A DNA stretch of 64,000 bases. Origin: Stegostoma tigrinum. Its lineage: Eukaryota. Position numbers and translations under genes: made by a program. Below the pieces are notes generated by a model, which was not told where the DNA came from, ran no database searches, and saw nothing but the letters and a program-made list of their open reading frames with translations. The stretch lies in contig NC_081377.1 of the NCBI RefSeq assembly GCF_030684315.1, forward strand, positions 25,172,001 through 25,236,000, given 5' to 3'. Positions 1 to 64,000 of this stretch are shown here, piece by piece (positions within the stretch are counted from its first letter, which is position 1; every line of letters begins with the position of its first letter).

Positions 1-19
1 CAATGACCTCGTCTTCTGA

Positions 20-1760
20 GGCAGATTTCCAAAGTAATACAAATCTCTGAGAGAAACACATTCAACTCTGACTGAAATGCTGTTCATTAATTGTACAACA
101 ATGGCCCCTCCAGTTCTGGGCTGACCCACAAGGATAACATCTTTTTTACATCAGCCATGAGCTGGATCTCATTTGCTTCAATCATGTTGATCCTCAATCC
201 TCTAAACTGCAGCGGAAATAATCGCAGCTTGTCCAACCTATTCTCCAGGGACTCATTCTGACATCAATCTAGTAAACATCCTCTGAGCCAACTCTGTTGC
301 ATTTACATCTTTAAATAAGGTGACAAAAATGAAGCAATTTTCAAGATGCACTCTCCAATTCCCCATGTAATTGAAGCATAACTTCCTTACTATTATGATC
401 AATTCCTCTCATATTAATGGATAGTGTCTCATTAGCCTTTTTGATTCCACGCTATACCTGCATGCTAACTTTTTGTGACTCATACACCAGAATATCTAAA
501 CTTGGAATCTTGCAGTCGTTCGCTATTTAAGTAATATCCTGTCACATACTGCTTGCCAAAGTAAACCACTTCACATTTTCCCACGTTATATTCATCTATC
601 AATTCATTTGTTCACTTAATGACCGATCCACAACCATTTGCAACATTTTTATGTCCGATTCACTATATACTTTTCAATCTATCTTTGTGCTGTTTTCAAA
701 CTTTGTTACCGTGCCTCCACTCATTTCCTGTCAATCAAAGATCTATTTATGCATTAAATGGTCCTGTGACCTTTTTTCAAAACAGTTCTGAAGAAGAGTC
801 ACTTGACTCCGAACATTAACTCTGCTTTCTCTTCACAGATGCTGCCAGATCTGCTGAGAGTTTCCAGCAATTTCTGTTTTGGATACCCATTTATGTATAC
901 CCTTCTGCTAGCATTTCTGCCAGCAAGCCAATCTTCCACCCAAGCTTACGTATTATCACCTACACCAGAGTTTCTATTTTCTACAATAACTTTTGCTGTG
1001 GCACCTGATCAATTGCCTTCTGGAAAATTAAGTATAATACATCTATGACTTCTCTTTATCCACATTCTTCAAAAACTCCAATAAATTTGTTAAACATGAT
1101 TTCCGTTTGATGAAACCATGTTGATTCTTCCCAATAACCTTGTGTTTTCCTCCATGTGTGGCTGTAATTTCTTTAGTAATCAATTTTAAGACCTTCCTCA
1201 TAATAAATGCCGAGCTAACTCATCTATAATGTTCTCCTTTCTTGAACAGAGATGTCAGATTTACCACTTTACATTGGAACCATTGCTTAATCAGGGGAGT
1301 TTTGAACAATTAACACCAACACATCAATTATCTCATTAGCAACCACTTTTAGGAGTTTAGGATGAAATCCATCAGGACCTGAAGGTTTGCAGCCAACAGC
1401 TAGATCAGTTTGATTGATGCCACTTCCATTGTGATTGTAATTTTACTAACTTCCTCTGTTCTTCCAACTCCTGATTTACAACTATTACTTGTAAGTTACT
1501 TGTATCCTCAATAGTCAAGACAAAAGCAAAATAATTATTCATTTCATCCACCATTTCCTTATTATCTATTAACTCCCCATTTTCACTCACTTACTTGCTC
1601 TCTTTTCTCTTCTAACCACCTGTAGAAACTCACTTTCCATTGTTACATTACTAACTTTGTCTCATACTCTTATTTCTTATTCCTGATTAACCGGTTAATC
1701 ATTCCCTGTCATTCTTCATATTTTAATCAGTCATTTAACTTGCCATTTAGCTGAGCACAG
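20..1760 (-). mobile_element. Highly degenerate CR1-like LINE ORF2 fragment
   Basis: Minus-strand remnants of CR1 ORF2 (ORF 1405-1590 'GELIDNKEMVDEMNNYFAFVLTIEDTS' resembles the linker seen in the younger CR1 copies in this window); many stops and frameshifts; boundaries approximate. Confidence 0.6.
785..882 (+). mobile_element. Short Penelope-derived terminal fragment with degenerate hammerhead-like core
   Basis: CTGAAGAAGAGTCACTTGACTCCGAACATTAACTCTG...CAGATGCTGCCAGATCTGCTGAG. Similar copies at ~21965-22070 (-), ~34625-34720 (+), ~45820-45940 and ~62900-63010. Confidence 0.5.
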
Positions 1761-1829
1761 TTATATGTTTTTTCCTTAAGTTTGATGTTTTCAAGACTGT
1801 TTTTAGAGCAGTAAGATTTGCTATTTTCT

Positions 1830-4800
1830 GTGACTGTAGACTGTTAAAGGTGCAAAGATGGCCTTTAGTAGAGTGATGTGCTCTTCCTGTAAGATGTGGG
1901 AGATTAGGGAGAGTTTCCATGTTACTGATGATTATGTCTGCATGAAGTGTGTTTAGTTGTGAATCCAATTGGATTGCATGGCTTGGTTGGAACAGCAGTT
2001 AGAGGCAATGAAGAATTTACAAGAGATAGGTGGGACCCAAGGAGATAGTGAGGTAAGAGATTAGTCTGAGGCTAGTACAGTTGGGAAAAGAAGCAAGTCA
2101 GTCACACCAGGCAGGAACAAAGTAGAGAATAAGGTAGGACTGATAAATTAAACAGCATTTATTTCAATGCAAGAAGCCTTACAGGTAAGACAGCTGAACA
2201 CAGGGCCATGGTTGGGAACATGGGACTGGGGTATCACAGCAATTACAGAGACATGGCTCAGGGATGTTCTTTTACTCTTTATTCATTCACGGGATGAGGG
2301 CATCACTGACCAGGCAGCATTTATTGCCCCTCCCTAATTGCCCAGACGGCAGTTGAGAGTCAACCACGTTGCTGTGGGTCTCGAGTCACATGTCAGCCAG
2401 ACCAGATAAGGATGGCAGTTTCCTTCCCTAAAGGACATTAGTGAACCAGACGGGTTTTTCCAACAATCAACAATGGATTCACGGTCATCATTAGTCTCTT
2501 AATTCCAGATATTTTTATTGAATTCAAATTCCACCGTCTGTCATGGCAGGATTTGAACCTGGGTCATTGGATTAACAGTCCAGCAATAAAACCACCAGGC
2601 CATTGCCTCCCCATACCTTCCAGAGTATAGATGTGTTCGGAAGGATAGAAAGACGGAAAGAGAGGAGGGGGAGTGGTGTTTTCGATAACATTACGACTGT
2701 ACTTACAGAGGATTTTCCGGGCAATACATCCTGGGAAGTTGTTTGGGTGAAACAAAGATAAGAAAGTGATGATCATCTTATTGGGATTGTATTACAGGTC
2801 CCCGAAACAGTTATTGGGAAATTGAGAAGCAAATTTTTAAGGAGATCTGAAATATCTGTAAAAACAATAGGGCTTTAATGGTAGGAGATTTTAACTTTTC
2901 AAACATAGACTGTGATTGCCAAGGAGTTAAGGGCTTAGATGGAAAGAAATTTGTTAAATGTGTAGAAGAAAATTTTCTGTTCAGTATGTGGATGTACCGA
3001 CTAGAGAAGATGCAAAACTTGATCCAATCTTGAGAAATAAGGCAGGTTAGATGACTGAAGTGTCAGTGAGGGAGAACTTTGGGGCCAGTGATCATGATTC
3101 TTTTAGTTTTAATATAGTGATGCAAAGGGATAGACTGAATCTAAAAGTTAAAGTTTCTAAATTGGATGAAAGCCAATTTTGATCGTATTAGGTAGGAATT
3201 TTCAATAGTTGATTGGGGGCGGATACTCGCAGGTAAAGCAATGCTGGAAAATGGGAAGCTTTCTAAAATGAGATGAGAATCCTGAGACATTTTGTTTCTG
3301 TTAGGGTGAAGGGCAAGGCTGGGAGGTGTAGGGAATGCTGAATGACTAAAATAATTGACGCTTTGGTTGAGAATGAAAAGGAAGCACGTCAGGTACAGAC
3401 AGCAGGGATTGAGTGAATCTTTAGAAGACTATAATGGCAGTAGGAGTATACCCAAGAGGGAAATCAGGAAGGCAAAAAGGGGACATGAGATAGGATAGGC
3501 AAAAAGGGTTGAGAAGAATCCAAAGAGATTCTACAAATACATAACTATGGTAATTATGGAGAGAATAGGGCCCCTTAATGATCAACAAGGCCACCTATGT
3601 GTGGAACTGCACATTATGGGGGAATCACTAAATGAGTATTTTGGATCAGTTTTTACTGTAGAGAACATGGGAAAATAAATAGCAACATCTTGAAAAATGT
3701 CCACATTACAGAGCGTGAGGTGCTGGGCATCTTAAAAGGCATAAAATTGGATAAATCGCTGGGATCTGATCAGGTGATCACTAGAATTTTGTGGAAAGCT
3801 GGGGAAGTGATTGCTGAGCCCCTTGCTGAGATATTTGTATCATTGATAGCCGCAGGTGAGGTGCTGGAAGACTGGAGGTTGTCTAACGTGGTGCCACTAT
3901 ATGAGAAAGATGGTAAGGAAAAGCCAGGGAACTATAAACAGGTGAGCATGACATTAGTGGTAGGCAAGTGGAGGGAATCCTGAGGGACAGGATTTACATG
4001 TATTTGGAAAAGGAAGGACTGATTAAGGACAGTCAACATGGCATTGTGTGTGGGAAAGTGTGTCTCACCAACTTGTTCGAGTTTTTTGAAGAAGTGATAA
4101 AAATAATTCATGAAGGCAGAGCGATCGAAGTGATCTATATGGGCTTCAGTAAGGTGATCGACAAGGTTCCTTATGGTAGACTGGTTAGCAAGGTTAGATC
4201 ACACAGAACAGAGGGAGATCTAGCTATTTGGTTACAGCACTAGCTCAAAGCTAGAAGACAGAGGGTGGTGGTGGTGGAGAGTTGCTTTTCAGATTGGAGG
4301 CCTGTGACCAGCAGCATGCCACAAGGTTCTGTGGTGGGTCCACTGCTTTTCATCATTTATATAAATGATTTGGATGTGAACACAAGAGGTAAGGTTAGTA
4401 AGTTTGCAGATGACGTCAAATTTGGAGATGTAGTGGACAGTGAAGGTGGTTACCTCAGAGTACAATGGGATATTGATCAGATGGGCCAATGGGCCAAAGC
4501 ATGGCAGATGGAGTTTAATTTAGATAAATGTGAGGTGCTACATTTCGGAAAGGCATATCAGAGTAGGACTTATACTTAATAGTAAGGTCCTGGGAGTGTT
4601 GCTGAACAAAGAGACCTTGGGAATGCAGGCTCACAGTTCCTTGAAAGTGGTGTCACACGTAGATAGGATAGTAAAGGCGGCATTTAGCATGCTTGTCTTT
4701 ATTCGGCATAGGAGTTGAGAGGTCATGTTGCAGCTGTACAGGACATTGATTAGGCCACTTTTGGAATACTGTGTTCAGCTCTTGTCTCCCTGCTGTAGGA

Positions 4801-5030
4801 AGAACATTGATAATCTTAAAAGGGTTCAGAAAAGATTTGCAAGGACGTAAGATGTTGCCAGGATTGGAGAATTTGAGCTATAGGGAGAGGCTGAAGGGCC
4901 TGGGGCTATTTTATCTGGATCATGAGAGGCTGAGAGGGGACCTTTATAGAGGTTTATAAAATGATGAGGGGCATGGGTAGGGTGATTAGACCAAGTCTTT
5001 ACTGTTGAGTGGGGGTGTCCAAAACTAGAT
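1830..5030 (+). mobile_element. CR1 LINE, long decayed copy (ORF1 Cys-rich start, endonuclease and RT of ORF2)
   Basis: ATG at ~1858 reads MAFSRVMCSSCKMWE...YVCMKC (CxxC pairs typical of CR1 ORF1). Broken ORFs 3690-4959 carry RT motifs (QHGIVCGKVCLTNL, PQGSVVGPLLFIIYIND, KFADD). Interrupted by a SINE at ~2270-2612. Confidence 0.85.
2270..2612 (-). mobile_element. tRNA-derived SINE (Deu-domain/SacSINE1-like) nested in CR1
   Basis: Minus strand begins GGGAGGCAATGGCCTGGTGG (A-box-like) followed by CCAGGTTCAAATCC (B-box). It splits the CR1 endonuclease region. Related decayed copies at ~58470-58720 and ~59010-59220. Family name is from recall, not a search. Confidence 0.7.
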
Positions 5031-5161
5031 TTAATCATTTACCAGGAATGGAAGTTGTTTTTCATCACCACAATCTCAATATCTTCTGTTTTTCTAAGAT
5101 TTCATTGAAGGATATTTCTGCAAGTGTACTACTGGCTTCTGGCAAAAGCAAATCAGAGATG

Positions 5162-5856
5162 GCGAGGGGCTTAAAGCTGATGCGCATGCTCGCGAGGGGC
5201 TTAAAGCTGATGCGCATGCTCGCGAGGGGCTTAAAGCTGATGCGCATGCTCGCGAGGGGCTTAAAGCTGATGCGCATGCTCGCGAGGGGCTTAAAGCTGA
5301 TGCGCATGCTCGCGAGGGGCTTAAAGCTGATGCGCATGCTCGCGAGGGGCTTAAAGCTGATGCGCATGCTCGCGAGGGGCTTAAAGCTGATGCGCATGCT
5401 CGCGAGGGGCTTAAAGCTGATGCGCATGCTCGCGAGGGGCTTAAAGCTGATGCGCATGCTCGCGAGGGGCTTAAAGCTGATGCGCATGCTCGCGAGGGGC
5501 TTAAAGCTGATGCGCATGCTCGCGAGGGGCTTAAAGCTGATGCGCATGCTCGCGAGGGGCTTAAAGCTGATGCGCATGCTCGCGAGGGGCTTAAAGCTGA
5601 TGCGCATGCTCGCGAGGGGCTTAAAGCTGATGCGCATGCTCGCGAGGGGCTTAAAGCTGATGCGCATGCTCGCGAGGGGCTTAAAGCTGATGCGCATGCT
5701 CGCGAGGGGCTTAAAGCTGATGCGCATGCTCGCGAGGGGCTTAAAGCTGATGCGCATGCTCGCGAGGGGCTTAAAGCTGATGCGCATGCTCGCGAGGGGC
5801 TTAAAGCTGATGCGCATGCTCGCGAGGGGCTTAAAGCTGATGCGCATGCTCGCGAG
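5162..5856. repeat. Perfect 30-bp tandem array, 23 full units plus 5 bp
   Basis: Unit GCGAGGGGCTTAAAGCTGATGCGCATGCTC repeated without any variant from 5162 to 5851, then GCGAG. No spacers. Confidence 0.98.
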
Positions 5857-8131
5857 AAGTTGCAGAACGGGAAGTACAGAACTTGCAAAGCCTCAAATTA
5901 GTAAAAACCCAAAGAGATGCTACTGCAGGTTATTCAGATACAAATAAAATTGAAGAAAGCTGCAGCAGCTCCACCGAGTAACAGTCACGGTAAAAGCTGC
6001 AAGTAGGTGAAAGAACTACTAGGAGTGGCTCATTATTACAGAAAATACCATCTGTGACTTCATGAGAAATATTTTAAGAACATTATTGGAAGGATTCAGA
6101 AAGGGATGATGGGATGGTCAAATCCAGCCAACACAGAATAGTAGTACTGTGAGAAAAGCAAAGTACAATGGATGCTTGGAATCTATAATGAAACAAAGGG
6201 AAGTCATACTGAACCCAAACTGCTGTTGTTCTCTCCACAGAATCTGCCAGTTGAACTGCTACGCTCCTTTTGTGGTTAAGTATCATTAATGAACCCAGGT
6301 GGAGATATGACACTTGGCTTTAAAAAAATCAGAACTACACTTGCACACTGCATGGGTATATGCGTAGTCTGAGACAGGCAGTTTTTTGAACTATATGGGA
6401 GTCAAAGGTCTTGAAAAATATATACATAATTGAAAACAATATCAAATCAGCCTTGATCTTAATGGGTGGTGCAGCAGGCTTCAACAGCAGTATTGCCTTC
6501 TTCTATTTGTTTATAGCATGGAAAGACCCTCCCTTTTATTTGAATAAGTTATCTACACAAACAGTATGTTTGCAAGTTAACAGGAAGCTGTTTGAGACCG
6601 TTGTTTAACGACATTTCAAATTTACGTTCATTTGCTTCCAGCCCAGCAAAAACAAGCAACATTTTTAAAAAGTCTAGAAGACACCAGTGTTTAGAAGTTT
6701 AGCTCTTCTTCGAGGATTCAAAGAAGTGACCTCAGGAAGGGTTCAGTCTGTAAAACTTACAAGCCAGTACTTCAGTTAAAAATCAGTTTATCGGAAATGA
6801 AAAAGTTTATATTCTAGGAGTTGCAGAAAGTTCACGTCAGCAGATTTCAAAAAAGGATTCATGGGAAAAGTCCATGGTAAGCCAACTGTCAGCAACTAGT
6901 TACATACATGCCTATACAGCAGAGATAGCACTCTAATTTCCGTGGACTTCAGTCTGTGTAATGGATAGCAGAAACAGGGTGCAACTTTCGTTTGCAAGAT
7001 CATTCTAATTGTCTTCTGTATTAACACTGTTCAAATTTGTGAAATAAACTTCTAATTAAAAGCAGCCTCATTTGAATGTTTCAATGTTTAACCTTTACAT
7101 TAACTAAAATAATCAGGCCAAGTTTCATTTTGGGCTCTGGCTTGTCCAGTATTACTATCAGCTGAAATCATAACATTTGAGTCTAAACAGTCTTTCATAC
7201 CTCCCCAAGACATGCTTACTTCATTGTAAAGTACTGATGCAATTCAGTTATACAGATCGAAGCAATTTTTTTTAAACCTATGTAACAGCATTAGCTCTAA
7301 TTCTGCAGTAGACAGATGTAAGTTACAGTAGTGTAAGTAAATACTGTTCAATGGGGGCAGGAGACAGGGTAAGCAAAACCCTATTCTATAACCACAAACT
7401 ATGCATTTCCTTCCAGGTCAGAGATATACAAGTCTCTGAAGGAATAACTCAGACTGACGTGTTTTTTTTCTCCCCCAAAGAGAATGAGGTAGACAATGAG
7501 TTGGAAAGAGGTATTCTTATACCAATCTAGCAATAGATTGTTTTGGAGATGCGGTTGACCAGGACTAAATGCTATTGTATGATGCGGCCATGATTTTAAA
7601 ACTACCTTGTCTGCACTCTCTGCCATTCACCAGACCATTCCCTCTGACTGGCAGTTTACCAGCACTTACGCTTGAACCAACACACAGGCTCAATGAATAC
7701 CCTTTCTCTAAACAACATTCTTTAACAGATTTATCAATTCTTTCACTTGTATTTTGTGGTTATTTGCCCACCATAGTGAAGGATAATGTCTCCATGAGAT
7801 CTACTGCAAATGAATTTTGCTAGTATAGGCACCAAATATGCAAAGAGAATGCTGCTGTTTTAAAGCTCAAATTGATGACGTAAGCTTAGTCTGTAGCACT
7901 TCAGACGTGCTTTGAATTGCTGACAATATGCAAAAGGACGACTACTGATCATCTTGATTAAGACCAAAAGATACAAAACTCAAATGTGTGAAATAAAATC
8001 CAGCGAAGAATGAGGCAGACATAATGAACACTGATAAATGAAAATCATATCTGGAAGCTATATAATATTTTACATTAAAGTCTGTTACATTTATTACTTA
8101 CTTTTAGTCAGTCTTAGGAAATTCAGAGCTG

Positions 8132-8524
8132 GATGTGAGTTTGCTCGCTGAGCTGGAAGGTTCATTGTCAGACATTTCGTCACCATTCTAGGTAACATCA
8201 TCAGTGAGCCTCCGACGAGGTGCTGGTGTTATATCCCGCTTTCTATTTATCTGGTTAGGTTTCCTTGGGTTGGTGATGTCATTTCCTGTTCTTTTTCTCA
8301 GGGGATGGTAGATTGGCTCCAAATCAATGTGTTTGTTGATGGAGTTCCGGTTGGAATGCTTCTAGGAATTCTCGTGCATGTCTCTGTTTAGCTTGTCCTC
8401 GGAGGGATGTGTTGTCCCAAGCCAAACAGAGACACGCACAAGTACAACAACGAACCTTCCAGCTCAGCGAGCAATCTCACATCCAGAACCTCAACCTGAG
8501 CTACAAATCTTCTCAAAACTCACT
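8132..8524. mobile_element. Penelope-like element fragment (second family) with inverted termini, hammerhead core and TSD
   Basis: TSD AAATTCAGAGCTG at 8119-8131 and 8525-8537. The start (GGATGTGAGTTTGCTCGCTGAGCTGGAAGGTTC) is the inverse of ~8451-8485. Minus-strand hammerhead core CTGATGA-tGTTACC-tagaat-GGTGAC-GAAA-TGTC at 8171-8204. Confidence 0.75.
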
Positions 8525-9127
8525 AAATTCAGAGCTGTCAGACCCCAACAATTCAGACCAAAAATGTGCATAACTGATTTATCATCTTTTCTTCTATTTG
8601 GTGGCTATTTGTTCACCATCCTGAAGTTCCGTTAAGCATCTATAAAGTGTCTCTATGAAAACAATAGCAATATATACATACATTTTATTGAAAACATACA
8701 AGAACAATTTAAATTCACAAATTACCTTTATTGAATTTTGGAAAACAGGGAATATCTACAAAAGAAAGTATTTTTTGCAAGAACAAAATAAAGTCCCACC
8801 TGAAATCTTGGGTAAAATCGCCAGCATCTTACCTGCAAAACAGCAACTTATTTCAGAAATATAGCATTTCACTGGGCATGTAACTGTCACAGCCTGAACA
8901 TCTGTCCACACAACTGCTATATACATTGATCCACTCATGAAGGTTAGTCCAGTTATGTTAACTTTCACAAAAGCAGGAAAACTTAGGATTAAGCTATAGC
9001 TAAATGGTACATGATTCACAAAGTGGAGTGTTATCACAATATTCTGCACAACTAAAACTTCTTTCAGGATCAGAATAATTGGTCTTGTATACAAAAATAT
9101 ATACTTTTAAACATTTTAAAAAGGTGC

Positions 9128-9271
9128 TCAACAAGTCTTCGTTTTATCAGTGTTCTTGCAGCCATTATGTACCAGTACCCACTGTCCATATGGGCTTCCT
9201 TTCCGCTTGTATTCAGGAGACTCTCGAGAAGTGTTTGCTGTTTTTTGATTCAATGGTTTTGCCACTGTATT
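9128..9271 (-). CDS. RSRP1: RSRP1 last coding exon (NTVAKP...KGSPYGQWV...KTC*)
   Basis: Acceptor ttcttttgcag, phase 0, 48 codons. SPYGxW motif matches the RSRP1 C-terminus. AATAAA candidates on the minus strand at ~8684 and ~8727. Confidence 0.9.
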   Translation of the reverse strand, partial: NTVAKPLNQKTANTSRESPEYKRKGSPYGQWVLVHNGCKNTDKTKTC

Positions 9272-9437
9272 CTGCAAAAGAATAAAATATGTTTGTAGTA
9301 GTTGCCAAAAGCAACTAGAACTGCAAAAATTTAGTTTAGCATTACAGATATTGACTGAATAATAATTTAAATCCACAAGAGCATGAGTATGCCAACATTA
9401 TTTCAGGTTAATTGTAACGTGAATTGGATTTTAGGTT

Positions 9438-9599
9438 AGAGATAACAAGGTGTACAGCTGGGTGAACACAGCAGGCCAAGCAGCAGAGGAGCAGGAAGGC
9501 TGACGTTTCAGGCCTGAGCCCGATGTTGCTTGGCCCGCTGTGTTCATCCAGCTATACACCTTGTTATCTCAGCTTCTCCAGCATCTGCAGTTCCTATTT
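9438..9599. mobile_element. Short Penelope-derived palindrome (tail on the right) with TSD
   Basis: GAGATAACAAGGTGTACAGCTGG...CCAGCTATACACCTTGTTATCTC fold-back plus tail CTCCAGCATCTGCAGTTCC. TSD TTGGATT(T/G)TAGGTT at 9424-9437 and 9600-9613. Confidence 0.8.
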
Positions 9600-9978
9600 T
9601 TGGATTGTAGGTTGGTATTTCAGCAAGTTATATATTATGTCACAGTAGCAAGTGTTGTTCACCATCCTGAAGTTGGTACAAGTTTGAAGCCATCTCAAGG
9701 CAGTTTTGCATCAATCTTAGTTGATCAGTTACACAATGTACTAATGCATAATCAAAAACATTCACAGGATGGAAACCAATTAAAGAATTGGTAAACAAAG
9801 CAGCGGATAGCATGCTAGTGTAACATCAAAGCAGGAAGAACAGCTACAGATCTGTACTTGGCGAGATGCTGCAAACTTCGCTATACACATTTCCTTTGGC
9901 AAGAATTTACAAATACTAAATTTAAAGGATGATCAAGACGGATATAATGCAGTAAACATTTTATGATCTATCACTTAC

Positions 9979-10077
9979 TTTAACACTGAAAGCTATCCAA
10001 TGGTTTGTTTCAATTCTTGAAGAGGCACTGGTTAATTTCTGAAGTGGTTCATCATCTTCAGCTTCTTTTTTGTATTC
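9979..10077 (-). CDS. RSRP1: RSRP1 coding exon 5 (EYKKEAEDDEPLQK...WIAFSVK)
   Basis: tttttgtgcag acceptor, AAA|gtaagt donor, 99 nt, phase 0/0. IAFS motif precedes N(S/T)VAKP as in RSRP1. Confidence 0.88.
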
Positions 10078-11589
10078 CTGCACAAAAATACAGAAAATCT
10101 ACAGGTTAATCTTAAATGTGGCCAACATATTATACTGTGACCCACTTCAGGCAGTCCCTTCTGAATGAAGCATTTTTAGCCCTGGTTGGACGGATCCAAC
10201 ATTAAAGTATTGGGTTTTGAGTAATAAATGACACTACTGTTCTACCTGATGTGGCAGAATTTGCTACTGTTGTTTCTAGCTTGACACTCTACTAGTTCTG
10301 TAAGATTTCACCAAAACAATTAACAGTATAGAGCACATCAAACCTTATTTTATCATGCTGACCCAAGGTTACAAGAATGAGACTTAGAATGATAAAAATT
10401 CCAAAATATCTAATCCACTGATCAAGCTGAATAGGTATTGACTCCTTCAATATAATCAATGGGTCAGATCAACGTGAATTCCCAATGAATGTTTGTCATT
10501 TCAATGACAGTTTCGACTTCAGAGCTCAAAATGCTTCTGAGCACTTTCAATAACATGTTAATCTCTACTACAAATGTAGGACTGTATGCAGCTGTTGATA
10601 AGGTATATTTTCTAGGCTATAAAAGCCAATAAACTTATCTTCAAAAACTGTTGGTCTCTTCTTCGGCAAAGATCTGATATTCAAAACTTCCTGGAACACA
10701 GTGAATAAGTTATGAGGACAAGAAAATCCTAGAGCAAAGCTGTAAAGCATGATCAATACTGACTCCAAAAGCAGCATCTAGTAAAGCATCAGGAGGAAGT
10801 GAATTTGCAATAAATATGATTTCTCACATTACAAAGTAAGGCAAAGAATAACACTGATCAACTGGAGACATTGCAGTGCACAAAGGAACTGACGCAAACA
10901 CAATAGTCCTGATTTGGAAAATTTAATACTTTTAACTCTGATCTCATCATAGGGATTAGTTTGTGAAGTAAATTCTGTCAGGTGCACAATTATAGCAGAA
11001 AGCACTGTACAGTCACATTGTTTTGAATTCCTCCAAGTGAGCACCAAATGCTTTTGGACCCAGTAATAGACCAAGCACTCCAAGGTCAAGTGCAACATGG
11101 ACACATTGAAACTGCAGTTCCCTCCTCACTACATATCCATCTCAACCGTGAAAGAACACTGGCAACTTAACCTTTCCACTTTCATCAGATTACATGTTGC
11201 CAAAATTAAATTGTCAATCTAGTTTAAACTGTAGGCACAGGCCTGCTCAGAACGAGAGAGACAGGCAATCCTAGTCCCCTTAAAAAGACAGACAGTCTGG
11301 GCTCCATTTGAACACAGCCAAAAAGATGCCAACATTTTGAAACAAACTTCATCTGCAGAAGATTCTGGTATTCGAGGTCACTTGGGTGACTTGAACCATT
11401 GATAACAGTGCAAAATACCTTAAATTATCTGGGCATCCACTGAAAATACACTGCAAATCTATTTTAAATTGAACTGGGCTTTATTGATTTGCTATATAGT
11501 TATGGAATACTCAACAGTTTAGATTCTCTTACAAGTTCTTAAAGTTTTTTTAAATATTTCAACATTTTAAAAAATATTTCCCAGTAATC

Positions 11590-12580
11590 AAAATACCTTT
11601 GATAAGGTACCACTCAGTTAGGCTTGTAACAAAGGCCAGGGAGCAGGTGGAATCATGAAATAAACTGGTGGATGAATAGAAAATTAGCTAAAAATAGAAA
11701 ACAGAGTAAGAAAAAACTGTATTGTTCAGGTTACACCACAGCAGAAAAAGGTGATGCTCCACAAAAGATGGGTCCATTATTATTTATAACTAACAACATA
11801 CTTGAGAAAGTAACTAGTGAAATCTGGGATAATTCCAAACTGGAGGGCATAAACAGGAAGAATGCTAAATATATGGATACACCAGAAAATTTGTAAACTG
11901 CGCAAATAAGTGGCAAAAGGAGGTGTACACTGATAGTAAAAAACCCATCAGCTTTAAAAAATAAGAAATTGAATCGGGTAGAAGCCTAAACACATCTAGA
12001 GAGATACAGGTGAGCAATCATCAAAAGCAGCCATGCATATCAGTAAAACAATGAAAATGCTAACAGACCAGTGGGATCAATTTCTACAAGGTACATAATT
12101 GAAAGTAATGAAGTAAATGTTAAGTTTGTACAGAACCCCGATCAGGTCACGAGGCAGAGGATGGTGTACCATCTGAGACCTTACACAATAAAAGGACAAA
12201 CTGAAGTGTAAAATATATAGTCAAGAATGGTGCAAGGTAGATTTAAGGATTTAATTTTTAGAAGTAAAATGACTTTATAGAAGATTTTTAAAACAATGAA
12301 AAGATTGGACAGTATAGAAGGCATTTTTGCTTGTGAAAGAACGCATTCAATGGAAAAAGAAGAGATCTTGTATGGCTGTGGCTAGAATGTGGAAATTATT
12401 ACGTGATCAATCTCAAGAAGATTCCAAAAATAAATCAGATGAGTACATCAGGAAAAAAGGGAACATAAGAATATGCTGAAAGGCAGACATGAGGTAAATA
12501 GAAGTGCAGAAGACTTGTGGACTATGAACAACCACAGGCTATTTGGGGAGAATCACCATTTCTGTGTTTTGTATTCTATG
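11590..12580 (+). mobile_element. Very old CR1-like RT/3' fragment
   Basis: Degenerate matches to the CR1 'FDKVPH...RKQRV' region and 3' end; no intact frame. Confidence 0.45.
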
Positions 12581-13051
12581 TAGTTAGTTATATTTCCGTT
12601 AAAAAAAACTGACAACATTTCTAAACAATAATGATTCTGAAAATACTGGTCATGAGGAAATGATGCACCTGCTGATATCACCATCAACAAACTAGACTAA
12701 ACACCACAGACATCAGAATAATGATATAAAAGGAAAATTTTCCTGATGCAAGAGGCAATGCAATATATTAAAGAACAACATACTGTGCTGCCTTGTCTTC
12801 TTAGCGGCAAGACAGAGACCTAGCTTACCATATTTTCCTTAGTTGCCCATTTGACCATACTTCTGGCTTGACAGATCACGAAGCTCCTTGACCCAATAAA
12901 CAAAAAACAGGAGGAGCAGTAAAAGTAGTCTATGTACACTGGTTTATCCTTCCACATATTAATGGTGGGCAGGTAACTAATTATAGGGTTACCCAGAAGC
13001 AGAGCCAAATGGCTCATCTCTTAGTCCTGTGACAAAAACTAATGTTTAAAG

Positions 13052-13842
13052 TTTTAGAGAAGATTTGTAGCTTGTGTTGTGGATGAGATTGTAGACTTGC
13101 TCACCGAACCGGTGTGTCTGACTGCAGATCTTTCGTCACCTTGTAAGGTAACATCACCAGTGCGCCTCTGGTGAAGCATTCATGTTCAGTCTTGCTTGTT
13201 ATCTACATCCTTGGTTTCCTTGAGCGGTTGGTATCACTTCTGGTTTTAGTTTTCAGTGATTTGTATAGCAGGTCCAGTTCAATGTGTTTGTTGATGGAGT
13301 TCCAGTTGGAATTCCAGTCCTTCAGGAGTTCCCTTGCATGTCTGTTTGGCTTGTGTTATTAGGTGTGCTGTTCCAGTTGAATTGTCATTCTTTGTCTATA
13401 CAAACAGAGACTAATGAGAACTGCTCATAGTCAATTTTCTCAATTTTGTATTTTGTATATTAAGTTGGTTTTACTGGTTGTGGGTATGGGATCCTTTATG
13501 TTCATCAGTAGCTGTCCTAGGGTGGTTGTTGTTTTGTGGACTACTCTGATACCTAGGGGTCTGAGTAATCTTGTGGTCATCTGATATGGCTCTGATGTAC
13601 GGTAGGGTGACTAGTGTGTCTGGCCATGTTGAGTCTTTTGTGGTGTGTTGTGGAGGTAACAGCAGATTGTGATATACAAACCACTGAAAAACCAGAAGGA
13701 TGTCAACCACCCTAGTAGACCAAAATGTATAAACACGTGGGACAGAACATCAACACTTCACCGGAGGCACACTGAATGTAACCTAGCAGGGAGGCAGAAC
13801 GTCTGCAATCAAACAGCAGCTCAGCGAGCCAGTCGACATCCT
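13052..13842. mobile_element. Penelope-like element (second family), decayed, inverted termini
   Basis: Starts GAGAAGATTTGTAGC, like 21081 and the inverse of ~8495-8515. The right end CAGCTCAGCGAGCCAGTC is the inverse of the left terminus. ORF 13471-13710 'PDTLVTLPYI' resembles the PLE RT-EN linker. Imperfect TSD CAAAAACTAAT. Confidence 0.65.
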
Positions 13843-14623
13843 CAAAAACTAATATATTAACAATACACAAAAATCCTAAGGAACCTTCCCACTTAATATT
13901 TGGTAGTGGTGATATGATGCCCCGGTTTCATTTATAACATGGAATATCTGAAAGCCAACTGTCCTTTAATCATTTTAGCTGCCTAGCTGCCCCCAAACAC
14001 TGCACACACGCAGATACAAAGATACCACCTCATATCTTCAAGAAGTGCAGTCCATTTCAAGGCTTCTATAAAACAGAAATAAATCAAGTCACGCAAACCA
14101 ACTTTAGTTTTTATATAAGGGAAATGTTTGAATGACGTTGACAAGCTACAGATTTTAATGATTACTGTAAATTATAACAAAAAGTACACAAAGTACTAAT
14201 TAGCTATAAAACCATTGGGAAACCTGAAGTCACAAAAAGCACAATGCAAGTGTAAATTGTTTCTTTTCCATACAGCATGGTATAATTTCTGCTTTTGCTT
14301 TTTAAGAATAGCTCACATGGCAATTTCTTGCACAGTTGTGTGAATAAAAGTGGTCTCTTTATCAAGCAGTAATTTAGATATTAAACCACTGTAACAATGG
14401 TACAGTTGAAAAGGGTTATAACCCAGTGTATTCCATCTCACCGCAGGAACATCAATCGGCAAGAATGTCACAACGTGGGTAAATTGACAACAGCCACTTT
14501 AAAAAAAGATAAGCAATTCACTGTACAAATGAGAACTTCTCAAATAACTATATAGAAAACACTTGCTGTGACACAGGCATGCAGTTAAAACAATTTATTG
14601 AACATAAATAGTCTACCACTCAC

Positions 14624-14787
14624 CTTTCTGGTCAGTGCTTTCACTGCATCACTGTTAGTTTTCATTTCAAAAAGTCTCTCATTGTTGAGAGGACTGGCAG
14701 GCCTCAAACTGGGAGGCAAGCAGATGTTACTCTTTCCCAATAATTTATCAGCATTTGCCTTTGCTATTTCAAGTAGCTTCTGTTTAT
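14624..14787 (-). CDS. RSRP1: RSRP1 coding exon 4 (DKQKLLEIAKANADKLLGKSNICLPPSLR...)
   Basis: ttttgtttcag acceptor, AAG|gtgagt donor, 164 nt, phase 1/0. LLEIAKANA is the conserved RSRP motif shared by RSRP1 and SON. Confidence 0.93.
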
Positions 14788-15131
14788 CTGAAACAAAAAA
14801 AAATATTTTAGGCTGCAATTCTTCAAGCTTTTGAAACCTTAACTTGGCTTAAACACACTGCTGACAGGCAATAACAGTACTAAATCAACAACAGGTACAA
14901 TTCAAAAGAACGGAAAACAGCACTGACATTTCAGGTGGTATCCATAAATATTAGGAACATAAATAATCACACGAGAAACTAATGGCAGCAGAAATAATAT
15001 TGCTGGGAAGATTTACTTTCAGTGATGAATCAAAAATAAAGCACAATTTTGAATATCTTGGAGAAAACTATTCTGAAGATAAATTTCTTCAAATTAGATA
15101 CTAAATTAGAAGCTGAACAGATAAATACACA

Positions 15132-15337
15132 GAGATAATGGGAACTGCAGATGCTGGAGAATTCCAAGATAATAAAGTGTGAGGCTGGATGAGCGCAGCG
15201 GGCCGGGCGGCATCTCAGGAGCGCAGGGGCTGATGTTTCGGGCCTCTCTGAAGGGTCTAGGCCCGGGGTGTCGGCTTTTGTGCTCCTGGGATGCTGCTTG
15301 GCCTGCTGTGTTCATCCAGCCTCACATTTTATTATCT
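15132..15337. mobile_element. Penelope-derived palindrome with 14-bp TSD and clustered A>G changes
   Basis: TSD CAGATAAATACACA at 15118-15131 and 15338-15351. Tail + arm + short loop + inverted arm. 16 A>G differences relative to the sister copy at 31918-32275. Confidence 0.92.
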
Positions 15338-15473
15338 CAGATAAATACACATTTGCGTTTATTTGGCATTATAGCTGATGTATAACTCAACAAAGAAGCA
15401 GCAGGTAGATTTGATGAGGTTCTGCAAATTTGAGTTAACCTTAGAACAAGTAAAATTCTTGAAAGAGTAATAA

Positions 15474-16836
15474 GCAACAACCCTGGTAATTATAGACCAG
15501 TGAGCCTTTACCTGTTGGTAAAGTGTTGGAAAAGGTTATAAGAGATAGGATTTATAATCATCTAGAAAAGAATAATTTGATTAGGGATTGTCGGTTTTGT
15601 GAAGGGTAGGCCATGCCTCACAAACCTTATTGAGTTCTTTGAGAAGGTGACCACACAGGTAGATGAGAGTAAACCGGTTGATGTGGTGTATATGGATTTC
15701 AACAGGGCGTTCGATAAGGTTCCCCACAATAGGCTATTGTACAAAATGCAGAGGAATGGGATTGTGGGAGATATAGCAGTTTGGATCAGAAATTGGCTTG
15801 CTGAAAGAAGACAGAGGGTGGTAGTTGATGGGAAATGTTCATCCTGGAGACCAGTTATTAGTGGTGTACCGCAAGGGTCGGTGTTGGGTCCACTGCTGTT
15901 TGTCATTTGTATAAATGACCTGAACGAGGGCGTAGAAGGATGGGTTAGTAAATTTGCAGACGACACTAAGGTCGGTGGAGTTGTGGATAGTGACGAAGGA
16001 TGCTGTAGGTTACAGAGAGACACAGGTAAGCTGCAGACCTGGGCTGAGAGGTCGCAAATGGAGTTTAATGCAGACAAGTGTGAGGTGATGCACTTTAGTA
16101 GGAGTAACCAGAAGGCAAAGTACTGGGCTAATGGTAAGATTCTTGATAGTGTAGATGAGCAGAGAGATCTCAGTGCCCATGTATACAGATTCTTGAAAGT
16201 TGCCACTCAGGTTGACAGGGCTGGTAAGAAGGCATACAGTGTTTTAGCTTTTATTAATAGAGGGATTGAGTTCTGGAACCATGAGGTTATGCTGCAGCTG
16301 TACAAAACTCTGGTGCGGCCGCACTTGGAGTATTGCGTACAGTTCTGGTCAGCACATTATAAGAAGGATGTGGAAGCTTTGGAAAGGGTGCAGAGGAGAT
16401 TTACTAGGATGTTGCCTGGTATGGAGGGAAGGTCTTATGAGGAAAGGCTGAGGGACTTGAGGCTCTTTTCATTAGAGAGAAGGTTGAGAGGTGACTTAAT
16501 TGAAACATATAGAGCAATCAGAGGGTTAGATAGGGTGGATAGGGAGAGCCTTTTCCCTAGGATGCTGACGGTGAGCATGAGGGGGCCTAGCTTTAAATTG
16601 AAAGATGTAGGACAGATGTCAGAGGTAGTTTCTTTACTCAGAGTAGTAAGGGAATGGAACGCTTTGCCTGCAACGGTAGTAGATTCACCAACTTTAAGTA
16701 CATTTAAGTCGTCATTGGACAAGCGTATGGACGTACATGGAATAGTGTAGGTTAGATGGGCTTGAGATCGGTATGTCAGGTCAGCACAACATCGAGGGCC
16801 GAAGGGCCTGTACTGTGCTGTTATGTTCTATGTTAT
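15474..16836 (+). mobile_element. CR1 LINE 5'-truncated copy (RT to 3' tail)
   Basis: 383-aa ORF 15599-16750 with PQGSVLGPLLF, KFADD, LVRPHLEYCVQFW; 3' end TGTTATGTTCTATGTT. Confidence 0.92.
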
Positions 16837-17357
16837 AACTAGACCAACTGACTGCCCTGAAGATATTAAACACCTTCCTACGCTTGGCTAACACAACACA
16901 CAATGAGCAGGCAGAGGTCCCGCAACTAAGTACAATACTAGATCATGCAGATTACCTAGGGCTCAAAAACAGTTAGCAGAAATGCCACATGACCAAGTGT
17001 CATTTCTCCCAAATTCTGGAAGGCAGCAGAATAAACACTGTAGTGTTGTTTAGAAATTAACAAGCAGTACAGTGTTTTGCAACAGCCAATGTGCAATATT
17101 TGCGAATTTGCCAAACAAACCAATGCTGTTCCAACATCCACTGCCATTAGCTAATGGACTAATCTAATGCTATTTAACTTCAATAGTACCCTACAAATTC
17201 CGTTTGCACATTGTGAAATTTACAAATTTTTCTGGTTTCGTAGGATTTGTCAGTATTTTAGGAGACCCACTTTTTAAGAGATACTGCGACCAATTATATC
17301 CCCATTCTTCTGAAAACATGCTGTAAAGCTCTTATGCATGTTCAAAAAAGTAACTAC

Positions 17358-18200
17358 CTTTTTGTGTTAAGTGGAAAGATCTGTCCCTCGATCTGCTTCG
17401 GCTCCTTTGGTGGGATCGTGGTTGTGTTTTGTATGCAAAGCCATAGTAACCACTCCGGAATCTGGATGGGGACCGAGACCACGATCTGGACCTGGATCTT
17501 CTGTACCTCAAGCTGGATCTTGGTCTTCGGTATGACCTAGAATATCTGGGTCTAGACCTGTATCTTTGCGGAGACCGGTAAGACATTCGACATCTGGATC
17601 TTCGGTAACAAGACCGTGACCAGCTCCTAGACCGGGACCTTGAACAGGTTCGTCTTGATCTTCTATAGTTCCTCCTCCGTGGTACATATCTGCCTCTTGA
17701 AGAGAAAGAGACATCATCTGAACTTGAACCGTACCTCTCTAAAGATGACAGTGAACTTGATCGGGTGCTTGCTGATGATGCTGAACTTGACTGCGACCTT
17801 TCTGAGGATGATATTGATGTTGACCGGGAACGACCCGATGATGACATTGAACTTGACCGGGAGCTGCCTGGAGAGCATGCAGAACTTGATCGGGAGCTGC
17901 CTGAAGATGTCACTGAACCAGATCGGGAACTGCTTGAGGAGGATACAGAACTCGATCTGGAGTCTTTAGACCTCTTGACAGCAACCATTCTGGAACGGGA
18001 CATTCTGAGATTCTTTTCCGTTCCCTGGCAAGGAGAAATAAGTCTCAATTCATCCACAGCAAATGTATTTTCTGATTTCGGTTCTTGGGCATTGCATCCA
18101 CCAGATTCACAATCCATTTCAATGTCCTTCTCCATCGCCTGCTCAGTTTTTGAATTCGATTTAAGAACATTGTCACACATTTGTTGTAAATTCAGTTTAC
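17358..18200 (-). CDS. RSRP1: RSRP1 large Ser/Arg-rich coding exon 3
   Basis: ccattag acceptor, AAAG|gtagtt donor, 843 nt, phase 1/1. Ser-rich then RS-rich (SRSRSRSWSRS, YRSRPRYSRS); ends FHLTQK, running into DKQKLLEIAK. Confidence 0.92.
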
Positions 18201-18431
18201 CTAATGGATCAATAAACACTAATATTAGAATGAAGTAAACAAACCTTCTGCTAATCATATCACACACATTACACAAGAATAAAAGCTAGCACAGTGGAAT
18301 AAATCAATTTCGTGTGTTGCTATTTTCCATTTTATTAAGATCAAACTTAAGGGTCTAGTATTAATCACTGTAGCAAAGCACAATTAATTAGTTATTCAGT
18401 ACACCACAACTATGCTAGTGCTTGAAAAGAA

Positions 18432-18740
18432 GCACGGTGGCTCAGTGGTGAGCACTGCTGTCTCTCAGCATCAGGGACCCAGGTTTGATTCCACACTTGG
18501 GCAACCGTGTGTGAAGCTTGCACATTCTCCCCGTGTCTGCGTGTGTTTCCTCTGGGTGCTCTGGTTTCCTCCCATGATCCAAAGATGTGCAGGTTAGGTG
18601 GACTAAATTACCCATTGTGTTCAGGGATGTGTAGATTAGGTGGGTTATAGGAGGATGGATCAGGGTGGGATGCTCCAAGGGTCGGTGCAGACTTGTTTGG
18701 TCAAAGGGCCTGCTTCAACACTGTAGAGATTCTATGATTC
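18432..18740 (+). mobile_element. V-SINE (HE1-like) tRNA-derived SINE
   Basis: GCACGGTGGCTCAGTGG A-box, GGTTTGATTCC B-box, V-domain TTGCACATTCTCCCCGTGTCTGCGTG..TTTCCTC.GGGTGCTC.GGTTTCCTCCCA, CR1-like 3' end. Confidence 0.85.
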
Positions 18741-19445
18741 AACTGTTTCATGGCTTTCTCCATTGCTATGCACCTTTTCTCCCTCAAATTTAAAGACTGC
18801 ATATATCAAATTTTTGCTGAAATTTTCTATGAAATCTATTTCCACCTGCCAGATAGGGTTTACGGGTCATAATTCTGTTCTCCAATTACTGGCCTACGTG
18901 CCACAGGGAGCATCTCTTCACTGCCCACGGAATTTGCCAATCTTCTCAGGCGTCATTATTGTAAATCTATGCTGTACCCTCCTCAACCTATTTTCAATCT
19001 CTGCCATGCCTTCCCCAACCCACTGCAATCCTTCCAGAAGCTGTACACAAGTTTCATATGTTGCGATTCAACTTTAAACTAAATTTTCCTTCCACGTTTG
19101 GAAGTTAAAACTTCAGTATAAAATTGAAGTAATTTCAAAATTTTAAACTCGATGTAGATAACGATAACATTTTCAATTTTAATCTTCTCCATTAAGAACA
19201 GAAAATTTCTCTCATGGGACAGTTTCAACATGTGATCATTTAAAAAACACCCAATGTTTTTCCACCTCGATTTTTGGTGACTGAAGTAACCCAGAGGCAA
19301 TCACCAGCATTTTAGATGAACAATGAAATCCCTTTTTTAAAATATATTCTTGCCAGTTGCGCATTTTAAAGCGGGCAACTGCATATTTTGGTGACGTTAT
19401 GTCACTACACCAAAACATTGCTCAGGTGACTCAGGTGCATTCATC

Positions 19446-19985
19446 TAGAACAAAAAGTTACAGCACAGGAACAGGCCATTCGGCCCTCCAAGCCTGCGCC
19501 GATAAAGAACCTCTATCTAAACCTGTCACCTAATTTCCAAAGATCTGTATCCCTCTACTCCCTGCCAATTCACGTACCTGTCTAGGTACATCTTAAATGA
19601 TGGTATCGTGCTCGCCTCTACCACCTTCGCTGGCAATGCATTCCTTGCACCCACCACCCTCTACATGAAGAGCTTTCCACGCATATCTCCCTTAAACTTT
19701 TCCCCTCTCACCTTGAAATCGTGACCCCTAGTAATTGAGTCCTCCACTCTGGGGGGAAAAGCGTGCTATCCACCCTCATGATTGTGCAGACCTCAATCAG
19801 GTCCCCCCTCAATCTTTCTAACGAAAATAATCCTAGTCTACTCAACCTTTCTTCATAGTTCACACCCTCCATACCAGGCAACATCCTGGTTAACCTCCTC
19901 TGCACCCTCTCCAAAGCATCCACATCCTTTTGGTAATGTGGCGACCAGAACTGTTTGCAGTATTCCAAATGGGGTCGAACGCAAG
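19446..19985 (-). mobile_element. CR1 LINE 3' fragment
   Basis: ORF 19708-19968 EYCKQFWSPHYQKDVDALERVQRR...LFSLERLRGDL; 3' UTR to ~19446. Confidence 0.85.
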
Positions 19986-20082
19986 TTCTCTACATTGATG
20001 ACTCCAGACATTTGTGCTCCATGCACTAGGGCTGACCAATGTTACAAACGATCGGCATTTTAAAAATTATGCAAATTGCCAT

Positions 20083-20272
20083 AGTCTTATCAGACCACTG
20101 GCTGCGCTCTCATGCGTGAGAGATGACTGGTGATAAATTTAACCCGAGGGTCACCCTACCTCACGACACGGGAGAGGTTGAGGAATGTACTTCACGGTAG
20201 CCTCAAATGGTTTGGAATCAAACTCATGCATCACAAATCAACTATCCAGCCAAGTGAACTAACCGACCCCGT
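20083..20272 (-). mobile_element. Decayed tRNA-derived SINE
   Basis: Minus strand starts GGGGTCGGTTAGTTCACTTGGCTGGA (tRNA-like A-box) with a GTTTGATTCC B-box remnant. Confidence 0.4.
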
Positions 20273-20660
20273 CAGTCTGCATTAACCTCTGCTCCATCAT
20301 CAGGAGACACGGAGACTGCAGTTAGTTTTTTTTTCAAAAGCACACATGTTTTTGTGCTGTTAATATGAATAAGTTACAAACACACTTTTGTTTCTACTAG
20401 CAATGGTAGGCTCTCAAATACCTCACTGCAGTTCCACACATTAACCTGAAGTGGAAAAACACAATTTATACGCTGAATAAAACCTAGTCACTGCATGACC
20501 AATGATTCACTCAAATCAATACAGATTGTTTACAATGTAAAATAATAGCATTCCCAAACTCCAAGCATTGTTTCGCTCAGGTATTATGGAATGCTAGGCT
20601 CACTGATTTTCAACTATAACTAACTTGATAAATTTAACATACAAGAAAACTAAGACTTAC

Positions 20661-20713
20661 CATAGCTGGATTTCTCTTCCATTTTTTCCCAGGAAAAATC
20701 ACTGGCATTTACC
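20661..20713 (-). CDS. RSRP1: RSRP1 small exon 2 (RVNASDFSWEKMEEKSSYG)
   Basis: ttttcttgtgttaatag acceptor, ATG|gtaagt donor, 53 nt. Phases 2/1 join exon 1 and exon 3 in frame; it also contains an in-frame ATG (MEEKSSY). Confidence 0.7.
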
Positions 20714-21077
20714 CTATTAACACAAGAAAAAACTTACTCTATACAATGCTTGATTTGGAATTATATTCAATGTAACAACAGAACATGAACAAAACAAAAT
20801 TTTAACACAGTAAAGCCAAAATCCTTCCAGAAGCTCCATGCAATTTTAAATTACATTACATCTGAAACTGCTCACATATGACTAAAATTTCCACTGGCTC
20901 TAGACCAACCAAAGCCTCAAAAAGAAGTTATTTTAATTAGAAACCAGAAGCAACTACTCAAGTTTCATGACATTGTCAATATACACACCGTGCCATTCCT
21001 TTAACCAATGCCTTTAACAATCTAAGCTCCACTTTTCCCAAATACTCTCTTCCTCAGCTGTTCAATTCAGCTTTTGT

Positions 21078-21234
21078 TTTGAGAAGATTTGTAGCTCAGG
21101 TTGAGGTTCTGGATGTGAGTTTGCTCGCTGAGCTGGAAGGTTTGTTTTCAGACGTTTCGTCACCATTCTAGGTGACACCAGTGAGCCTCCGGTGAAGCGC
21201 TGGTGTTATGTCCCGCTTTCAATTTATCTGTTTA
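21078..21234 (-). mobile_element. Penelope-like terminal fragment (second family) with TSD
   Basis: Closely matches 8132-8255. TSD TCAGCTTTTGT at 21067-21077 and 21235-21245. Confidence 0.7.
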
Positions 21235-21710
21235 TCAGCTTTTGTATTTTGAGATTACTTTGGTGAAGCATATTGTAATGTTTTATATCATATTATGCAA
21301 GCTGCTATAACACTGCATTTTTATTCTATTCGTTTAAGAAAGTAGTAATCTTGAAGCCTAAAGTAAGTGCCTATTTTGCTATTCTATATCACCACCCTAT
21401 GGTGAGTTAATCACTTTCTGGAAATTTCTCCACTGCTTAAGAAATTCAATCGGCCAGAGGGTGGAGCTGCTGATCAACAATGAGTCACAGGACTTGGCTT
21501 TCACCAGTATGAACACTCGTGCAAAATACAGTATCTCATTTCCCAGCAGAAAACTAAACCAATGAGAATGTTTAAGGTTGACAATTTAAAGTAGCTTTAT
21601 CAAAAGAAACAAGCTAAGCATTAATTATGGTAATATAAAACCGGAAACACAAACACTTGATTGAAAAGCCTCCACAATTGTCTAAAATGCACTTAAAAAG
21701 ATGCGCATTG

Positions 21711-21920
21711 ACTTTGGTCCCCACTCTCTCCTCCGGCAGCCCAACCCACTGGCACTTTGGCCCCCCTCTTTCCTCCGGCAGCCCAATCCATTGACGCTTT
21801 GGTCCCCCCTCCTCCGGCAGCCTAATCCATTGACACTTTGGCCCCCCTCTCTCCTCTGACAGCCCAATCCACTGGCACTTTGGCCCCCCTCTCCCCACTG
21901 ACAGCCCAATCCATTGACAC
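21711..21920. repeat. Minisatellite, about 5 units of 39-43 bp, in RSRP1 intron 1
   Basis: Consensus ACTTTGGCCCCCCTCTCTCCTCCGGCAGCCCAATCCATTGAC repeated with variants. Confidence 0.9.
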
Positions 21921-22304
21921 GTTGACATCAATTGTTTATACGGCAATGCAACCTAAATAATGGCCACAAAAACAAAATTGCTGGAAAAGCTCATGCGGGT
22001 CTGGCAACATCTGTGAAGGTAACGACAGAGTTAACGTTTCAGGTCCGGTGACCTTTCGTCTGAACTGATAACAACAATGGTCTTCATCCACCACAAACCC
22101 CGACAACACAACAGAATCGCTGGGTCTAATCCCGATCCTAAATCAAACGATCTCATTTCACCAGTTGCTCAAAACTACGACACACCCAAAACCGACGCTT
22201 TAAACCAGTTTATGAAATGAGATCACCCCGACACCTCCCCAACAAGTTTTCTATTTAAAGTCGTTTTGATGGTCAGACTCCTTCGTATTCTGAAAAGGAC
22301 TCAC

Positions 22305-22375
22305 CGAATATCACCGGCTTGCTTCTTGGATGAGTCCGGACTGCTGCAATAAGGCCTCTCAACAACAACCACCAT
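22305..22375 (-). CDS. RSRP1: RSRP1 exon 1, putative coding part (MVVVVERPYCSSPDSSKKQAGDIR)
   Basis: gaagATGg just downstream of a TATA box; CG|gtgagt donor; 71 nt (phase 2), in frame with exons 2-6. It could instead be 5' UTR if a downstream ATG is used. Confidence 0.6.
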
Positions 22376-22379
22376 CTTC

Positions 22380-22650
22380 TTACTGCACCGATTACGACGA
22401 TCTCGCCCTACTTTATAACCTACCGTCACCGCTACCCCACCTTCACCTCCCTCTCATTGGCTAATACGCAGTGATTGCGGTCTCCATTCGTTTGTTGGGG
22501 ACTGAATGCAGTAATAGCCTATAGAACAGTGAGCTGCCCTCTTCCTACTGGTTAATACAGCTGTCAGTCACAGCGTGGTCCGCACCGCTGCCGGCAACTC
22601 GACGCCCGATTGGTGAAACTTACTGTCAATCAACAATAAAATGCGGGGAG
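22380..22650 (-). promoter_or_regulatory. RSRP1 promoter (CpG-rich, TATA, CCAAT boxes)
   Basis: TATAAA on the minus strand at 22412-22417; CCAAT on the minus strand at 22456-22460 and 22609-22613; local CpG enrichment ~22100-22700. Confidence 0.7.
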
Positions 22651-23929
22651 TGTCTAAAATGTTGCATTTGCTTAAAGTCCGAAACGAGAAAGACGCAGAA
22701 AATCCTGGAAGGATCTGGAAAGCCAATGCTTTGGCTGTAAATCCTGCTCCAAACCTGTGTTTTCTATTAACCTTTTGGTCAGACGGCCTCTTTCATTTCA
22801 AATAATGTTATTACACCATTTGTATTTTTAAAAACTTTATTTGAATTTTACACTGAAATCCAGGGAGTGATGTTTTAGGTTACTGATCTTCTATTAATAA
22901 AGTGCGAACAAAATAGGAGCAGAAGAAGCCTATTCGGCCCTTCAAGCCTGCCCTGAATAAAAAAGTGATCAAATAGTGTTTCGAATTCCAAATTCTCGTC
23001 TACTCTTGGTAACTGTCGATTCCATTGTTGAGTTGATCAACGATAACAAAGTGTCAAGCTGCATAAACATAGCAGGCCAAGCAGCATCTCAGGAGCACAA
23101 AGGCACACAAAGCAAAACACCCTCGTCCCTCTTCCGCAGCATTTGACAACAGCAATTTAACTGGTTGACCCAATACATAGCAGTAAACAACAATACTGCT
23201 CCCTTATTGTGGTGACATATACAATCAGGTAACATAAAAATGGATATATTATAGGTAAAGAGCGAGCATTAGCATTACATGACAGCACGCCCACCTTACC
23301 CAGAGGCAAATAGTTAGTGCCTACGCAGCACAACCATAAAGTCAAATTCCCAAAAATCCTGCCCTAAGTGAATTCTCACTCTCTACCAACAGTGACTATG
23401 ATTCCCCATCCTTTAATTAGGGTCATGTTTTTGTGTCTTTTTTTCGTGCATCTACACAAAATAAAGGCTCACGTGACAATAAACCTGATGAAAAAAACTC
23501 ATTCTCGCCATCGTGCACATTCCTATGTCGCTCATTTGTGCGTCCCTCAGTGCCTCAAATACATGTAAAATATATCAGAGATAATGGGAACTGCAGATGC
23601 TGGAGAATTCCACGATAATAAAATGTGAGGCTGGATGAACACAGCAGGCCAAGCAGCATCTCAGGACCACAAAAGCTGACATTTCGGGCCTAGACCCTTC
23701 ATCGGAGAGGGGGATGGGGAGAGGGAACTGGAATAAATAGGGAGAGAGGGGGAGGCGGACCGAAGATGGAGAGTAAAGAAGATAGGTGGAGAGAGTGTAA
23801 GTGGGGAGGTTGGGAGGGGATAGGTCGGTCCAGGGAAGACGGACAGGTCAAGGAGGTGGGATGAGGTTAGTAGGTAGCTGGGGGTGCGGCTTGGGGTGGG
23901 AGGAAGGGATGGGTGAGAGCAAGAACCGG

Positions 23930-26155
23930 TTAAGGAGGCAGAGACAGGTTGGACTCGTTTTGGGATGCAGTGGGTGGGGGGGAAGAGCTGGGCTGGTTGT
24001 GTGGTGTAGTGGGGGGAGGGGACGAACTGGGCTGGTTTAGGGATGCAGTAGGGGAAGGGGAGATTTTGAAACTGGTGAAGTCCACATTGATACCATATGG
24101 CTGCAGGGTTCCCAGGCGGAATATGAGTTGCTGTTCCTGCAACCTTCGGGTGGCATCATTGTGGCACTGCAGGAGGCCCATGATGGACATGTCATCTAGA
24201 GAATGGGAGGGGGAGTGGAAATGGTTTGCGACTGGGAGGTGCAGTTGTTTGTTGCGAACTGAGCGGAGGTGTTCTGCAAAGCGGTCTCCAAGCCTCCGCT
24301 TGGTTTCCCCAATGTAGAGGAAGCCGCACCGGGTACAGTGGATGCAGTATACCACATTGGCAGATGTGCAGGTGAACCTCTGCTTAATGTGGAATGTCAT
24401 CTTGGGGCCTGGGATGGGGGTGAGGGAGGAGGTGTGGGGACAGGTGTAGCATTTCCTGCGGTTGCAGGGGAAGGTGCCGGGTGTGGTGGGGTTGGAGAGC
24501 AGTGTGGAGCGAACAAGGGAGTCACGGAGAGAGTGGTCTCTCCGGAAAGCTGACAGGGGAGGGGATGGAAAAATGTCTTGGGTGGTGGGGTCGGATTGTA
24601 AATGGCGGAAGTGTCGGAGGATAATGCGTTGTATCCGGAGGTTGGTAGGGTGGTGTGTGAGAACGAGGGGGATCCTCTTGGGGCGGTTGTGGCGGGGGTG
24701 GGGTGTGAGGGATGTGTTGCGGGAAATACGGGAGACGCGGTCAAGGGCGTTCTCGATCACTGTGGGGGGAAAGTTGCGGTCCTTAAAGAACTTGGACATC
24801 TGGGATGTGCGGGAGTGGAATGTCTTATCGTGGGAGCAGATGCGGCGGAGGCGGAGGAATTGGGAATAGGGGATGGAATTTTTGCAGGAGGGTGGGTGGG
24901 AGGAGGTGTATTCTAGGTAGCTGTGGGAGTCGGTGGGCTTGAAATGGACATCAGTTACATGCTGGTTGCCTGAGATGGAGACTGAGAGGTCCAGGAAGGT
25001 GAGGGATGTGCTGGAGATGGCCCAGGTGAACTGAAGGTTGGGGTGGAAGGTGTTGGTGAAGTGGATGAACTGTTCGAGCTCCTCTGGGGAGCAAGAGGCG
25101 GCACCGATACAGTCATCAATGTACCGGAGGAAGAGGTGGGGTTTGGGGCCTGTGTAGGTGCGGAAGAGGGACTGTTCCACGTAACCTACAAAGAGGCAGG
25201 CATAGCTGGGGCCCATGCGGGTGCCCATGGCCACCCCCTTAGTCTGTAGGAAGTGGGAGGAGTCAAAAGAGAAGTTGTTGAGTGTGAGGACGAGTTCAGC
25301 TAGGCGGATGAGAGTGTCGGTGGAGGGGGACTGGTCGGGCCTGCGGGACAGGAAGAAGCGGAGGGCCTTGAGGCCATCTCCATGCGGAATGCAGGTGTAC
25401 AGGGACTGGACGTCCATGGTGAATATGAGGTGTTGGGGGCCAGGGAATTGGAAGTCCTGGAGGAGGTGGAGGGCGTGGGTGGTGTCACGGACGTAGGTGG
25501 GGAGTTCCTGGACCAAAGGGGAGAAAATGGAGTCCAGATAGGTGGAGATGAGTTCGGTGGGGCAGGAGCAGGCTGAGACGATGGGTCGACCAGGGCAGGC
25601 AGGTTTGTGGATTTTGGGAAGGAGATAGAAACGGGCCGTGCGGGGTTGGGGAACAATGGGGTTGGAGGCTGTGGGTGGGAGGTCCCCTGTGGTGATGAGG
25701 TCGTGAATGGTGTTGGAGATGATGGTTTTGTGCTCGGGTGTGGGGTCATGATTGAGGAGGCGGTAGGAGGTGATGTCGGAGAGTTGGCGTCTGGCCTCGG
25801 CGATGTAGAGGTCAGTGCGCCATACTACCACTGCGCCACCCTTGTCTGCGGGTTTGATGGTGAGGTTGGGGTTGGAGCGGAGGGCTGCCCGTTCTGCGGG
25901 GGAGAGGTTGGAGTGGGTGAGAGGGGTGGAGAGGTTGAGGCGGTTAATGTCTCGACGGCAGTTGGAGATGAAGAGGTCGAGGGAGGGTAGGAGGCCTGGG
26001 GGTGGTGTCCAGGAGGAGGACTTGTGTTGGAAGCGGGTGAAGGGGTCAGTGGAAGGAGGGTTGGGTTCCCGGTTGAAGAAGTAGGCATGGAGGCGAAGAC
26101 GGCGGAAAAACTGCTCTATATCCAACCGTGACTGGTATTCGTTGATGTGTGGTTG
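23930..26155 (-). CDS. Penelope RT + GIY-YIG endonuclease ORF, 5'-truncated, stop-free
   Basis: IKPADKGG, PGRPIVS, TMDVQSLYT, GVAMGTRMGP, LRYIDD (RT); CNRRKCYTC linker; NVVYCIHC..CGFLYIGETKRRLGDRFAEH (GIY-YIG). The first ~70 aa of the 812-aa track ORF are antisense read-through of the inverted arm. Confidence 0.93.
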   Translation of the reverse strand, partial: QPHINEYQSRLDIEQFFRRLRLHAYFFNREPNPPSTDPFTRFQHKSSSWTPPPGLLPSLDLFISNCRRDINRLNLSTPLTHSNLSPAERAALRSNPNLTIKPADKGGAVVVWRTDLYIAEARRQLSDITSYRLLNHDPTPEHKTIISNTIHDLITTGDLPPTASNPIVPQPRTARFYLLPKIHKPACPGRPIVSACSCPTELISTYLDSIFSPLVQELPTYVRDTTHALHLLQDFQFPGPQHLIFTMDVQSLYTCIPHGDGLKALRFFLSRRPDQSPSTDTLIRLAELVLTLNNFSFDSSHFLQTKGVAMGTRMGPSYACLFVGYVEQSLFRTYTGPKPHLFLRYIDDCIGAASCSPEELEQFIHFTNTFHPNLQFTWAISSTSLTFLDLSVSISGNQHVTDVHFKPTDSHSYLEYTSSHPPSCKNSIPYSQFLRLRRICSHDKTFHSRTSQMSKFFKDRNFPPTVIENALDRVSRISRNTSLTPHPRHNRPKRIPLVLTHHPTNLRIQRIILRHFRHLQSDPTTQDIFPSPPLSAFRRDHSLRDSLVRSTLLSNPTTPGTFPCNRRKCYTCPHTSSLTPIPGPKMTFHIKQRFTCTSANVVYCIHCTRCGFLYIGETKRRLGDRFAEHLRSVRNKQLHLPVANHFHSPSHSLDDMSIMGLLQCHNDATRRLQEQQLIFRLGTLQPYGINVDFTSFKISPSPTASLNQPSSSPPPTTPHNQPSSSPPPTASQNESNLSLPP

Positions 26156-27040
26156 TCCCGCACATCCCAGATGTCCAAGTTCTTTAAGGACCGCAACTTT
26201 CCCCCCACAGTGATCGAGAACGCCCTTGACCGCGTCTCCCGTATTTCCCGCAACACATCCCTCACACCCCACCCCCGCCACAACCGCCCCAAGAGGATCC
26301 CCCTCGTTCTCACACACCACCCTACCAACCTCCGGATACAACGCATTATCCTCCGACACTTCCGCCATTTACAATCCGACCCCACCACCCAAGACATTTT
26401 TCCATCCCCTCCCCTGTCAGCTTTCCGGAGAGACCACTCTCTCCGTGACTCCCTTGTTCGCTCCACACTGCCCTCCAACCCCACCACACCCGGCAACTTC
26501 CCCTGCAACCGCAGGAAATGCTACACCTGTCCCCACACCTCCTCCCTCACCCCCATCCCAGGCCCCAAGATGACATTCCACATTAAGCAGAGGTTCACCT
26601 GCACATCTGCCAATGTGGTATACTGCATCCACTGTACCCGGTGCGGCTTCCTCTACATTGGGGAAACCAAGCGGAGGCTTGGGGACCGCTTTGCAGAACA
26701 CCTCCGCTCAGTTCGCAACAAACAACTGCACCTCCCAGTCGCAAACCATTTCCACTCCCCCTCCCATTCTCTAGATGACATGTCCATCATGGGCCTCCTG
26801 CAGTGCCACAATGATGCCACCCGAAGGTTGCAGGAACAGCAACTCATATTCCGCCTGGGAACCCTGCAGCCATATGGTATCAATGTGGACTTCACCAGTT
26901 TCAAAATCTCCCCTTCCCCTACTGCATCCCTAAACCAGCCCAGTTCGTCCCCTCCCCCCACTACACCACACAACCAGCCCAGCTCTTCCCCCCCACCCAC
27001 TGCATCCCAAAACGAGTCCAACCTGTCTCTGCCTCCTTAA
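26156..27040 (+). pseudogene. Inverted partial copy of the Penelope ORF (thumb/linker + GIY-YIG)
   Basis: The 297-aa track ORF matches the C-terminus of the minus-strand ORF except LLS/LPS and GTF/GNF. Confidence 0.85.
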
Positions 27041-27259
27041 CCGGTTCTTCCTCTCACCCATCCCTTCCTCCCACCCCAAGCCGCACCCCCAGCTACCTAC
27101 TAACCTCATCCCACCTCCTTGACCTGTCTGTCTTCCCTGGACCGACCTATCCCCTCCCTACCTCCCCACCTACACTCTCTCCACCTATCTTCTTTACTCT
27201 CCATCTTCGGTCCGCCTCCCCCTCTCTCCCTATTTATTCCAATTCCCTCTCCCCATCTC

Positions 27260-27297
27260 CCTCTCTGATGAAGGGTCTAGGCCCGAAACGTCAGCTT
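27260..27297 (+). ncRNA. Minimal hammerhead ribozyme motif in the Penelope terminal repeat
   Basis: CTGATGA (27265-27271), stem II aGGG-tctagg-CCC, then GAAAC-GTC (27285-27292). The palindromic ACGT stem III is typical of dimer-forming PLE hammerheads. Confidence 0.75.
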
Positions 27298-27983
27298 TTA
27301 TGCTCCTGAGATGCTGCTTGGCCTGCTGTGTTCATCCAGCCTCACATTTTATTATCTTACATGTAAAATATAGTCGTGTATTTGTAAGAGATGTCCTTAG
27401 GATTTTTGGATAGAGTCAAACTCAAAATATTTTTGTTTCCTTGATATGCTACTGCACAACACCAAACTGCATTTGTGACGATGTCTGAATGCAAAGGTTT
27501 TGTTTTTATGTAAAAAATGTATTTATGAAATAATTTTTGAACATTATGTCCCATATCATTAAGAACAGGGAATGCTGGGGGCAACCTGCAGATGTGTGCA
27601 GAGAGACCAAGGAAAAAATGCAACATTTAACGTTTCGAGTGTAATATGTGACGTCTTCAGAATGAGCATCCGAGCTATTTTAGTGCCTCCCGTGAGTATT
27701 TTTCAGTGGAGCCGCTCAGGATGGATTGGACTGGCAGAGATGTCCCTGTCCCCTTCCTCATCGCTGACACCTCCCAAAGCCCATTACCCGGGATCAGTCC
27801 TCCAGGAGCTGCAGTACCACTGTCAGAGAGAGAGGGGTCGCTGACGGCCGGCTTGTACCACCACCACACCCCCCGATCCCGTCCACTCCCTTCCTCCCAC
27901 CCCGGGGGCTCGGTTTCTGCCGCTGTTGGTTCGAGCCTCCAGGGGATCCTTTGTACTAGTCGCTTGTGGCCACACAGTCTCTA

Positions 27984-28139
27984 ATGCAATACGTTCCCAC
28001 CCACAATATTCAGCCCCACTCGAACCAACTCATACACCCGCACTTCGGCTATGTGATCCTGGTGTTTATCTACAGCTGGATCATGTTGGCTTACCTGGGA
28101 ATGAAAGTGGGCCTTGCCAGGAAGAAATACAATGTCAAG
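27984..28139 (+). CDS. MGST3: Microsomal glutathione S-transferase 3 (mgst3b-like), coding exon 1
   Basis: ...HFGYVILVFIYSWIMLAYLGMKVGLARKKYNVK then gtaaag donor, phase 0, in a CpG-rich patch. Start codon uncertain (ATG 27984 assumed). Confidence 0.88.
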
Positions 28140-29244
28140 GTAAAGGAGGAAGACACTGCACCATCAGCACAGGCCTCACTCGCCAGCTTTACTGTCATCA
28201 CACCCTGATCGTTATAGTGGGGCTCCAACCAGGATAAAGTGTCCACTTTCCTGCCCATTATCCCCTGGTTACGGCCTGTCACTTTGTTTTTAATTCCACT
28301 CTGCTGAATCCTATGTTTTTTTAATGTATTATTTCACCCATGATTATTTCTGGAGATTTGTAATTTTAAAAAAAGCCGAGGATTTTCTAACAGCCTCTGG
28401 TTTGAAAGGTGATTGTTTGGTTTCCGGTCCATATCCTCTGACTGAAACTTCTAATGATAGAACTCAAGAATCGATCCAATCATAGTGTGATTATATATGA
28501 CGAGGCAATGTTATGTACAGCTCTCGGTAGGACTCCGCTCAGTCTCGTTTCTTTGCTGTATTCCCACATTTATTTCCTAAAAATGCTCATCTAAATTTCA
28601 TTTGAAATGATTGATCATCCCAAACTTCATGCAGCAGGTTCTAGGTCATTATCACACTGAATAAGATGATTCTTCCTTATGTCCCCCTTACATCTCTTGT
28701 CAAAACCACAAATTTGCCCCTTAGTTCTTGGATCACCTGCTATGGGAAAAAGCTTTTCCTTGTTTGCTTCTTCTAGAATTGTCATAATCCTGTACACCTC
28801 AGATGTCTCTACCAGTAGTTGCAGCCTTAGAAAATCTTAACAGAAAAAATTGCAAACCTATTTTCTTCAAAGTATGCGGCTGATAATTTCAGAATAATTC
28901 AGGAAAAAAAACTTATGTTTCATTGGAACATAACTACTGTTCAGGTGAAAGGTCTGTGGGATTGGATTAAAATACAGCTGACTAGCTATAATTAACAACA
29001 ACAAATTGGGTGAACAGAAAACTTTTAAGTGAAAATAAAATCATTTCCTGTTTGTCACAAATATTGCAATGTGGAAGCAGCCCTTTATCAGCCTCTTGTG
29101 CCTGGTTGATGGTGGAAAAGCTTTGGGAAGTAAGCAAGTATGTTGCTTGTCATGAAAATATAGCTTTATATCTGTTCTTGTGGACACAATATTTAAATGT
29201 CTTGGTGATGTGGGATTCCACTATAATATCAAAAAAAGTAGTTA

Positions 29245-30105
29245 TCGAATCACAGCTTGGAAACAGACCCTTCAGTCCAATTAGTCCATCGTGACCATAT
29301 TCCCAAATTAAACAAGGCCCATTTGCCTGCACTTGGCCCATATCCCTGCAAACCTTTCCCACTCATGTACTTAACCAAATGCCTGTTAAATGTTGTAACG
29401 GTACCCACAGCCACCACTTTCTCTGGCACTTCATTCCACATAGAAACCATTCTGTGTAAAAAGGTTGCCCCTCATGTCCTTTTGAAATCTCCTCTCAACC
29501 TTAAAAATATGCCCCGTAGTTTTGAACTACCCAACCCTAGGGAAAAGACCCTTGTCATTTGCCTTATCTATGCCCCTTATGATTTCATAAACCTCAATGA
29601 AGTCACTCCTCAACCTTCCCAGTGAAAACAGTCCCAGTCTTTTAGTATATTTTTATATCTCAAACCCTCCATTCCTGGCAACATCCTGGTAAATATTTTC
29701 TGAAACATCTCCAGTCTAATAAATATTCTTCCTATAACATGGTGGCCAGAACTGCACACAGCACTCCAGAATACACCTCACCAGTGTCCTGTACAACCTC
29801 AATATGATGTCCCAATTTCTATACTCAAAGGTCTGAGCAATGAAGGCATAAGTGCTGAACACCTTCTTGATCACTCTGTCTATTTGTGACACAAATTTCA
29901 AAGAATTATGTACCTGAACCCCTAGGTTTCTCTGTTCTACAACACTATCCAGGGCCCTACAATTAACTGTACAAGTCCTGTCCTCGTTTGCATTTACCAA
30001 AATGTAATACCTCACATATATCCAAATTAAGCTTCATCTGCCACACCTCAGCCCATTGACCCAAATGATCAAGATCTCTTTGTAACCTTAGATAGTTAAA
30101 CTCTT
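29245..30105 (-). mobile_element. CR1 LINE 3' fragment, decayed
   Basis: ORFs 29716-30157 carry RLQRDLD, LYRTLVR..LECCVQFW; CR1 3' UTR towards 29245. Confidence 0.8.
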
Positions 30106-31388
30106 TCTTGATGGAGATGGTCATTACCTGCCACCATAATTCCCCACCAAGGCACACACCACCTTAACTTGGGACCACGTTGCTTTTTCTTCATTTTCAT
30201 CGAGTCAAAAGCTTGGAACCCTTCCTAACAACATTGAGGATGTACATCACTTGAATTGCAGAGGTTCAAGAAGACAGTTCACTGCCATTTTCCCAAGGGC
30301 AATAATGTATGGAAAATTACATCCTAGGAAGCAATATAAAATAAAAGTGTCTCTTGTTAGTTAACAGCCCAAAACTTCAATGTCTTGCAGCAGGAGGACA
30401 CAGCTACTCCATTATCTGAGGAGTTGAAAATAGAATTGAACACTACAATAATTAGTGAACTTCTTCATTTTTAACATTATAGTGGACAGAAAGGTCATTG
30501 ATGAAGCAGCTGAGGACAGTTGAGTTTAGAATACTGTCACGTGGAACCCTGCAGTAATATCCTGAGGCTGAGTTGATTAGACCCCAAAGTTGTTTTAGGT
30601 ATGATTTCAACCAGTGAAGAATTTTTCACATGATTCTTATTGACTCCTGATGTCACACTACATCATATTGTTGTGCCAAGTGAAATCACTCTCATCTCAG
30701 CTCCGCAATTCAGTTCTTTTGTCCATGGTCGGACCTAGGCTGTGGAGAGGACTTAGAACAAATGGTCCCAACATAGGTGAGCAGATTAAATTGATGAGAG
30801 TGTTGCTTTAAGCACTGTCAATGACACCTCCCTTCACTTTCTGATGTTTGAAACTAGGCTGATGAGTTGGTAAATAGATTTTTCCCGCTTTCTGTGGACA
30901 GAACGTACTTGGGAAATTTTTCACTTTGTCAGGTAGATGTTTCTGTTGTAGCTGTGTTGAAATGGTTTTGCTAGAAACACATCTAGTTATGCAGCTGGTA
31001 TGTTGGATGGACCATAGCCTTTGCAGTAGCTAAAGCATTCAGCCATTTCTTGATATCATGTGGAATCAACCAAACCGTTTTAAGATTGGCTTCTATGGTT
31101 CTAGGAACCTTAGGAAGAGGCTGAAATGGATTATACATTTAGCATTTCTGGCTGAAGATGGTTCCAATTGCCTCAACCTTATATTTTGCATTCATATTTT
31201 GGTCTCTGCCAGCTTTGAGAATGGGGAAAACTCACGAAGACCCCTTCTCCTGTCAATTGTTTGAGTGCTCGCTACCATTCATGACTGCAAGTGCATGCAG
31301 AGATTTGTTCCAATCCATGGTTGTGGGATGGCTTGAGTCTGTCAGTTGTATGCAACTTCTGCTGATTAGCTGGCATGTAATTCTGCAT

Positions 31389-31592
31389 AGAACTTGCAAG
31401 AATTGCAGATGCTGGAGTCAGAATCAACACAGTGTGGAGATGGACGAATGCAGCAGGTCAGGCAGCATCAGGCAGCAGGAAAGTCGACGTTTCATGTTGG
31501 GAATCTTCACCAGAACAGAGTTCCAGCCTGAAACATCGACTTTCCAGTTCCTCTGATGCTGCCTGATCTGCTGTGCTCCTCCAGCTCCACAC
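31389..31592. mobile_element. Older Penelope-derived palindrome with 15-bp TSD
   Basis: TSD CATGTAATTCTGCAT at 31374-31388 and 31593-31607; tail GAATTGCAGATGCTGGAG plus imperfect inverted arms; inserted in an older LINE remnant (~30360-31760). Confidence 0.8.
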
Positions 31593-31917
31593 CATGTAAT
31601 TCTGCATTGTAGCTCCAACAACTTGTCATCTCATCTGTGGATATATCTCTGCTGCATGGATTGCAGCAATTCAAGAAGAAAGCTAACCACCACCTTCTCA
31701 AGGGCAAAAAGTGACAGGGAATAGGTCTGACCAGTGATCCCCACATTCTGCAAAAGAATAAAATAAATTACAGTTCAAAAGAGTGAATTCCCTTTGTATC
31801 CCAATTGTTTATAGTTGTTTACAAAGAATCATATTCACAGTGCGTTAAACTTTGATCCAGAAGCAGTGCTGGAAGGAAAATTTGTAATCTTATAAAAACA
31901 TGCCCAAGATATCTGTA

Positions 31918-32275
31918 GAGAGATAATGGGAACTGCAGATGCTGGAGATTCCAAGATAATAAAATGTGAGGCTGGATGAACACAGCAGGCCAAGCAGCAT
32001 CTCAGGAGCACAAAAGCTGACGTTTCGGGCCTAGACCCTTCATCAGAGAGGGGGATGGGGGGAGGGAACTGGAATAAATAGGGAGAGAGGGGGAGGCGGA
32101 CCGAAGATGGAGAGTGACTCTCCATCTTCGGTCCGCCTCCCCCTCTCTCCCTATTTATTCCAGTTCCCTCCCCCCATCCCCCTCTCTGATGAAGGGTCTA
32201 GGCCCGAAACGTCAGCTTTTGTGCTCCTGAGATGCTGCTTGGCCTGCTGTGTTCATCCAGCCTCACATTTTATTA
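31918..32275. mobile_element. Perfect Penelope-derived palindrome (159-bp arms, 1-nt loop, 39-nt tail) with 15-bp TSD
   Basis: TSD CCCAAGATATCTGTA at 31903-31917 and 32276-32290. Arms 31957-32115 and 32117-32275, centred on G32116. Intact hammerhead cores at 32186-32213 (+) and 32019-32046 (-). Confidence 0.95.
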
Positions 32276-33247
32276 CCCAAGATATCTGTAATTCTTTTTA
32301 ACAATATTTGAAAGGGACTTTTAAGAGTTTGCATCAACTGTAAAGGGATCAGTTGTAATTTTCATGAACAACAAGGAATACTGACCCATATGACCCAGTG
32401 ACCCTTAACTTGGAAACAGTCCCAACAAAAAGCAAGTTAAGAAAGAACCCTTGCAGCTGGCAGACAGCTGCAGCCACAAAGGGGAGCTAAAAGCAGAGAA
32501 GCTGTGGATGGGTGAAGTTGAAGGCTCAAATGCAAACACAAAGAATAAACAGAGACGGAAAGAGGAGCAGAGAATTCTTGTGTGGGGAAGAGCAAATCAC
32601 TCTCAGGAAGTGATCAGTTTCTTTGTTGGCATAAAAGAAAGGGAAGATATACTGTCTGAGTAGTTAAAATCTGAGAAGTGATGTGAATAGCTTAGAGACC
32701 AGTAAAGAGTTGGCTGATTTTCAAAAGTTGTAATATCAGGAACTGAGATGTTGTTTTTACTTTATTTTATTATTTAAAATGAAATCTACCATGTTAGTTG
32801 AAGTTTCACATGCTCATTAATTCAATTTTAATTTACATTATTTAGGATTCATATTCAAAGAAAACATTGCAAAGAGTGAACTTTTGCAGGAAATTTCTTC
32901 ATTTTGGGGATGTTCAATTACTTTTGGTTACTTTGATTTATAGTTCCTCCATGTGGATTGCAACAAGAAGAATTGTTAATTTTAGGGTTGAGGGAAAGAA
33001 TTTTAATTGGAAGACATTTTTTGAATTCTTAATTTCATCATTAAAATGTAAATGAACTGTGCAATATAATTTGAAGCATTTCTGGAAAACTCTGAACTGT
33101 TTAGGTGGATTATTATTTACTTGGATTAATTTCCTATTGACTGTCTTTAGCAACGCGCACTTAAAGCTGAAACATGTATAAGAGTTCTGAAATTCAGTCA
33201 TGCACTCATTCATTAGCTTGGTAATAATGCATAATAACTCCTTCCAG

Positions 33248-33370
33248 TATCCAGACATGTACAGTGATAAGGATCCATTATTCAACTGCATCCAACGAGC
33301 ACATCAAAGTACGGTGGAAATATATCCTCAATGGTTGATCTTCCAACTGATAGCTGGAGTTGTTTATCCG
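33248..33370 (+). CDS. MGST3: MGST3 coding exon 2 ([29 protein letters not shown]...)
   Basis: ctccttccag acceptor, CCG|gtaagg donor, 123 nt; MAPEG motif [13 protein letters not shown]. Confidence 0.95.
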
Positions 33371-34125
33371 GTAAGGGTAAGAAAATGATAACTCAAAGAA
33401 ATATTATTTTTCATGCTACCTTTTAGCCAATAAGGCAACTCATCCCATATTACTGATAGTTTGATAGCTCTTTTAACTTGTATCCGTAGAGCTAAGATTC
33501 ATGAGTTACTATGTATTATGCAGGTGTTTCCACAAACGTTTTTCTTTAAATACGTAATTTATTCTTATTTCTGTATGCAGTTCTGCCAAAAAAAATCATC
33601 CTTTAATGAACTGATTCACCTAACTTCAGCACACTAAAAATGCATTCCTCATGTTCCTAACGTTCATTGTCTCTCAAACTAGCATGACTCAGTTTCACTA
33701 TGGGAAATGTTACTACAGTGGTGACTCTTCTTCCCCTCCTTGGAAACAACTAAAATTAATACTCTCTGTTCCCCCAGACCATGGGCAAATCAGAATGTGT
33801 GCTGTCTGATTTTAAAAAATACTATGTTACTATATTTGAACATTATTATAAACTTAGGATAAAGAAGTTTCTCCTGCGTTCTACAATTTGTATGACATTG
33901 GAATACACCTTGAAAATCATCTCAATGTACTATATATGCTTTGAAGTGCAGTGACATTTGGAAAAACCAGAAGAGACATATTAATTTTAGACAAGCCTTG
34001 TTTGGGAAGTATTTTCAACTGGTTTTTGTATTTCATTAAGATATACCTCATCGCACTTTCTTAATATTAATTCATATTGCATGCAATGAATAATGACATA
34101 ATCTAGTTTATTTAATATTTCACAG

Positions 34126-34198
34126 ATCAGTGCTTCTTTGCTTGGCATCATCTGGGTAACTAGTCGATTTACATATGCATGGGGATATTACTCAGGAG
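34126..34198 (+). CDS. MGST3: MGST3 coding exon 3 (ISASLLGIIWVTSRFTYAWGYYSG)
   Basis: tttcacag acceptor, GAG|gtgcgt donor, 73 nt, phase 0/1; RxxYAxGYY motif. Confidence 0.93.
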
Positions 34199-35804
34199 GT
34201 GCGTATTATTCAAATTCCCTTCTTGTTCTTTGTTTATACTGAAAAAACTAAATGCATATCAACATCCGTTATATGTATCATAGGATTAATGGGAGAAAAG
34301 GGCCATGTGTATTGTACAATGATCCAGCACAGAAGGAGCCCATTTGGTCGATTATGCTTGTGCCAACTCATTGTTGAGCTATTGAGTTAACCCCTCTCAC
34401 TTTCTCCTTAATCCCAACCCTGTCATATCTTTCTTTAATCAATTATCTTTTGAATTCTACTATTGAATCTGCTGCTACTACCCTTTCTGGCAGTACATTT
34501 CAGATCATAATAACTGAGTGTCCCTCATACAAATAACATTTCTTCCATTGGCAATAAGTAATTTTATGGTTTAATGTCAGTGCATCTGCCATTTCCACTA
34601 CAAAAATTAAGTCAACAGTTTATAGGAAGAGTCACTCAACCTTAAAACATTAACTCTGACTTCTCTCCACAGATGTTGCCAGACCTGCTGAGTTTTTCCA
34701 ACAATTTCTATTTTTGTTTTAAATGAACAGCAAGTTGATCTTATTTCAGTAAAACATGTAAACAGTTTATGTTTCTTCTGAAGGGTAACATTTCCAATGT
34801 AGTAATAAAGTTCTAAACATCTGACCCTGTTTCCTGATATGGAGGCAGACAATACCAAATTAGACAAACTAGAATGTAAGTTAACAAAAAAAGTTCAACA
34901 ACAGAAGAGCCAGAAGCGTCTTTGTCAATCAAAACACATGGCATCCTTTTAGCTTATGTAGAATTTTCTTGATTAAATACTTCAGTTACATACTGAAGGA
35001 AATATACTAACCAGGATGACCTGTAGTTTTATGGTTTGCCCTGGGTCCCATGTTTATGCTTTCTGGGATTTCATTTGTCCTGGAAAATGTCTGGCCGATT
35101 TCCTTTTGCTTTTGCCCAAATATTTTTGTGTCTGTACAAGTGGATATGCTGTACTGCCCACTCAGTCACCAGGAGGACTGACTGGCTGGTACTGTACTTT
35201 TGAATCCAAAGGAAGGTTAAATTGTTGCCAGACCTGTAGGGTTCTATGGTTGGATGGCAACAGGGCCCAGAAGGTCTGTGTCTCATGCAGGGGCCCAGGA
35301 GCAGTGCTGGGGATGTTGGGGTGGGGTGGGTGGGGTGGGGGCATGGTGTAAGGCAGAGGGCCTGCTGACTTAGTAATGGTGCAGCAGATTGGTGAGTAAA
35401 CTTTTGAGATGGGGCATAGGGTATGGGAAATGGGGTTGCTGAATGGGTTGAAAGGGAGATTCAGAAGAGAATCTGTTGAATGAATCTAGGGAGGGGCATT
35501 GGAAAGAGGATCTGAGTGGAGGTGGTTGGACAGAAGGGTGTACATGTGATGGGAGCAGTGTGGAGAGGCGACATGTAGAGTATCAGTGGGGTTAAAAGGC
35601 AAATTATAAGGGAAGTATCAATACATGGAACTGTGTGAGGAGCATAGTTTTGTAGCTGGGCAGTTCATTCATTAAGTTGATGATTATCAAGCTCCTCCAC
35701 CTCCAGATCTCTGGCCTCACACACAAATCTCCTGACCGAGGTCTTTGAAATCACCAACACCTGGACAACCCAGAATCTATGGCTTTCATAGAATCCTTAC
35801 AGTA

Positions 35805-36100
35805 TGGAAGCAGGCCCTTTAGTCCATTGAGTCCATACCACCCCTCTGAAGAGCATCCCAGGCAGACCCACCCCATAGTCCTGCACTTCCCATTCCTAGT
35901 CTACCTAGCTAGCACATGCCTGGACAATACAGTGCAACTTAATCGGGCAAATCTACCTAACCTGCACATCTTTGGACTGTGGGAAGAAACTGGATCACCC
36001 GGGGAAAACTCCAAATGCAAACTGCCATCCATAGGTGTAATCAAACCTGGGTCCCTGATGCTCTGTGGCAGCAGTTACAACCACTGAGTGACCATGTAGC
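35805..36100 (-). mobile_element. V-SINE (HE1-like), decayed
   Basis: Reverse complement resembles 18432-18740 (ATGGTCACTCAGTGGTT head; CCAAAGATGTGCAGGTTAGG). Confidence 0.7.
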
Positions 36101-37146
36101 CCAGCAAGCAATGCTCTAAATACACAAAATTCAGTCTGTGACCAGAGAAAAATCACACTCATATGTGAAAATGAGAAATTTCGAAAAGAACTGCAACTCC
36201 ATTGCAGGCTGCTTACTTGCTACTAATGTGATCACTTGCATTGGAGCAACAGTGAGCAGGTGAGTGGTGGTGATCCAGGTTTGGTGAGACCATAGGAAAA
36301 ATGCAAGGCTGGGGAGGAGTGAGTGGTTGCAAAGAGGAGAAGGGAAAAAAAGTGAATGCCTTTAAGGTGGAGGTGGGAGAAGTAGGTGGCAACAAAGGGG
36401 ATAGTGTCTATCAAGGGAAGCAGAGCTTTAAACCTGTCAACAAAGCAATACTTGGCTAACTGGCAACCATGGAATCATGAAGTCATTGAGGTAATGAATT
36501 CTTTACAAATTGATTTGCTTTCTTTATGGGGTATGTGAGCCGTTTTGATAAAAAGAGAAGCTTTTGTTGCTAATTTGTGCCTGTTGTCTTGAGCCAGTAT
36601 TGTTGTGTATATGAAGTTAAAGATTTTTTTGTGTTGTAGCGTTAAGTTTAACGATGGAGTGATAATAATTGAGGATATTGAAGTTTTCTAATTCCATGAT
36701 CGTGAGAGTGCAAATACGCTGTATGTAAACACGAATATAGGAGATACTATTAATACATGATCACATTTCATTTAATGAATGAGCTAGAGAACAAAAAAAA
36801 ACACTGAGCAATTGTCTGAAAGAGCTGTTGGGTGGGGTATATTTTGACCCTTGCTCATAAGTGCCCTTTCTCTGAGTCTACCATCATACCACCCCTCTCT
36901 ACTCATTTGAAATGTTCCTGTTTTATTTCCTCAGCATTCTTGGTGTTAGCTTTAGAAAATTGACAATCCTGACCAACAGCCATAGATGAGCTAACAGCCA
37001 AAACAAGCCTTTAATGACAGGCAAGAATAATTACTTCCATCCTGCACTTCACTTTGCCTCCACTCAATCCGTCTGAAGCTGAAACTCATTTCTGACTTTG
37101 TCACCTTTAGCGTCAGTTATTAGAATACTTTTCTTGGTGACATTTT

Positions 37147-39115
37147 ATAGAACATAGAACATTACAGCACAGTACAGGCCCTTCAGCCCTCGATGTTGTG
37201 CCGACCTGTCATACCAACCTCAAGCCCATCTAACCTACACTATTCCATGTACGTCCATATGCTTGTCCAATGACGACTTAAATGTACCTAAAGTTGGTGA
37301 ATCTACTACCGTTGCAGGCAAAGCGTTTCATTCCCTTACTACTCTCTGAGTAAAGAAACTACCTCTGACATCTGTCCTATAACTTTCACCCCTCAATTTA
37401 AAACTGTGCCCCTTGTGCTCGCCGTCACCATCCTAGGAAAAAGGCTCTCCCTATCCACCCTATCTAACTCTCAGATTATTTTATATGTTTCAATTAAGTC
37501 ACCTCTCAACCTTCTCTCTAATGAAAACAGCCTCAAGTCCCTCAGCCTTTCCTCGTAAGACCTTCCCTCCATACCAGGCAACATCCGAGTCCTCTGCACC
37601 CTCTCCAAAGCTTCCACATCCTTTTTATAATGCGGTGACCAGAACTGTACACAATACTCCAAGTGTGGCCGCACCAGAGTTTTGTACAGCTTCACTATAA
37701 CCTCTTGGTTCCGGAACTCAATCCCTCTATTAATGAAAGCTAAAACACTGTATGCCTTCTTAACAGCCCTGTCAACCTGGGTGGCAACTTTCAAGGATCT
37801 GTGTACATGGACACCGAGAACTCTCTGCTCATCTACACTACCAAGAATCTTACCATTAGCCCTGTACTTTGCCTTCCGGTTACTCCTACCAAAGTGCATC
37901 ACCTCACACTTGTCTGCATGAAACTCCATTTGCCACCTCTCAGGCCAGCTCTGCAGTTTATCTATGTCTCTCTGCAACCTACAGCATCCTTCGTCACTAT
38001 CCACAACTCCACTGACCTTAGTGTCGTCTGCAAATTTACTAACCCATCCTTCTACGCCCTCATCCAGGTCATTTATAAAAATGACAAACAGCAGTGGACC
38101 CAACACCAACCCTTGCGGTACACCACTAGTAACTGGTCTCCAGGATGAACATTTCCCATCAACTACCACCCTCTGTCTTCTTTCAGCAAGCCAATTTCCG
38201 ATCCAAACTGCTATATCTCCCACAATTCCATTCCTCCGCATTGTGTACAATAGCCTATTGTGGGGAACCTTATCGAGCGCCTTGCTGAAATCCATACACA
38301 CCACATCAACCAGTTTACTCTCATCTACCTGTTTGGTCACCTTCTCAAAGAACTCAATAAGGTTTGTGAGGCACGACCTTCCCTTCACAAAACCGTGCTG
38401 ACTATCCCCAATCAATTTATTCTTTTCTAGATGATTATAAATCCTATCCCTTATAACCTTTTCCAACACTTTACCAACAACTGAGGTAAGGCTCACTGGT
38501 CTATAATTACTAGGGTTGTCTCTACTCCCCTTCTTGAACAGGGGAACCACATTTGCTATCCTCCAGTCATCTGGCACTATTCCTGTAGACAATGACGAGT
38601 TAAAGATCAATGCCAAACGCTCGGCAATCTCCTCCCTGGCTTCCCAAAGGATCCGAGGCTAAATCTCATCCGGCCCAGGGGACTTATTTATCTTCACCTT
38701 CTGAAGGATTTCTAATACCTCTTCCGTGCGAACCTCAATCCCACCTAGTCTTGTAGCCTGTATCTCAGTATTCTCCTTGACAACATTGTCGTTTTCTAGA
38801 GTGAATACTGTTGAGAAATATTCATTTAGCGCTTCCCCTATCTCATCTGACTCCACACACAACTTACCACTACTATCCTCGATTGGGCCTAATCTTTCGT
38901 CATTCTTTTATTCCTTAAATACCTATAGAAAGCCTTAGGGTTTACCCTGATCCTATTCGCCAACAAATTCTCATGTCTCCTCCTGGCTCTTCTGAGCTCT
39001 CTCTTTAGGTCTTTCCTGGCTACCTCGTAGCCCTCAAGTGCCCTAACTGAGCCTTCACATCTCATCTTAACATAAGCCTTCTTCTTCCTCTTGACCAGAG
39101 ATTCCACCTCCTTCC
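37147..39115 (-). mobile_element. CR1 LINE 5'-truncated copy
   Basis: 381-aa RT ORF 37471-38616 plus upstream ORFs 38659-39137; (ATAGAAC)n tail at ~37147; same subfamily as 15474-16836. Confidence 0.93.
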
Positions 39116-41039
39116 CTTTTCTCTGTAAAATTTCCAAAACTCAGATTCTGAACAAAGTAGTCATCAAGTATTGCTTCCCAGAGATCATTGTTCTCTCTGA
39201 TCTACACTGGCTCTCAATGATTTACTTTTCTCTGGATGATTTGCCTGGATAGCACACAAAACAATATTTTTCACTGTATCTCAGTACATTGACAATAATA
39301 AATCAAATCAGATCAGTGGATGGAATCTTCCAGGTGTTTTTCAGTGAGCTTTGAGTTAGGACAGGGAGATATTTCTTAGATGCATGGTGAGTGGTCAATA
39401 TTCCATAATTAAATGCCCACTTCTGAGCTGACTGGGGCCACCACTATGATCTTCCTAGTAGTGGATGGGTTCCCTGATGTAGGTCAAGCATGGCAGCTTG
39501 CCAGTAGTTGGTCATCGAGGCCTTATGTATTAATCTCCAATACAATCAGTGAGCCATAGCTGCTACCACTGCCACCCAGGCTCTGTCTGGGGAAACCCTT
39601 GCAGCTGCAATCAGATTTCTATTAATTGAAATCTAACCTTTTCAGCAGGTGCCAAATGATGGAGGTAGCCTAACAGTGCCTCTCAAAGAGCAACAGGTGT
39701 GCCATCTTTCCAGGGCTGTAGGCATGCCAATTAGGCCTATCACCCTGGGGATTTGCCCACCATGCTTAACTGAACAGCATTTCAGAAGGTGGCTTTTCAG
39801 CCAGTTGCTCCAGAATTTTGCAGAGGTTGGGGTGAAAATGGGTGCTGAGTTTGATAGGCCCCAGAAATGATGATGATTCAAGTTCACAGTCTCAGTAAAT
39901 TCTTCCCAGTGGATCACAGCTTCAGATTTAAAGTTGTCATCACAAAAGGGTCACAAGTCTATTCCATACCTGAATTCAATCATAGCTGTTTTATATTTTA
40001 ACCATATCTACCTGCCTTGTTCCATAACCCTTAAAGCTTTGTTAGACAAAGGTATTGATTATACTAGTTTTGAAGTTTAATTGACCTGGCCTCAGCAGTG
40101 AGATGTACAGTATACCTTATCAAGATATCTTGTAAAGAAGTGATTTCGGACATCGCTCCTTAAAGACATAGTTCTAATCTTAATCCTACACCATCTTGTT
40201 TTAGACTCCGGTACCTGAGGAACTAATACCTGTATTACCCCCATCAATTTCTTTGATCATCTCTTAAAACACCTCAATTAGATCAATCCTTTACCTTCCA
40301 AATGCAAAGGAATACAAGCCTTTTCCATGTATTGTGCCTTAATAATGTAGTCATTTTTAGTCCCAGTATCATTCAGTCGAATCTGCACTACAGCTCCCAA
40401 AAGATCTGAATATTATCCAAACACAATGCAAAACAGGTTTGTCTGAAGCACTAAATATGTAACATAGCTTTCACCCCTCAATATCGAGCTATCGAGATAA
40501 AAGCCAACATTCTATTAGCATTTTCAATTAACTTTTGGGTCTATTAGTTTTGTGATTTTTGTGTAAAATAACTGATTAAATTCAAGAGATTTGAATGAGT
40601 ACTTGTTATTTCCCCATTATTGCTCCTCTGTCCTAACAAATTCTTTTCCTGTCCAAACTTATTGGCTGCCCCTTTAAGAGTTGTTTGCAGTGGAACCTTG
40701 ACTATTGCTTTCATAAACAAGACATTTATTTTCATTTGCTATCTTCTCAAAAAACATTGATTTTACGTAAGTTTCTCATTAAAAATCTGATTTTCAGAAC
40801 TCATGTTTAATTGTATTTCTTTCTGCTTTTGCTCCTCATCTGTTTCTATAAGGTACCGGGTCTCACACAGCCCAGCAATTCCATACCATGCAGCAGACTT
40901 GTTGTTTGGTGACTGTGGTCTCTTTGTACCCTTCCCTTCCCCAGCATTAGAAGCCAGCAAGGTCCCACATTCGAACACCTTCCAGAGGTCACTTGTGATT
41001 CTTCATTTCCTCTTGAAGACCCTAATTAAACCACTTCAC

Positions 41040-41292
41040 TGACCAACCCCCACCCGCACTTCCTACCTACACTCATCTTTACGAGCTTCATCCTCACCTC
41101 CTTAACCAGTCCGTCCTCTCTCCCACCTATCTGCTCCAGTATCCACCTTCTATCACCTTCCCGACCCCATTATTTCAGAGTCCCCTTCCCCTCTCTCATT
41201 TCTGAAGAAGGGTCCAGAACCGAAACATCAGCTTTCCCCTCTAATGCTGCCTGGCCTGCTGTATTCCTCCAGCTCCACACCTTGGTATCTAC
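41040..41292 (+). mobile_element. Decayed Penelope terminal repeat fragment
   Basis: C-rich tract followed by CTGAAGAAGGGTCCAGAACCGAAACATCAGC...GCTGCCTGGCCTGCTGT, similar to 27100-27357. Confidence 0.65.
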
Positions 41293-42155
41293 TTAAAACC
41301 TTTTTTTTCAACTCTGTCTTTTTTCATTCAAGCTGTTCAAAGTGCCTAACCTTTTTTCATAATTACATGAAACTAATTGCTATGTCTATTATGAGATAGT
41401 AAGAACTGCCGATGCTGGAGTCAGAGATAAAACATTGTGTTATATCTGCTATTTCTACTATGACTTGCTCTTTCTGTATTAATTTAATTTTATTTGCAGA
41501 ATTTTTGTTATTCTATAAGTTTGCTCCATGTCAGATTTTCATCCACATGGCCTTTCCTGTATTTTTACACGTTATTTGCACACTTTTACCTGTATCTCTC
41601 TAAGTATTTTATTACTTATGCCTCTAGCAGTTTATATCTCATTTAATCCTACTTTCCATATGGTATATTTGTTGATTCAATCTCTTTCCCAATCTAGCGA
41701 GAATGACCATTCAGTACCTTATCAGATACAACAGAAAAGTTACAACTCATTTTTTTTTACAAATGTTGACTGACAGGATATGTATTTCCAGGATTTTGCA
41801 TTTGTGATCATAATTTTATCTCTATAAATGTCAGTGTTTTCTGTCTCTCCTGCTCTATTTGCTTTTCTCATCTCTGCCCAGGCCTGTTTTTATCTCTCCA
41901 GGCCCTAAGTAGTCCAGACTTTTCCCCCTTGCTCTATGTGTGGCCTGCAAGTAAGAAGTTGGGGGGGAAAGGGGACATGCTATAAAATTCACTGGACCCT
42001 TGGACATCCTGAAATGAAATTCCTATGTCCAGTTGGCTGAGTATTCATACTTTTCAATATACTACATAAGCCTTTTTTTTCCCCCTGTATAGTGTTAACA
42101 ATCACAATGAAACCATACTTCATATCAGATTGCATTTATTTCTGCTTCTTCACAG

Positions 42156-42259
42156 TGCCAGAGAAAAGAATGAATGGTTCCTATGGATACATTGGTCTAC
42201 TGGGAGTTATTTTTCTGTCTCTGGTTGTTGCATTTAAAACCCTTATTTCATCAGGATAA
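42156..42259 (+). CDS. MGST3: MGST3 last coding exon (VPEKRMNGSYGYIGLLGVIFLSLVVAFKTLISSG*)
   Basis: cttcttcacag acceptor, phase 1, TAA at 42257-42259; AATAAA at ~42297 and 43236-43241. Confidence 0.92.
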
Positions 42260-43560
42260 AGAGTCATTATACTTCTACTACTATGATGGACGTAGGAATA
42301 AAAAAAAATCAATGACCGACAGCACAGCTGTAGTTCTTTATATGCTCAGCCATTTTGAAATGAGGATCATCTTCACCACTTCTTTGTTTAATGACTAATC
42401 CCTATCAAGCATTGTCAGCTGTTGATGGGTGTTTTCTTAAATGTCAATGTTAATGTCATAGAATATGTTAAGCATTCCATTTTGATTAGGCTTTGTGGGA
42501 TAACAGGTTTTCATTCTTTCTGTTCATTTAACAAAAGAAAAATGATGCATTGCAAATTATAGAAAAGTTGTATTTTACAGGCTGGACATTTGTAGTTCAA
42601 ATCCCCAGACCAAAAAAAAACACATAATTGAACTGGCTGTTATATTCTCTGCTGTAACTTGGAAATCTTCTTCGCTTAAGTGCATGTAATTCCCAATTTA
42701 ATTTTATTATGTAATCTTGAACTAAGATAACTTTATTCTCCCTTCAGAACTCATCAGTTGAATAGTTTTCAATCTGACCTTACAAAAGGTGGAATGTATT
42801 ATGATATGTTGAAATTAAATCAACAGGCAAACAGAATGGCAAAGTGTATATCAGGCTGATGAACAGGGGTGATTCAGAACATTCACAACTTGAAAAGTTA
42901 CCTCTGAACTATGGAAATTTTTTTTAGGGAAAAAAAAACAATTCATTGATCTGTACATTTCCAGTATCTGTTATTAAATTTTTCAGCACCCTTAGTTTAA
43001 TTTTTTGCATATTAAATAATGAAATGGCTCAAAGTATAATTTTGTCTTGCTTGGCTTTCTATAAAACTCATGTAATGATTTATCAGGATCCTACTATGAT
43101 TAGTTTAAACATTTTTTACGTCAGTTTGGGAATGAAAATTTTAATGATTCCGCTTATTTCACCACATTTTGTTTCTCGTTAGAAATGAATTTGAAGGCAT
43201 TTCAGAATATTTTTGAAATGCATTTTGCAAAGATCAATAAAGTGCCTTTAGCAACAATAATGGCCACACATTGTGTTTCTGTACAGTTCAATGCAGTTGG
43301 ACAGAAATGAGCCATTATTTCCAACTCAAATTACAAACTGAAGAAAAATCAAATGGTAAAACCTTTCAAACTGCAAGGAGTCACTGACCAGGCAAAATTA
43401 TGAAACTGACTTAGCTATATTCAACTACATACAGTACAGCAACCAAGTTATTACAATTATGATGATCAACTTTGATTTAAACATTGCAGGTACTCCAAAT
43501 TCATTGTTCATATAGCTTTACCGGAACTGTAAGTGTCCATAGCCCACTGCTGCCACTTAA

Positions 43561-43840
43561 GGGGTGGCACAGTGGCTCTGTGGTTAGCATTGCTGCCTCA
43601 CAGCACTAGAAACCTACGTTTACTTCTAAACCGTAAGCGACCTTGCAGAATTTGCACATTCTCCCCTTGTCTGCAAGGGTTTTGTCCAACAGTCCAGAGA
43701 CATGCAGGCTAGGTGGATTAGCCATTGCTCAATCGCCCATAACATTCAGGGATGTGTAAATTATTTGGGTTATCGTGGGATGGGATGCTCAAAGGGTCCA
43801 CGTGGACTTGTTGGGCTGAAGGGCCTGTTTCCACACTGGC
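43561..43840 (+). mobile_element. V-SINE (HE1-like), decayed
   Basis: GGCACAGTGGCTCTGTGGTTAGCATTGCTGCCTCACAGC head; TTTGCACATTCTCCCC V-domain; GAAGGGCCTGTTTCCACACTG 3' end. Confidence 0.8.
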
Positions 43841-44716
43841 AAGTCTGAATGCAAGTGAAGCTTGACGCTTTATAAATTCTGATATTCTAATACAGCCGTA
43901 CTGATAGTGCCATCTGCTATTTGCAATTATCTTTTATTCCACCCAGTGTGGGATTTAGAAATTAATTCAGTTGCCTTAGAAACTGCAGTTCTAAGAGGAA
44001 GGAAAAAAATACAATTTGTCCAACATACGGCATTTATTACCTATAAAAATTTTAATATTCCCAACACTAAGTTAAGGATTACAAAATAAATGCAACAAGT
44101 TATGTTCAACAGTGTACTTCCAAGCGAAGATCTGCAGTTCGCTGTTCAATTACTTAAGACCAAACAAACAATAAATTCCATGTACAATTTAAACCAATGC
44201 TAATGTCTGACTTTTGTACTGTCAACCACAGCAGTGTGCTCAGGGATCTTTTAGAAAGTTAATGTACACCAGGAAAATAAAAAGGGAATTACACTATGTG
44301 GCAGAGCAGGGACTAGAACTGAAACGAATTAAAAAGACAAAACACCATTTGACTGTCAAATAGATTGGGGCAAAGCCACAAAGCGCGCTACTGGGGCCAT
44401 CTGTTTTCTACAAAATCTAGAGGACGTCGGAATCAACAATTGCTTTCGAAACCAGACATTAGTTATTTCCAAATGTAAATAGCAATTTCGAGAGGGTACT
44501 TCAGTCTAAATCACGATTGGCCATTTAGAAACGCACTCATATTAACCATGGCTGTTGGAATGGCAAGGAAGATGGCGGCTGACATGCAACTTGCTGCAGT
44601 TTCTTCAACAAAAGATGTGTACAAATCTTCAACCGTCGACGCTGTCCTCCAACGGCCTTTACTTCACGAGAATATGAAAAGTTGCACAGAGTAAACCTTA
44701 TGATGTAAGTCACTGC

Positions 44717-45202
44717 TTATCTTCCCGAGCGGACTAACCCAGGTCTGGAAGGCACCATCATCGGCCGGTGAGGCCCCATCATAGGCCCCGACATCATAGG
44801 CATCGGGCCACCGATAGGCGGTCTCATCCCTGGGCCTACCAGCATCATGCCAGGAGGCGCGGGGCCCATCATCGGCATCATGGGCGGCCCTCCCATTGGG
44901 GGGCCCGGCAGGATGGCAGGCCGCGGCGGTGGAACACCAACATTGCCGTGTGGCGGCGGGATGGCGGCTCCGCCGGGAGGAGGACCAGCCGGCGCCGGAA
45001 ACGGTGCGGTGGGCGGGATCTTCCCTTGGCGGAAAGCAGCAGTGGTCTTATCGATGAGGCTCTGGGCCTGTTCTTCCATCCATTTCTGGTAATAGTCCTT
45101 GACGTTTTCCTTGTGTTTGCGGCCCTCGCAGTGAGTCTTGCGAACAGACGGCGAATCGTGTGTTAAATAAGTATCACAGTAATCGCAATAATACTTCGGC
45201 AT
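44717..45202 (-). CDS. SNRPC: U1 small nuclear ribonucleoprotein C (U1-C), single-exon CDS
   Basis: 161 aa: [54 protein letters not shown] (U1-type zinc finger) plus a Pro/Met/Gly-rich tail; no introns or stops; gacATG context; AATAAA (minus) at 44033-44038 and 43933-43938. Confidence 0.97.
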
Positions 45203-45204
45203 GT

Positions 45205-45600
45205 CGTCGGTACAGCAGCGAGGAGGTGCGCATGCGCCGGACCTTCAACTGCCCTTTATATACTTACCGCGTGCGTCACTGCGCTGAAACCGTCAGGGAT
45301 CACGTGACTATTCGACGCTAAGGGGCATGCGCATCTCCAGCTGTCGTCTGAGGGTGTAACCAGTATTGTTTGTGATCGTCTTTATCGGTGGCCGAGGAAG
45401 TATGCATTCTTTTCATAGATGGGGGATTTTTTAAAAAGAGTTTAATTTGTGCGTTTGTTTTAATTCGCAGTCTGGCAGCAGTCATACTCGTCGTCGTCGT
45501 TGTTTTAGATAGAGATGCCCTGCGGCTTAACCGGAGTATTAAAGGGGTCGCTGCAGCTGCGTTTGGAGCATGCGCACATCCGTTTCTTCTTGCACTGGGA
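45205..45600. promoter_or_regulatory. Bidirectional CpG-island promoter shared by SNRPC and TMEM50A
   Basis: NRF1-type TGCGCATGCGC at 45227-45237, GCATGCGCA at ~45325 and ~45568; TATATAAAG (minus) at ~45254-45262; CRE-like TGCGTCA at 45272-45278; E-box TCACGTGA at 45300-45307. Confidence 0.8.
45340..45399 (+). other. TMEM50A: Putative non-coding exon 1 of TMEM50A
   Basis: GAGGAA|gtatgc donor at the edge of the CpG island. The first coding exon begins with an acceptor 1 nt before the ATG, so an upstream exon must exist. TSS uncertain. Confidence 0.5.
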
Positions 45601-48528
45601 AACGTAGTTTTCTGGCAGCTGTATCCTCAGCACCAGGAAAGAAGTGAGATTCTTGTAGGACTATAAATCCCGAGAGCACTGTAGGGCTGAGCCGTTCGCT
45701 TCTCAGGCTTATCTCAGCGTAAAATTTGTCATGGCTTTCCATTCTCCTCCACTAATGTGATTGTAAATTTTAAAACATGGTTATTTCCTGCCGTGGGCAA
45801 GAACGTTTTAGTAAAATAAAACAAACAACCGCGGATGATGAAAATCTGAAACAAAATAGAAATTGCTGGACAAACTCGGCGGCTTGCTTTTTCTTCACAG
45901 ATGCCTACAGAACTGCAGAGTTTGGCAATTTCTGTTATTGCGTAAGGTATAGGTTGTTTTAAGCAAATGCTAAGCCTCCCTTAACAACATTTATGATTTA
46001 GGCAGATTTCAGTCTCCAATTCTACTATAAGAATATTTATTCTAAATTGGAAGAAACTAGCATGGATTTATTTTCAGTGTGGTAGGCAGATTTTAAAATA
46101 TGCTGGCATACCAAATGTGTTATGGCCTTATGAAAAAGTCAGGTAAGAATAGATGGAGGCCATTTGGCCCCTTAAGCCTGTTCTGATATTCAATAGGATC
46201 GTGGTTGATCTGTCACTCCTCATCTCCACTTTCCTGGTCTTTGTTCTTAACCCTGGATTCCCTACTGATCAAGAATGACTCTAATTCAACCTTAGAACTT
46301 TGTAGACTTAAGGACCTAGTTTGAGAATTATCATCAGACTGTACAGGAGAGATGTTAGGAAGTACTTGTACACACACGGTGTGGTAGACGTATGGAACTC
46401 TTTCCCACAAACAGCATTGGATGTTGGATCAGTTAATTTTAAATCTGAGCTACTTACGTTTCAGTTAAGCAAGTAAAGGCAGTTATTCGCCAGTAGCCAC
46501 AGATCAGCCATGATCTGATTAAATGGTGAAACAGGCTTGAGAGGCTGAAAGACCTATTTCTATTCCTATGTTCTCAAATGTACAGAAGGATTCTGCCCCA
46601 CAGCTTTCAGTGGCAGTGTTCCAAAGATTCTCAACCCTCTTGTGAAGAAGTTCTTCCTCATCTCCTTCCACAACAAGGGTATAAAGGTAGTTCTTTTTTA
46701 GTTGATAATTTATGAGGTATGGGTGTCACCGATTGACAGTATTTATTGATCATCCATAGCTACCCTTGAGAAGGTGGTAGTGAGCTTCCTTTTTGAACTG
46801 CTGCAGTCCATTTTGGTGTAGGTACCACCTCAAAGCTGTGAGTGATTTTTAACTCTGTGAATTGAAGAAATGGGAATATATTTCCAAGTCAGGATGATGT
46901 GTGACTTGGAGTAAAACCTTGCAAGTGGTGCATCATGTTTTTCATTATTTTGAAGAGATTCAATGCCTAAAATTTAAAACAGTACTCCTGAGAGTTTTTG
47001 CCAAATCCATATTCAGCTCAAACATCACCCATGTTTTGCATTTGAAACTTTGAAATGAGGACGAATGTTGTTTTTTTTTCTAATTGTATTTCAAACCAAC
47101 ATTGGCTTTTTTTTGTGCAGGAACATCTAAAATATTTAATTCCCCAGTTCCTAGCATGTCACTGTTAAGAAAATATGCTGTTGATGTTCAGAAATTCAAA
47201 GAGGGTGACCTCAATTTTTGTACATTCAGTTCCAGCTGTTATATGTGAATGACCAAAACTGTCTCTTTTTAACTTCATCTTCACATCCATACCTTAAGTC
47301 ACCTGCAGACGTGAAAGTACAATTCAGTTTCTTCACTCAACTAATTCGTGCATGGTGAAGAATTAAGGTCATTTTACAGATTCACCATATGACTGTATCC
47401 CATCTTTTGGAATGGATTTGTTATCCTACCCATATCACAAAATTATCTTCCACGCGATCTTATTTTGCTGCTAACATCTCCAGTGGCACAACAATAAATT
47501 CCTTCTGGAAGTCCATATAAGTATTCTGTTGTCCTCATAACAGTGCCTAATTTGGTTCAATGTGGTTCACTATTCAGATTCATGAGAATTTGTCTTTCTT
47601 CAGGTCCTCCCCACCAGCATTTTTATAAACTTGTAATCAAATCCATTTGCTGGCTGTGCAAATGGATACATGGTATTCATTTGAGTCCAACATTTATTTG
47701 TATCCACTTTAATAGGCCCACGTTACCCCTTTCCATCTTTCAGTACATCATTTTCCAAACACTCTTAGCGCTTATTAGGCTTTGTTTCTTTTCACATTCC
47801 TTTTTATGCCTCCTACATTTTTATTTTGTGTCTATTGCTTATTTTGTAGTTCTCCTAATCTGTATTTTTGCTTTACATTACAACTTTGTGGACTTGCGTT
47901 CAGCTTTATGCAATCTCTCGCTTAATTTGTTGATCATGATTGATTAACTATCCAAGCCAAGTCTTTGCATCAAAGATGCCTATGAGTTTTGGATCATACT
48001 GAATGTTATTCATCTTTAGATTTACCCAGAATAAGTGAGCCCAATTTGCTCTGGACATCCCTTCAACTTAAAACCTTGGTTTGTGGCTTTTTTCCAAAGT
48101 CCAAAAGTGAGGAAGTTATGATTAATCCGTTTAAAATAGTTCCTTCCCAGCTAGTAAAAGCCTCAATTATTCCTATTGGATAACAAAGGCTGAGATTTTA
48201 AAGATATTCAAAATTATTAATGATTTTTGATAGAAGAAATAACGAGAATGTGTGTTCAGTGGTTGAAGGGTGAATGAACAGTGTGCACCAATTTGGAAGA
48301 ATAGCCAAGAGAGCAGAGGCAACATAAGGAAAATTGTTTTTACATAATGAAGATTTAGGATTTGAATTGAACAGCTACTTAAAGAAAAAAAAATCAGTGA
48401 TGTGGAGGAGTGGCATTTATTGAAGTGTTCTGCAAAAACATCGAATGTTAACTGAAGGAACTGAATGTGCTGAACAATTCTGATTTTGTAACATAATTCA
48501 GTGTGAATATAGGTATGTGTTTAGTTGA

Positions 48529-48714
<186 letters not shown>

Positions 48715-48864
48715 TAATTGTATAATTTATTATTAGAATTGATTAGGTGCAAGATTCTTATGTGATGAGAAAGAGGTAATGACTTGATATTGTAAGTAAG
48801 CTCTACAGCATCTTGTTCTTGGTGTGATCCTTCTAATACTTTCTGCTAGATTTATTCGTGCTGT

Positions 48865-49562
48865 GTTTTGTAGAGCATCTGCACTCTGTACATGACAAAT
48901 GACAACATCTTCCTGTCACTGGCCCTTTTAACTCCCCATTCCTCTCCCTGGGTGACATGTCCATCCTGGGCCGCCTCTGGTGCCACAGTGATACCCCATG
49001 CAAACCGGAGAAGCGACACCTCATTTCACCTCGGGAGCCTACAGCCCAATGGTCTAAACATAGAATTCACCAATTTTAAAATTTCCCCACCCTTGGCCTC
49101 GTCCCATGTTCAATTCTCCCTCTCATCCCCATCTCCTTGACCTGACACCACCTGCACATCCCCACATATCCGAGCAAGCCCAACTACCCCCTACCTGCAT
49201 CCAATCTCTCACCACCCCACCCTTACTTACCCCACCCTTACCCCTCCTCCCCCCCACCTCCTCAACCTGACACAACCTGTTCATCTACTCTCCCACCTGT
49301 CTGCCCCACTCATCCCATTGACCAATCCCCACCACTCACTACCTGTATTTTCTTATCATCATCCCACCCACCTACCCCAGGCCTACCTCTCCTCCCTGTA
49401 TTTATTTCCCAGCTCCCTTCCCCCTCCCTATTTCTGAAGAAGGGACCCGACCCAAAACATCAGCTTCCCTGTTTCTCTGAAGCTGCCTGGCCGGCTGTGT
49501 TCCTCCAGCTCCACATTGTATTGTTTCTGACTACAGCGTCTGCAGTTCTTGCTGTCTCCTAC
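48865..49562 (+). mobile_element. Decayed Penelope 3' fragment (GIY-YIG C-terminus, terminal repeat and tail)
   Basis: FHLGSLQPNGLNIEFTNFKISP resembles FRLGTLQPYGINVDFTSFKISP; followed by a C-rich tract, CTGAAGAAGGGACCCGACCC and the TCTGCAGTTC tail. Confidence 0.8.
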
Positions 49563-49699
49563 CATAATTTAAGTAGTATCCTTATCTTTAATATGCAAGA
49601 GTATGTTGATACGGTTTTTAATTGTAAATGGTGATATGTAAGCACCTGCTCTTTTATGGACTGATTCAATCTATCAGTTGCTAGATGAAGTTTACTCAC

Positions 49700-51735
49700 T
49701 CAAGACCATGAGACATAGGAGTGGAGGTAAGGCCACTCGGCCCATCAAGCCACTCTCCCATTTAATCATGGCTGATGGGCATTTCAACTCCACTTAGCCG
49801 CACTCTCCCTGTAGCCATTAATTCCTTGCGAGATCAAGAATTTATCGATCTCTGCCTTGAAGACATTCAATGTCCCAGCCTCCACTGTGCTCCATGGCAA
49901 TGAATTCCACAGGCCCACCACTCTCTGGCTGAAGAAACATCTCCTCATTTCCATTCTAAATTGACCCCCTCTCATTCTAAGACTGTGCCCATGGGTCCTA
50001 GTCTCCTTAATGGAAACAACTTCCCAGCGTCCACCCTTTCTAAGCCATGCATTATCTTGTAAGTTTCTATTAGATCTCCCCTCAACCTTCTAAATTTTAA
50101 TGAATACAATCCCAGGATCCTCAGTTGTTCATCGTATGTTGGGCCTACTATTCCAGGGATCATCCGTGTGAATCTCCGCTGGACACTCTCCATGGCTAGT
50201 ATATCCTTTCTGAAGTGTGGGGCCCAAAATTGGACACCATATTCTAAATGGGGCCTAACTAGAGCTTTATAAAGTCTCAGAAGCACATCACTGCTTTTAC
50301 ATTCCAACCCTCTTGAGATAAATGACAACATTATATTTGCTTTCTTAATCATGGACTCAACCTGCAAATTAACATTTAGAGAATCCTGAACTAGCAGTCC
50401 CAGATCCCGTTGTACTTTGGCTTCATGAATTTTCTCACCGTTTAGAAAATAGTCCATGCCTATATTCTTTTTTTCCAAAGTGCAAGACCTCGCATTTGCT
50501 CACATTGAATTTCATCAGCCATTTCCTGGACCAATCTCCTAAACTGTCTAAATCTTTGTGCAGCCTCCCCACCTCCTCAGTACTACCTGCTTGTCCACCT
50601 ATCTTTGTATCATCAGCAAACTTCGCCAGAATGCCCCCAGTCCCTTCATTCAGATCATTAGTTAACTCAGCCACATTAGGGGCATTTAAACAGTCCTTGG
50701 ATAAGCACATGGATGATGATGGGATAGTGTAGGGGGAGGGGCTTAGATTAGTTCACAGGTCAGCGCAACATCGAGGGCCGAAGGGCCTGTTCTGCGCTGT
50801 ATTGTTCTATGTTCTATCGTATATAAAGTGAACAGCTGCGGCCCCAACACTGAACCCTGCTGGACACCACTTGTCACCGGTTGCCATTCCGCAAAAGAGT
50901 CATTTATCCCAACTCTCTGCCTTCTGTCAGACAGCCAATCCTCAATCCATGCTAGTAGCTCTCCTCGAACACCATGGGCCATCACCTTACTCAGCAGCTT
51001 CCCGTGAGGCACCTTATTCAAAGGCCTTTTGGAAGTCTCGATAGATAACATCCACTGGTTTCCCTGGTCTAACCTACTTGTTACCTCTTCAAAGAATTCT
51101 AAAGGTTTGTCAGGCATGACCTCCCCTTACTAAATCTATGCTGACTCATTCTAATCTGACCCTGCACTTCCAAGAATTTAGAAATCTCATCCTTAACGAT
51201 GGATTCTAGAATTTTACAAACAACCGAGGGTAGGCTAATCGGCCTATAATTTTCCATCTTTTGTCTTGATCCTTTCTTAAACAAGGGGGTTACAACAGCG
51301 ATTTTCCAATCACCTGGGACTTTCCCTGACTCCAGTGACTTCTGAAAGATCACACCCAACTCCTCTGCTATTTCTTCAGCCACCTCCCTCAGAGCTCTAG
51401 GATGTAACCCATCAGGGCCAGGAGATTTATCAATGTTTAGACCTTTTAGCTTTTCTAGCACTTTCTCTTTTGTAATGCCCACCATACTCAACTCTGCCCC
51501 CTGACTCTCCTTAATTGTTGGGATACTACTCATGTCTTCCACTGTGAAGACTGACACAAAGTACTTATTAAGTTCTTCAGCTGTTTCCTTATCTCCCTTC
51601 CAGCATCAATTTGGAGTGGCCCAATGTCTACTTGTGCCTCTCGTTTGTTTCTTATGTATTGAAAGAAACTTTTACTATCATTTCTAATATTACTAGCTAG
51701 CCTACTTCATATTTGATCCTCTCCTTCCTTATTTC
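49700..51735 (-). mobile_element. CR1 LINE fragment (different subfamily) with a nested insertion
   Basis: ORFs 49784-51557 with KSPGPDGLHPR, QGSVLGPQLF, KFADD, LVRPHLEY; interrupted at ~50661-50817. Confidence 0.9.
50661..50817 (+). mobile_element. Short CR1 3'-end insertion nested antisense in CR1
   Basis: GTTAACTCAGCCACATTAGGGGCATTTAAAC...GAAGGGCCTGTTCTGCGCTGTATTGTTCTATGTTCTAT resembles 16680-16836; it splits the host RT between 'LFTLY' and 'NDLNEG'. Confidence 0.85.
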
Positions 51736-52572
51736 TCTGTACAATACTAATCTTTTTTTTTTACTCCCTCTCTGTCTCCACTCTCCCAAATCTCATAACT
51801 TTTTCATCTTGAACACATTAATACCTTGCATTTGGCAACTGAATAGATGCTCGGTAGTATCTACTATTTTACTTGAATTAATGTTCAGAAGTAAGTCTTG
51901 GCATGTGTTTGACTATGGGTTTGTCATTGTCAACCAAAATCCCATTCTTGCCCAATATTGTACATATTCATTCTTTGGATGTGAGCTTTCTTAATGAAGA
52001 CAACATTTATTGTCTGACCCTAATTGATTGGAGCAGGTGGTGTTGACCTGCCTTCTCGAACTGTTGCAGTCCTTGGAATGTAAGGGTTCCTGCAATGCTA
52101 TTGGGAAGAATGTTCTAGGGTTTTGAACCAGTGGCAGTAAAGGAACATAATATTGTTCCAAGTCAGGATGGTGCATGACTTTGAAAGGAACTTGCAGCTG
52201 CGTTTGTGCATCTACTGCCCTTTGAAATGGAAGAGGTCATGGTTTTGGCAAATGCTGTCAATGGTCATTTATACTATGATCAAGAGCAAGTATCTACTAA
52301 CTATCTCCATCTATAAGCCGAGGTAAATAAAAACGCTGGTACTGCTATCGTGGTGTTAGAACAACTAACATGGGAGAGGGGAGTGATTGAATCTCCTCTC
52401 TGTTAACTAATTTTCTTTGAACACTTCTTTTCAGGTGTCTTACTGTGTTAATTTTGTTTATAATCTATTTTATTTGTTCAGTGTAATATGGCAATCTGAA
52501 TTGGTGAAATTGAGTCATGAATTTTATTTAAATGATTCATTTATGGAATATTGTAGCAGTTTATTTCTCTAG

Positions 52573-52686
<114 letters not shown>

Positions 52687-52914
52687 TAAGTAGAAGTAAG
52701 CTTTCTCAGTCTTGAAGATGATAACAGTTCCCCACTACCACCAAAGATCCATCCCTATCTTTATTGTAATCTTATTTCTGTTTTTGTCATTGAATTGGAT
52801 TGGTCTTAATCAAAGTCACACTCACTGATTTTGATATGGTGCACCCTTATGTCCTTGTTATTCTCCACTTTTTTCTACAGCTAATTCCTGACAAGTGTCA
52901 TTTAATGTTTATTT

Positions 52915-53005
52915 GCACCTGATAAAGGGGCTATGCTCCAAAAGCTTGTGTGATTTCACATAAACCCGTTGGACTATAACCTGGTGTCACGTGGCATCTG
53001 ACTTG
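52915..53005 (+). mobile_element. Terminal fragment of a third Penelope-like family (degenerate hammerhead)
   Basis: CCTGATAAAGGGGCTATGCTCCAAAAGCTT resembles CTGATGA-GGAGC..GCTCC-GAAAGCT, followed by ATAAACCCGTTGGACTATAACCTGGTGT. Confidence 0.45.
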
Positions 53006-53813
53006 CCTTTAGAGAGAGGTGGGCGCCATGGGAAACAGTGTTTTATTCCACCACCCCTCCCCCCCCGCCCCTAAAACACCATTTTAATTTAGTCACTTCC
53101 TCCAAAATTTGATTTGCCCTGCCTGTAGTGGGCTTTGGTTGTAAATACTCAGTTGGCAACACGGGTGTTTTTACTGGTGGTGGTTATTAGTTTCTTTTTT
53201 TTAAAGAAAGCAAAAAGAAAAACAACCGTGATGATTTTGATGGTGGGGTGGTGGGGCAGTTGCTTAGTTGTGCATGATAATGCTTCTGGATAAAAAAAAA
53301 AGCTTGGATTCTATAATCACATTTGTGCCTGATTGTTCTTGGAGAGGGAGCATGCGGTGTGTCAATAATGTCAATGTCTTTGGAGAGAGGTGGGCACCTC
53401 AGGTGGTACAGTGTCTTATTTCGTGCTCCAGCTCCATTTTAATTAAGTCCCTTCCTGGTCTCCCTACTTGCCCTTCACTTTTGATGCTTTGCATCATCCG
53501 TAATGGGCTTTAAATGCAAATACTTAGTTGACTATAAGGGTGATTACCAGTGGTGGTGAAAAGGGAGAAAAAGTGGAAAGGTCACAGTGATTTTGGTGGT
53601 CAGAAAATTGCTCAGTTGTGTATGTTAACACTTCTGGGTAGAGAAGGAAAAGCTTGGTAAGTGTTCCTCCATTGGAGCCGGGATGCACGTGTCCACTGCA
53701 CCTTAAGTATGTAATAACAGGTCTGAAGAGGTTGATTAGAAAATATAAGGATGTGGAGCTAATAACAAAAAAAGGGTGAGAGTTTGATCAAGTGTCACCA
53801 ACTGAAATAAATG

Positions 53814-53903
53814 ATGAAGGGTCTAGGCCCGAAGCGTCAGCTTTTGTGCTCCTGAGATGCTGCTTGGCCTGCTGTGTTCATCCAGCCTCACATTTTGCTG
53901 TCT
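53814..53903 (+). mobile_element. Single-arm Penelope terminal fragment with 11-bp TSD
   Basis: TSD TGAAATAAATG at 53803-53813 and 53904-53914; the insert corresponds to 27268-27357. Confidence 0.85.
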
Positions 53904-54039
53904 TGAAATAAATGTGAATTCAGTTTTTAATAGAAAAAAGGCTTCAGGTCTGTAATGTTTGGAGATATGAGTTCAGATCCCACCAGTGCAGTAGTGAAAT
54001 TTCAAATCTAGTTTTAAAAAGAAAAGCTTGGTTTAGACA

Positions 54040-54262
54040 TGTTCTTGTGGCACATTAGTAGTGTTCCTACCTTTTGAGCCAGGAGGCCTGGGTTCACGTG
54101 CCACCTCTGTCATAACATCATACTAGTTGATTTTTAAAAAAACTTGGTTTAGGGTTCTTGCAACACATTGGTAGTGCTTGTACCTCTGAGTCAGGAGACC
54201 CAGGTTGAATTCCCACCTGCTCCAATGGCATGTAATAACATCTCTGAACAAGATTAGAAAAT
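54040..54262 (+). mobile_element. Tandem short tRNA-derived SINE copies
   Basis: Two similar heads (GTTCTTGTGGCACATTAGTAGTG...CCTGGGTTCA; GTTCTTGCAACACATTGGTAGTG...CCAGGTTGAATTCCCACC); a third remnant at ~53655-53750. Confidence 0.5.
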
Positions 54263-54859
54263 ATTTTCAAAATAAGAGTTTGGTTTTTCACCACTATTGG
54301 GGTTGGCTTCCAGAGAGAAACAGGTGTTTACGCTCAACTAAAGATTTTCAATAAAACCTTTCTTAAATATCTAAAAGCCTTTCGCTATCTAATGCAACAT
54401 ATGGATATAAGCCTGTTAGAAGATAATAATTCTTGTGCTGAGCTTACCAGTACACACACAGCCCTGCTTTTTGCTGATCCAACTGAATACAGTAGAATTT
54501 TTATTGTATATTTTTGTATTTCAAGTAATTCTGCTCAGAGAGAAGATCTTTTGTTTGAATTTAACATTGAAGGATTGTATAATTCCTTTTGACATTTAAG
54601 TAAACTGCATTTGTGTGCACAGGGAACCTTGCTATTTTTTCCGAACAAAGTTTTCTGCCATCTACAAAATATTTTAAAATTAATCTGTGCAGAGCAGTGA
54701 TACAAAACTCAAGAAGGAAGAGGCAAAAGTCTAAAATCAAATTGAATTTATTGTTTGGATATTTAAAACATAATTTGTTCAAATAACTAAAGATATCTAA
54801 TTTAAAGTGGTCAGTTATGATATTCTGTGAAGAGCTGAAGAAAATTTAACCCCTTTCAT

Positions 54860-55185
54860 GGGTGACACGGTGGCTCAGTGGTTAGCACTGATGCCTCACA
54901 GCGCCAGGGACATGGACTCAATTCCACCCTCGGTTAATACCTATGCGGAGTTTGCACATTCTCCCTGTGTCTGAATGGGTTTCCTCTGGGTATTGCTGTT
55001 TCCTTCCACAGTACAAAGATGTGCAGGTTAGGTGGATTGGCCATACTAAAGTGCCCATAGTTTTCAGAGGTGTGTTGATTAGGTGGGTTATAGGAGGATG
55101 GGTCTGGGTGCGATGCTGTGAGGGCCACTGTGGACTTGTTGGGCCGAAGGGCCTGTTTTCACACTGTGGGGATTCTATGATTCTG
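54860..55185 (+). mobile_element. V-SINE (HE1-like)
   Basis: GACACGGTGGCTCAGTGGTTAGCACTG head, V-domain, GATTCTATGATTCT tail. Confidence 0.88.
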
Positions 55186-56197
55186 TTCTACCACAAAAGA
55201 TACTTGAACCTTTTAAGTTTTGGATTCTGTATTACATAATGGTTGGGATACATTAGGGCAGGATGTTTAAGAATTAAATTTTGTTTGAGCACAATTGGGA
55301 ACAGTAGCTTTTGGGAATTCTTTAAAGAAGGTTCACACAACTTGCAGACCCACCACTCACCACTCTGTGACAAATCAGAAAATAATGAACATGCTAGCCT
55401 TTGTTTTTGTTATCGTGGTTTTGCTTCGACTGTGTACAATACTGCTGCTACATTAGAACTTTGTAAAAGGGAATAAATAATAATTGCTGAAAGCAAGGGT
55501 GACATCCTTGGATTCTTCCAGAGGGAAGACTATGAAAGAGAGAGATGAAATGAATAACAGCGGAAGACAGCTGGCTAATTACTTAGAATTGAAATTGTGG
55601 TTAGACATTCTCACATCATTCAAAATTATACAGAATTAACTCAGAAAATTCAGCGTTCCAGAAGTGATCGTCCTGAGCATTCAGGACTGGAGAGATTACA
55701 TAGTGTTCCAGACAAATTTCCAGACTGAACCATCAATAATCAGCCTGTAATGTGAATATACTATTGAGATTATTTATTTATTTATTTTCCAGGACTGCAG
55801 ATCTGAATTTCTCTGATCTTTCCTGAATTTATGATTTCAGGATAGTCTTGGGGTCTATTCAATATCAATGCCTAAGCTTCAGTGTCTTCCTGGTGTCTCA
55901 GCTGTGCAGAATAGTAATGCAGCCTGACCACAGCTATACATATTCCGAGCATTGTTTTTAGAGCTATATTCATTTTTTGATTGGTTTAATTCCACAGGGC
56001 TTTAGGTGGCCATGTTTCCTTGCATACTTAATAACTTACTGATTGCACATCAATCGAGCATGTGTTGTGCTTGCGGTGTAATGTTGCAGCATTATGCATT
56101 GTCTCCAAACTGCATAACTGAATCAGCAGGAAATCGGACACTTTGTTTCACAAGCATAAGTTTTCATTCTCATTCTGCGGTGAAGTTTTACTTGTAA

Positions 56198-56299
<102 letters not shown>

Positions 56300-56987
56300 T
56301 GATCCATAATATGGTATGAATTATGCTATCTCTGAGGTTGTTCCCAGTAAAATTCTGTTCTTGATGTTTTCTTTTTTGTTTTATTCTCATTTTATGAATT
56401 CCGTGTTATCAAGTTGAGTCTGAATCCTCTTAGTTTGATGGCTGCTTTAACATGATCCCTTTAGAAATATAAAATATAGTAAATAAACATATAAAGTTGG
56501 TACATTGGTGAATTGTTGCACCAACTTTTCTTTGTCCACAGTTGTAGCCAGTGAGGGTAATGTTGTCCCTGTCCATCTTTCTTCAGGATTTCCACTGTTG
56601 ATTTAAGTTGCCCAGTGGGGCATATGATTGTGGACCTGCTCACCTCGTGGCTAGCCAGCTGATAATATGTCTTTTGAGTATTTAATTATCCTATTCATTA
56701 GCAAGAAGAAACCATAATTCTGCTAAATAGTTTGGGAAGTTCATTGCGTCTGAGATTTATCATTAAAAATAATCTGAGTGGTTTCCTTTCACTTTAATCA
56801 CTGCAGAAATGTACAACTATTGTAATTTAACATGATTGCAATAGATTGTTATCAATAGTTTTGTAATTCACATTGCTTACAGCTCGTTAGTTAATAGAGA
56901 ATCTTCTCTCTAATGCACACAGATTTGTAGCACACTTTTGGAAAGACTCCCGAGCACGGGTCTTGAAGTTGCAACTATATGTTTTGA

Positions 56988-57155
<168 letters not shown>

Positions 57156-57449
57156 TGAATGCAAGTAATTCTGTAATCTGCTTTTGTGAAATTCAAATGT
57201 AGTCCCAAGTGCTGAAACTCAAGTAATTAGTTTTAGTTTATTACTAGCTTTTGTGTTGTTGGGTCACTTCTTTGTTAATGACTCTTAAAGTTTAAAGAGA
57301 ACATAACAGCACAAACATGTTGATAATGATATAATCATTGTGAATGATGTTTAGTGAATTTTTGCAGTTCATATAGTTTGTCATTTAACAGTGGTTCAGT
57401 TTTTAAAATTGAACTTCCATTTAATATTCAGAGAATACGTAAAACAATA

Positions 57450-58420
57450 TCAAATCTGCTAGAATTCTTTTGAGGTAACAAGCAGGTTAGGTAAAGGGGA
57501 AGCAATGGTGGAATGTATTGGGATTTTCAGAGGACGTTTGATAAGGTTCCACACAGACTACCTAATAAGATAAGAACTCTTAGTTTTCAAGGCAGTATAT
57601 TAGCATGGATGGAGGATGTGCCAACTAATTGAAGACAACGAATTGGGATAAAGACAGTATTTTCAGGTTGCTAATTTGCCATTAATGGTGTGCCTCTCAA
57701 ATCAGTGCTGGTACTACAATTATTTACAATATATATCAATGACTTAAATGAGGAAATGAATGTATTGTACTAAAGTTTGCAGATGACACAAAAATAGATG
57801 GGAAGCCAAGTGATGTGAGTGACAGTCTGCTGAGGGATATAGGCAAGTTTAAGTCTGTGAACAAAAAAAGTGATGGATGGAATGTAATGTGGAAGATGTG
57901 AGGTTGTGCACTTTGGCAGAAATATGAGAAGCTGAATATTATTCAAATGGAGAAAACTATAGAACAGGGATTTCAAAGTCCTTATCCATGAATCACAAAA
58001 TCAACATCTGAGTTCAGCAGGTAATAGGGAAGACAAATGGAATGCTGACTTTATTTCAAAAGAAATGGAGTAAAAGGTTCGGGATTTTTTTCAAAAACAA
58101 GGCACTAGTCAGACCACAACTGGGGTACAGTGAACAGTTTTGGGTCTTTTCTCTGTTGAAAGATGTATTAGTGTTGGAAGCAGTCCGAAGAATGTTCACT
58201 GGAATGCTATTAGTTATGAAGGTACTGTCTTGTGAGGTGTGGTTGCATTAAGCAGGCCTATACTCGTTGGAAAATAGAACAATGAGAGGCGACCTTCTGA
58301 AAACGTACAAGATTCTTTAGGCGTTTTGACAGCGTAAATACAGAACGGTGGTTTCCACTGGTGGAGCAGTCTCGGACCAGAGGGCTTAATCTCAGAATAA
58401 GTGATCACACTTCTTTTAAT
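57450..58420 (+). mobile_element. Decayed CR1 RT fragment
   Basis: Remnants of FDKVPH, KFADDTK and KALVRPQLGYSEQFW with many disruptions. Confidence 0.75.
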
Positions 58421-59528
58421 GCAGAAATGAAGGCCAACATATTATTTGCCTTCTTCACTGCCTGCTGCATAGGCTGGGCCAAGTAAGAATGGCCAATAAT
58501 CTACTCTAAAGGGCATTAGGAAAACAAATGGGTTTTTACAACAATCAATGATAACTCCCATAATTACTATCCCAGAAACTAGCTATATATTCCAAGTCTA
58601 TTAATTATCTTTAAATCTCACCACCAGCTGCCATGGTGAGATGTAAAACCATGTCCTTAGAGCATTTGTCTGTAATTTTGAATTAATGATCTAGTGACAT
58701 TACTACTGTATCACCATCTCTACAATAAAATCCTGATCTTGGTTCCCAACAGCATTTGCTTTAGAGACTTCCTGCACTGAGAATCCATTGCCTACCACGT
58801 GGTAAATACTAGCAGGAAGACGTGAAACCCTTAAGTGAACATTTGTCCACGAGGCCTCACTTAGAAGTGAAAAGATTGTTATTGACCCTTTCTGTCACCA
58901 GACTTAGTCAGGGGAAGGCAGGAAGACTACAGTTTCCATCCACACTCTCCTGCCTGATTGCCTCCCTTGATTTAATGTATTTGAATCCCACCATGTATCC
59001 ATGCCACTCTTAATCTGGAATTAAGAGTTTAATGATGGCCAGAAAACTATTGTGGAATGTTGTAAAAATCCATTCGGTTCATTCCTGTCCTTGAGGGAAA
59101 GAAATAGCCATTCTTACCTAGTCTGGCCTGTTTGTGACTCCAGGTCCATGGCACTATAGATGACTCTTAGCCCACAAGCCATGACCAAATAACAAATGCC
59201 CTACTGGCAAACATACCTCAGAAGACATTAAAATCCTCCTTTCATTTTAAGTGTTTTGCTGTAAAGTTCTTCAGTACATTCTAATGATATGAGAATTGCT
59301 ATGTAAGTACAAGTTCTTTATTCTTAGATTTTATTAAAAATGAAATTTGGAATGTAACGAAATGTGTAGACAATGAGTGAGTATATGAGATTGAGTAGAC
59401 AACATGTCTTGTGGTCAAAATTGAGAAAATATTGAAGATTATAGGTTTGATATAAATGTGTGCTATTTTGCTTTTCAATATTTTAATTTATTGCAGACTT
59501 TTTTTAAGAAAAAATGTTTTATTTCTAG

Positions 59529-59589
59529 AAAAGCCAGATGTTTACCCTGGTATAGCTGTCTTCTTCCAAAATGCGTTTATCTTCTTTGG
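59529..59589 (+). CDS. TMEM50A: TMEM50A coding exon 5 (QKPDVYPGIAVFFQNAFIFFG)
   Basis: tttctag acceptor, GG|gtaagc donor, 61 nt. Confidence 0.95.
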
Positions 59590-59730
59590 GTAAGCATAAA
59601 ATTTACATTACTGTCAAATATATGTGACACCTATTTCTAAATCTTTTTAAAAGATTAAAGTGTACAGGAATTGAAACCAACTGAAATTTAGAAGCTTTTA
59701 TTTAAAAGTGAAATTTCTCTTTTCACACAG

Positions 59731-59776
59731 GGGTCTGGTTTTCAAGTTTGGACGTACAGAAGATCTGTGGCAGTAA
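59731..59776 (+). CDS. TMEM50A: TMEM50A last coding exon (GLVFKFGRTEDLWQ*)
   Basis: tttcacacag acceptor; TAA at 59774-59776; C-terminus matches TMEM50A. Followed by a repeat-poor stretch, likely a long 3' UTR (AATAAA at ~60961, 61842, 62163, 62620). Confidence 0.96.
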
Positions 59777-62700
59777 ATATGTGGACGTAGAAGTCCACTG
59801 ACTACATATTTCGTATTTTCTCACCGTTTGCATCTTGCTGTGTTCGGTGTAACTTTTGCCTCTGCCACTGTACCATTTTTCCCTTTTGGAATTCATCACT
59901 TATATTTGACTTCTGTGTTTTTGTTATTTATGGGCATTGTCAGGATGAGTGGTATATAATAATGTAGAACAGATTAAATTGTTACCTAGTGGTTGCTGAA
60001 TTCAAAATGGAGGATTATAGCCAAAGTGTAACATTGACTTTTTTTAAAATGCTGGATGGGATTTTCTGAGCAAGATGTGTTGAGTCACTGATTTTGTTGT
60101 CAATCTTCCAATGGTGTATCTATTCCATAATTGCTGGGAAAACCAATTTTTACATGGTATCGGTGACATGCTGTTCCATTAACCCTGGAAGAAGTGTGAT
60201 GCAAGAGTGGGTACAGTTTCACAAAATGTTCCATTATTTCTGTCCATGCATTCTGTGCTGGTACTGGTTCTCTGGCAAGCCCGACTATGATCATTGGCCA
60301 TGTATTCCTTATTCTTTGTAGTATTACTTGCTCTTCTCATAGTCCTAGAGAACGTTCTCATGATCTATGCCCAATTGCAAGGTTCACGATTCAGATACTT
60401 CTTGTTAGTCATTTTGTGTCAGAGAACAAGGAATGAGTGCACTGAAGATGTCATGTGACTGCTGACTTTAACCACAAGCAGCAATTAACATCTTTTGGTC
60501 ATTGTAACATTTGGAAACATTTTCTGACCTAATAATTTGAGGGCTTGATCATACTGGCAAATGTAACAGTGACAGCACTTGCTGCATTAACCTTTCTATG
60601 CTGAATGGGCAGCAATCCAAGTGCATACTGCCAAGTTCAAATCATTACAGGTATTGTAACGGCAAAGCTTTCTTGTGGGAGCATGAACAACAATGCTCAT
60701 GCCGAGCCGCTTCGTTATTTGACACAAATCCACGTTGTATTTCTGCTTAGTTTCAATGTGACTTACCAATCACTGATCATAGATATTAAATTGCTCCTCC
60801 CATTACATAATCTTTCTTGTTAATCTGTAAATTTTAAGTCCATTCTTCCCACTTCTTTGGGATGAGGAGGTGGTAGCTGCTGTCTCCTAATAACATGGTT
60901 ATTTGTTCACCTTGCCTTTTTACCTCAGCAACACCCTGTCCCATCCCACCCCTCTTCATGAATAAATAGAAAATGCCTAATCTAGCAAGCAGTGCAGCTG
61001 CTGTATCATTTGGAATGTGTAGACTGGGATTCTAACAAATATTAACTATGAGAACTTGCTGATCTCTGCACCTGGAAATTTGATTCAAACAAAATGCCAA
61101 AAAAACCTAAAAAAAATCAATTCTGCAGTTCAGAAATCTAATTGCAAATAATTTTGCTTGACAGAAAGTCCTGAATGAGTCTACGTTAGGTGATATTAGA
61201 CCCATCTCTGCCTAGATTACTTTGTATAACTGTCTTAAAACTAGCATGAATACAAGAAATTTGCGCTTGCAGTTTTTTTTAAAAATGGGGACAGACCTGT
61301 GTTATTGTTTTGGAGAGTTTGACAAGCACTTTAACCTAATTCATGAATGTTTTGCCAAAATAGAATGGCATTAACCAGGTTATTCCACACAATATCTTCC
61401 TTAACTCCTGTGCTGGAAACAGCTTTACAATATAGATGCAGCAGAAGTTTCTAGGAAATTCCCAACCAATATTTGTTTTAAATATAGAAGCTCCTGGATG
61501 TAAAACTAACTTGAGCTCATGCAGAGCAACATAGAAACTAAAGATGTTCTGGGGATTTAGAGCCAGACAGATAACTTGTGTAGTTGCTATAGCTGTACCT
61601 TTGTCTACGAAATAAGATTTGCATTGTTCAACCACTTAAAACCACTGTTTGTTAAAACGATGATGTGCTGGTGAACGCTGCAAGACTGCATTAAAGATTT
61701 TGGGGTTTGTAAGCTGGAGATTCCTTGTGAATGTACCTCCCTTAACTTGACTAACTTTCTTGTGCTGTCCTTTTTCCAATCTGAAATCCAACTTGGTGGA
61801 ACACATTATTTACTTCAGTCAGAACAGGAAAAATAAGTAGCAATAAATGACTTGAGTAGTTCAAAGAAAGATGACCATTTCAGATTTGGGGGAATATTGT
61901 AATGACCGTTTTAAGATTAAAATGAAGGTAATTATCAACTGTATCTAATCCACATTTAATACTGATGATAGGGAAACTCAAGTGATCAGTGGTGGCATTC
62001 TTAGAATGTTAGTTTATTTGAAATTCTGACATGTTGGCAGCCATGTCCACTACAAATCATGTTGACCCCTCTCGTACAGACATATACATGGTCTTTAAGT
62101 TGTAGCTTATTAGTAATTATGGTTTGTATATTCTGCTATAGTTGTTGCATTCCTGAAAACACAATAAAGGATTCCTACAAAATGCTGAATCATAATTATT
62201 TGATATATAACTTAGTTTTGCACAGGCATGTAATGGAAAGTTGACTTTAGTGCACAGTCATCATTTATGACCTTTTATTTTTCTTTGTTAAAGTTACCAT
62301 GGAGCTCAATCGTGTATTTTAATGACTTGCTATTTTGTGTAATCAATACTTCATTTGTTTTAATTACAAAGTGTATGTGCAATCTAACAACTGCAAAATT
62401 ACCGAGTATTAAAATCATAATAAAGGAAAATTTCAAAAATGGTGGAGCAATAACTGAATCTATTTATTGTAGTACTTACAACTTACTGCATTCCTACTAA
62501 TGCTGGAGGCCAGTGATTGATATGCTGTACCTTGGAAGATAAGCAAGAAATTATCAACAAGAAGAATGACTACAAATTTCTGCATTGTTAACACTTCTTT
62601 GGTCAGCTGCCTGAGTCAACAATAAAGACCGTCTCCTCATAAGGCTAAAAATATTATTGCAGAAGTTACTCAGGGCTTACTTATTTTTGATTAATTGGCA

Positions 62701-63635
62701 GGTCATCCAGTTTGTAGAAATTTGGAAACTGCTTTTCACTGGTCTTGCTTTGGAATATCACATGGCCCAAAGAGAAGAATTGGGGTTTGAGAAAACTTAT
62801 GGGACAGTTTGGAACAAAATCAGGAAATGCTCATGGCTGACAATAGCTGTCAAACAAAAAACACAGTTAAACCTTTTAGATGTGTGACTTTGTCAGAAGT
62901 GTTCTGATGAAAGGTCACAGATGTCTTTTTCTCTTCCCAGGAAACTAGTCTGGATGATGAATTTTTTTTTTCAAAAAATTTCACATTCTCAGTATTTTGC
63001 TTTTGTGTTTGGAAGATGTGGTTTGCCAAATCAGTCTCAGTAATTCCATTGTAGTTGTTGGTTATATGAAGGGAAAGATTGAAAATAGGGCAGCTAATAT
63101 TCAATCTGACTTGAGAGTGACTCTGACTCTGAAATTAAGAGCACATTAGCCTGATTCTTAAATAACCATTTCTCACTTGTTGAGATGACCTGTATGAGAC
63201 AGCATTTGTATCACTGAAACTGTTTTCAGGGAGTAATCTGTACCAGATTGAAGAATATTCATTTTGTATAACGGGACCAAACATTTTGTAGAAATGTTAG
63301 TTTTCCATACTACAGTATGAGGGCCAACTCGGAGATGATCAATCCTAACAATGCATCAAAATATTTTGCTGAGAAACAAGCTCATCTTGTAACAAAAGAA
63401 AAATGCCAAGCTACAAATTGCCATATATATTGCCTTCTCTTTCCTGGAAATTTAAATGGGAACAATAACATCTAACTTAAACCAGTATGTTAATTAGGGG
63501 ACTGATTAAGTAAATTTATTTCATGGTTTCAAGATGGCAAGCCTAAAACTGAGCATCACCTTTCTGCTCAACTCTATAGTCTGGTAAATGTTAACTATGA
63601 CCTTATTTCTTTACCTTGTAGAATAAGTAGCTGTT

Positions 63636-63845
63636 TCAGAGATAGTAGGAACTGCAGATGCTGGAGAATCTGAGATAACAAGGTGTAGAGCTGGATGAAC
63701 ACAGCAGGCCAAGCAGCATCAGAGGAGCAGGAGGGCTGACATTTTGGGCCTAGACCCTCCTTCAGCCTGAAACGTCAGCCTTCCTGCTCCTCTGATGAAG
63801 CTTGACCTGCTGTGTTCATCCAGCTCTATGCCTTGTTATGTCAGA
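63636..63845. mobile_element. Penelope-derived palindrome, older subfamily
   Basis: Tail TCAGAGATAGTAGGAACTGCAGATGCTGGAGAA, arm GATAACAAGGTGTAGAGCTGG..., inverted arm ...CCAGCTCTATGCCTTGTTATGTC; TSD not clear. Confidence 0.8.
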
Positions 63846-64000
63846 AAAATAATGCTTATCCTTTTTAACTAAGTTTGTTTTGTACTTAGCTATTTTTGTA
63901 TTTAAGATAGTGCCGTGTGTGCTTTTTGCTGTACTTCTTTACTTGAGTACAGGTGACAATAAAAATCTAAATCTGAAATGGCACCACTGCACTGCTGAGG

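Follow-up and report, generated by a model that had tools for sequence, protein, structure and literature searches.

A probable ADAR-hyper-edited transcript copied into an RSRP1 intron from a CR1-type tail, with its unedited parent in the same genome

Introduction

A-to-G hyperediting has been described in two avian retroviruses, RAV-1 and avian leukosis virus (Felder 1994; Hajjar and Linial 1995, as cited in PMC8586724). Deaminase footprints of another kind, the APOBEC 'DNA editing' of LTR retrotransposons, have been documented in vertebrate genomes (PMC4866542, PMC2873906); the word 'ADAR' is absent from the main text of the first of these papers. Stringent LINEs mobilise RNAs in a tail-dependent manner, an example being the HE1 SINE and HER1 LINE of sharks and rays (PMC3747384). 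Penelope-like elements (PLEs) of the EN+ type carry inverted pLTRs and a 30-40-bp tail, and are described as capturing host sequences in trans (PMC3846280, 10.1101/2021.04.23.441226, PMC11167929). A literature search, which covered main texts and a minority of subscription papers, brought up neither ADAR-edited copies of cellular retroelements fixed in a genome nor edited cellular transcripts that had become fixed through LINE transduction.

The window, by which we mean the whole stretch of 64,000 nucleotides that was analysed, holds a Penelope-type hairpin at 15132-15337 that an initial annotation had singled out for its clustered A>G differences. We consider it very probable that a read-through RNA of a second locus, on contig C24 of the same genome, was hyper-edited by ADAR and then copied into an intron of RSRP1 from its CR1 3' tail by a CR1 LINE enzyme.

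The edited hairpin and its parent

Alignment with the sister copy at 31919-32275 confirmed all 16 A>G substitutions, 11 of them between 15177 and 15228 in the left arm and five between 15266 and 15289 in the right, and all on the + strand in both arms. As for other differences from the sister, the two CpG C>T changes (15234, 15269) were found as annotated; a 3-bp deletion at the turn had gone unmentioned. Searching the genome with 15000-15480 gave one match that spans the whole query, on contig C24 (Table 1). This parent and its daughter in the window share both flanks, the target-site duplication (TSD) and both CpG changes; the parent lacks the 3-bp deletion and has A at all 16 sites. The G states are not a subfamily consensus, the case against which the initial annotation had cautioned. 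No daughter copies of the edited hairpin were seen among the best 40 of 3559 candidates in the same genome.

Table 1. Features of the insertion and related elements in the window
Feature	Position	Strand	Remarks
RSRP1 intron hosting the insertion in antisense	14788..17357	-	spliced contig of run X6
Whole inserted segment, copy of G000:C24:20840007-20838116	14953..16836	+	98.2% identity, 1892 columns, sharp ends
Unique 5' flank brought from parent locus	14953..15117	+	without A>G
Left TSD of original Penelope insertion	15118..15130	+	inherited from parent locus
Penelope 'tail' outside the long duplex	15131..15167	-	0/14 A's changed
Left arm, Penelope antisense on +	15168..15245	-	11/26 A's changed to G
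Turn and right arm, Penelope sense	15246..15337	+	minimal-hammerhead motif disrupted; 5 A>G; 3 bp deleted
Right TSD	15338..15350	+	inherited from parent locus
Unique spacer from parent locus	15351..15476	+	zero changes
5'-truncated CR1-type LINE: RT fragment, 3' UTR, short tandem tail	15477..16836	+	RVT_1 E 1e-21
Near full-length Penelope-like element, same family, 812-aa frame with RT and GIY-YIG; defines sense strand	23577..27358	-	
Unedited sister hairpin, used as reference	31919..32275	.	

Measured against the parent, the 16 A>G are the only substitutions in the arms, that is, a one-strand cluster with few other changes of the kind left by ADAR. The confinement to long duplex that is also part of an ADAR footprint is equally apparent: 16 of the 39 A's of the arms have changed, compared with 0/133 in the unique flanks and, as the initial annotation had noted, none in the A-rich tail. 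Background divergence predicts about one change per 170 bp, and the probability of 16 or more is of the order of 2e-14. In an alignment with 29 other genomic loci the cluster is confined to the copy at 15132-15337. A 5' G precedes two of the 16 edits, as had been claimed; as a sign of 5'-G avoidance the figure is weak when this copy is taken by itself (2/10 versus 14/31). Folding of the parent hairpin gives -169 kcal/mol (z -21.9) and a nearly perfect duplex some 80 bp long.

The inserted segment is 1,884 bp long and its junctions are exact, at 14953 and at 16836, where the tandem tail of the LINE has its final base. The edited strand is the sense strand of the LINE, which is the one that its RT would copy. 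We take this LINE to be of CR1 type from the kind of tail that it carries; its protein-level identification consists of the RVT_1 match. Within the LINE 3/389 A's differ between parent and daughter, and only one of the three is daughter-derived, judged by other copies. Ten further substitutions separate the two loci over roughly 1.7 kb, and the copy is thus young. No TSD of the 1.9-kb insertion is visible at its junctions, and about 10 bp seem to have been lost at the site; CR1 insertions often lack TSDs.

The host gene RSRP1 lies on the minus strand, as annotated: the Pfam RSRP domain is found in the next exon, and a spliced contig of run X6 skips the intron with CT..AC ends. Since the insertion is antisense in this intron, the edits did not come from RSRP1 pre-mRNA, which would have given T>C here, as the initial annotation had reasoned. 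It had also suggested looking at the orthologous locus in a relative. In the related organism B the 1.9-kb insertion is absent: one X14 contig links 14952 to 16841 with 14 letters between them and without a TSD. Contigs of run X9 break at 14952/14953. Another contig of organism B fits 14953-15129 and 15380-15472 only, which shows that B's parent locus is without the hairpin; from 48 testable bases, it is probably without the LINE as well. Both junctions are present in a second sample of organism A (X4 contigs).

A scan of 120 of the 315 candidate frames in the 160 kb around the parent turned up no host gene within about 80 kb of it, and a match to Atrophin-1 was rejected as a gene because it is an AG microsatellite. 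The RNA-like runs X5 and X6 have no coverage of the unique flanks, so that no transcript of the parent was seen in them, which is evidence neither for nor against its transcription. On the parent's strand, 25-29 kb upstream of it, there is a LINE with ZCCHC3-type RNA-binding domains and an RT (L037, 4980-8729, minus strand), a conceivable source of read-through.

The events at the two loci can be arranged into a pathway in which we infer ADAR, inosine and the CR1 enzyme from their signatures. A Penelope hairpin and a CR1 piece would have inserted 140 bp apart at the C24 locus, and a transcript running through both would have folded into the near-perfect duplex of roughly 80 bp. In a germline or early embryonic cell ADAR may then have converted about 40% of the duplex A's to inosine, after which the CR1 RT would have bound the tail in trans, reading each inosine as G and coming to a halt after 1.9 kb (a 5' transduction), the product later becoming fixed. 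ADAR acting on the parent RNA, followed by reverse transcription from the CR1 tail, explains the strand of the edits, their confinement and the ends of the insertion. The earlier proposal that a complete hairpin was edited in ADAR fashion before integration is supported.

A further proposal, that the edits record a conflict between ADAR and a ribozyme, found no evidence in its favour. The minimal hammerhead of PLEs (CUGANGA, stem II, GAAA, UH) is intact in the sister copy and broken in the edited one, which also lacks 3 bp of the hammerhead core; this stub is a passenger, and the parent already carries a C>T beside the GAAA. An Rfam search of the window returned no match, and cleavage was not required for insertion in vitro in the experiments reported in PMC11167929.

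Elsewhere in the window, an intronless U1-C-like frame (44717-45244, minus strand; Pfam zf-U1) is possibly a retrocopy of SNRPC, and a perfect 30-bp tandem array at 5162-5856 directly follows a LINE 3' end.

Edited copies across the genome

Three search patterns, each of which forces two A>G, found 184, 42 and 38 matches in the genome. The 184 matches compare with 41 for a forced double G>A and with 113,699 for the consensus. By hand count, further A>G within the 30-mer are present in 69 of the first 100 A>G matches listed, and further non-CpG G>A in four of the 41 control matches. Ninety pattern loci and the window copy were examined in detail, leaving 73 after the removal of 18 overlaps.

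The neighbour preference of ADAR emerges across the family. Counting only positions outside all search patterns (14 arms of 11 loci), the edited fraction is 55/66 (83%) after U, 76/89 (85%) after A, 36/55 (65%) after C and 61/185 (33%) after G; this order, with U and A above C and C above G, agrees with the neighbour rule given in PMC8586724. In the four true parent-daughter hairpins alone the effect of a 5' G is not significant (20/48 versus 65/125, P 0.24), and it is the A's after U that are least edited (5/20).

One class of edited copies resembles the window copy. It comprises 15 loci, chosen by eye, that are two-armed and edited on the same strand in both arms. Parents were sought for three more of these, and all three have an unedited parent sharing their flanks, which makes four out of four with the window copy; the duplicated segments of these three, of 2.9, 4.5 and over 7.2 kb, stop at a CR1 tail that lies on the edited strand. 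In all four pairs the 3' end thus lies at the tail of a LINE that is sense to the template RNA, as is expected of a LINE product. For one pair of 2,916 bp, A>G make up 29 of the 30 differences, every one inside the hairpin. A CR1-type tail (of a LINE or a SINE) lies at most 1.4 kb downstream on the edited strand at 9/15 same-strand loci, as against 1/15 at the mirror position and 2/56 at the sides of unedited copies; in stretches of 10 kb such a tail is present in 15/16, and on the opposite strand in 3/16. At one locus (L153, G000:C11 28.97 Mb) there is a third copy of a CR1-ended 4.2-kb segment, without the hairpin; duplication of this locus seems both to have preceded and to have followed the arrival of the hairpin. 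On G000:C34 two edited copies, L182 and L183, lie 430 kb from each other and have near-equal edit counts, possibly through later duplication of an edited copy.

In the RNA-like run X5, contigs resembling the edited arm (15200-15234) are far more numerous than in DNA runs, the ratio of depth at 15200-15234 to that at 15130-15164 being 5.9% in X5 and 0.13-0.17% in the DNA runs. This excess is a weak hint of present-day editing of the hairpin family.

Mirrored hairpins and the Penelope-like element

A second class bears on the Penelope-like element itself. The element in the window has an 812-aa open frame at 23930-26368 and a 1.2-kb inverted copy that is 99% complementary. RVT_1 (E 1e-5) and GIY-YIG (E 2e-4) are matched, both under Pfam cut-offs, and a CX4CxxC is present, so that the combination of an RT, a C-terminal GIY-YIG and a CX2-5CxxC linker would place it with EN+ PLEs of the Neptune/Nematis type; the inverted pLTR, the one-sided tail and the TSD agree with this assignment.

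In 16 short mirrored hairpins (seven from the examined loci and nine from the list of sense-pattern matches) the A>G fall on the Penelope sense strand as defined by the 812-aa frame, and 66 of 73 edits are common to both arms, which are identical in 11/16; comparison between loci gives 50% shared edits and 3/240 identical pairs, two sites per arm being forced by the search pattern in both comparisons alike. A TSD is visible in 15 of the 16. Close mirrored pairs number 11 among the first 100 sense-pattern matches listed, versus none in 80 antisense-pattern matches. Longer TSD-flanked palindromes likewise share edits between their halves (38/38, 16/16, 13/13, 12/14 and 22/34), and one of these, 2.8 kb long with 18 edits per half, has an unedited parent. 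No parent was found for the mirrored locus L074 among the best 40 of 5886 candidates, or for L126 among the best 40 of 2011.

Both arms of the mirrored copies are likely to come from one sense RNA molecule, and the Penelope RT likely copies sense RNA and captures upstream host RNA as well. Later arm-to-arm conversion is argued against by the same-strand passengers, which keep the mismatches between their arms. Two candidate routes lead to the second arm: two reads of the RNA, and fold-back of the cDNA. The initial annotation had expected the edits to reveal the template strand of Penelope, which they do in other family copies and do not in the copy at 15132-15337. Four Penelope-route palindromes (L077, L134, L180 and L181) have 13-38 edits in the inner arm and 0-1 in the outer, tail-bearing arm, despite the fact that both arms should be paired; perhaps the RT can start only where the RNA is unedited, or else it switches templates. 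In L126 (G000:C18 40.396 Mb) the tail arm is unedited, and the second arm is edited and of an older subfamily type; this hairpin has no TSD.

The same CR1 route, together with a second, Penelope-driven route, likely explains many other edited copies in this genome. In its widest form, which we regard as probable and hold less firmly than the route proposed for the window copy, ADAR-hyper-edited host transcripts would routinely return to the germline via the enzymes of two retroelements. The loci concerned would number well over a hundred, each with a findable unedited parent. The edits would barcode single RNA molecules; wherever a transcript ends in a CR1 stub, CR1 would transduce kilobases of the host sequence upstream of it, and Penelope would derive its two inverted arms from a single molecule of sense RNA.

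Alternative explanations

The TSD directly adjoins the hairpin, and edited RNAs have been copied by Penelope elsewhere, as the 2.8-kb palindrome and its unedited parent illustrate; the hairpin might accordingly have been re-mobilised by the Penelope RT as an edited dsRNA hairpin, one of the alternatives raised in the initial annotation. For the copy at 15132-15337 this is refuted by the parent locus and retains hardly any probability: the TSD and both flanks are present unedited at C24, the mobile unit is 1.9 kb long and ends at the CR1 tail, and the edited strand has the Penelope tail at its 5' end, which rules out a start of the Penelope RT at that point. An artefact of RNA-based polishing or of sequencing errors through the hairpin is just as improbable. 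The edited letters are seen directly in one run only, X1, which may be the assembly's own sample; in that run a 119-bp short-read DNA contig is identical to 15179-15297, with 0 differences over 15 of the 16 sites, which places the G's in the reads. Such a cluster is moreover lacking in 28/28 other aligned hairpins, and edited copies track CR1 tails.

Two readings that place the change in DNA are very unlikely, though slightly less so. The first is a DNA-level duplication, after which repair or gene conversion, with the edited RNA or its cDNA as template, would have brought in the edits. The lack of a TSD around the insertion would suit it, but 4/4 duplications stop exactly at the CR1 tail on the edited strand, and the local gene is transcribed from the other strand, so that T>C would be expected. 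The other is deamination of DNA, either by ADAR on an RNA:cDNA hybrid, as the initial annotation had also considered, or by some unknown adenine deaminase acting on hairpin DNA during integration. A folded second-strand DNA hairpin is compatible with the sequence taken alone; edits in first-strand cDNA, however, would read T>C on the CR1 (RNA) strand, span the whole hybrid and not spare the flanks and the CR1 piece, in which no flank A has changed and one of three A/G differences, respectively, is daughter-derived. The preferred neighbours are those of ADAR acting on dsRNA. Editing of the parent RNA by ADAR, followed by copying from the CR1 tail, is the reading that we retain.

Perspective

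The component processes are already known; the present locus contributes a parent matched to its daughter, an outgroup with the empty site, and transduction by CR1 as the route. If the reading is correct, RNA editing has become heritable DNA in a vertebrate, with matched copies from before and after the event, and such copies preserve, as fossils, a record of ADAR activity in the germline and of the RNAs that reach retrotransposon enzymes. Hyper-edited RNA would still be usable as a template, and a 'stringent' LINE could duplicate host sequence via 5' transduction. The mirrored class makes the strand copied by Penelope, and the origin of its inverted arms, testable from sequence.

As in RAV-1 and avian leukosis virus, ADAR-type clusters would have arisen in RNA and then been fixed in DNA by reverse transcriptase; unlike in the avian retroviruses, the RNA here is a cellular read-through, the RT is that of a LINE or of Penelope, the product is inherited and the unedited parent resides in the same genome. 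With APOBEC editing our case has in common that deaminase footprints are fixed in genomic copies of retroelements and are found by comparing parent and daughter, but the former consists of G>A from C-to-U on the cDNA of LTR elements, and the latter of duplex-limited A>G from RNA. The HE1/HER1 pair is a precedent for a CR1-type 3' tail that suffices for copying an RNA in trans, although here the cargo is no SINE and consists of 1.9 to over 7 kb of the single-copy genomic sequence that precedes a CR1 stub. The hairpin anatomy, the tail, the TSD and the capture of flanking sequence are those of EN+ Penelope-like elements. In PMC3846280 self-priming on an antisense template was proposed for such elements, whereas the mirrored edits found here lie on the sense strand and are identical between the arms; they fit the model of PMC11167929, with its sense template and two start sites.

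What the first reader, a model, noticed from the sequence alone, without database searches (positions are those of the whole stretch)
31918..32275. Family of MITE-like ribozyme-bearing palindromes derived from the Penelope terminus
Seen: a perfect 159-bp-arm palindrome with 1-nt loop, 39-nt tail, 15-bp TSD and an intact minimal hammerhead on each strand, in MGST3 intron 1. The same design with fixed outer ends and variable fold-back point recurs at 9438-9599, 15132-15337, 31389-31592 and 63636-63845, and at large scale at 23575-27357: six in 64 kb, TSDs 14-15 bp where visible. Known: PLE hammerheads are minimal and thought to cleave as dimers; long perfect palindromes are unstable in DNA and are ADAR/Dicer substrates as RNA. 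Inference: a non-autonomous hairpin-retroelement system dependent on the Neptune-type RT/EN, in which fold-back would mask the ribozyme in host pre-mRNA on either strand.
Basis: partly seen in the sequence, partly recalled or inferred. Interest (0 to 1): 0.7.

Follow-up and report, generated by a model that had tools for sequence, protein, structure and literature searches.

The report
Twin-primed Penelope hairpin, not a MITE
This perfect DNA hairpin in a gene's intron is one of over 25,000 back-to-back stubs of a known kind of jumping gene (a Penelope-like retroelement); each stub was likely built on the spot by copying one RNA from both cut DNA ends, and the stubs' ends likely record where that RNA starts and where its ribozyme cuts it.

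Summary
In detail: 159-bp perfect arms, 1-nt loop, 39-nt tail, 15-bp TSD, a minimal hammerhead on each strand, and five sister structures. It is the published insertion shape of endonuclease-bearing Penelope-like elements (inverted 5'-truncated copy plus tail), not a self-propagating MITE. This junction occurs once in 3.2 Gb against 49,704 arm matches. The one frequent junction counted and oriented (1,157 copies) carries its loop letter in both orientations, 12:16. 124 of 130 pairs have exactly one tail, and the tailless arm is often the longer, which excludes simple fold-back and favours two primings on one RNA. Arm ends peak at the predicted hammerhead cut (about 3,650 versus 100-580 at neighbouring bases) and at a predicted capped start (18 of 18 followed by C). 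The sister at 15132-15337 is an ADAR-type edited hairpin carried in a CR1-ended retrocopy of an unedited locus on C24. The scan noted these patterns before on other DNA, including this genome.

The parts
31903..31917 (+). left target-site duplication, 15 bp
   Evidence: identical to 32276-32290
31918..31956 (-). 39-nt tail; the stretch between the outer and the inner start of copying (inferred from PMC11167929)
31957..32115 (-). tailed arm: 3' end of the element up to family position 197
32116..32116 (.). one untemplated base at the join
   Evidence: the two other loci turning here have other loop letters
32117..32275 (+). tailless arm, family positions 197 to 39
32276..32290 (+). right target-site duplication
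32186..32213 (+). minimal type I hammerhead core; predicted cut after 32213 (family position 100 = 32214)
   Evidence: end peak
32019..32046 (-). mirror hammerhead core; predicted cut between 32019 and 32018
32152..32182 (+). predicted promoter: TATA-like box 32152-32159, predicted start 32182 (family position 132); mirror copy at 32080-32050 on the minus strand
   Evidence: sequence; end peak and extra C; untested
23575..27357 (-). large sister: 5'-truncated element (RT and GIY-YIG, tailed end at 23575) plus inverted 1,201-nt tailless arm; TSD 15 bp
9438..9599 (.). older inverted stub, TSD 14 bp with one mismatch
15132..15337 (+). inverted stub with 16 A-to-G changes on the plus strand, confined to the stem
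14953..16836 (+). retrocopy of G000:C24 (locus L330): unique flank, the hairpin, and a truncated CR1-type LINE ending in its simple-repeat tail
   Evidence: 98.2% over 1,892 columns
31389..31592 (.). old-subfamily inverted stub, TSD 15 bp
63636..63845 (.). older inverted stub, no TSD found

Best explanation
The 358-base unit is a single, ORF-less insertion of a Penelope-like retroelement whose two mirror halves were likely made at insertion, when both cut ends of the target DNA primed copying of what was probably one RNA molecule. Shown: head-to-head arms, one tail, a 15-bp TSD, a unique junction, and the same layout from about 100 to several thousand bases genome-wide. Inferred: (1) the GIY-YIG nuclease cuts both strands about 13-16 bases apart; (2) one 3' end primes at the outer start (tailed arm), the other about 37 bases further in (tailless arm); (3) both cDNAs run towards the 5' end of the RNA and stop at a break (here position 197 on both arms), at the capped start (132) or at the ribozyme cut (100); (4) the two cDNA ends are joined bluntly, with a few added bases, or by microhomology. 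The hairpin is a by-product; in host transcripts it would be double-stranded and open to ADAR, and it can travel again only as a passenger, as 15132-15337 did.
For: Junction unique: 3 loci turn at this position, each with a different loop, against 49,704 exact 45-mer arm matches and 25,548 short inverted copies. One tail per pair in 124 of 130 pairs, 52 of 54 in unselected DNA. Tailless arm longer in 32, tailed arm longer in 22, within 5 nt in 39 of 93 young pairs, so neither arm is simply a DNA copy of the other. Among pairs with both arms over 140 nt, 6 of 29 end within 5 nt of each other; shuffles give 0.52 and 0 of 20,000 reach 6. Sister arms share non-reference letters at 1.44% of sites against 0.48% for non-sisters, and 37 of 98 doubleton alleles sit in sister arms. 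The 129/129 junction (1,157 copies) has a central A:A mismatch resolved 12 T: 16 A relative to the tail in 28 loci of 91-99.5% identity, each with its own TSD. TSD 13-16 bp in 77 of 104 one-tail pairs. In vitro a PLE protein cuts and extends both strands from two adjacent starts that bracket the tail and is predicted to be a dimer (PMC11167929).
Against: In PMC11167929 the start site did not differ between the two strands, and no pairing rule was shown. Shared variants between arms could come from later arm-to-arm conversion or from two RNAs of one source locus. 74 of 137 insertions in 864 kb were called single arms (an overcount, since weak partners are missed), so twin priming is not obligatory. 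6 of 130 pairs broke the one-tail rule, some probably mis-paired neighbours. Only one recurrent junction was oriented; a rare unit-propagating subfamily is not excluded. Arkhipova et al. 2013 explain junction palindromes by self-priming. The L004-L088 loci come from the first 5 Mb of one contig and were chosen by exact motifs.
Confidence: 0.75

Rival explanations
1. Non-autonomous hairpin element: the whole palindrome is transcribed and re-inserted as a unit by the PLE protein.
For: Junctions do recur: 1,157 exact copies of one; 9 of 82 arm-end pairs seen more than once. An edited hairpin was written into DNA.
Against: Focal junction unique. The recurrent junction is found in both orientations at all ages and sits at a microhomology next to the main end peak. 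Mirror-image junctions exist. The edited hairpin kept its parent's flanks and TSD and ends in a CR1 tail.
Confidence: 0.05
2. Fold-back: one cDNA snaps back on itself and is copied to the inner site, where the nuclease resolves it (close to the self-priming idea in PMC3846280).
For: Perfect symmetry here; 39 of 93 pairs end within 5 nt; arms share variants.
Against: The tailless arm exceeds the tailed arm in 32 of 93 pairs, by up to 2.5 kb, which a copy of the first cDNA cannot do; a 1-nt loop is hard to form; the A:A mismatch is resolved both ways. It could still explain part of the symmetric class.
Confidence: 0.1
3. Two primings on two different RNA molecules.
For: Explains unequal arms; 439 differing sites against 296 shared non-reference sites between sister arms, although age alone produces differences.
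Against: Does not predict the one-tail rule or the excess of long arms that end together (6 of 29).
Confidence: 0.1
4. For the end peak at position 100 only: a polymerase stall at an RNA stem, or the 4-nt self-complementary AGCT word, rather than ribozyme cleavage.
For: The predicted fold has a stem whose 3' foot is at position 99; 12 of 30 sampled rows are the symmetric join, which is ambiguous among 98/98, 99/99 and 100/100; the hammerhead has only 2 bp of helix I; no RNA ends at the cut were found for the anole element.
Against: Rows without microhomology still peak at 100: about 1,510 (95% range 855-2,243) against 335, 542, 351 and 104 at 98, 99, 101 and 102. An equal 4-nt word five bases away gives 31 symmetric joins against roughly 830 (22 pairs in the first 100 rows, hand count), though that word holds a CpG. 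Head-to-tail units restart at 100-101 (L310-L312).
Confidence: 0.3

Closest known systems
Insertion unit of endonuclease-bearing Penelope-like elements: pLTR, inverted 5'-truncated copy, 30-40-bp tail (Pen2a_Av, PMC3846280; Fig. 2 legend of PMC8557442; D. virilis Penelope, PMC2377424; passages read)
   Same: Head-to-head copies, tail on one end, TSD, palindromes at the inverted junction, partial tandems, promoter inside the pLTR.
   Different: Here both arms are under 200 bases and ORF-less; the passages read call the tail optional and give no one-tail rule, arm-end map or cap signature.
PAc, Poseidon of Anolis carolinensis (PMC11167929; parts 1-2 of 4 read)
   Same: Two RT starts bracketing the tail; both strands cut and extended; hammerhead in the pLTR.
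   Different: This family has the CX4CX2C linker (Neptune/Nematis type); PAc work is in vitro, found no RNA ends at the cut and does not treat inverted inserts.
Minimal hammerheads of metazoan PLEs (PMC4209133; parts 1-2 of 4 read)
   Same: Extra base before helix II, G10.1-C11.1 pair, palindromic 15.2-16.2, no loop III; pairs on opposite strands 100-700 bp apart were already noted.
   Different: Helix I is 2 bp, like the D. virilis variant rather than the usual 4-5 bp; that paper had no in vivo evidence of cleavage.
L1 twin priming, cap-derived G and ADAR-edited retrocopies (PMC11702581; passages read)
   Same: Second priming from the other DNA end with discrete 12-18-bp TSDs; extra G at full-length 5' ends; clustered edits confined to inverted repeats in retrocopied RNA.
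   Different: L1 inverts an upstream piece with little duplication; here both arms repeat the 3' end from two fixed starts. The edited copy is in a genome assembly and has an unedited parent.
MITEs and non-LTR retrozymes (PMC8969392 passages; bioRxiv 10.64898/2026.07.22.740005 part 1 of 5)
   Same: Short, non-coding, numerous; terminal inverted repeats (MITE) or a type I hammerhead of PLE origin (retrozyme).
   Different: No fixed internal structure, unequal ends and 13-16-bp TSDs of variable length (not a MITE); inverted rather than tandem hammerhead units (not a retrozyme).

Membership tests
EN+ Penelope-like element | parent ORF with RT and C-terminal GIY-YIG nuclease | tested here: met
   RVT_1 E 1.4e-5, below the curated cut-off; GIY-YIG E 7.6e-5, above it; the arms match the DNA 3' of this ORF at 97%
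EN+ Penelope-like element | pLTR repeated in front of full-length ORFs | tested here: met
   L026, L121, L124, L128, L130, L131 and others
EN+ Penelope-like element | inverted 5'-truncated copy and 30-40-bp tail on one end | tested here: met
EN+ Penelope-like element | hammerhead in the pLTR | tested here: met
   motif scan; Rfam did not detect it
Neptune/Nematis type | CX2-5CxxC linker before GIY-YIG and CCHH motif (PMC8557442) | tested here: met
   C-x4-C-x2-C and C-x2-C plus two His in the translation
Neptune clade | placement on an RT tree | not tested
   no reference set fetched
MITE / unit-propagating non-autonomous element | many copies with one fixed internal structure | tested here: not met
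MITE / unit-propagating non-autonomous element | equal terminal inverted repeats and fixed short TSD | tested here: not met
   one end carries the tail; TSD 8-19 bp, mostly 13-16
Non-LTR retrozyme | tandem units each with a complete type I hammerhead | tested here: not met
   arms are inverted; the few tandems seen start at the cut and lack the core
Active hammerhead ribozyme | self-cleavage | not testable with these tools
   indirect only: end peak at the predicted cut
ADAR-edited retrocopy (15132-15337) | one-strand A-to-G changes limited to the stem, with an unedited parent | tested here: met
   16 of 42 stem A against 3 of 535 outside, Fisher p 2e-17; parent L330

The most novel reading that the evidence does not exclude
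The genome's Penelope stubs are a fossil record of the element's replication complex: a protein dimer copies one capped RNA from two starts, one for each cut strand; the RNA begins 4 bases before the hammerhead; and this hammerhead, with only a 2-bp helix I, does cut in the germline, leaving thousands of copies that begin exactly at the cut. The resulting hairpins are ADAR targets that CR1 LINEs can write back into DNA with the edits.
Probability: 0.55. Interest if true: 0.7.

Novelty: new member of a known kind. Interest (0 to 1): 0.5.

Why it matters
The locus itself is ordinary. Its family matters because how Penelope-like elements make inverted ends and tails, and whether their minimal hammerheads cut in vivo, are open questions in the papers read (PMC11167929, PMC8557442, PMC4209133). 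The census gives base-exact predictions that an existing in vitro system can test: one tail per inverted insert, both arms from one RNA, a capped start at 132, a cut at 100. It also warns annotators that such hairpins look like MITEs or miRNA precursors but are built anew at each insertion. The edited sister with its unedited parent is a clean example of RNA editing fixed in an animal genome.

Tried and rejected
Rfam: no hammerhead; the miRNA matches are generic long-hairpin hits below gathering scores. Unit propagation of the focal copy: rejected (exact matches with loops of 0-6 only, so mutated copies would be missed). Assembly fold-back artefact: unlikely given the TSD and flank-bridging contigs; contigs cannot span the hairpin. 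RNA evidence: the run search gave no raw RNA reads of this organism, so editing, expression and RNA ends at the MGST3 intron were not tested; small-share runs were not used. Laying runs on 14700-15560 bridged both flanks in X3 and the left in X1 but listed no contig across the edited stretch, and runs X9 and X10 did not cover the flanks: no verdict. Raw counts at positions 98-102 are inflated by CpG decay and indels, so they were corrected from 15-30 loci each (one search crashed half-way). BLAST ends at 129 in old subfamilies partly reflect divergence from the reference and were left out (young = 90% or more). L122, L123 and L134 (5' end at 100) look like one duplicated locus and count once; L124 and L127 likewise. 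A-to-G excess over all arms (2,342 against 858 T-to-C) is mostly subfamily difference and was not taken as editing. Loci L341-L343 were fetched and not analysed. Lünse et al. 2017 is not held and is known only through PMC6765202 (passages). Seven literature searches showed no paper reporting the one-tail rule, the cap signature or ends at the cut; most were read as listings only, subscription papers, Repbase and Dfam notes were not searched, and no supplements were opened (Fig. S2 of PMC11167929 maps genomic ends and may bear on this).

Full report
Observation. The unit is as described. Arms 31957-32115 and 32117-32275 are 159 nt and fully complementary around one base; a 39-nt tail precedes the left arm, and a 15-bp TSD flanks the whole. 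Each strand has a minimal hammerhead core. By inspection it fits the minimal form of PMC4209133 (extra base before helix II, no loop III, palindromic centre) with a helix I of 2 bp. The five sisters exist, four with a TSD of 14-15 bp. The host exon downstream hits MAPEG; the names MGST3, CR1 and shark are recalled or taken from earlier notes, not from a call. The window is G000:C28:25172001-25236000 of a 3.2-Gb genome.

Parent element. 23575-27357 holds a 5'-truncated ORF with RT and GIY-YIG and the Cys linker that marks Neptune and Nematis elements, followed by the same 3' end and tail, plus an inverted 1,201-nt arm. Full-length copies elsewhere are preceded by a pLTR, and often by an inverted arm. 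This is the published layout: an inverted 5'-truncated copy and a 30-40-bp tail at one end (PMC8557442; PMC3846280). Positions below count from the tail end of the family reference (window position = 31918 + p on the left arm).

Does the hairpin move as a unit? Three loci in the genome turn at this position, with three different loops, while a 45-mer of the arm has 49,704 exact matches and 25,548 short inverted copies match two 16-mers. Among 93 young pairs there are 82 distinct arm-end pairs, including mirror images. The junction seen most often in the first 50 loci has 1,157 exact copies; relative to the tail its central letter is T in 12 and A in 16 of 28 classifiable loci (p 0.57), at 91-99.5% identity. 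That is what annealing of two cDNA ends over a five-base word with an A:A mismatch gives; a propagating unit would keep one letter. In 864 kb of unselected DNA, 137 insertions with a 3' end were found: 51 inverted, 74 single, 12 other.

How the mirror is made. 124 of 130 inverted pairs have exactly one tail (52 of 54 in unselected DNA). The tailless arm is longer in 32, the tailed arm in 22, and they end within 5 nt in 39 of 93 young pairs. Long arms end together far more often than chance (6 of 29; shuffled mean 0.52). Sister arms share non-reference letters three times as often as non-sisters (all); the focal copy has the same single departure from the reference on both arms. In vitro, the anole PLE protein cuts and extends both strands from two starts that bracket the tail. 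The simplest reading, inferred and untested, is a dimer on one RNA, one subunit per start and per cut strand. Later conversion between arms could mimic the shared letters but not the one-tail rule.

Where arms stop. In young pairs the short arms pile up at 126-134 and fall off after 133; joints in public contigs fall at the same place. All 18 arms that end at 132 are followed by C in the cDNA strand, against 10 of 35 at 129, 131, 133 and 134, where the reference also continues with G. Most of the 18 could owe the C to a partner arm that begins with C; about three are clean, one of them a single arm with one C before its TSD. An extra G marks capped 5' ends in L1 inserts (PMC11702581). Related subfamilies have an initiator-like A at the same place (consensus recalled), and a TATA-like box lies 30 bases upstream (seen after a lead from e1-8654894). 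So 132 is the predicted start; the focal arms reach 197 and were therefore copied from a longer RNA. A second peak lies at 100, the base after the predicted cut: raw counts 629, 775, 3,776, 1,004 and 781 at 98-102; true junctions 10 of 15, 15 of 20, 29 of 30, 10 of 20 and 2 of 15, giving about 419, 581, 3,650, 502 and 104; without microhomology 335, 542, 1,510, 351 and 104. A control join at a neighbouring 4-base palindrome occurs 31 times. A stall at the predicted stem ending at 99 remains a rival; I put cleavage at about 0.65.

Editing. The sister 15132-15337 has 16 A-to-G changes on the plus strand of both arms and none in tail or TSD. A search with its flanks found the parent on C24: 14953-16836 matches it at 98.2%, the parent hairpin is unedited (99% to the reference), and the match ends at the simple-repeat tail of a CR1-type LINE. 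16 of 42 stem adenines changed against 3 of 535 outside (p 2e-17); G is rare 5' of edited sites, 2 of 16 against 8 of 26. So a hairpin RNA was likely edited by ADAR and retrocopied by a CR1 enzyme as a passenger. L292 holds a second such hairpin (parent not sought). Public contigs did not confirm the edited stretch directly. L1-made edited retrocopies are known from cultured cells.

Comparison and novelty. Membership in EN+ PLEs is met on every feature tested; MITE and retrozyme membership fail. The shape is known. The one-tail rule, the cap signature and the peak at the cut were not found in seven searches, within the limits stated under Tried and rejected. The scan's own notes report the same patterns in at least 15 genomes, this one included; they are unchecked and are not counted as support. 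My readings on twin priming, the cut, the cap and the editing were formed before the matching look-ups; the TATA-like box and PMC11702581 came from the notes.

Verdict. A real, ordinary member of a very large class of PLE insertion products; not a hairpin-retroelement system. Interest 0.5, carried by the family-level clues to PLE replication and by the edited retrocopy with a traceable parent.

Noticed in passing
window 14953-16836; L330 (G000:C24:20837945-20841507): Retrocopy ending in a CR1-type tail that carries an A-to-G hyper-edited Penelope hairpin; unedited parent on C24. It sits in an intron of a minus-strand gene for an Arg/Ser-rich protein (RSRP1-like, name recalled).
   Followed up: yes
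L292:500-690: Old-subfamily hairpin with many one-strand A-to-G changes in both arms; parent not sought.
   Followed up: partly
L310, L311, L312, L174: Head-to-tail repeats of the unit from the predicted cut (100-101) to the tail end or inner start, as if the RT jumped from a cut 5' end to a new start.
   Followed up: partly
L176, L177, L074, L073: Junction pieces taken from the 5' UTR and ORF start just behind the tail, suggesting the templates were leaders of full-length transcripts.
   Followed up: partly
L124, L127, L122, L123, L134: Full-length elements whose 5' pLTR starts at 130 or exactly at 100; two independent loci at most.
   Followed up: partly
window 44717-45244 (-): Intron-less open frame with a U1 zinc finger (Pfam E 7e-23): likely a U1-C retrocopy.
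   Followed up: no
window 5094-5897: Tandem array with a 27-bp unit, open in several frames.
   Followed up: no
window 15513-16837 and 37148-38479: Two CR1-type fragments in inverted orientation, 93-95% alike, 20 kb apart.
   Followed up: no
window 8173-8204 (-), 27631-27660 (-), 41116-41439, 49381-49548, 23042-23104, 53812-53909: Further hammerhead-like motifs and stubs of other or older Penelope families; the one at 27631-27660 lies just upstream of the host gene's first coding exon.
   Followed up: partly
L007, L017, L074, L088: Symmetric long arms (216/216, 633/629, 155/155, 742/740) with 10-150 inserted bases at the join, some themselves palindromic or element-derived.
   Followed up: no
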